From Lytechinus pictus (Eukaryota), in NCBI RefSeq assembly GCF_037042905.1, contig NC_087252.1:3660001-3724000 (forward strand): a DNA stretch of 64,000 nt, written 5' to 3'. The position numbers and the translations under genes were made by a program. This document shows positions 1 through 64,000 of this stretch, piece after piece. Within the stretch, counting starts at the first letter, position 1. Every line of letters begins with the position of its first letter. The notes below the pieces were generated by a model. The model worked only from the letters and a program-made list of their open reading frames with translations, made no database searches and was not told the DNA's origin.

Positions 1-330
1 ATTATTTACAAATAATGATTATTTGTTTTTCATTATTTATAAATAATGATTATTTGTTTTTCATTATTTATAAATAATGATTATTTGTTTTTCATTATTT
101 ATAAATAATGATTATTTGTTTTTCATTATTTATAAATAATGATTATTTGTTTTTCATTATTTACAAATAATGATTATTTGTTTTTCATTATTTATAAATA
201 ATGATTATTTGTTTTTCATTATTAATAAATAATGATTATTTGTTTTTCATTATTTACAAATAATGATTATTTGTTTTTCATTATTTATAAATAATGATTA
301 TTTGTTTTTCATTATTTATAAATAATTTGT
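1..330 (+). repeat. 31-bp tandem repeat (attatttataaataatgattatttgtttttc), left outer domain of the foldback
   Basis: Directly visible 31-bp periodicity; each unit contains the 16-bp palindrome ATTATTTATAAATAAT. Confidence 0.95.
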
Positions 331-1581
331 TGAGTTTTCCATTATTTATAAATAATGATTATTTGTTAAATAATGAAAACGTCTACTTCATTATTTATAA
401 ATAATTTTTTCGAGTGCACCATTATTCTCATTATTTATAAATAATCATTATTTAATGTTCGAGTTTTCCATTATTTATAAATAAAGATTATTTGTTAAAT
501 AATGAAATATCTACTTCATTATTTATAAATAATAAGTTTGTTTCAATATCCCATTATTTATTAATAATCATTATTTATAAACAATTTTTACAGTTTGCCA
601 TTATATACAAATAATCATTATTTATATACAAATAACCATTATTTATTAAATAATGCCATTATTTATTAAATAATGCCATTATTTATTAAATAATGGAAAA
701 CTCGCTATAACATGCAAATGTGGGACCGCCCATGATATGAATATTCATGATGCGATTTCCTTTTTCGTGATTTTTCTTCACAAATTTTTGTCCATTTCCT
801 CTTCATAATGACATTTCTTGAAGCAATTTTCTAGGGATATGGTCTGATTGTAATATTCTTCATTTCTATGTAACTTCGTCTTCGTAGAAATATCAAAAAG
901 TGTAATTTTATACGATTTTTCCTACAGTTCACAATCCCCATAGGCGCGCGTGTATCGTAGGGACAACCGGTGAATCGACGGAGTGCTCTTCATCGAAATA
1001 CTACGTTGGTTGGTCCCCGGAAGTGGCGGGCGGAATTTAGCCCGAATCCTCGATGGAAGTCGATCAAGTGCATATGAGCTGAGAGAGTGAAATATCAGTG
1101 TACTTGTACAGGCCCTTCTACTTTTTATAAATATTTCTTGTTGCTTTTTTTGTTAAGTTAATTTTTCCTGGTGTAGAGATAAGTTTCAGTTCTAATAATG
1201 CACTTCAAATACATTTTGGAGTGTCTGTTTGAGGCGTTTGGGGCGATTTCACCCTGGCCCCAAAATGCTCGCAACGACAATACGGGGGCATGATGACCTC
1301 TAAATTTTTAAAAACTTATTTTTCTATTGAAAATTATCACAAAATTCACCAAAAGTGTGCACGAAAGCCTTCGTATTTCACTTTTAAAACTCCAAAAAGT
1401 GCCCAAATGACAAGCTTGGTCGCTTCGCTGTGTCGCTTTCAACTTGAGAACGTTTACGCGTCTGCTTCCCCCCCCCCCCCCACCTCCTCCGAAAGAAATT
1501 CTGTATACGGCCATGCTCTAAAGAGCCTGGCACATTGATTTATGTATACTTTCATTTTCATTATTTTTATCTCATTATCAA

Positions 1582-1809
1582 CATGGCCTTACGCAGAATT
1601 TTTTCCAGGGGGGCCGGGGCCGGAGCATGACCGTAGACGCGCGTAAACTTTCTCAAAAAAATCTTGAAAGCGAGACAGCGACGCGACCAAGCTCAAATTA
1701 CAAGCTTGGTCGCTTCGCTTTTTCAAGATTTTTATGAGAAAGTTTACGCGCGTCCTGCTCCCCCCACCCCCCCCCCCCCCCCCCGGAAAAAATTCTGCAT
1801 AAGGCCATG
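1582..1809. mobile_element. Palindromic MITE forming the axis of the foldback
   Basis: TIRs catggccttacgcagaattttttcc / ggaaaaaattctgcataaggccatg with an imperfect internal hairpin. Related half-copies at ~1410-1515 and ~1875-1975. Confidence 0.7.
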
Positions 1810-3077
1810 ATGATAATGAGATAAAAATAATGAAAATGAAGTATACATAAATCAATGTGCCAGGCTCTTTAGAGCATGGCCGTATACAGAATTTCTTTCG
1901 GAGGAGGGGGGGGGGGAAGCAGACGCGTAAACTTTCTCAAGTTGAAAGCGACACAGCGAAGCGACCAAGCTTGTCATTTGGGCACTTTTTGGAGTTTTAA
2001 AAGTGAAATACGAAGGCTTTCGTGCACACTTTTGGTGAATTTTGTGATAATTTTCAATAGAAAATAAGTTTTTAAAAACTTAGGGGTCATCATGCCCCCG
2101 TATTGTCGATGCGAGCATTTTGGGGCCAGGGTGAAATCGCCCCAAACGCCTCAAACAGACACTCCAAAATGTATTTGAAGTGCATTATTAGAACTGAAAC
2201 TTATCTCTACACCAGGAAAAATTAACTTAACAAAAAAAGCAACAAGAAATATTTATAAAAAGTAGAAGGGCCTGTACAAGTACACTGATATTGCACTCTC
2301 TCAGCTCATATGCACTTGATCGACTTCCATCGAGGATTCGGGCTAAATTCCGCCCGCCACTTCCGGGGACCAACCAACGTAGTATTTCGATGAAGAGCAC
2401 TCCGTCGATTCACCGGTTGTCCCTACGATACACGCGCGCCTATGGGGATTGTGAACTGTAGGAAAAATCGTATAAAATTACACTTTTTGATATTTCTACG
2501 AAGACGAAGTTATATAGAAATGAAGAATATTACAATCAGACCATATCCCTAGAAAATTGCTTCAAGAAATGTCATTATGAAGAGGAAATGGACAAAAATT
2601 TGTGAAGAAAAATCACGAAAAAGGAAATCGCATCATGAATATTCATATCATGGGCGGTCCCACATTTGCATGTTATAGCGAGTTTTCCATTATTTAATAA
2701 ATAATGGCATTATTTAATAAATAATGGCATTATTTAATAAATAATGGCATTATTTAATAAATAATGGTTATTTGTATATAAATAATGATTATTTGTATAT
2801 AATGGCAAACTGTAAAAATTGTTTATAAATAATGATTATTTATAAATAATGGGATATTGAAACAAACTTATTATTTATAAATAATGAAGTAGATATTTCA
2901 TTATTTAACAAATAATCTTTATTTATAAATAATGGAAAACTCGAACATTAAATAATGATTATTTATAAATAATGAGAATAATGGTGCACTCGAAAAAATT
3001 ATTTATAAATAATGAAGTAGACGTTTTCATTATTTAACAAATAATCATTATTTATAAATAATGGAAAACTCAACAAA

Positions 3078-3465
3078 TTATTTATAAATAATGAAAAACA
3101 AATAATCATTATTTATAAATAATGAAAAACAAATAATCATTATTTGTAAATAATGAAAAACAAATAATCATTATTCATTAATAATGAAAAACAAATAATC
3201 ATTATTTATAAATAATGAAAAACAAATAATCATTATTTGTAAATAATGAAAAACAAATAATCATTATTTATAAATAATGAAAAACAAATAATCATTATTT
3301 ATAAATAATGAAAAACAAATAATCATTATTTATAAATAATGAAAAACAAATAATCATTATTTGTAAATAATGAAAAACAAATAATCATTATTTATAAATA
3401 ATGAAAAACAAATAATCATTATTTATAAATAATGAAAAACAAATAATCATTATTTATAAATAATG
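3078..3465 (-). repeat. 31-bp tandem repeat, right outer domain of the foldback (inverted copy)
   Basis: Units gaaaaacaaataatcattatttataaataat are the reverse complement of the left array. Confidence 0.95.
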
Positions 3466-3724
3466 GAATGTCGAACTATTATTATTTACAAATAATGAAG
3501 TATTACTTGGAATTATATATAAATAATTAGAAATTATATTTTATATAATAGTAGTTATTTACAAATAAAATGTAAATTATATATAAATAATAGTTATTAT
3601 TTAATAAATAATGATTATATAACAAATAATTGTTCTATATAATATTGGTACATTCGGCGCCTCATACGAATAATAAAAATAATATTAATTGAAATAAACA
3701 TTATAACATTTTTTCAGTTCTTAA

Positions 3725-5662
3725 AGGAGAAATATATTGATTATGAATATGGCCTTATTATACATCAGTGGAAAGTTCATGATGTGGAGATTATCATTTG
3801 GTCATTCAAAAATAACGAAAGTAATACATAAGGTGGAAATCGCCAATTAAAAAGCGCTAAAATGCCTCTCCGAAATACGCCTCCCAGCGGTCTCTGAATT
3901 GACTCGAATTTGATGACGTGTATGAGTGTACGAGAGACGTGATTGGCTCTCCCACGTCAAGCTCCATTGCATTCAAAACCTGTTGCGAGGGTACGTTTTC
4001 TCCACACTGTCACTGAATACTTCGATGACGAAATGAAAGAAAACCCAGAAGTTTATCTAGATTTTGGATTTTCAAATTGATGATTTAGAAGATGAAGAGA
4101 ATGATGATGAAGTTTCAAACTCTAGTGACGTGGATGGAGGTAAATTAGGGGAATTACGCCTATGATGATGAGTCGGACAATTCAACTTGCATGCCGATTC
4201 GCTACCAACTCATGCAGCTGCTAGTGCTAGCTGCACGTACCGCGGGCCAAAATAAATCCATGAAAATGAATTCCAGCCTGACCATCTAGACAGAGTCTCT
4301 TCCCTCATTTACTCTAAAGAAGAAAAATAATGATATAACTGTATTTACAAATAAGTGAATACATCCGAATCTGAAGGCAAATCAACTCAACGAATAGCAG
4401 CAGACGATATGCACCGAAGATAATCTTCACGTGGCTGGGATAAATTGTCACTCGTTCTGTTAGATATAATTTCTATCTCATTATTTTGACAAAATTACGA
4501 GACTCGGGGAATTATTTATCTATATAAAAATATGGTAACACCTCGTACTATTTTTAAATCACGATAAAACCTTTTTTGAAGCAAAAAGTTGAGGTAAATT
4601 AGAATTAGATGTAAAAGATCATCCCCAACATGCGTAGCTCGTATGTAAAGAAACCATCACAAACACACATTGCTTGCTCGCTTTTGGCTGAGCTGAGAGA
4701 GTACGGAGTGTTGCACAGCTCTCAACCACTGATCTCTCCACTAGGGGAGAGATGATCAGTGCTCTCAACCGGCATTTTGGATGGTTTGTTTACAATCACA
4801 TACGAGCTACGCATGTTGGGGATGATCTTTTACATCTAATTGTAATCTACCTCAACTTTTTGCTTCAAAAAAAGTTTTATCGTAATTTAAAAATAGTACG
4901 AAGTGTTACTATATTTTTATATAGATAAATAATTCCCCGATATTCCTAATTTTGTCAAAATAATGAGGTAGAAATTATACCTAACAGAACGAGTGACAAT
5001 TTATCCCAGCCACGTGAAGTTTATCGTCGGTGCATATCGTCTGCTGCTATTCGTTGAGTTGATTTGTCTTCGGATTCGGATATATTCACTTGTTTGTAAG
5101 TACAGTTATATCATTATTTTCCTTCTTTAGAGTAAATGAGGGAAGAGACTCTGTCTGGATGGTCAGGCTGGAATTCATTTTCATGGATTTATTTGGCCCG
5201 CGGTACGTGCAGCTAGCACTAGCAGCTGCATGAGCGAATCGGCATGCAAGTTGAATTGTCCGACTCATCATCATAGGCGTAATTCCCCTAATTTACTTCC
5301 ATCCACGTAACTAGAGCTAGAAACTTCATTAATTTTCTCTTCATCTTCAAAATCATAAATTTGAAAATCCAAAATCTAGATAAACTTCTGGGTTTTCTTT
5401 CATTTCGTGATCGAAGTATTCAGTGACAGTGTGGAGAAAACGTAACCTCGCAACAGGTTTTGCATGCAAGTGGAGCTTGACGTTGGAGAGCCAATCACGT
5501 CTCTCGTGCACTTATACACGTCATCAAAAAAACCCAATTTCGCGGACGTAATTGTGCGTGTTTGAAGCATTCAGAGAGAGAACTTTAAACTATCAATTAA
5601 GTGAGTTTCATCGGTCTCCATGATAAATGATGTACACCATCGTGTTCTTCTTATTTTCCCCT
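3725..5662. mobile_element. Non-autonomous Kolobok-like DNA transposon with ~750-bp internal inverted arms
   Basis: TTAA|aggagaaata ... tattttcccct|TTAA (TTAA at 3721-3724 and 5663-5666). Internal arms ~3909-4658 and ~4780-5528 are reverse complements. Confidence 0.7.
4727..4761. mobile_element. 35-bp TIR remnant with 8-bp target-site duplication
   Basis: ctctcaac|cactgatctctccactaggggagagatgatcagtg|ctctcaac; termini cactgatc/gatcagtg are inverted. Confidence 0.7.
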
Positions 5663-5931
5663 TTAATTTGATATATAATTCTTTATTTTTATGATTTTCA
5701 ATATATTTCTACTTTAAAAAAGAGGTAGAGCGTAGAAGAATAACCAAGTACGAAAATATGCATTTATTTGGTAGACAGTGGCAAAGGAAGAAAGTGAGAA
5801 GTGGGGGAGTTGAGAGTCGAGGGGTCTGGAAAAAATAAATGCAAATTAACGAAACAAAATGGTTTGATTTTGCCAATTAAAGATTTTAGCCACCCCCCCC
5901 CCCCCCCTCGATTCCACTAAGGCACACGCAC

Positions 5932-8900
5932 CTGTCCAAACACTTCCTGATCAGTGAGTGGCGCCCTCTTGCCCAGACTGTTGTTGGTGTGATAATGGAC
6001 ATCGTGATGCTTATCTAAATCAGCATGGATGTCATCCTCGTCTTCCTCTACAGGGGTGCTAGCTTTGTCATCTTTGTTTTCCTTCTGGGCATCAAGTAAC
6101 AGTTGCAGGAAATCTACCCTCTGTGTTTTGAATCGTGAAAAGAAAAGATTCATTCATATATTTCATTTCATCTTTATTTTACAAGCCAATCAAAATAGGC
6201 TGACAAAAATAACACAAATGCAACATAACATTTCAATGATCATGTGCATAAAGACGTAGCAGCTAATCACCGATATGATAAATAGATAAATATCAAAATA
6301 AACTAAACATCACTGTAGAAAACAATACAATTGTATTCTAAAATGCAAAGCTTGTGGGGCACACCTAGAGGTTGAAAGGCCTGCAGGCAGGGCAGCCTGA
6401 AATAAGAAAAGACAGCAATTAAAGAGAAGAACATAGGGATGGAGCTCTAGACTGAAATAAAAAGATAGTCATTAATGATGTTGCATGAATCTTACGTTCA
6501 ATGTACGTCCCTATATCATGAGTAATTTTGCTTTGCAAGAAAGTTAGATGCAGTTGATCGAAAATCAACAACAAATTTTAGTTTGATGAAAGGGAATTGC
6601 GCTATATTTGGAATTGAATGTATATTTCTTGCAACGCCCAAATATTCATTGCCAATATTGTAATTATAGATGTCGTCATCATTTGCCACCAGCATTAATA
6701 GGATTCATCACGTCATCACTATCACCATAATCAACACCAGATTCATCAGTACCTTCATCATCGACATCTCCTTTATCATTCTCCTAGTCGTCATCGTAAC
6801 CATCACAATCATATCATAAGGTACCTCAACTCAGTGTTCGGCCATAATAGCCTGTTTTCCCATCACCATCATCAAACAGCTTCAAAACAGAAAGGCAAGG
6901 GATATACCTTAGAATTTGCATCAGGCGTTGCCTGTCTCCTTATGCTGACAACCTTCTTGTTAATGTCCTTGAAGAAGTCAAGCACATCGACAGGGATCAA
7001 AGTTGCGATCCTAAAACGGGCCATCAGTCTTCCCAGAGGAGGAATAAGACCTTACAACGTAAATAGGAAAAAGAATCATAACATTCTGAAGGTGACGTTG
7101 TAGCTGGAATGCAGGGGATAGCAAAACGTATGGTGATCGATTCTCCAAGTCTTAAACAATTTGGTGTCAGGCGGGAGAGCGATTTATCACCATTGCTATT
7201 CATATAATCAGCTGTTGTTGTTTTTTATATAAACAGTTGCACAATAATAATAATATAAATACAGTATCCGCACCACTGCTGGTCAAAGTGCTAACCTACG
7301 GTATATGTTGTCTTAACGGTTTTCGAACTCTGAATTTTTATAAAACATTTACCTCTTTGGATACATTAACAAGTTAAAATACTTTCACATATATTATTCT
7401 TGTGGGACACATTATACCTCCTATGATAAAGAGTGGGTTCTTGAAGTCAAATGAGAAGGCTCTTTTCGCGTTCTTCACAAATGGGTTATCAGGATCGGAC
7501 TGTGAGTCGATGTCAAGACCAAATGCGCAGCTTCCAACAGTGTCCATGACGAAAGATCCAAAAAGTCTGCAAGAAAATAAGTACATCTCATGAAGAAACC
7601 CAATAATATCATGAGCACCCCCCCCCCCCCAACCATGCCAACCTCCCCGTTCCCATTTGTTTCACGCTCAATTTGTTTATTGTCAATTCACAGGAGTGGA
7701 CATTGGTCATCTTCAGAATTCAAATTTGAAGAACATTTTAGTCTTGGTAGAGAATAAGGCGTTCCTGGAAATGAGTCAATACCTAGCATTAACATGTACG
7801 TTATATGTATCCTAAAGTATTTCAGAATTCTATCGAACCGAAATATACTGAGAATGCCATTTTCTGCAATATTTTCGACGATTTTAGTTGGATTATGAAA
7901 ACTCACTGTTGACATTCGATGCATCCCTTTTCTTTCTGTTGGTTGCCGATGTGTTTAACCAAGAAATCAGCGTTGGCGTTTATGAGACTTGACATCTAGG
8001 AATCAAGAAGAAAAAAGAAACTAAACGAATAAAGGTTTGAATGTCAAATTACAAATTTATGTTCGTATGTGGGTCTCCCTCTACTGAATGCTGAAGACCT
8101 AGCCCAGGGTAGAACTGAATGGAAAAGGATCACCCGTAGGAGAGCAAAGGGACACACCGTCCTATGCACCTAAGTCATGTAAGTCAGTCAAGTAAGTCAG
8201 TGGCACGTGCTTGGTAACGTAGTACACAGTGCAACAGACACTGAGATAGTACAGGGTGTAAAGTAATATAAACAAAGATAGAAAACAAGCACTGCAAAAT
8301 ACCGGTATTAACTTAACACTATCTCGGTATTTATATAGAAAAAACACCAGATAAGTGTTGAAAGGGCACAACATCGGCTTTAGGATAACACCAGATAGGC
8401 ATTTCAACAATACCAATCAGTGATAAACCAATATCGGTTTGACTCTTAACTTGTGTTGTTTCAACACTTCCCTGTTTTTTCCGATATAGATACCAGACTG
8501 GTGTTAAATTAACACCAGCGTTTTAGCGTTGTGGCTTTTCCTCATGATTCCAGTTAATCATAATAATGAAAAACCGCTTTTTTGTTATGTATTCTTCAGT
8601 CGTCGGCCTACAAATTGAACAGAATACCACCTTTGGTTTGATGTAAAGATATTTACGTGATATCATTTCCACAAATAAGAAAACCTATCCTTATCGACCA
8701 CATTCTTATTTCCTCTTCGTCTACATATAACTTTTTAATTGTGTCAACTTAAAAAATTGATTCTTTAACAGTTCATCTCATCATGTCAATTAAGTTTTGC
8801 TACACCAAGTTGATAAGACGTATTTATAATGAGTAAGCCATACTAGGCCGACTGGAAATAAGACGAACTGGTTGGTCAATCCTTTAGTAAACGAGCTGGT

Positions 8901-11900
8901 TAAAAGTAGGATTAAGTCACATGGGTTGAGACCAATGAGAGAGTAGAAGAAGGGTGTTTAGATAATGAGCAATTTACCAAGTCTTAATATCTCACCTGTT
9001 TCATCTTTGCTGCACTGAATGTTGGTGTAAGAATGTTCCTCACTTCCCTCCATCGCTGGCCTTCCAATATAGACACCATACTTCTTAGATCCTCGTAATT
9101 AGCTTGTGGTAGTTCCTAATGGGAAATGATTGAACCCATTAATTAAAATCCTCACTTAAAGTCCATAATTGATTGCGAATCAATAAATCCCCTTTTTTCT
9201 ACAGTATTATGACGACAGAAGGCAACTATCCATGCCCCCACCCCCTGTGTGAAATATACGACTATTCCTTTTCCTGAATTCTGAATAGTCACTTATAATT
9301 TAAGTGATGACAAGCCTCTCTTTTTGCCTAGGATTTCATTGTAGGTTCTACTGATTACCCCTTGTTTATTCCCTCCCTTGTGGTTCATTTATCACTTCAT
9401 CTTTCTTACTTGCGACGCGAGCTTTCTAGGAAATCAATATTATTAAAACAAAACATGAAAAGATTAAATATAATAAGTTTGTTTGGCAATAATAAATCGA
9501 AGCAAAGCTTGTAAAAAAACATTAGGCTAATATACCATTGGCACAAACTTAAGTATACAAGTATGTGAAACGCTACGAAACGGGATAAATGATCGTGACC
9601 AAAAAAAAAGAGAAAAAAGAAACGGGAGGAGAGAATGATAAGCAAAAATAAGAATGTATTTTAAAACTCTCCAGTGATTTTAAGTGTGTATGTTTTAAAA
9701 TAGTTTGGAAACTTACTGGTCTGCTGTGGAAGTTATTAAAGTTCTTCACAGTGATAAATCGCAGCATCTCAGGATCTCCAATGACGATGACAGGGGTGCG
9801 AAAAGAGAACAAACTGAGAGATAACAAGAAATTTAAAAGAAAAAGAATAGTAATAATAATGTTAACAATATAGTGATGTAGAGTGAAAAACGTTGCGTTA
9901 AATCGCAGCATCTCAGGATCTCCAATGACGATAACCGGGGTGCGAAAAGAGAACAAACTTAGAGATAACAAGAAATTTAAAAGAAAAAGAATAGTAATAA
10001 TAATGTTAACAATATAGTGAGGTAGAGTGAAAAACGTTGCGTTGAATGGCGTGTATAAAGGACTACGTCTTTCATGTAAATTTTTGGCTTTAGTTCAACC
10101 TCTTTAGATATAACTTTTACTCTCTTTTTGAGAAGGGGGGGGGTAGAGATCACAGATATGGCATATACAGGCCCTATAGGCCAAACATTCATCTTGGAAA
10201 AAAAATAATCATAGTACTTACCCATACACTCGTCCATGCCTTTTCTCCATGTTTATGAAAGCCTGAACAGCGCCCTGTTTACGGGGAAAATAGATGTGTT
10301 ATGGGGGTTAAAATATACACATTCAATATGTGTACTCCGTTATATATTTTTCATTGATGGCCGAGTGCAGCTGATGCTATTCTGGCATGATGATGCACCA
10401 GATGGCCATACGGAACTAGAATGTAGTCAAGTTTTACTATTAGTTGCTAATTGGAACACAGTGTGTTCCCAGTGTGTCGGCAGTGTGTTCAATGTGTGTT
10501 TGCAGTGCGTTTGCAGTGTGCTCACAGCGTGGTTCCAGCGTGTTCACGGTGTGTTTTCAGTGTGTTTATATTGTGTTCACAGTGCGTTCCCAGTGTGTTC
10601 ACTGTGTGTTCTCAGTGTGTTCAATGTGTGTTCCCCAGTGTGTTCAATGTGTGTTTGCCCTATGTTCGTAGTGTGTTCCCAGTGTGTTCACAGTGTGGAA
10701 CAATGTGAAAAGCAATATGAATTCATCTTTGCAATGTAAAAATACTCAAATTAAACACTTTGAATTTATTCGTTTACATATACCATCAACTCTTACACAT
10801 AGGCCTATTATCATAAATATGATATAATAACATGGCCTATATACTCACGTCAGCAAATACTTTTGCATTTGCCATGATGGGAGAGGGTGGCTCGTATGGG
10901 ATTCCTCTACGCTTCCAGTAAGTGTGTGCCCAGTAGTCATAGCTGAATATAAAAAAAATAGCGTTGAAATACATTATTTTCCTATTATTCCTTTCTTAGG
11001 GGAAACCCCGCCTTTTTCATCTATTCTAGTCATTGCGTAGTGTGGATATGATTGCATCGGCCAAAACTTCTGATATTAATATCATTTTTATCATTATTAT
11101 TAGTATCATTATCATCATCATTAGTAGTAGTAGTACTACTAATTTTGTGCAAAAAGCTACCAAGGGCTTTGCCCCAGACCCCACGCAGTAGGGTCTCTTC
11201 ATCTACAGGCCTAACATTCAAATGGCTCTATATAATGCCCCTCTGTAGGGACCCTTCCTACATTAAGCTTTTCGTTCAATCACTGGCGTACATGCGTGGG
11301 GGTCTTGGTTCCACACCCAAGGGGAAATAAAAGAAATTATAGGAGACAATGTAATGAAACGAATGGAAACAATGAAATGTGTTATTTGCTGAATATAATG
11401 GAAAAATCTATCACATAATTAGAATTTAATTTCAATTGACAATTAATTTTTCTTCCAGCTCGCTTTGCTCGCTGGCAACTTTTTACAAATTTTCCCATAT
11501 CGCTATGTTTTGCCCCCTCAGAATATTTGGTTCATTACGCAACTGGGTTGAATAAATATGTTGTGTAAAAGCTATATCCTGTATATACCCGCTATTAGAT
11601 TAAAAATAGCGGCAATCTGTGAGGTTTAAATGGCTTTGATATCAAGAAGTTCCGGGGGCTCCGCCCAGGACCCCAACCGCAAAGCACTACCGTATATGAG
11701 TATGGAAGGGTTGGGCCATGGCCCCAAAAAGTTCTGCAAACAAGAAAAAAAAGAGGAAAGAAAAGCAAAGGAAAAGTGTAGGACTATAATTTTATTCACT
11801 GAATATAATGTCAAAAAATATCTCAAAGTTAGATTCTCATGAAAATATGATTTTTTTTCTCGCTCGCTTCGCTCGCTCGGGATTTATATTCAGTAGCTTC

Positions 11901-14168
11901 TTAGCACATGCGCCATGTTTGTTTTTTTTACTCTTCACGCTACTGCCGCAACAAATCCTGTTCACAGTGGCGTACAGACCACAAAAAAAGGAATGGAAAG
12001 AGAAAAGATTGATATATATTCTCTGGATATCATGTCAAAATCTATCACAAAATTGAATTTTTGTATTAAAAATGTCAAAAAATTTGCTCGCTCGCTTCGC
12101 TCGCTCGCAACATTTTTTTCAAGATAAATTCTGCCCGATACGCAATATCTGGCTCTCTCAAATTCGTTGCCTCATTACACCATTACGCCTGTTCACTAGT
12201 ACGAGGTTACTATGCTATATGACCGGGAAATTTGTGGCTCTTGCCCCCCCCCCCCCCCTCTTGGCCACCGACCCCTGTTACCCCGCTGGTTGAAGTAGTA
12301 GTAGCAGCAGTAGTAATGTAGTATACTATGCAGTCTGGTTTTCTATCCCCTTTCCTTTCGAAGCCTCCATCACTTTCAAGCTCCAAGCTTAAGATGGAGG
12401 TCTCCCACATTTATATATATATATATGTTCAGTAATTAAAGAAAATGTATATATAGATATAATTTTCGCAGTACAGTTGATATTTTATAATGATTTATGT
12501 ACATTATTCATTATGTTTAAAAAAATATTTGCCTGTTATGTAATATTGAAAAAAAAATTATTATACTTGTATATACTTTGTTTTTGTTTTGAAATGTGGA
12601 AATAAAATAAATCAAATCAAATCATATTATCATAGGTCTACTATTGTTATCATTATCGTCGGCATCATTAGCTTTTATCATCGTTATAAGAGATTGCATT
12701 GACTAAAGTTACAAATTAGAGGATTTACTTAGATATCATTTTAATATTTTCATAATCATCATTAATATAATTATCATAATTTTTACTCCTTCATGATATA
12801 CTTGTTCATTGTTTGTTTTATCATTGTGACGCAACACTCGGACTCTCATACAAGAAATTAGGCCAAATATTTATGCAATGGAATGGGTCCATAACCGTAT
12901 GTTTGCATACGACTGAGGGGTGGGGAGGGGAAAGGGGGGGGCTCTCGTCTAGGGAAAACCGACGTGGGGGGTATTTAAGTTGATTCGCTACAAGTCATGA
13001 CACTGAGCTACTATTTTCAGTCACCGGCAGGATTTTATTCGCCTACATATTCGTTCATATTTGTATTTGCCCTTTGCTCTGCTCGGTAAACAAGGAACAA
13101 CACAGACGTGTGTGTCTAAATAAGGAGATGCCATACAGCTTGCGCTCATGCATTACAATTGAATTCTGAAATTATATTCACCATTGGTATGAGTCATGAC
13201 GGCAGATAGATCAAATATTGACTCAATTATGAAACTTGATATGATGTAAGAGCACGTTTATCCCTAACAAAATGTGAAATTTTCATCGTCCTAGCTGATA
13301 AGTTTCATTCATATATATACATATATATAGCTATGAACATTTGTTTATACTGCACAAGAGTCAACGTAAAAAACATTCGTAACCAGTGGTGTACAGATCG
13401 GGGAGGGGGTCTTGGGGCAAGCGCCGCCCCCCCCCCCACCCCCAATTGTTCATGTCTCAGCCAAAAAAGGAAAAGGAATGAGAGAATGGTAAAATATGAT
13501 GTTATTTTCTGAATATTATGTCAAATTCTATCACAAAATTGGATATATTCATATGAAAATATCTAGATTTTTGCTCGCTCGCTTCGCTCACTCGCAAATT
13601 TTAATGACGTTTGCCCGATACGCCCCCTCAAAATGTTAGGCTCATTACGCTACTGTTTGTAACATAATATCGCAATTGGTCTTACAATACCTAGATTGAA
13701 AACGGCAACTCCATAGTGCCTTCTTATTTTATTTGTTTTAATGGGTGAAAAAATTAGGAAAGGGGGAAGAAAAAGAGGAAGCGAAAGATAAAAGGCAAGA
13801 GCATTAAACGATAAATCTTGAACATGTACGTGTATATATTCTGAGAGGAAAAGAGTCTCCTGAAGATTCCCCGGCCCCCCCCCCCCCCCTGCCTCAAATT
13901 AATAGATCACGCCAATCAGCTAGATTCAAATAACTTAGTGTCCTAATTTATATGACAATTCTATGAAACGTGAAGAAATGACTAGCATGACTAGGTAGAG
14001 AATACCAAAATGTAAACGTTTGACTTTATGGTCAGTTTAATAAGAACTCTCAAACAAAGTTTATTAGAATCACCATACTTACAGTAAGAATAAAATGATT
14101 GCAACGATGGTGATCAGGACTAGGAACGAAGTGAACGACATCGTGGTTCCAAGTACATTCAACTCCAT
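5932..14168 (-). CDS. Cytochrome P450, clan 3 (CYP3A/TBXAS1-like), coding exons 1-9; remainder not in window
   Basis: Phase-consistent GT-AG exons: 14168-14083, 10942-10849, 10274-10222, 9813-9717, 9115-8996, 7995-7907, 7566-7418, 7050-6908, 6120-5932. Encodes an N-terminal anchor, GIPYEPPSP, DPEMLRFITVKNF, C-helix WREVRNILTPTFSAAKMK, MDTVGSCAFGLDIDSQSDPDNPFV and RVDFLQLLLDA. I-helix, ExxR and heme-Cys exons not found in 1-5931. Confidence 0.93.
8290..8533. mobile_element. Degenerate CACTA-like MITE
   Basis: Starts cactgcaaaa; sub-terminal ttaacttaacac / gtgttaaattaa inverted; internal aacaccagata repeats. Confidence 0.4.
9757..10043 (-). repeat. 144-bp tandem duplication covering the CYP intron-3 3' end and first ~57 nt of exon 4
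   Basis: Two near-identical copies; acceptor AGs at 9814-9815 and 9958-9959. Confidence 0.95.
10455..10697 (+). repeat. Degenerate (cagtgtgtt)-type minisatellite
   Basis: Repeated cagtgtgttc / aatgtgtgtt units. Confidence 0.85.
11281..11545. mobile_element. hAT-like MITE (CAGTGGCGTA-type ends)
   Basis: cactggcgta...tacgcaactg ends, degenerate 8-bp TSD cgttcaat/ggttgaat, internal gctcgctttgctcgc motif. Confidence 0.55.
11965..12187. mobile_element. hAT-like MITE, same family
   Basis: Starts cagtggcgtaca; flanked by direct repeat cctgttca (11957-11964, 12188-12195). Confidence 0.65.
13384..13655. mobile_element. hAT-like MITE, same family
   Basis: cagtggtgta...tacgctactg ends with TSD ttcgtaac/tttgtaac. 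Confidence 0.65.
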
Positions 14169-14544
14169 TTTCGACGTCGATTTCGAACGCAGTATAACAT
14201 ATAGTGTACAGCGAGAATATACACGAGTATATACACTGAGTCTGAGTAAGATAATAGGCGATTGGAAATATGATTTTCTATTCTGTTTGTCGAACCGAAC
14301 AATGGAGTTCAACCTGAAAAAAATTAGTCTTTGGATCAAAACCTATTTTCTGATGGCCCGGTCGGTTTGTTGAGGCATGTAAGTCAATGCTTGGGGCATT
14401 ATATAATTAGTTCTCGACAAAATGCCTTATATCTCTATGACGTGACTCCGCTATATAGATCCACAGCTCCTTAATGATGTTAATTACCATATCATGTGGA
14501 CTTTGAAAGCATATAGGCCTACTATACTGCAATATCCCTCTGCC

Positions 14545-14558
14545 TGCTTCTTTCTCTA

Positions 14559-14590
<32 letters not shown>

Positions 14591-14760
14591 CGTCATTTCT
14601 TCTTCACTCTTATCTTCTTCTTTCTTCCCATCTTCTTTCTTCTCTCCTTCTCTCTTCTCTTCTTATCTCTTCCCAGCATGTCTCTTCTTTTATTTTCTCT
14701 TTTCTTCTCTTCTCTTCTCATATCTTCTCTTGTCTTCACTTCCCTTCTCTTGTCTGCTAT
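14545..14760 (+). repeat. CT-rich low-complexity tract
   Basis: (CT)n and (CTT)n-like runs. Confidence 0.85.
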
Positions 14761-14839
14761 TCTAGATTTTAGACCTGTAGGAAACGGGACAATATTCATG
14801 TTTTGTAAATCATGAAAAGGATGGGTAGTTGGGTATCTT

Positions 14840-16000
14840 CCTATATTAAAAATGCGAGCGTGAAGCGCGAGCAGAAAATAGATATTCTGATCTGAAACTG
14901 GATAATTTAAGCACGTTTTAATTAAACAACAAGCTGCCTATATCAATAAACATGCGTGCGCCTGTTTTAGAGCTAGACCTAGAATCTGGACATTCTGTAC
15001 ACATTTTTTACTCATGAAGATCAATAAAGCCAGCTCGAAGCACGAGCTGAAAAAAATTATATTCCGATCTGAAAAAAAGGATAAATGTAAGCACTATTTT
15101 CAAGCACTGTGTAGGAAAATTGTGAAGTAGGTGTGGAGCACACTTTATTAATGATGCCAGCGCGAAGCGCTAGCCAAAATTTTTAATTATTTTTACCTAG
15201 TACCGGGACATTCTAATGACGTTTTGTCATTATATATGAAAAATGATGACTATATCCCTATTATTCCTAAGCGCGAGATGAATCTTGTCGATATTCCATT
15301 CTAAAAAAGGGCCAATTTAGTTATTAGAAATCCATGAAAATGTAATTTTCTTATTTAATAATCTAATATGCTTAATGAGAGCGTGGAATTTGACATTTTA
15401 AGCATTTCGGAGTTATGAATAGGACGCATTGCTTAGCTACGTTTTGACAATCACATCTAAAAAGGGATATTTTGAAAACTTTATGGAATACACGAAGACA
15501 ATAAGAACTTGGCAAATCAAATAATGTGACCGCGCAGCGTGAGCTGAAAATGTTGATATGTAGACCATAAAACGGACATTTTATAGAGCATTTGAAGAAA
15601 TCAATTTGTAAACAAAAAAATAATGAACGCACGATATCCGAGCTGGAAATTTTATTTTGAATATCGACTTCAAAACTTGATATTTTAAGCTCCATATGAG
15701 CCTATATTGAGCAATATATGAATCTCATCGAACAGGCAATGCGAGCGCGAAGTGCGGGCCAAAATTTTATATAGTGACATGAAAGATTTTTTTTAAGTCT
15801 TCCCCTCACCTCATTTTATTCACTCGTCTTCCTTCTCTTATTTTCCTCTTCCTTTTTTCTTCTATCTTCTCCCTTTTTTTCTCTTTCTCCCCCCCCCCCC
15901 TTTTTGTTTTGCTCCGCCAATTTTTTTCGGGGGGGCATTTAGGGGGCACACCGAATCTCAGGGGGGCACGTGCCCCCCTCCCCCCGTAGCTACGCCACTG
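14840..16000 (-). mobile_element. Copy of the 34355-35699 element family, opposite orientation, one end missing
   Basis: Ends ...cccgtagctacgccactg at 16000; 15400-16000 is a recognisable reverse complement of 34355-34950. Left boundary approximate. Confidence 0.75.
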
Positions 16001-16129
16001 CGTGCATAGGGTGCATAGGGTTATTATCCATTTTGATTGCTCCGTTTTTGCAAACTTTTATAAACCAAGGGGCGTTGCATGATTCAGGAGAGTGGGGCGA
16101 CAGCTCTAACCCCCCCCCCACCCCCGGGG

Positions 16130-16460
16130 AGGTGCCGTGGTGTAGTGGTTCAGTCGCTTGACTCTCAAACCAAGGGTCGAGGGTTCGAACCCCAGCCGGT
16201 GCTAATGCCCTTTGGCATGGCGTTTATTCACGTTTGTCATGCACTGTCCACTTATGTATTAAATGGATACCCGAGGATGTGAACGTCAATATTAGATGGC
16301 ATGTGTGCAGAGAATAATAAAAACATGTTGCCTTGCTAATCCTCAGGGAGTGGAGATGGTGCATGATTGTGTGCAGTGATGGATCATATGACCGGGGTAT
16401 CTACAATGTAATTATGCGCTTATATAAAGTATGAATCGCTATATTATAAATGTAACTTTT
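16130..16460 (+). mobile_element. tRNA-derived SINE (family 2)
   Basis: Box A-like gtggtgtagtgg and box B ggttcgaacc, body similar to 37541-37890, followed by (ATT)n. Confidence 0.75.
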
Positions 16461-16464
16461 GACA

Positions 16465-16735
16465 TTACTATTATTATCATTATTATTATTATCATTATTA
16501 TTTTCATTATTATTTTTAGTATTATTATTATCTGTATTATTATTTAATATCATTATCAGTATTGTTATTATCAATATCATTGCTATTTTATTTTTCGTTG
16601 AAAGTTTCATTGCTATCATATTCATATTTGTAGTTAGCCTACTAATATTATTGGTATTATTGATATTATCATTATAATCAACATCAACATCATCATCATC
16701 ATTATTATTATCATCATCATTATAATTATTATTGT
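16465..16735 (+). repeat. (ATT/ATC)n microsatellite region
   Basis: Direct inspection. Confidence 0.85.
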
Positions 16736-17092
16736 CATTTTTTCGTACCTGAAAAAAAGGAGAAAATTTACAAGAACGAAGAAACAAGTTGGGAAGAAAA
16801 GACTTCGTCTTGTAACTCAATGTGACATTGTATTACTTCTCCTTGTCCGATCTTGATTAAATTTCCAGTGTGTTTGTTTATCTGATTATAATTCAGCTAT
16901 TCACATCATATTCTTTTCGGCCTTTAAAATGAACAGGTATCTACAACTCTTTTATTTTCCTGGCCTACTGTATCATGTGATTCATGTCTATGTGACAGTT
17001 TAAAGAAGAAACGTACAACAAGGTAAAAAAAAAATCAAATTTCTCACTCAGAGTGTAAAGATCCAGGTGAATTAAAGGTAATTTTTCTTCTA

Positions 17093-17450
17093 TTACGTCA
17101 CTGTAAGGGGAAGCCCCTTAAGGGGAAGCCCCTTATCGTAATAAATAGAGATGACGTCATGCAGAGACCTCGGAAAAGCCTTATCGCATTTGTGAACACA
17201 AATAGTAGTCTACGAGCAAAGACTCGTACAAGCATGTAACATTTTGCTTTTCAATATGTTTAACAGATACACAAATATGCACTCCTAGTCTTTACAACAT
17301 ACTTTAAGAGGATAGATGCATGACACATCTTCGAGCCTGCAGCGATGGCTCTGTATCCCTGGAACAGCCATCACCTTGGTACTTAAAACATGTTTATAAA
17401 TTAAGACTATACACAGAGAAGGCTTTGGGAATACCCGTTAGGAATTCCCC
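17093..17450 (+). promoter_or_regulatory. Putative promoter/enhancer with NF-kB-like and CRE motifs upstream of the Bak-like gene
   Basis: TTACGTCA 17093-17100; GGGGAAGCCCC at 17107-17117 and 17122-17132; TGACGTCA 17152-17159; GGGAATACCC 17427-17436; GGAATTCCCC 17441-17450. Motif evidence only. Confidence 0.45.
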
Positions 17451-18289
17451 AGCTCTGGAATAAGATCCCCAGCTTCTATCTTATGCATTTCAATTATACG
17501 CAGAGAGTATAGTATCATATCAGTTGTGGTTGCCAGTAAACCTAAACAGATATCACATATCTCCATCCATGCATGATCTCATATAGCAGTCCTATAGTGT
17601 TGTCAGATTGAGTTGGGACTGTGATTCAGAATTCAATTGACACTACGGATCTTGACCTATACACCAAGGCAACAACAGGGCATGAACAATTAGGACTGCA
17701 AGAAATTGACACTGATTCCGTAAGTATACGTTAGTATTTTTGTCTAACAACATATTTCCGCGGTTGTGGTCTGAAGAGCGGATCAGCGCAAAGTCGAGGC
17801 AGAGCCAAATTATCGTTTGTTTGAAAAAATTAAAAACAAAAATCCACCCTAATAGTATATAGGACTAGACCTACTGACGGGACTAGTCTGCATGATCGTT
17901 CTTGTTATATGATGGGGTGTCCAAATTTCGCGGACTTTTCAAAAAAAATTCTTCAGGCTTAAATTTGTTCACAAAATATTCACAATTTGTACGGTATCAA
18001 CTTTGAACACAGCGGAACAACATCTTGCATTATTTACTAGGACTGTAGACCCGATTTGTGTGAGACAGAAGGTGTTGGTCCATTTGCTTTATTACAATGT
18101 CCCCATATTAATGTATTTAATAGTGGTGTCAATTTTGTCATATATACCGTACTCTCATAGCACAAAGATCATTTTAAAAAGAATCAGAATTAGGTCTAGA
18201 TATAATGTCAATGATACTATAGAAAATACAGTCATAATTGTGATAATGAGAGATATAATCCAAATGATGATGAATTTATGAGAAGTGTA

Positions 18290-18562
18290 ATAATATGATG
18301 ACAATATAATGATAATATAACGATAATAATGATGATAGGGTAGCATTGATCAGTTATAATGGTAGTGCATGGTGATGATAATGATGACGATAATGATGAT
18401 GATAATGATGATGGTGGTGATGATGATGATGGTGATGATGCTGCTGTTTGGTGATGGTGGAAATTGTGGTGATGATGATTATGATGATGATGATCATCAA
18501 CATCATGGTGATGATGATGATAGTGGTGGTGATGATGATGAAGGTGATGATATGGTGATAAT
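18290..18562 (+). repeat. (GAT/GGT)n microsatellite
   Basis: Direct inspection. Confidence 0.9.
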
Positions 18563-18742
18563 GACATGGTTTTGATTCCCTCTTGGTTCCCCAAAATGAT
18601 TATTTTATTGAAAAATATAATTTATGTCAGCTATCCTCATTATTGTACTTGTTGCTTATATCCAATCATCTCCAGTTTCATTCCATTATTTTTTATTATT
18701 ATTCCAGAAACAGCCTTCATCGGAGCAGGATCATATTCCAAC

Positions 18743-21420
18743 ATGTCTTTCTCAAAATCTGCCAAACCCAGTAACAAAGATGTCAGGCTTCGACGACCCG
18801 TCCAGAATGAAGAGGACTTTGAAACGGTCTTCCATGAAGTAGCTGGAGATCTTCTACAAAATGGGCCCGGGACTGCTAGGGTCGTTTCAAGCCCCCCTGT
18901 ACTATCTGAAAAGTATGCTTGAAGTTAAGAAGATTTCTTTTTTCAATTGAGAATAATAACTTTATTTGTTGTTGGAATTTCAAAAATATAACTTCAACAA
19001 AGATTGAAAATGTATACCGGTATATCACGGTGACTGGTCTAATGTATTCCTAAAAGTATTTAGGATTTTTGTGAATATGAGAACACTTGTTTGCACTGAT
19101 GGTAAATTCTTGATGGGGGCATGAAAATACAGAAAGTCACTGGTATTCTAGCCAATAGATCTTGCCATCAGCATTAGGATATGCTATGTGTTGTTAATGC
19201 TGTACTAAGGGGAAGTGTACCAGGGGTCTGGGAAGGATTTTGTTAGAGGTGGTGCTTTTCACTTCCAAATAAAGATATTTTTTGTAAAAATCAATTTAAA
19301 AAAAAAGGGGTTCACTCCAATAAAATGAAGGTGATTTTTGTCAAAACCCTCCCCCCAAAAGGATATGACTCTCGCCTACATTAAGTGGTAAACGAAAGCT
19401 AATAATTATGGCATACCAACCTAATTTCCAGGGGCAGCTGTTCACCTCCAGGAATTTTTAATTTTTTTCCACCCCGACTCCCAAGGCGGGTGCTGCGGAA
19501 TTTCTCTTGAAAGCAGCGACATGCTGTACAAATTGGGCAAATGCATGCTCTTGTGTTAACCATCATGTATAAATAGGGTTCTAAAATTGGGAGTCGAAAC
19601 GAGCACAAGAAAATGCCTCGATCCTCCCCCTAGTCTGCACGCATAGACCCTGAGTAAAAATTTGATCAACAAATGTGTTAATTTCCACGCACTCAAAGAC
19701 TAGCACATGTATACAAAACTTGCTGTTGCAATTCCCTGAGCGAGAGGGTCTTCAGTACACAAGGCATGAGTAGGCTGCAATTCAGACCCTTTACTCGAGT
19801 GAAGGGTTTGCACGGCAGACTATCCCCCCCCCCCCCCCCCCCCCGAAGGCTCTCCATCAAAATATCATGGAAGCACCCCTGTAAGAGGGAGTGTTTACCT
19901 GGTTTCCATCTCATAAAGACTTGTTAGAATAAAAAATGCACAAATTCTTTAACAAGTTTAGTCAGCCAGTTAGATTGATGGATTTCACTAGCTTTTAATT
20001 GTTATTTCAAATTTGTTATCTAAACAAGTTTTAATTTAAACCAGCCACTGATCTTGCTTGACTCCTACTTTTGCAGAACTCGCCGGGATCTACGCGAGAT
20101 GAGGACGAATTTCAGCCAGCAATACGGACCTCAAATTCTAAGGATGGCCGAGGAGTGTCGAGCAGCAATGAGAGCTGGTCATCGACGAGTGCTGCAGTTC
20201 TTCTCTGAAGTTACACGAGAGTAAGATTTATTTTAGTCTATACTAGGAAAACCAATGTAAGCTCCCCCTCCCCATTGGTGAAAAATATTCAAATGATGAC
20301 AATGATTAAAAATAAAAGCATTTGATATAATTAATAAAACAAAAACGAAGGGGTGAATATTGTTTTCAATGTATATGATGATGATGATGATGATGATGAT
20401 GCACAGCATTTGTATAGCGCCATGTATCTGTCAAAGACATTCAAAGGTGCATTGGAGGAGCCAGCCAATCTGGGTCGCCTACAAGGGCGCGCACACAGAA
20501 CTGTGACCCACAGGTCTCTCCTCCCGATAACTGGGGGAATGCAGGTGGACCACTACACCGGGGTTTCCCCCTACTCTTATTCGAATAGTGAGTGGGTTCT
20601 TAACGTGCAAAGGTGGTGATTCTCCTCTACACGGGGCCTCCATTTAACGTCCTATCCGAGGGACGGAGTGTTTTCCACTGTAACATAGCCTGCATCTATG
20701 AAACATGGGAGAGACGTTTACACACAACGCACTGGCTTCAGTCATCCGCCCGGGGTGGACTCGAACCCACGATCTTTGGTTCGACGGGCAGACGCGTTAC
20801 CGACTGAGCCAACTTCGCTCTCTATATAGCAATTTAATTGTAAAATTCATTGGTCCTTAGACCTATGAGTAGTTTATTTGACAAAAAAAAATAACGTGAG
20901 CACAATTAATATCTTTTGGATAATTGTATAATTTCTATATTGAAATTAAAATGATATACATCTAATGATCCAAATGCATTAATGAATGATGAATATAACG
21001 ATTAATGAATGAATTATTGAATAAATGAATAAAATAACTAAAATAAGTGTAATACTTGAGCGATTGGAAAATTGATTAATCAAATAACTAATTAACTCAT
21101 TGACGGATTTATTAATTAGCTCTTGAATGGGTGGGTGACTGAAATGAGAGAAACATACATGAATAATAAACTAATAATATTGCACAGAAATAGATTTTGT
21201 GAAATGTTGGTAATCTACATGTATGCACAAGATCCCATTTTTACCTCTTTTTTCACCCTTCTTCTTCAGTTGTTTAGCTGATGGATATTCCTGGAGTGCA
21301 GTATTCTTCCTTATATTCCTGGTTCTAGCAATCTTAGCGACTGTGGGATTCGGAATGCTAGCATCTGGTGTGGTTCCGATTATTTGGCGTGCAGTCCGTG
21401 GTTTTATAACAGCACAATAA
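18743..21420 (+). CDS. Divergent, truncated Bcl-2-family (Bak/Bax-like) protein, 154 aa; possibly a young pseudogene
   Basis: Exons 18743-18912 (acceptor at 18707/18708), 20077-20220 and 21270-21420 join in frame through two phase-2 GT-AG introns. Product contains EEDFETVFHEV (helix-1-like), RRDLREMRTNFSQQYGPQILRM (BH3-like) and FFSEVTRDCLADGYSWSAVFFLIF (BH1-like). Family assignment by eye. Confidence 0.65.
20376..20820 (-). mobile_element. tRNA-derived SINE (family 3), near full length, with (CAT)n tail
   Basis: Minus-strand head ttggctcagtcggt...ggttcgagtcc; near-identical 3' parts at 48905-49183 (-) and 43255-43350 (+). Confidence 0.8.
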
Positions 21421-23255
21421 ATTGTTATTACAGCAGTATTGTGAAGTATGGAAACTTAAGGTAAAGTTTGCACCAACAAAAGGTTAATTTCAATAAAAAT
21501 AGAATAAATGTTTTAAAAAGTCACAAAAGCTCAACATTGAAAATTTCATCAATATTGGAACACATGTGTGCAAAATAATAATAATTATGCAATTGTAAAT
21601 GACTGCACTTCCTGGATTAAAATAGGCATTGTTACTTGATTTATTATGCAAGTTTTATATTTGGGCAAAAAAAATACTATTCATCTGAAGGGAGGGAGAG
21701 AAGGGCAGGAGAGAGAGAGCATCAGAGAGAAGGGAGTGTAAGAGGGGGAAACAGAGCCAGAGAGGAAAGGAGATAATCACCGGAAACTAGCAAGGATATT
21801 GTTTGTGGAAGAATTTGGTGATCTCATGTTTTCACCTCTGTGCTTTTTGGAAATATCAGTGATGACAAGAACATTAGTTAGTCATATTTTGGTGATGTCA
21901 ATATTGTGAAAAATTAATTAGCTGTGTATATTTTGTCATTAATGTGATATTTTGTATATCATTCGTAAACATTAACTCAGATGTCGACGTCAAATTTTGA
22001 TTCAATCTCCACCGAATGTGATTATTATTTCATCGTTTATGTAAATGTCACTTGAAAAATGTATATACATACATAAGTATATGTATTAATTTCTTCAGGG
22101 ATATCTTTCACAAGTCAAAACAATGACTACTACAGGATACGATTGTCTTCCAGTATATTATGTCTATGTGCAAGATAATATCATCCTTCTAAAAAGAAGA
22201 CCACTCCTCCAATATCACATAACCATCCCCCCACTTATTTGCCATGCTAACCCATTAGCTTGAATACAGGGTTCTAATTCATAGCATTGAAGGCCCTGAC
22301 TTGGACATGTACATACTAATTGAATCAATACAGGTTACTTGATTGTTATGTGTTTATGTTATCTGAATCTTCATTGTATATAAATATATATATATATATT
22401 ATACCAAATTGAAAGTTGAAATGAATTAATTGAATTGAATTAAACTCAAGCTGTGTTTGTGCTAGAGTTGTCACCAAACCGTCTTCTTGATTACACTTTC
22501 AATTGGAGTCTTTGCCTGTAGACTATCCCACATCTGCTAAATCCAAAATGTGATTTCAATCATGGTGCTACTTTGCTAAATACTGCAGTAATTCGATTGG
22601 GAAAGGGGCAGGGCCATGGGAACAATTTTTTTACTGGGGGTGCTGATGTAAATTTGACAAGGGGGGGTCACTAAAGAATGAAGGTCATTTTTGTTACATT
22701 TATCCATTTTTTAAACACCTACCAGAATTCAAGGAGGTACTGCCTATGGAAAGTAATACACACAGCACCCCCTTTTTCCCAGGTTCATGGAAAGGGGATC
22801 AAATATGTTAATTTAACTCTTGATGTGCCATTCGCTGTAATCAGGGAGTGTCATATTTTTTTCAGAGTCTATATTTAATTGTTTTATTAATGAAAAAAGG
22901 GAATCACTCCTGAGACCATAAAGTTAAACCTCTTGACCATAAGCTGAACTGACCAATGGAATCACTCATGCATGCAATGCACTCCTCAAAATTCAATAGG
23001 CATAACAATAGCTGTATGACCATTGCACGAAAATGTGTTTGTGGCACTCCAGTGGATGCACAGATATGTGTTCACGGCACTTTAAGGGTTAAGAAATATT
23101 TTTCCCACAGCTACTACATGTATATATAATGCAATTACCAGATAATTAAATTGTACACTGCAAGACAGACGACTGTTTTATCTACTTTCCATTTGGTCTC
23201 GTCTCACATGGCCTAATCCTAGTTCATCTACAACCAGTTGGTCTTTCAACCATGT

Positions 23256-23413
23256 GGGGCCCCGTTTCATAAAGGACTTGCAACTCTTGTAACTTTGCCA
23301 TTATGGCAACTACCATCGTAACCTTGATTCTGATTGGCTGATGAGCCCTGTTACCATGGTAGTTGCCATAATGGCAAAGTTACAACAGTAAATCCTTTAT
23401 GAAACAGGCCCCT
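23256..23413. mobile_element. Palindromic PIF/Harbinger-like MITE
   Basis: ggggccccgtttcataaagga ... tcctttatgaaacaggcccc with an internal hairpin. Confidence 0.65.
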
Positions 23414-24371
23414 GGTCTGATTGCCATTTAGGCAATGGGTTTACCACTTGGTCTAATTTCTAGCAAGGCTGTACACGTTTTGTCTAATATTCACTTGGTC
23501 TAACACCACAGTCTATGTGATTCTGCTATTGTGAACCAAATTTTCATTTGACAAAATGAAATTGATAGACAATGATAATAATAATACGTGAGATTTATAT
23601 AGCGCACTTTCCATCTTGATTAGATGCTCAAGGCGCTTCAGAGCAGAACAACAAAAACTATTTACATATAATACATGTCTGAACAATAAGTCAATGTCTA
23701 TAAAAAAACACTTTAAAAAAAAACAATGAGGAAATGAGACCATCTGAGTCATATTTAGAATTTTATGAGAAACACACTAATGGGATATTAGATCAGTGAC
23801 TCAACATTTGCTTCTGTGACAATTACTCCAGGCTTCATTTCGTCTGAGATACAGGGTTAGGGTTGCAATAGGTTAGGTTTAGGATAGGGTATAGTGTTAA
23901 ATCCAGGGTTGAAGTTGGCAATTCCGGTAGGGCATGGAATTCACAGCGGAGCAATTGTCGCAAGAGCAAATGTCATGGAACAATTAGAACGAGTTAACTG
24001 TAGACCGAATGGCAATTAGGCCAACTTGATAGTTGACCAAGACCTTAGAAGACCAAAAAGGTTTAGCCCATGTAATAGACCTATTAGACTATCTGAATTG
24101 TAGACCTTCTGCTTGTAGATTTGGTGATTTGATTACGAGTTATATTGTTATATTTTTAATGTGGAATCAATGAAATGAAATGAAATGAATTTGTGATATC
24201 GATTTATCTGTTCTGTAAGCTCGGCTGACGTTGATTTGTCAATTGTCTCCTCTGTATTACAAAACAATGGATATTGATCATTTTTGTAATCATATTTTTT
24301 TCCTGTTGTGTGCTTTGGAGATTATTAATGGTTTTAGTTGAGCTGAGAATTGAGACAAATTTTCAATGATC

Positions 24372-24527
24372 AGGGCTCTGTAACACAAAGGTTTGCAATC
24401 AATCACGAAATACGAGTGACCAATCAAGATCATTGCTGAACCTGCACTTCGTTTACTGACCAGGAACCAATCAATGCTGTTCTTTCATATTTCCAATTCA
24501 TTGCAAACCTTTGTGTTATGGAGCCTA
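24372..24527. mobile_element. Degenerate palindromic MITE (family of 33378-33507)
   Basis: gggctctgtaacacaaaggtttgcaat ... attgcaaacctttgtgttatggagcc. Confidence 0.6.
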
Positions 24528-24580
24528 GATCTTTCCTGGTATGCGATTCCACATTCAGTCACATCATGTGAAGAGGAAGT

Positions 24581-24858
24581 GGAGCGTTGTGGCCTAGTGG
24601 ATTAGTCTCCGGACTATAAAACAGAGGGTCGTGGGTTAAAACCCAGCCATGGCGTAGTTTCCTTCAGCAAGAAAATTAGTACACATTGTGCTGCACTCAA
24701 CCCAGGTGAGGTGAATGGGTACCTGGCAGGAATTTATTCCTTGAAATGCCGTAAAAGCTGCTTGAGCTACAGCCAGGGTAATAATATCCAAGTCCTTTGG
24801 AAGCGCATAGAGACGTTATTCATGTGTTATGCGCTATACAAGAACTGACTATTGTTAT
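24581..24858 (+). mobile_element. tRNA-derived SINE (family 1)
   Basis: tRNA-like head gtggcctagtgg, conserved body tgctgcactcaacccaggtgaggtgaatgggtacc, L2-like tail. Confidence 0.85.
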
Positions 24859-25019
24859 AAGAGTCCACAGAGACCTCTTGACAATATTACACAAGACTTC
24901 ACATGCACAGAACTTCAATCTAGGACTGACCCTATAACTGTTAATAATAATTGTAAATGTATATTGCGCAATTACTACATGTATATGTATATACTTAACT
25001 GCGCACTTCAATAATATTA

Positions 25020-25225
25020 ATATTAGTACCCTGGCTAAAGACATGCCAAAGACACCCTGGCAATTTAAGGAATTCCTTCTCAAGTTCCCATTCACCATAC
25101 CTGGGTTGAGAGCAGCACCATCAGGTAAATGTCTTGCCGAAGGAAAACACGCCATGGCTGGGAATCGAACCCACATCCCTCAGATTGAAAAATGAAAGTC
25201 ATAACCACTAGACCACAACACCCCA
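25020..25225 (-). mobile_element. tRNA-derived SINE (family 1), inverted relative to 24581-24858
   Basis: Reverse-complement similarity to family 1 (gccatggctgggaatcgaacccac). Confidence 0.8.
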
Positions 25226-25326
25226 CGTAATCAAAGGAAGCCTATTATTAATAATCAGATGCCTACAATGCTACACAGGTAAAAAATAAACTATCATGGA
25301 AATATTCAATATTTCACATAAACTTA

Positions 25327-25332
25327 TTTATT
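25327..25332 (-). terminator. Candidate COPA polyadenylation signal (AATAAA)
   Basis: tttatt on the plus strand about 1.3 kb downstream of the COPA stop; motif only. Confidence 0.35.
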
Positions 25333-26640
25333 AATGTTTTTCATAACAAGCATTCACAAATCAATAATAAAGTCTTGTCACAGTATAAGTTTATAGGCTA
25401 AACATACACATCAGTATGTCCTACATTTAAGTAATCACCAATATAAGAAATTTCATTTGTACATTACATGATTTCAATATATGGGAAACACTGTAGTGTT
25501 AACAATGCAATACTAACCCAAAACAATGAAAAAACAATAACACTATCATATTGTAACTAAATTTTCTTATAAATAAATCAAATGATCATTATTCAGTGTT
25601 GCGCTGTAACCATACAGGGCGATTCCCTCAAACACTGCTAAATTTATGTATACATATTGATAATGGTAATATGCTGCGATAACCTTGTTCTGCTTCGCTT
25701 TAACCCTATGACAACTGAACTCTATAAATCCTATAGGCTTTGTATGGGATCACTTGGTTCTAGTAGGAAATGAGTTGGACATATCTGGTAAGCTTCCAAT
25801 GTAATTGCACAGTAATATTAGCAAACCAGACTCGAGACCAACCAAATCTATAACAACGACTCCAATGACATAACATCCATCAGATCGGATTTTGATTTGT
25901 TAGTATGAATGGCATTAGTAATGAATACATCTTGCAACATTAAATGGAATGTTTAAACGATGACAGTAGTAGATGATATATGAGAGAAATCTAAAAATTG
26001 TCTTGTTGTCAAAGAGTAGCAAAAAATATCCTACCTTATCTCAATATTTGGCAAAACGGTCTGATACACACCGGGGCATATTACATCTGATTCTAGATCA
26101 TTTTCAAGATGTGATATGCTTGTGTTTCTTGATGAAGAAAAAAATTCAACTTTTCCATTAATAATTCTGCAATTCTAGACAGTTTTACGCAGGTGACAAA
26201 GCAAAACTTTCACAGTAGCCACACCCAGTACTAAATATAATTTTTGGATTTCTATAGTCTTTTCCAGAGCGTACAAAGCGCTGTTAAAGAGGACTTGTAA
26301 ATATTTCACATACAAGGTAACTTCAAGAATAGGAAAATGTGCAAATGTATAACATAGTTGATGTCTAAAGCTTATTCCTGATAAAGCGCTATGTGATAAC
26401 AAGGAACCGTTTCCTGAAGAATTTTGTCAGTGCATTTTCCGTAGAAGCAACTGTCGCAGGTGCAAATGTCATGGAAGCGATGTGATGAATAATCCTGCTA
26501 GTTTATCAAGGGTATTACGCATTATCTTGTGCATGATAGCACTGAAGCATCTCTTAACTCATTGTGGAGTACCCCCCTGGGCAACTGATCAATAAATTTT
26601 ATGAATTCAGCAGTGGTTGGCTTTCTGGGAATGTTGGGTT

Positions 26641-52589
<25,949 letters not shown>

Positions 52590-52744
52590 GATACTGCTGT
52601 CAAATCATCAAAAAAGTAATGTAATTTTCTTCCTTTTCTCCTGACAATTCCACGAAGATGCAGCCACGTCACTTTCAGCTTATGTTTGATAGTCTTTCGT
52701 ACAGCCGTTTTCTCTTGATATTCTTCTGTTCAATTAGTGAGGAA

Positions 52745-55646
52745 CATAGAGATGTATACTAGTAACGCTAGAGGGCGTACTTCGTCAAATCGCTGTGATT
52801 ACGTGGAGACCGTCCGCCATTGCTCGATAGGTATTCGCAGCCTGCCATATCCATGCGCGTACAGTACCTATGGGGCATGTACACGGATGAGCACAGAACA
52901 TGACAAATTGATGACATATGAGCACGAAAGCATATGGAAAAGCAAAATTGTAAATATTGCACTGGATTAAAGTTCAAATACAACAAAAATCTAGCAAAAC
53001 TGAGGTCAAAAGGCCTATATAGGCCTATCTATAGCGCATAATATAGGCCGATACAGCTATAATACAGGCAAACGATTTAAAGTCCCAATTGTTTTTGCTT
53101 AGGTAAAATTTTGATACATTAATATGACTTCTATTTTCTAATGATTTGGAAGAGATGAATATCAAAAATAACATTTAGGCCTAGGTCCTGATAAATAAAT
53201 TTAATGTGTTTTAATATGATTTGATGTACATTAACCTAAGAAAATTCATAGGCCATATCACAGTGATGCATCTGAGACGCTGTATCGAAAAAAAAAACAC
53301 GATTGTATTTTTATAGTTCATAGTTTCCTAATTACTATTATGCTGATTGCTGATAATTTATTTCTTCACTTTAGATAATTGTTATAATTTATTTTCCATA
53401 TATATCTACACAATAGGGCCTATAATAACTCGATCCCTTTTCCCCATGTCTTACACGCTGATGTAAACCAACATCACAAAAACTCGCGAATCATAAAATG
53501 ACTTTTTATTGATATTTGGAAATGATTTACGCATTGATTCAGTTAAAAATTGATGATTTAGATTTCCTTTGCTGGCAACCATCCCATCATATTTATAAAT
53601 ATGTATATAAAAGTATACTTTCTTACTTGCGATCAATGTATAGAAAAGTTTGTTGACAGCAAAATGCGCGCATGCAGTCGTACAATTTTGCAATGTACAG
53701 GAGGCCTAATGGGGGGTTGGATGTTTATGTACAGTGTTATTGCCTTGCAAACATTTTAAAACTTCGGAGAGTAAACAAATCACAATGCGCAAAACAATTT
53801 TACTTTGATTTTCTGGAAAGTATAGACTTGATTCTCCCCGGCTGAAAATATGCTGATCGGCAAACTGGCTGAAATATTTTGTTTATCGCCGTTGTTTCTG
53901 ATCCTATAATGATTGGACCAATATCATGTGAACAAATCAAGGATAGAATAATAAGGAGAGGAAGAAGGGGGAGAAGGAGAGAAGGAAAGGGGCGGGATTA
54001 TGATATATAATTTTTATTATACTATAAAGAATATTATTACTACTGCAAGAGTGTATAAAACTAATATCATGAAAGACATCAATGCAAACTTATCATAATT
54101 ATGAAAACGGTTGCAAAATTGTGAGTACTAAAACCAAACATAATTATGAAACAATAATATTGCAAAAGTGACAATACTTGGAATAAGATATTAAAAATCC
54201 AAATTTAATCTCAAATTTGATACCTGCCTTGAAATTGTGCTAATTAACTGTGTCTGTGTCGCTTGAATAAATGAACTTTATGGCAAATATTTGTAAGCAC
54301 TGGCACCGGCCTAACATATAAACAGATAAACACGCGTTTTGAATATCCAGTTTTGTTTTTCATTTTAAAAGTATAACTGAATTTGATTTTCTAGTTTTCT
54401 TCCTTTAATGTCATTTGCTGGCCTATGGACCTGAGTTTGGTTATTCGATCAGTTTTTTTTAAATAAGATTTCCATGGATGAACAAAATTATTATATTATG
54501 TTAATTACGGCGTCGCGGAATGATTTTGAAAGTGATGGGGTGCATAAAATCACAATCATTTATTATGTGTAATGTTCATTTTCATTTCAGGGAGGGGTCC
54601 GGTCGCGCCCCCTGTATTTTATTTTGATCAGTATGTTAAAGCGAATTTGCTTAGGTGTGTTTGTTATTTTAATTGCACACACGGCCCCTAAAAAGCGAAT
54701 TAAAACAAATCTAACTTAAAGTGAAGGGAATTAAAACTGTCATTTGTGAAAAGTTTGAACAAATTAGGCTATATTCTCGACATTTTAAATCAATATTTTA
54801 TTTTCGGGCCATATAGGCCTGCAGATTTTGGGGAATTTATTATGTTCCTATAAGAACAAAATCAGCACGTTCACCAAATAACACAAATTTCAACATTGAT
54901 GGTGTAACGGGAGGCTCACCAAGAACAATAATGAGATGCCCTTTAATAGCGCATGTAGATCAAAACACTAACTTATACAGAATTATTGTACAACTTAATA
55001 TATAAAAATGATAGGCCTATATTTCATACAAATTAAAGCAAGTTACATATCATGTAGGCCTATATAGAAATTACAAAATTATATCCAACATAAACATAGA
55101 ATCAAAGGACGTAAATGTGGGAAGGATGGAAGGAGGACGATGCAGTTAAAGGTAGGGAAATCCAGAGAAGGGCTAATTCACTGCAGTCTTTTGAATTAAT
55201 TGTCAATCTTTCTATTAATGTCCGCTGTATGTTTTTATTTTTATATGATTGTTTATTTGATAGTATATCAACATTGTTATCTATTACAGGCCTATAAACG
55301 GACAGGTAAATGCAAATTATTTAGAATTTCATCCCGAGAAATCAGGTTTTTAAAATGCCAAATTAATAGCATAATCCCCATGTAATCACTCTAATAGTGT
55401 ATTGAGATGCAATTTGTCATTCATATTTTCGATTTTTATGAGGTTGTGTTCTTTTCTTCAAGAAAAAGGCCGGAGACGGCACCCCTTTTCACAGCGTTAC
55501 AACGCACGAGCTATGGGTACATCCGGGTACTTTTGCGAATCTATACCTATCGAGCAATGGCCGCCACGCTCCACACAATCACAGACGTTAAGTACGCGCG
55601 CCTATGGCGACTCCGCACTCTAGCGTAGTTAGTATACATCTCTATG
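52745..55646. mobile_element. 2.9-kb non-autonomous DNA transposon with 8-bp TSD (P- or hAT-superfamily-like)
   Basis: Perfect TSD gtgaggaa (52737-52744, 55647-55654); TIR catagagatgtatacta(gta/act)acgctagag (17 bp perfect, 26 of 29); sub-terminal inverted gccattgctcgataggtat; no transposase ORF recognised. Confidence 0.88.
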
Positions 55647-58600
55647 GTGAGGAATTGGTCGAAAATCTAAAATTTCCCGTTATTGGCGACTACAAAAGTG
55701 CGCAGCACCCTCTCTCGTTGGATTTTTTAAATTTTATTTAGACTGTATTAGACTAATTAAATTATCTCAAAATTCATACTCTAGTGAAAACTGAGATTTA
55801 TTTTTCCCCCTGTTTTTTTTTAATTCCTTCTTTCTTCCATCATTTGTTAAGAATAACCTTGTATATTATTTTCGTCTATTTATTTTTCATTTTTGTTTAC
55901 TCCAATTTTACTTTTGCCAATTGTATTTTACCCATGCTTTGATATATTTTGTTTTTCGTTTTTATTTTTGTATGCTTGTTTTATGTTGATATTATATGTT
56001 ATTATCATTTGTCCACGGCCTTGCTGAAAAGCAGCTTCTAGCCGAAAGCAGGCTTTTTAACCGTGATTAAATAAATAAAATACAAAAAAAAATACAAATA
56101 CAAGAATTATTCATGTATTTATCTATCTATTTCTTCAGTATCTTAATAAAGTCGTTTGTCTATTTATTTCTCCTATATCCTTAACTTTTTCTTATTTTTC
56201 ACTTTTTTCCGTTTTATGTTCTTTAACTTCCATTTCTTTCTTTTTTATCATTTTTATGGTGGTTTTTTTTTTTCTTAATGTTTTATTTTCTTTCTTCTTC
56301 CATTTTTTCATGTTTTCTTTCCGCTTTAGCTTTCCCATTGAGAAGAAAGAAAGAGTTAGAACTCGGATCCACTTTTTGTCAGCGGCGGAACGTATATATA
56401 GGCCCTACATCTTCTTTGGGGGACTCTCTTATTTCGCCAATCCAGATCGGCTGTGAATATAGTGGGATATATTGACCAGCCGAATATGTGACCTTGTTGA
56501 TTTAAATATAAATCTAAAATACTTGAATTTAAACCTTTTGAGATTTAAAAGTTAATTAAGATTCAAATTGAATTCAAAATTTGGCTGGTCACTAATATTC
56601 ACAGACGATCTGGATTTATTTTAAATCCTTGGAATTTATAGAGTGCATGGGCCCAAAATAACACTTTTTATAACATGTATACTCATGTCAAAATGTGAAT
56701 TTGGGTGCAAACTGATATTTTCATCATCAGATTACGTTTCTGCCTGAAGATGTTGTGTGTTTCATGGAATTAGATCAGCAAAACCTTTTTTGAAGTGATT
56801 TCTGATTGAATTTATTTCAGGCTTTATTTATTCCGCGACGAGCGGTTCCAAAAAATGAAAATTGAAGTTGTAAAACTCACTTTGTGATCATTTTTGGCGC
56901 TGATTTCTGTTTAAAGGGCATCCTTTTCGCAGTTCTCATGAGTTTTGTTTGTTACCACTTTTTGTCACTAATCTTTAGTAACTAACATATCGCACTGTCA
57001 CTGATCGAATAATGCGAGCGTAAATTAGCGCAAAATGAATTTTTTTTGATATTCCGACCTGAAAACTAGAAATACTCAGCAAGCGCGAGTATGTGCATGT
57101 CTTTTTAGCCTACTTAAAAAGGATGTTTGTCGGAGACATATCACATTTCATTCATGAAAATATGGCCTTTTTTCGTACGGGATTATTACTTTTTTGGCAG
57201 GGTGCAAATTCCTACGACCTTATTTTTTTATAGTTATTTTTTCTTCCACTGTATCTTTTTTGTGGGGGGCATATGGCTATAGATCATGAAGCAGTACTGC
57301 CGAGGCCCGGAAAGTTTACGTGGTCATATTTTCATTGAGGGTGTGAAGTCTAGCATGTTTCAATGTTTTTTTAGAAAAAAATGCTTTATTTTGATAATGC
57401 ATAATTATGAGATTATTCAAGTAAATTTGACGCACATATTTTTTGAAGCTTCAGGGCACTTACTGATGATTATATATACATTATTTTGTATGATTTTTTT
57501 TTCAATACTCACTCTATGAGTGGCATAGGAATATATTCCATTGCCACTATGTCATTCATAGCATGAGAGCCTTTCATAACGCACGCAAATCAGAATGTAG
57601 GTACGACTCTAAGTCACACTTCACTTGCGTACACTGGATCGGGGGCTCTTGCCCCCCCCCTTACAAAAAGGAATAAGGGCGAAGTATGATATTATTTTCT
57701 GAATATAATGTCAAACTCTATCACATACTTGGATTCTTGTAATAAATATGTCGAAGTTTTGCTCGCTCGCAACTTTTTTTTCATTTTATGCAATACGGCG
57801 CATATCGAGCCCCCTCAAAAAAAATTTACTCATTACCTCTGTCCCACTTGGAGCATTTTTTTGTATACACCCCGGGGAGTAATAGGGGTAAGAATGGGCG
57901 GATCGTGAACCAACCACCCCCCCCCAAAAAAAAAAAAAGGGTCCCACTTGTTCAAAATAGTACAAAAAACAAATAAAATGGGTCCTTTGTCACATGCCTC
58001 CCCTCCCAATGCCCCACCCCACTCTTTCTCTATATATATATATATATCTCCCCCCCCCCCCTTCTCTCTCTCTTCCTCCCTCCCCTCCCTCTCAATCTCC
58101 GTTTCTTTCTCTTCCTCGCCCCCCTCCTTTCCATGAATCTCCCTCTTCTTCTCACTAGCCCCCCCCCCCCCCCTCAGGGCTACCACACTGCCTCTCTGTT
58201 GACTATATTTTTTTCACACAAATTGATATAGGCCCACACAAGTCATATGATCATGATGTACATGTAGTTGTAATATATCAATGCAGTTATCGAAACTTGA
58301 ACATTTTAGAATTGATAGACATAATTGTACATATCAACTCCTCATTGTTTGATATTATAAACACACAATAAAGAGATATTCAAACAAATCCTGCTTGTGT
58401 AGTTTCAATAGTTATGATGAGTATTGTCTTAATGGGCAAAGCCACTCCAACAAAAAGAGGACATGAACAAAATGCGGAAAATCAAACAAGTTTATAATGT
58501 TGAAAATCTTTACTTTTATAGAGCACGGGATGTGATCATTTTATATCATCTTCTTTTTTTGCCCAAATGTTGGGATTATTTATTGAGCTTGAAAAAGCTA

Positions 58601-60019
58601 ATCCTAAGCTTTAGCATTAACTTAATAATTAATGATAAACTACACAGGTTCTCTATTGAATGTCGAAGAAATTCGGTGAGAGCTTTTATAAAAACAAGTT
58701 TTTAGTTCTGTGTTTATTCAGGCATGATATGTGCACACGTGCAATTTCAGTGAAAATTGAAAATGAAATGATGTTACAAAACTCCACTATCTCGTCTTTT
58801 ACATCTTTTAATTTTAAACACAATTGTGTTAACATTGTGAAGAAGAATTTATATATATTTAAGTGCTGCTCTGTCTAATCATGTAAATAGCTTGTTGATT
58901 TGTTTGATTTATATTGTAATTTATATTTTGATCAATAAAGATTGAAGGAAAAAAGAAGAAGAGTTACTTTTTGAAATAAGCTAACTTTCTCAATTTCACT
59001 TTCTTAAGCCCCCACCCCCCTACAAAAAAAATGTTTTAGCTATTTACAGAGATCCTTTCCTGCCGAATTATTATTATGCATGAATGTATTTATCCTCCAA
59101 TTTTATTATGTGTGTCAATATGAACATGGACCTACAAAAGTCAAGCGACAAAAGTACTTCCTCCAGTCTCAAGTTGTAATTCGACTAAAATATAGAATCG
59201 GTTTTGCTGTTTTGTCTTCAAATAAACATATTAAGGTTGGGATTTTTTATGAGTTCAAAAAAACTGAGAACCAAATAATGCTATTCTGCTTTAGGGATTT
59301 GTTTCTTTCTCTCTGCAGAAAGTTTCATAATTACGACACTGGGTCATCGGGTCGTTTACATATAAGTCAATATCCATCGCACTCAATTAAAACTTTAATA
59401 CCAGTAAATATGCAGTAGACCACTGAATATTATAAAACCATATTTAGAATGTATAGTGCATAATAATACCAGATAATTTCTTTAAAATCTTATAAATAGT
59501 AAGTTCTTAAGTCATTTTTTTTCTTTCCTTCATTATTTACCTGTATAGAATATTTCCAATGTATATTGGACAGCTTTATGCAACTTGATTTATAGTTAAC
59601 CAGGTACTTCTCCGGTCAAATACTTTTTTTTCCTGGATTATTATGCATGCTTGTTGTATTGAGAGATCTGATTTTGATATAATCACCGTTGAATTGAACT
59701 AATAACCAAGCAATTATTTATGGTCTGATGTTTAATTTGTAGTTCAATCATTTTACTTAATTCATTTTTATGCTCATGGTGTTAGTGTTCAAATTCGAGA
59801 TTTTCCTAAATATCCAAGGTGATTGTGGTTATTGAGAAATATTAATATCAGTAAAGAATTAAGAGTAGTAAAAGTAAAGAAAAAAATAGTGATGGTGATA
59901 TAGTAGGCCTAGTAATCATGCAATAGTCTGATATTAGTGGTATAGTAGCAGAAGCATAGTAGTAGTGGTAGTAGTAGTAGTAGTAGTATAGTATATAGTA
60001 GTAGTAGTAGTAGTAGTAC

Positions 60020-60282
60020 TAATATAGGGTATTTATATTGCGCACATATCCACCTTGTTAGGTGCTCAAGGCGCTCCTATATTACCCGGCTAAGCTAGGC
60101 GTTCATAGCGCACACAGCTTTTCAAGGAATTACTTCCTACCGGTACCCATTTACCTCACCTGGGTTGAGTGCAGCACACTGTGGATCAGTTTCTTGCTGA
60201 AGGAAATTACGCCATGGCTGGGATTCGAACCCACGACCCTCTGATTCAAAGTCAGAAGACTAATCCACTGGGCCACAACGCT
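60020..60282 (-). mobile_element. tRNA-derived SINE (family 1) embedded in (AGT)n
   Basis: Reverse-complement match to family 1. Confidence 0.85.
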
Positions 60283-60285
60283 ACT

Positions 60286-60287
60286 AC

Positions 60288-60319
<32 letters not shown>

Positions 60320-60341
60320 TAGTAGTAGTAGAAATATCAAT

Positions 60342-60421
<80 letters not shown>

Positions 60422-60434
60422 AAATATCAATAGC

Positions 60435-60496
<62 letters not shown>

Positions 60497-60506
60497 AAAT
60501 ATCAAT

Positions 60507-60541
<35 letters not shown>

Positions 60542-60592
60542 TATAGTAGTTGGTGACAAGTACAGTAGGCTCTATTTAGTAGTAGTAGTAGA
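60286..60592 (+). repeat. Compound (AGT)n/(AGC)n microsatellite with repeated gaaatatcaatagc interruption
   Basis: Direct inspection; three higher-order units. Confidence 0.9.
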
Positions 60593-60826
60593 CGATGTTC
60601 ACATTACACCATAATTTTTTTCCGAGCATATTTAAAGGACTAATTGCAATTTTTGGCAACTATAAGTAGACCTATGTGTTGGCGTCTTTACGAATACCCT
60701 AATCATTTCAGCATCATCATCATCATGAATAGGGAAATTTACCTTTGGTTCCACTAGCTACCCTCGTTATATGCATTAATTATATACTCATTAATTAGCC
60801 ACACTTTCGCCAGGTTAAAAACCACC

Positions 60827-63484
60827 CTACTCTGGGGGTATAATATGGTTCGATCTTCTATTAACTTTCATAAGTTTGACAAATTTGGTCCAGAAGTACT
60901 CCTGCTCTTGTTCGTTTTTCGACCAAGTGAGGTAGGTCCCATGGTCACTGAGGAAGAGCCTTACCAAGAACGGCAGCTCCGCATCAGGGATATCCTCTAG
61001 GAAAACCACCACCATGTTCTCAATTTGGGACTCATTGACGTTATCTAAAGCTATCCGGAACTTAACCAGGAACCAGTTGTTCCGGAAAGCATTTCTGCTT
61101 AACAGCAAAACAATTTTATAACTCCGCTCGACGATGTAGTGGACCGAATCTAAATAGTGCATGCCGATGATGAGATCCTCATCGCCATAAATGTTTCTGT
61201 TGAGGTCAGGTAGTTTCTCTTCTATGAGTGGTTTGAAGTGGTCCTTCATCCACTGGTCATCCTCATCGTCGCACATGACGTTGATGTCGTACGTGAATTC
61301 GTCGTGACCACGAGCATCCTCCATCTCGTCGTACCCCAGGATGGCGAGCTTTAGGAGGAAAATTTTGTATTTCAAAGCCCATCGGTTACTGTACATCATC
61401 AAGGCAATCATGATTACTCCAATCCCAGTCAGAACGAGCAGGCTGATGAGAGTTGTGTTGGGGCTGCAGAACTCATCAGGTTGGAAAGTCAACAGGGGCT
61501 TTTGTTTTAGAGGATCAAGAGACGCAGATGAGCAGTAGGTTTGATCAGCGTTTATGAGATGGATATCTCCATTAAGCCATTCGACCATCCACCTGATCTT
61601 ACAAGAACAAACTATCGGATTATTAACAAGGGATATTGCTGTCAGGGTGGACATGACTGGATCGAACGAGCTGGAATTGAAGGCTGTTAGATCGTTGTTG
61701 GTCAGGGTGAGCGTAGTCAGCAGAGGGATTTCTGTGAAGGCATCCTTGGAGAAATAGCTAAGGTGGTTATCATCGACATGCAGAGCAAGAAGGTTTGTTA
61801 AACCTTGGAGAAGATCAGACGAAAGATGTGTCAGATAATTCTGCTGCAAATGCAGTTCCTTCAGGGATCTCAGATCGGAAAACAATCCCATTTCAAGGAA
61901 TGGAATTTCGCATTTAACCACAGAGAGTTTTTGTAAGGAAGTCAGGTTTGAAAATACAAATACCGGAAAACCACCTAGAGGGTTGTTGTCGAGGAACAGA
62001 GCGCGAAGATATGCCAAGCCACTAAAGAGGGACAAATTCCTTGATGAATCCCATAAACTGTTGACTAACATTATAGATCCCGTCATGTCAATAAACTCGA
62101 GCAATGGTGCAGTTTTGAAAGTTTCACCTGGTATGAATGAGTCATCCCCAAAATAAGGCACCCGTTGTCGAATATTAAAAGATGTCAGGAGAGGTGCCCA
62201 TAGTAACATTTCAAGTAGTTTACAGCCCGGCACATCAAGTATCTTTAATTTTTCAAGCCCGTCAAAAGCTCCAATTTCAAGAGAAGATAGATATTCGTTG
62301 TTGGACAAGTCTAAGAGCACCAAGGTATTCAAACCACTGAAACTAAAGGAAGCTATGTGAATGAGACTATTATCAAGTAAATATAACTCATGTAAATTTA
62401 TCTCCCAGGTCGAGTTTTTCGGGTTGATGGTTTGAACTTCATTATATCCAAGGTCGAGAATCCTCAGTTCTTTCATTCCTGCAAAGTGTTCTGGCTCTAT
62501 CTCACGGATGTAATTGCCACTCAGACTTAGCCGATAGAGAGTGGTTAGGTTTGAGAATATGGAATGGTTCAATGAAATGAAGTCGTTAAAAGATAGGTCA
62601 AGACTGAAGAGAGAGGCATTAGAGAGGGGACTGAATAAATCTGGAATGATGGCGTCCAAGCCACTTCCAATGATCGAAATTTCCTTGATGCTGGAGATCG
62701 CCGCACCTTGGAACAACTGCGTCAACACCGCATTGGTCGTAGGGAAGGCACCTACGACCAGGTTCTGGGCATTTAATGGCGCGATGGCTGCAGGATCAAT
62801 GGACGTGATCGGGTTCTGCATATCAATAGTGTCCATAGGACACAGGATGACAAATGTCTCAGGGGTTATACTTTCAATTCCATTGTAACCGATATTAAGA
62901 TCAGGCAGTACGAGGTCGCTGCAAATTGTTACGTTGACCGATGCGAGATTGTTGTAGCTCATATCGAGGTTTAGAAACTTGGATGATATCCCCAAAACTT
63001 CGTCTGGAAGCGATGTGAAATTGCAACCATTAAGTAAAAGAAGTTCCAGTTGGTGAAGCCATTGTAAATAATGGATCGATGATAAACTTGGGTTGTCACT
63101 TAGATCAAGGGTGGCCAGGTTCTCGAGTGGTTTGAATGCCTCAGGTTGAATTGTAGTGATGTCATTCTTTGAGAGATCAAGGAAGAGAAGGGCTGTGTAT
63201 CTGATGAAAGACACATTCCTAAGACTACGGATGTTGTTCAGGGACAGATCAAGACGGAGCGCATCGGTTGGCAAATCATCAGGAATTTTAGCGAGACCCC
63301 TTTGCCTGCAACCGGCCCTCTTAGCAATAACATCGAAGTCGCACTTTTCCGAAGTGAAAGCCCGTAAGATCCGAGTAGACGTCGGATCATTTTCAGGTGC
63401 CTTCCTCGTCATCATCTCGTATCGACGACTGGTGACTCGAAGAACGAACACTAAAAACCAGCAAAGACGGATCAGACAAGCCAT
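60827..63484 (-). CDS. Toll-like receptor, intronless, single-cysteine-cluster type, 885 aa
   Basis: Signal peptide, LRR-NT, many LxxLxLxxN repeats, LRR-CT (NNPIVCSC...C...C), TM (LISLLVLTGIGVIMIALMMY) and a C-terminal TIR domain (YDINV...LLLSRN...W...FW). Confidence 0.97.
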   Translation of the reverse strand: MACLIRLCWFLVFVLRVTSRRYEMMTRKAPENDPTSTRILRAFTSEKCDFDVIAKRAGCRQRGLAKIPDDLPTDALRLDLSLNNIRSLRNVSFIRYTALLFLDLSKNDITTIQPEAFKPLENLATLDLSDNPSLSSIHYLQWLHQLELLLLNGCNFTSLPDEVLGISSKFLNLDMSYNNLASVNVTICSDLVLPDLNIGYNGIESITPETFVILCPMDTIDMQNPITSIDPAAIAPLNAQNLVVGAFPTTNAVLTQLFQGAAISSIKEISIIGSGLDAIIPDLFSPLSNASLFSLDLSFNDFISLNHSIFSNLTTLYRLSLSGNYIREIEPEHFAGMKELRILDLGYNEVQTINPKNSTWEINLHELYLLDNSLIHIASFSFSGLNTLVLLDLSNNEYLSSLEIGAFDGLEKLKILDVPGCKLLEMLLWAPLLTSFNIRQRVPYFGDDSFIPGETFKTAPLLEFIDMTGSIMLVNSLWDSSRNLSLFSGLAYLRALFLDNNPLGGFPVFVFSNLTSLQKLSVVKCEIPFLEMGLFSDLRSLKELHLQQNYLTHLSSDLLQGLTNLLALHVDDNHLSYFSKDAFTEIPLLTTLTLTNNDLTAFNSSSFDPVMSTLTAISLVNNPIVCSCKIRWMVEWLNGDIHLINADQTYCSSASLDPLKQKPLLTFQPDEFCSPNTTLISLLVLTGIGVIMIALMMYSNRWALKYKIFLLKLAILGYDEMEDARGHDEFTYDINVMCDDEDDQWMKDHFKPLIEEKLPDLNRNIYGDEDLIIGMHYLDSVHYIVERSYKIVLLLSRNAFRNNWFLVKFRIALDNVNESQIENMVVVFLEDIPDAELPFLVRLFLSDHGTYLTWSKNEQEQEYFWTKFVKLMKVNRRSNHIIPPE

Positions 63485-64000
63485 TCCTTATCTGCGGTTT
63501 ATAATTGACCCCTGTATACGAGACTATATGGAAATGGAAATGGAAAGGATTACAGTTTAAAAGAATGGCAATAACAGCTTTCGAAAAGTTCCTTAAACAG
63601 TTTTGATGATGTCATATCAAGGGCGGATCGAGGCTTGAGCATGGGAAGTGCACGCCTTGGGGAGGAGGAAATAAGGTTAGGAAAATCAGCTGTTGAAAGC
63701 AGAAGTAATGGTACGAATTTCGTTTTTCTTGCCAGTGTCGGAACTCCTCTGCCTCAGCGGGAGGGTACACGTACGTGCACCCCCCCCCCCAGCCTACACC
63801 CTTGGAATTCATCAAAGATGGGGCACAGTCATTTTTCCCTTGAAATTTCTAACAAAAATACACGATAAAAAATGTATTTGCTATATAGAGATGCACTTTT
63901 TAAGGTTCGATGGATCTAAATTTGGTCGAAACCACAGCGAGCACCACTACCCCCCCCCCATAGCAGCACCCATGCACCCCTAGTGTTGGTGTATGACATT

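Follow-up and report, generated by a model that had tools for sequence, protein, structure and literature searches.

The 64,000-nucleotide window of Lytechinus pictus DNA analyzed here contains a real, spliced and expressed gene with three coding exons, whose predicted product is supported as a Bcl-2-fold protein, likely a divergent descendant of Bak. Judging from the pattern of substitutions, we hold that its truncated form is kept under purifying selection in two sea urchin genera. Tentatively, and with a confidence somewhat short of probable, we favor a reading in which this Bcl-2-fold Bak duplicate would use helix 5 as a membrane anchor and act as a membrane-tethered adaptor outside the network of BH3-groove interactions.

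The coding exons (18743-18912, 170 nt; 20077-20220, 144 nt; 21270-21420) begin at the ATG at 18743, which is preceded by in-frame stops, and are separated by two GT..AG introns, both in phase 2. The 465-nt join reproduces exactly the 154-aa product of the sequence-only reading, an earlier examination of the same DNA. The two coding joints anticipated there, 18912>20077 and 20220>21270, are present in 7 of the 8 sequencing runs, that is, in all four runs of the first set (raw reads of X9 and X10, contigs of X1 and X5) and in three of the four runs of the second set (X2, X4 and X6); in the remaining run, X11, exon coverage was almost nil in the 6% sampled. X9 contributed 3 and 1 raw reads to the two joints, respectively, and X10 contributed 3 and 3; the first mates of these reads lie on the minus strand, which denotes plus-strand RNA in most stranded libraries.

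Table. Features of the gene and its predicted product (coordinates of the window)
Feature	Position	Strand	Basis
Exon 0, non-coding 5' UTR (17517 is the furthest contig end, not a mapped transcript start)	17517..17719	+	joint 17719>18708, GT..AG, in X10, X1, X5, X2, X4, X6
Exon 1: 35 nt UTR, ATG 18743, residues 1-56 (helix 1 and loop), ends in phase 2	18708..18912	+	splice joints
Predicted helix 1, residues 23-40, BH4 position	18809..18862	+	structure model
Exon 2, 144 nt, phase 2/2, helices 2-4	20077..20220	+	splice joints
Degenerate BH3, residues 58-69	20078..20113	+	alignment to Bak of this genome
Exon 3: residues 105-154, stop 21418-21420, unspliced 3' UTR beyond (to at least 22369, the minimum reach of unspliced contigs)	21270..22369	+	joints, contigs
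Degenerate BH1, SWSA for NWGR, residues 112-115	21289..21300	+	alignment
Helix 5 region, residues 114-137, 24 uncharged residues, predicted membrane anchor	21295..21366	+	sequence scoring
Predicted helix 6, residues 139-151, amphipathic, net +2, final element of the protein	21370..21408	+	structure model
Donor-like site AAG|GTAAAG, 40 nt 3' of the stop	21458..21466	+	sequence only

Exon 0 contains three short upstream ATG frames; given that it is non-coding and spliced to 18708, the upstream intron lies within the 5' UTR, where coding phase does not apply, so that the phase-1 intron previously drawn as a parallel to Bak falls away. The span originally given for the gene, 18708 to 21460, starts at a genuine exon boundary, but an additional exon lies upstream, and at the other end exon 3 continues beyond 21460. 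No joint from 21460 is found among the listed joints of the 8 runs. This donor-like site is located 191 nt into exon 3, compared to 178 nt for the BH2 intron of Bak, and is either a relic or a chance occurrence. Rfam and ARAGORN searches of the sequence found nothing.

Contrary to its earlier description as hidden, the gene is annotated: the product (P0004) is identical, letter for letter, to RefSeq XP_054760637.1/XP_063959443.1, “uncharacterized protein LOC129266890” of L. pictus. Orthologs were identified in L. variegatus (94% identity) and Strongylocentrotus purpuratus (75-76%), along with a diverged S. purpuratus paralog (P0007, 38%). A HMMER search of 1.84 billion representatives yielded 4 matches with E<=0.001, of which one, a repeat-rich sulfatase (P0008), was dropped as spurious. 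Sequence and profile searches detected no relatives outside Lytechinus and Strongylocentrotus, which does not imply absence elsewhere, and no second copy was found in the L. pictus genome. A BH3-ZU5 gene located 1.1 Mb away was considered as a possible sister and rejected: it has an intact LRQLGD, a different exon plan and no profile match. The five LOC identifiers occur in no main text of the searched literature nor in the supplements of PMC10396339, and no publication on the gene was recognized by title or the start of the abstract, a survey that may miss expression data in supplements.

The orthologs end at about the same place, and the frame is open in all three species. Between orthologs, 24 of 37 and 24 of 38 differences are conservative, against a neutral mean of 27% and a maximum of 56% in 2000 simulations. 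The predominance of conservative substitutions, together with the shared truncation, indicates that the gene is not decaying, which disposes of one of the two interpretations offered from the sequence. A transcribed Bak pseudogene in decay is therefore extremely improbable, although no signature motif is left, two of three studies show low expression, and one of the S. purpuratus copies (the 38% paralog) is fast-evolving. Five contig sets covering the exons contain no coding differences versus several in the 3' UTR, a weak comparison because contigs drop variants. Conservation is uneven along the protein, with 78 of 90 residues identical between the genera in helices 1-4 and 24 of 38 in helices 5-6 (p 0.004).

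The Pfam profile PF00452 (Bcl-2) matched four of the five homologs with E-values of 2.6e-4 to 8.3e-4 (20.3-21.9 bits, all below the curated cut-off of 31.4 bits), covering only positions 1 to 59 or 64 of the 100 in the profile; P0007 had no Pfam match, and single exons had no Bcl-2 match. Two predicted structure models, both of low confidence (pLDDT 57-58), are compact bundles with helix 5 inside. In Foldseek searches with these models, the matches listed were all from the Bcl-2 family (38 of 38 and 39 of 39), with BAK first, at E-values of 0.03-0.07 and none at E<=0.001. With one of the models, VIA-align placed Bcl-2-fold structures at all of ranks 1-34 (Z 10.7, rmsd 3.0 over 124 residues) and the first unrelated row at Z 5.5; a Z under 13 may, however, reflect a common helical arrangement. 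A search of the ESM Atlas gave one match at 0.76 and otherwise none usable, and the matches to mTOR FRB and annexin in a PDB sequence search (E 0.2 or worse) were taken as chance. Thus, the sub-threshold Pfam match and the top structural matches, all of the Bcl-2 fold albeit obtained with low-confidence models, support the fold assignment made at the outset.

Helices 1-6 appear to remain in this protein, whereas BH2 and helices 7-9 are gone: the stop codon precedes the first BH2 Trp by about 5 codons, and no BH2-like frame or tail remnant was found downstream of it. As the sequence-only reading stated, the BH3 Gly-Asp and the BH1 NWGR are replaced. In the alignment, BH3 keeps L62, M65 and F69, with R66-T67 in place of Gly-Asp; instead of L-x-x-h-G-D, the homologs carry LREMRT (three of the five), LRQMRT (one) or LSKMQV (one), and in BH1, SWSA, SWSS or SWNG. 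Both partners of the salt bridge between the BH3 Asp and the BH1 Arg are lost. An Arg at the BH3 glycine position is expected to block the BH3-in-groove dimer, and the loss of the motifs suggests that the protein would be neither bound nor restrained through the canonical groove. In BAK, the corresponding D83-R127 salt bridge is conserved, and D83A impairs autoactivation, as described in PMC8752837.

The exon structure of the gene makes descent from Bak likely. In both this gene and the intact Bak of the same genome (G000:C19:5290794-5297960, a model predicted from splice signals), phase-2 introns precede the BH1 Trp by 56 and 8 codons, two positions that are absent from all five other spliced models of this genome. 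The urchin Bak also has a 144-nt phase 2/2 exon, in agreement with the Bak-type exon plan proposed earlier, except that the BH3 leucine is shifted by 4 codons within this exon despite the equal length. Besides the two introns equidistant from the BH1 Trp, the likeness to BAK extends to the predicted fold of helices 1-6, the hydrophobic positions of BH3, the QY after BH3 and the G-x-x-W of BH1; the urchin product differs in its length (154 aa vs 209 aa, with less than 20% identity), the absence of BH2, helices 7-9 and the C-terminal tail, the replaced BH3 Gly-Asp and BH1 Gly-Arg, and the uncharged helix 5. N-Bak and other truncated splice forms are similarly Bak-derived, end before BH2 and have a new hydrophobic C-terminus, but these arise by alternative splicing, with BH3 intact and the frame shifted, whereas the urchin protein is encoded by a separate gene in which the helix 5-6 frame is kept and BH3 is lost. 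Against the gene-family profile, Bak scores 11.5 bits, the best of 9 and a value reached by none of 500 shuffles. In pairwise comparisons, the family resembles Bak weakly (z 2.7 and 1.0; hhalign probability 0.4).

The protein tree, by contrast, does not favor Bak over Bok; the proposed Bak-like origin stands on the introns. Distinctly unlikely, in our assessment, is a different ancestry of the same protein, from Bok or an unrecognized Bcl-2 lineage, which would make the intron positions shared with Bak a coincidence. Free trees join the family, on a very long branch, to Bok-like genes (SH-aLRT 96 in a quick tree), both Bok-like proteins score 8.1 bits against the profile, likewise above all shuffles, and VIA-align ranks BOK (Z 10.1) and Bcl-xL (10.7) above BAK (8.8); the offset of the BH3 register would also fit such an origin. 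However, the stem of the family is 2.7-4.1 changes per site long, which makes the placement unreliable, and a Bak-clade constraint is merely not rejected (p-AU 0.20) in this tree, which took in the paralogs of one genome only. Furthermore, Bok-like genes either lack an intron there or carry one in phase 1, 3 codons ahead of the Trp, whereas Bak agrees at two intron positions and in their phases.

Helix 5 is TM-like, as first noted: among the 24 residues that follow the BH1 Trp, none is charged, compared to 5 in Bak and 6 in Bax. On an insertion-score scale, the best 19-mer reaches -3.7 to -4.1 in the four close homologs, whereas Bak's own tail scores -2.0 and helix 5 in 7 canonical proteins ranges from +4.2 to +10.3. 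Kyte-Doolittle 19-mer values are 2.7-3.0 at residues 115-135 in four of the five homologs; P0007 has a weaker value, a less hydrophobic helix 5 and a poor anchor score (+2.5). As in tail-anchored sequences, this is a single hydrophobic segment near the C-terminus, with only ~17 residues after it. The earlier statement that the protein lacks BH2 and a tail anchor is correct as regards BH2 and a Bak-type tail, but the absence of any tail anchor probably does not hold in practice because helix 5 now scores as one. The conservation of helices 1-4 and the variability of helices 5-6 form the pattern of a lipid-facing helix combined with a constrained soluble surface.

In the adaptor reading that we favor, a Bak duplicate would have been cut back to helices 1-6. 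After synthesis, the hydrophobic C-terminal helix 5 would insert, tail-anchor style, into the ER or mitochondrial outer membrane, taking the place of the lost helix 9, while helices 1-4 would stay cytosolic and offer their charged, highly conserved surface to a partner that does not belong to the BH3-groove network. Such a protein would not bind BH3-only proteins, would escape the usual restraint by pro-survival proteins, and might tune organelle stress handling instead of forming Bak-type dimers; with helix 5 as its anchor, it would serve as an adaptor tethered to a membrane and not as a pore under BH3 control. Precedents for Bcl-2-fold proteins acting independently of the groove are described in PMC7022251 and PMC9800997. 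The compact bundle with a buried helix 5 in both models argues against the anchor, being incompatible with a permanently inserted helix.

Candidate partners include Atg8-family proteins. The LIR pattern consists of acidic residues followed by W/F/Y-x-x-L/I/V, and residues 24-29 (EDFETV) in helix 1 fit it; the full pattern is present in three of the five homologs and the core in four, it is lost in P0007, 10% of shuffles match, and the motif lies within a predicted helix, where such spacing is expected anyway. It is very doubtful that the protein is a permanently opened Bak, in which turning the pore core helix into an anchor would free helix 1, whose acidic F-x-x-V would recruit Atg8, making this an organelle autophagy receptor. 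If true, a death-pore gene would have taken on this role in sea urchins, and would have done so independently of BCL2L13 and BNIP3. The tail-anchored LIR receptors BCL2L13/BCL-RAMBO, BNIP3 and FKBP8 (PMC9800997) likewise combine a C-terminal hydrophobic segment with such a motif, and the lack of Bcl-2/Bcl-xL binding shown for BCL-RAMBO would be expected here; BCL-RAMBO, however, retains BH1-BH4 and carries its LIR in a distinct region rather than in helix 1, and the anchor is followed by 1-11 residues in these receptors versus ~17 in the urchin product. A separate BCL2L13-like gene seems to be present as well.

Two further functions can be envisaged. It is rather unlikely that the protein is a BH3-independent killer, whose helix 5-6 hairpin would permeabilize the mitochondrial outer membrane in a tBID-like manner, controlled by expression or degradation and not by pro-survival binding; unlike for BID, we know of no cleavage step for the urchin protein. 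It does retain helices 2-5, the core of Bak, together with helix 6, which are the membrane-embedded parts of activated Bak (PMC5302884), and BAK D83A is still lethal at higher levels (PMC8752837), although the Arg at the BH3 glycine position should block the dimer. Like tBID, as presented in PMC8762556, it has a Bcl-2 fold without BH1/BH2 chemistry or a helix-9 anchor and a central helix that could contact the membrane, and tBID kills without the BH3 Gly/Asp via its helix-5-equivalent helix; but BID retains a functional BH3 and depends on two lysines in the helix concerned, whereas the urchin BH3 is degenerate and the helix is uncharged. Expression that is low or patchy would suit a killer, as would the listing of the S. 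purpuratus orthologue as up after UVB in three coelomocyte types (Table 8 of PMC13043383), but that call comes from 0.2-1% of cells (probability 0.95-0.97), and the bulk counts in the same source do not rise (0 h, control 159, 0, 0 vs UV 87, 0, 0; 6 h, control 1, 128, 1 vs UV 5, 59, 1).

We also consider unlikely a soluble or peripheral Bcl-2 bundle, with helix 5 buried and a surface that binds signaling proteins, like poxvirus A46, A52 and N1; the extra hydrophobicity of helix 5, perhaps in a dimer, would then compensate for the lost helices 7-8. Both compact models match Bcl-2-fold structures over 105-132 residues, including the short viral N1, A52 and A49, and the less hydrophobic helix 5 of P0007 is compatible with burial, but a core helix that is buried would be expected to show the highest conservation, whereas helices 5-6 are the less conserved half. 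Tail-anchor pathways, moreover, would be expected to capture 24 uncharged near-C-terminal residues, extrapolating from PMC5214336. According to PMC7022251, viral Bcl-2-fold proteins modulate NF-kB without the groove, and N1, A46, A52 and A49 (structural matches at Z 5.7-7.3) have, like the urchin protein, the fold with BH motifs lost. Those proteins are, however, viral, soluble and unrelated in sequence, whereas the urchin protein is encoded by an intron-containing host gene and is hydrophobic in its C-terminal half.

This is a Bcl-2-family gene missed by profile cut-offs and RefSeq names, so that counts of the sea urchin Bcl-2 family may be short. Its reach seems narrow, with relatives found only in three sea urchin species. 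Nevertheless, it amounts to a natural experiment on Bak in which helices 1-6 are kept but the latch end is removed, along with the tail and the BH3-groove salt bridge. The gene poses the question of whether the Bak core with helix 6 can permeabilize membranes without BH3-in-groove chemistry or, alternatively, whether helix 5 can give up its place in the buried core to become an anchor. The answer, whichever it is, would inform how Bcl-2-fold proteins acquire groove-independent jobs.

LOC129266890 is a real, conserved gene. The sequence-only reading had joined three exons through two GT..AG introns of phase 2 into a 154-amino acid product, and this product is 100% identical to the Lytechinus pictus RefSeq protein of that gene, named "uncharacterized". 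Both expected joints, 18912>20077 and 20220>21270, were present in 7 of 8 RNA sequencing runs from three studies; run X11 yielded hardly any exon reads within the 6% of it that was read. Few raw reads cross the joints (1-3 per joint, on the expected strand); in the contigs of runs X1, X2, X4 and X5, all three joints lie within a single piece. An additional joint, 17719>18708, leads to a non-coding first exon, and the 3' UTR continues unspliced beyond the donor-like site at 21460. The genome searches found no second copy in L. pictus, making the gene single-copy so far. For the repeat in intron 2, ARAGORN and Rfam gave no match, though its head appears tRNA-like by eye; it is probably a transcribed SINE, and its reads may stem from other copies.

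Predicted helices of the LOC129266890 protein and features of the surrounding window
Feature	Position	Strand	Remark
Helix 1	residues 23-40		predicted model; followed by a loop
Helices 2-4	residues 56-107		predicted model
Helix 5	residues 113-135		predicted model
Helix 6	residues 139-151		predicted model
Mirror-image matches	~330-1050 vs 2330-3070		point to an inverted duplication, 700 bases long or more
Cytochrome P450 exons	~5900-10100	-	one flank of LOC129266890, divergent
P450 frame	9573-10094		contains a piece of intron plus exon, tandemly repeated
Repeat in LOC129266890 intron 2	20410-20813		>1000-fold read depth, one strand, sharp end at 20813
Coatomer alpha (COPA) gene	~26640-50330	-	other flank, convergent; last coding exon ends at ~26644
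Toll-like receptor gene	60827-63487	-	no introns; 886 aa, LRR and TIR

Contig depth is a poor measure of expression; over the exons it stood at 88-144 in one study (three runs) and at 3-7 in another (two runs), and three raw runs contained few or zero exon reads. PMC13043383 lists the Strongylocentrotus purpuratus orthologue as increased after UVB in three coelomocyte types, namely phagocytes, vibratile cells and red spherule cells (at most 1% of cells). In bulk coelomocytes, its counts are all-or-none from one sample to the next and do not increase with UV. For LOC115921122, coelomocyte samples gave all-or-none counts. These data place expression in immune cells but do not demonstrate a function there.

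The Lytechinus variegatus orthologue is 94% identical to the L. pictus protein. Three copies exist in S. purpuratus (P0002, P0005 and P0007/P0009), each on a contig of equal length, two at 76% and 75% identity and the third, diverged, at 38%; two further relatives are exon-1 fragments only. Relatives outside Lytechinus and Strongylocentrotus were found neither by word-index searches nor by a full HMMER search. P0007 agrees with the other two copies in its N-terminus and in a gap of 2 residues, yet is only 38-43% identical to them, which suggests a duplicate that is young and evolving fast. The C-termini of all homologues fall within 4 residues of the same point, and 24 of 37 and 24 of 38 between-genera differences (for two S. 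purpuratus copies) are conservative, compared with a mean of 27% and a maximum of 56% over 2000 runs of a neutral simulation. The common end point and the conservative changes both argue against the decaying Bak paralogue previously envisaged, so that a pseudogene is extremely improbable.

Sequence, predicted fold and gene structure agree on a Bcl-2 fold, each result alone not being strong. Pfam Bcl-2 matches, confined to the BH3-BH1-helix 5 part, were obtained for four of five full-length proteins with E-values of 2.6e-4 to 8.3e-4, their scores falling short of the curated cut-off. A template-free model built from five homologues (pLDDT 58) retrieved Bcl-2 family members in all 38 rows listed by Foldseek, with BAK in 9 of the top 10 and a best E-value of 0.07. 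In VIA-align, ranks 1-34 were all Bcl-2 folds (Z 10.7, rmsd 3.0, 124 residues), and the first unrelated structure appeared at Z 5.5. A second model, led by the diverged paralogue and not independent because it used the same five sequences, gave 39 of 39 listed rows from the Bcl-2 family, BAK first (E 0.026). The proposed check by profile and fold searches thus returned Bcl-2 matches, from a sub-threshold profile and low-confidence models.

Pfam finds 12 Bcl-2 matches in the L. pictus genome, spread over 10 loci; from splice signals, we modeled nine of these genes, omitting L013, a near copy of L012, and labeled subfamilies by motifs. An intact Bak on another contig has coding exons of 197, 144 and 178 nt plus a terminal exon. 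Only this gene and LOC129266890 have introns 56 and 8 codons before the BH1 Trp, both in phase 2; intron positions differ in Bax, one Bok-like gene and loci L007, L6 and L011, and the frames of L002, L003 and L012 are open throughout their Bcl-2 matches. Set against this urchin Bak, the claimed Bak-like exon plan therefore stands for the 144-nt exon and the phase-2 introns, but not for the placement of BH3, which is offset by 4 codons within the exon: the first intron lies at -5 from the BH3 Leu in LOC129266890 and at -9 in Bak, so that equal exons require a compensating 4-codon indel. The review PMC8998228 states that sponge and Hydra have retained the Bak gene structure. The family profile scores 11.5 bits against Bak, 8.1 against both Bok-like proteins and at most 0.6 against the other six; the Bak and Bok-like scores each exceed 500 of 500 shuffles. 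BAK ranks 13th in VIA-align for the first model. In trees, the family sits on a very long stem adjoining the Bok-like genes, with a Bak clade merely not rejected (p-AU 0.20). This placement favors Bok ancestry, a question separate from mechanism, but Bak alone has the two intron positions; Bok ancestry is accordingly quite unlikely, and LOC129266890 probably descended from Bak.

Several other loci deserve mention. The contig of LOC129266890 carries another gene derived from Bcl-2 (C8:4859535 downwards; L027, L028), which encodes a BH3-like LRQLGD followed by ZU5; its first exons and ZU5 match were confirmed, and it was rejected as a sister of LOC129266890. There are 135 ZU5 matches on C6, C8, C9, C21 and C37, many in tandem clusters. 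On C21, the near-identical Bcl-2-like genes L012/L013 and ZU5 matches recur in opposite orientation, which points to either a duplicated segment or a haplotype copy. C2:27489322-27517169 contains a tandem pair of Atg8-family genes, together with another copy that is partial and broken (L035, L036, L045).

As anticipated, the BH3 Gly-Asp is replaced, by Arg-Thr, and the BH1 NWGR by SWSA/S; the inward hydrophobic residues of BH3 are kept. The reading frame indeed stops before BH2, about 5 codons short of its first Trp, and no BH2 or tail remnant was found downstream. By the BH3, BH1, BH2 and tail motif tests, the protein falls outside the Bak effector class. PMC8752837 describes D83-R127 of human BAK as a conserved salt bridge, and D83A as impairing autoactivation without abolishing killing; both partners are missing here. 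Helix 5 is TM-like, as claimed: the BH1 Trp is followed by 24 residues of which none is charged (5 in Bak, 6 in Bax), and the membrane-segment score of this stretch, a crude sum, is better than that of Bak's own tail. Between genera, helices 1-4 are more conserved than helices 5-6 (78/90 vs 24/38 identical, p 0.004; 76/90 vs 24/38, p 0.011, for the other S. purpuratus copy). A LIR-type pattern at residues 24-29 occurs in three of five homologues; 10% of shuffles match it as well, and helix 1 itself has this spacing.

A BH3-independent killer resembling tBID is an unlikely though not negligible reading: according to section 8 of PMC8762556, tBID activity requires lysines in the helix corresponding to helix 5, and these are absent here. 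A soluble bundle resembling poxvirus Bcl-2-fold proteins would agree with the burial of helix 5 in both predicted models, and we consider it unlikely as well. Starting from the observed gene, its conservation, the motif loss and the hydrophobicity, we tentatively propose, as the leading reading, that helix 5 could serve as a membrane anchor in place of the lost helix 9, with the conserved, charged helices 1-4 facing the cytosol and binding a partner outside the BH3-groove network. According to PMC5302884, the core and helix 6 of activated Bak lie on the membrane with helix 1 released; the LOC129266890 protein would therefore resemble a pre-opened Bak. By predicted features, its nearest likenesses are BCL2L13 and the poxvirus proteins, precedents for tail-anchored, groove-less working. 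No paper on the family was found, its five LOC identifiers occurring in 0 main texts, with subscription papers and some supplements outside reach. With helix 5 as its anchor, the protein may be an adaptor or modulator working on the surface of the ER or of mitochondria.
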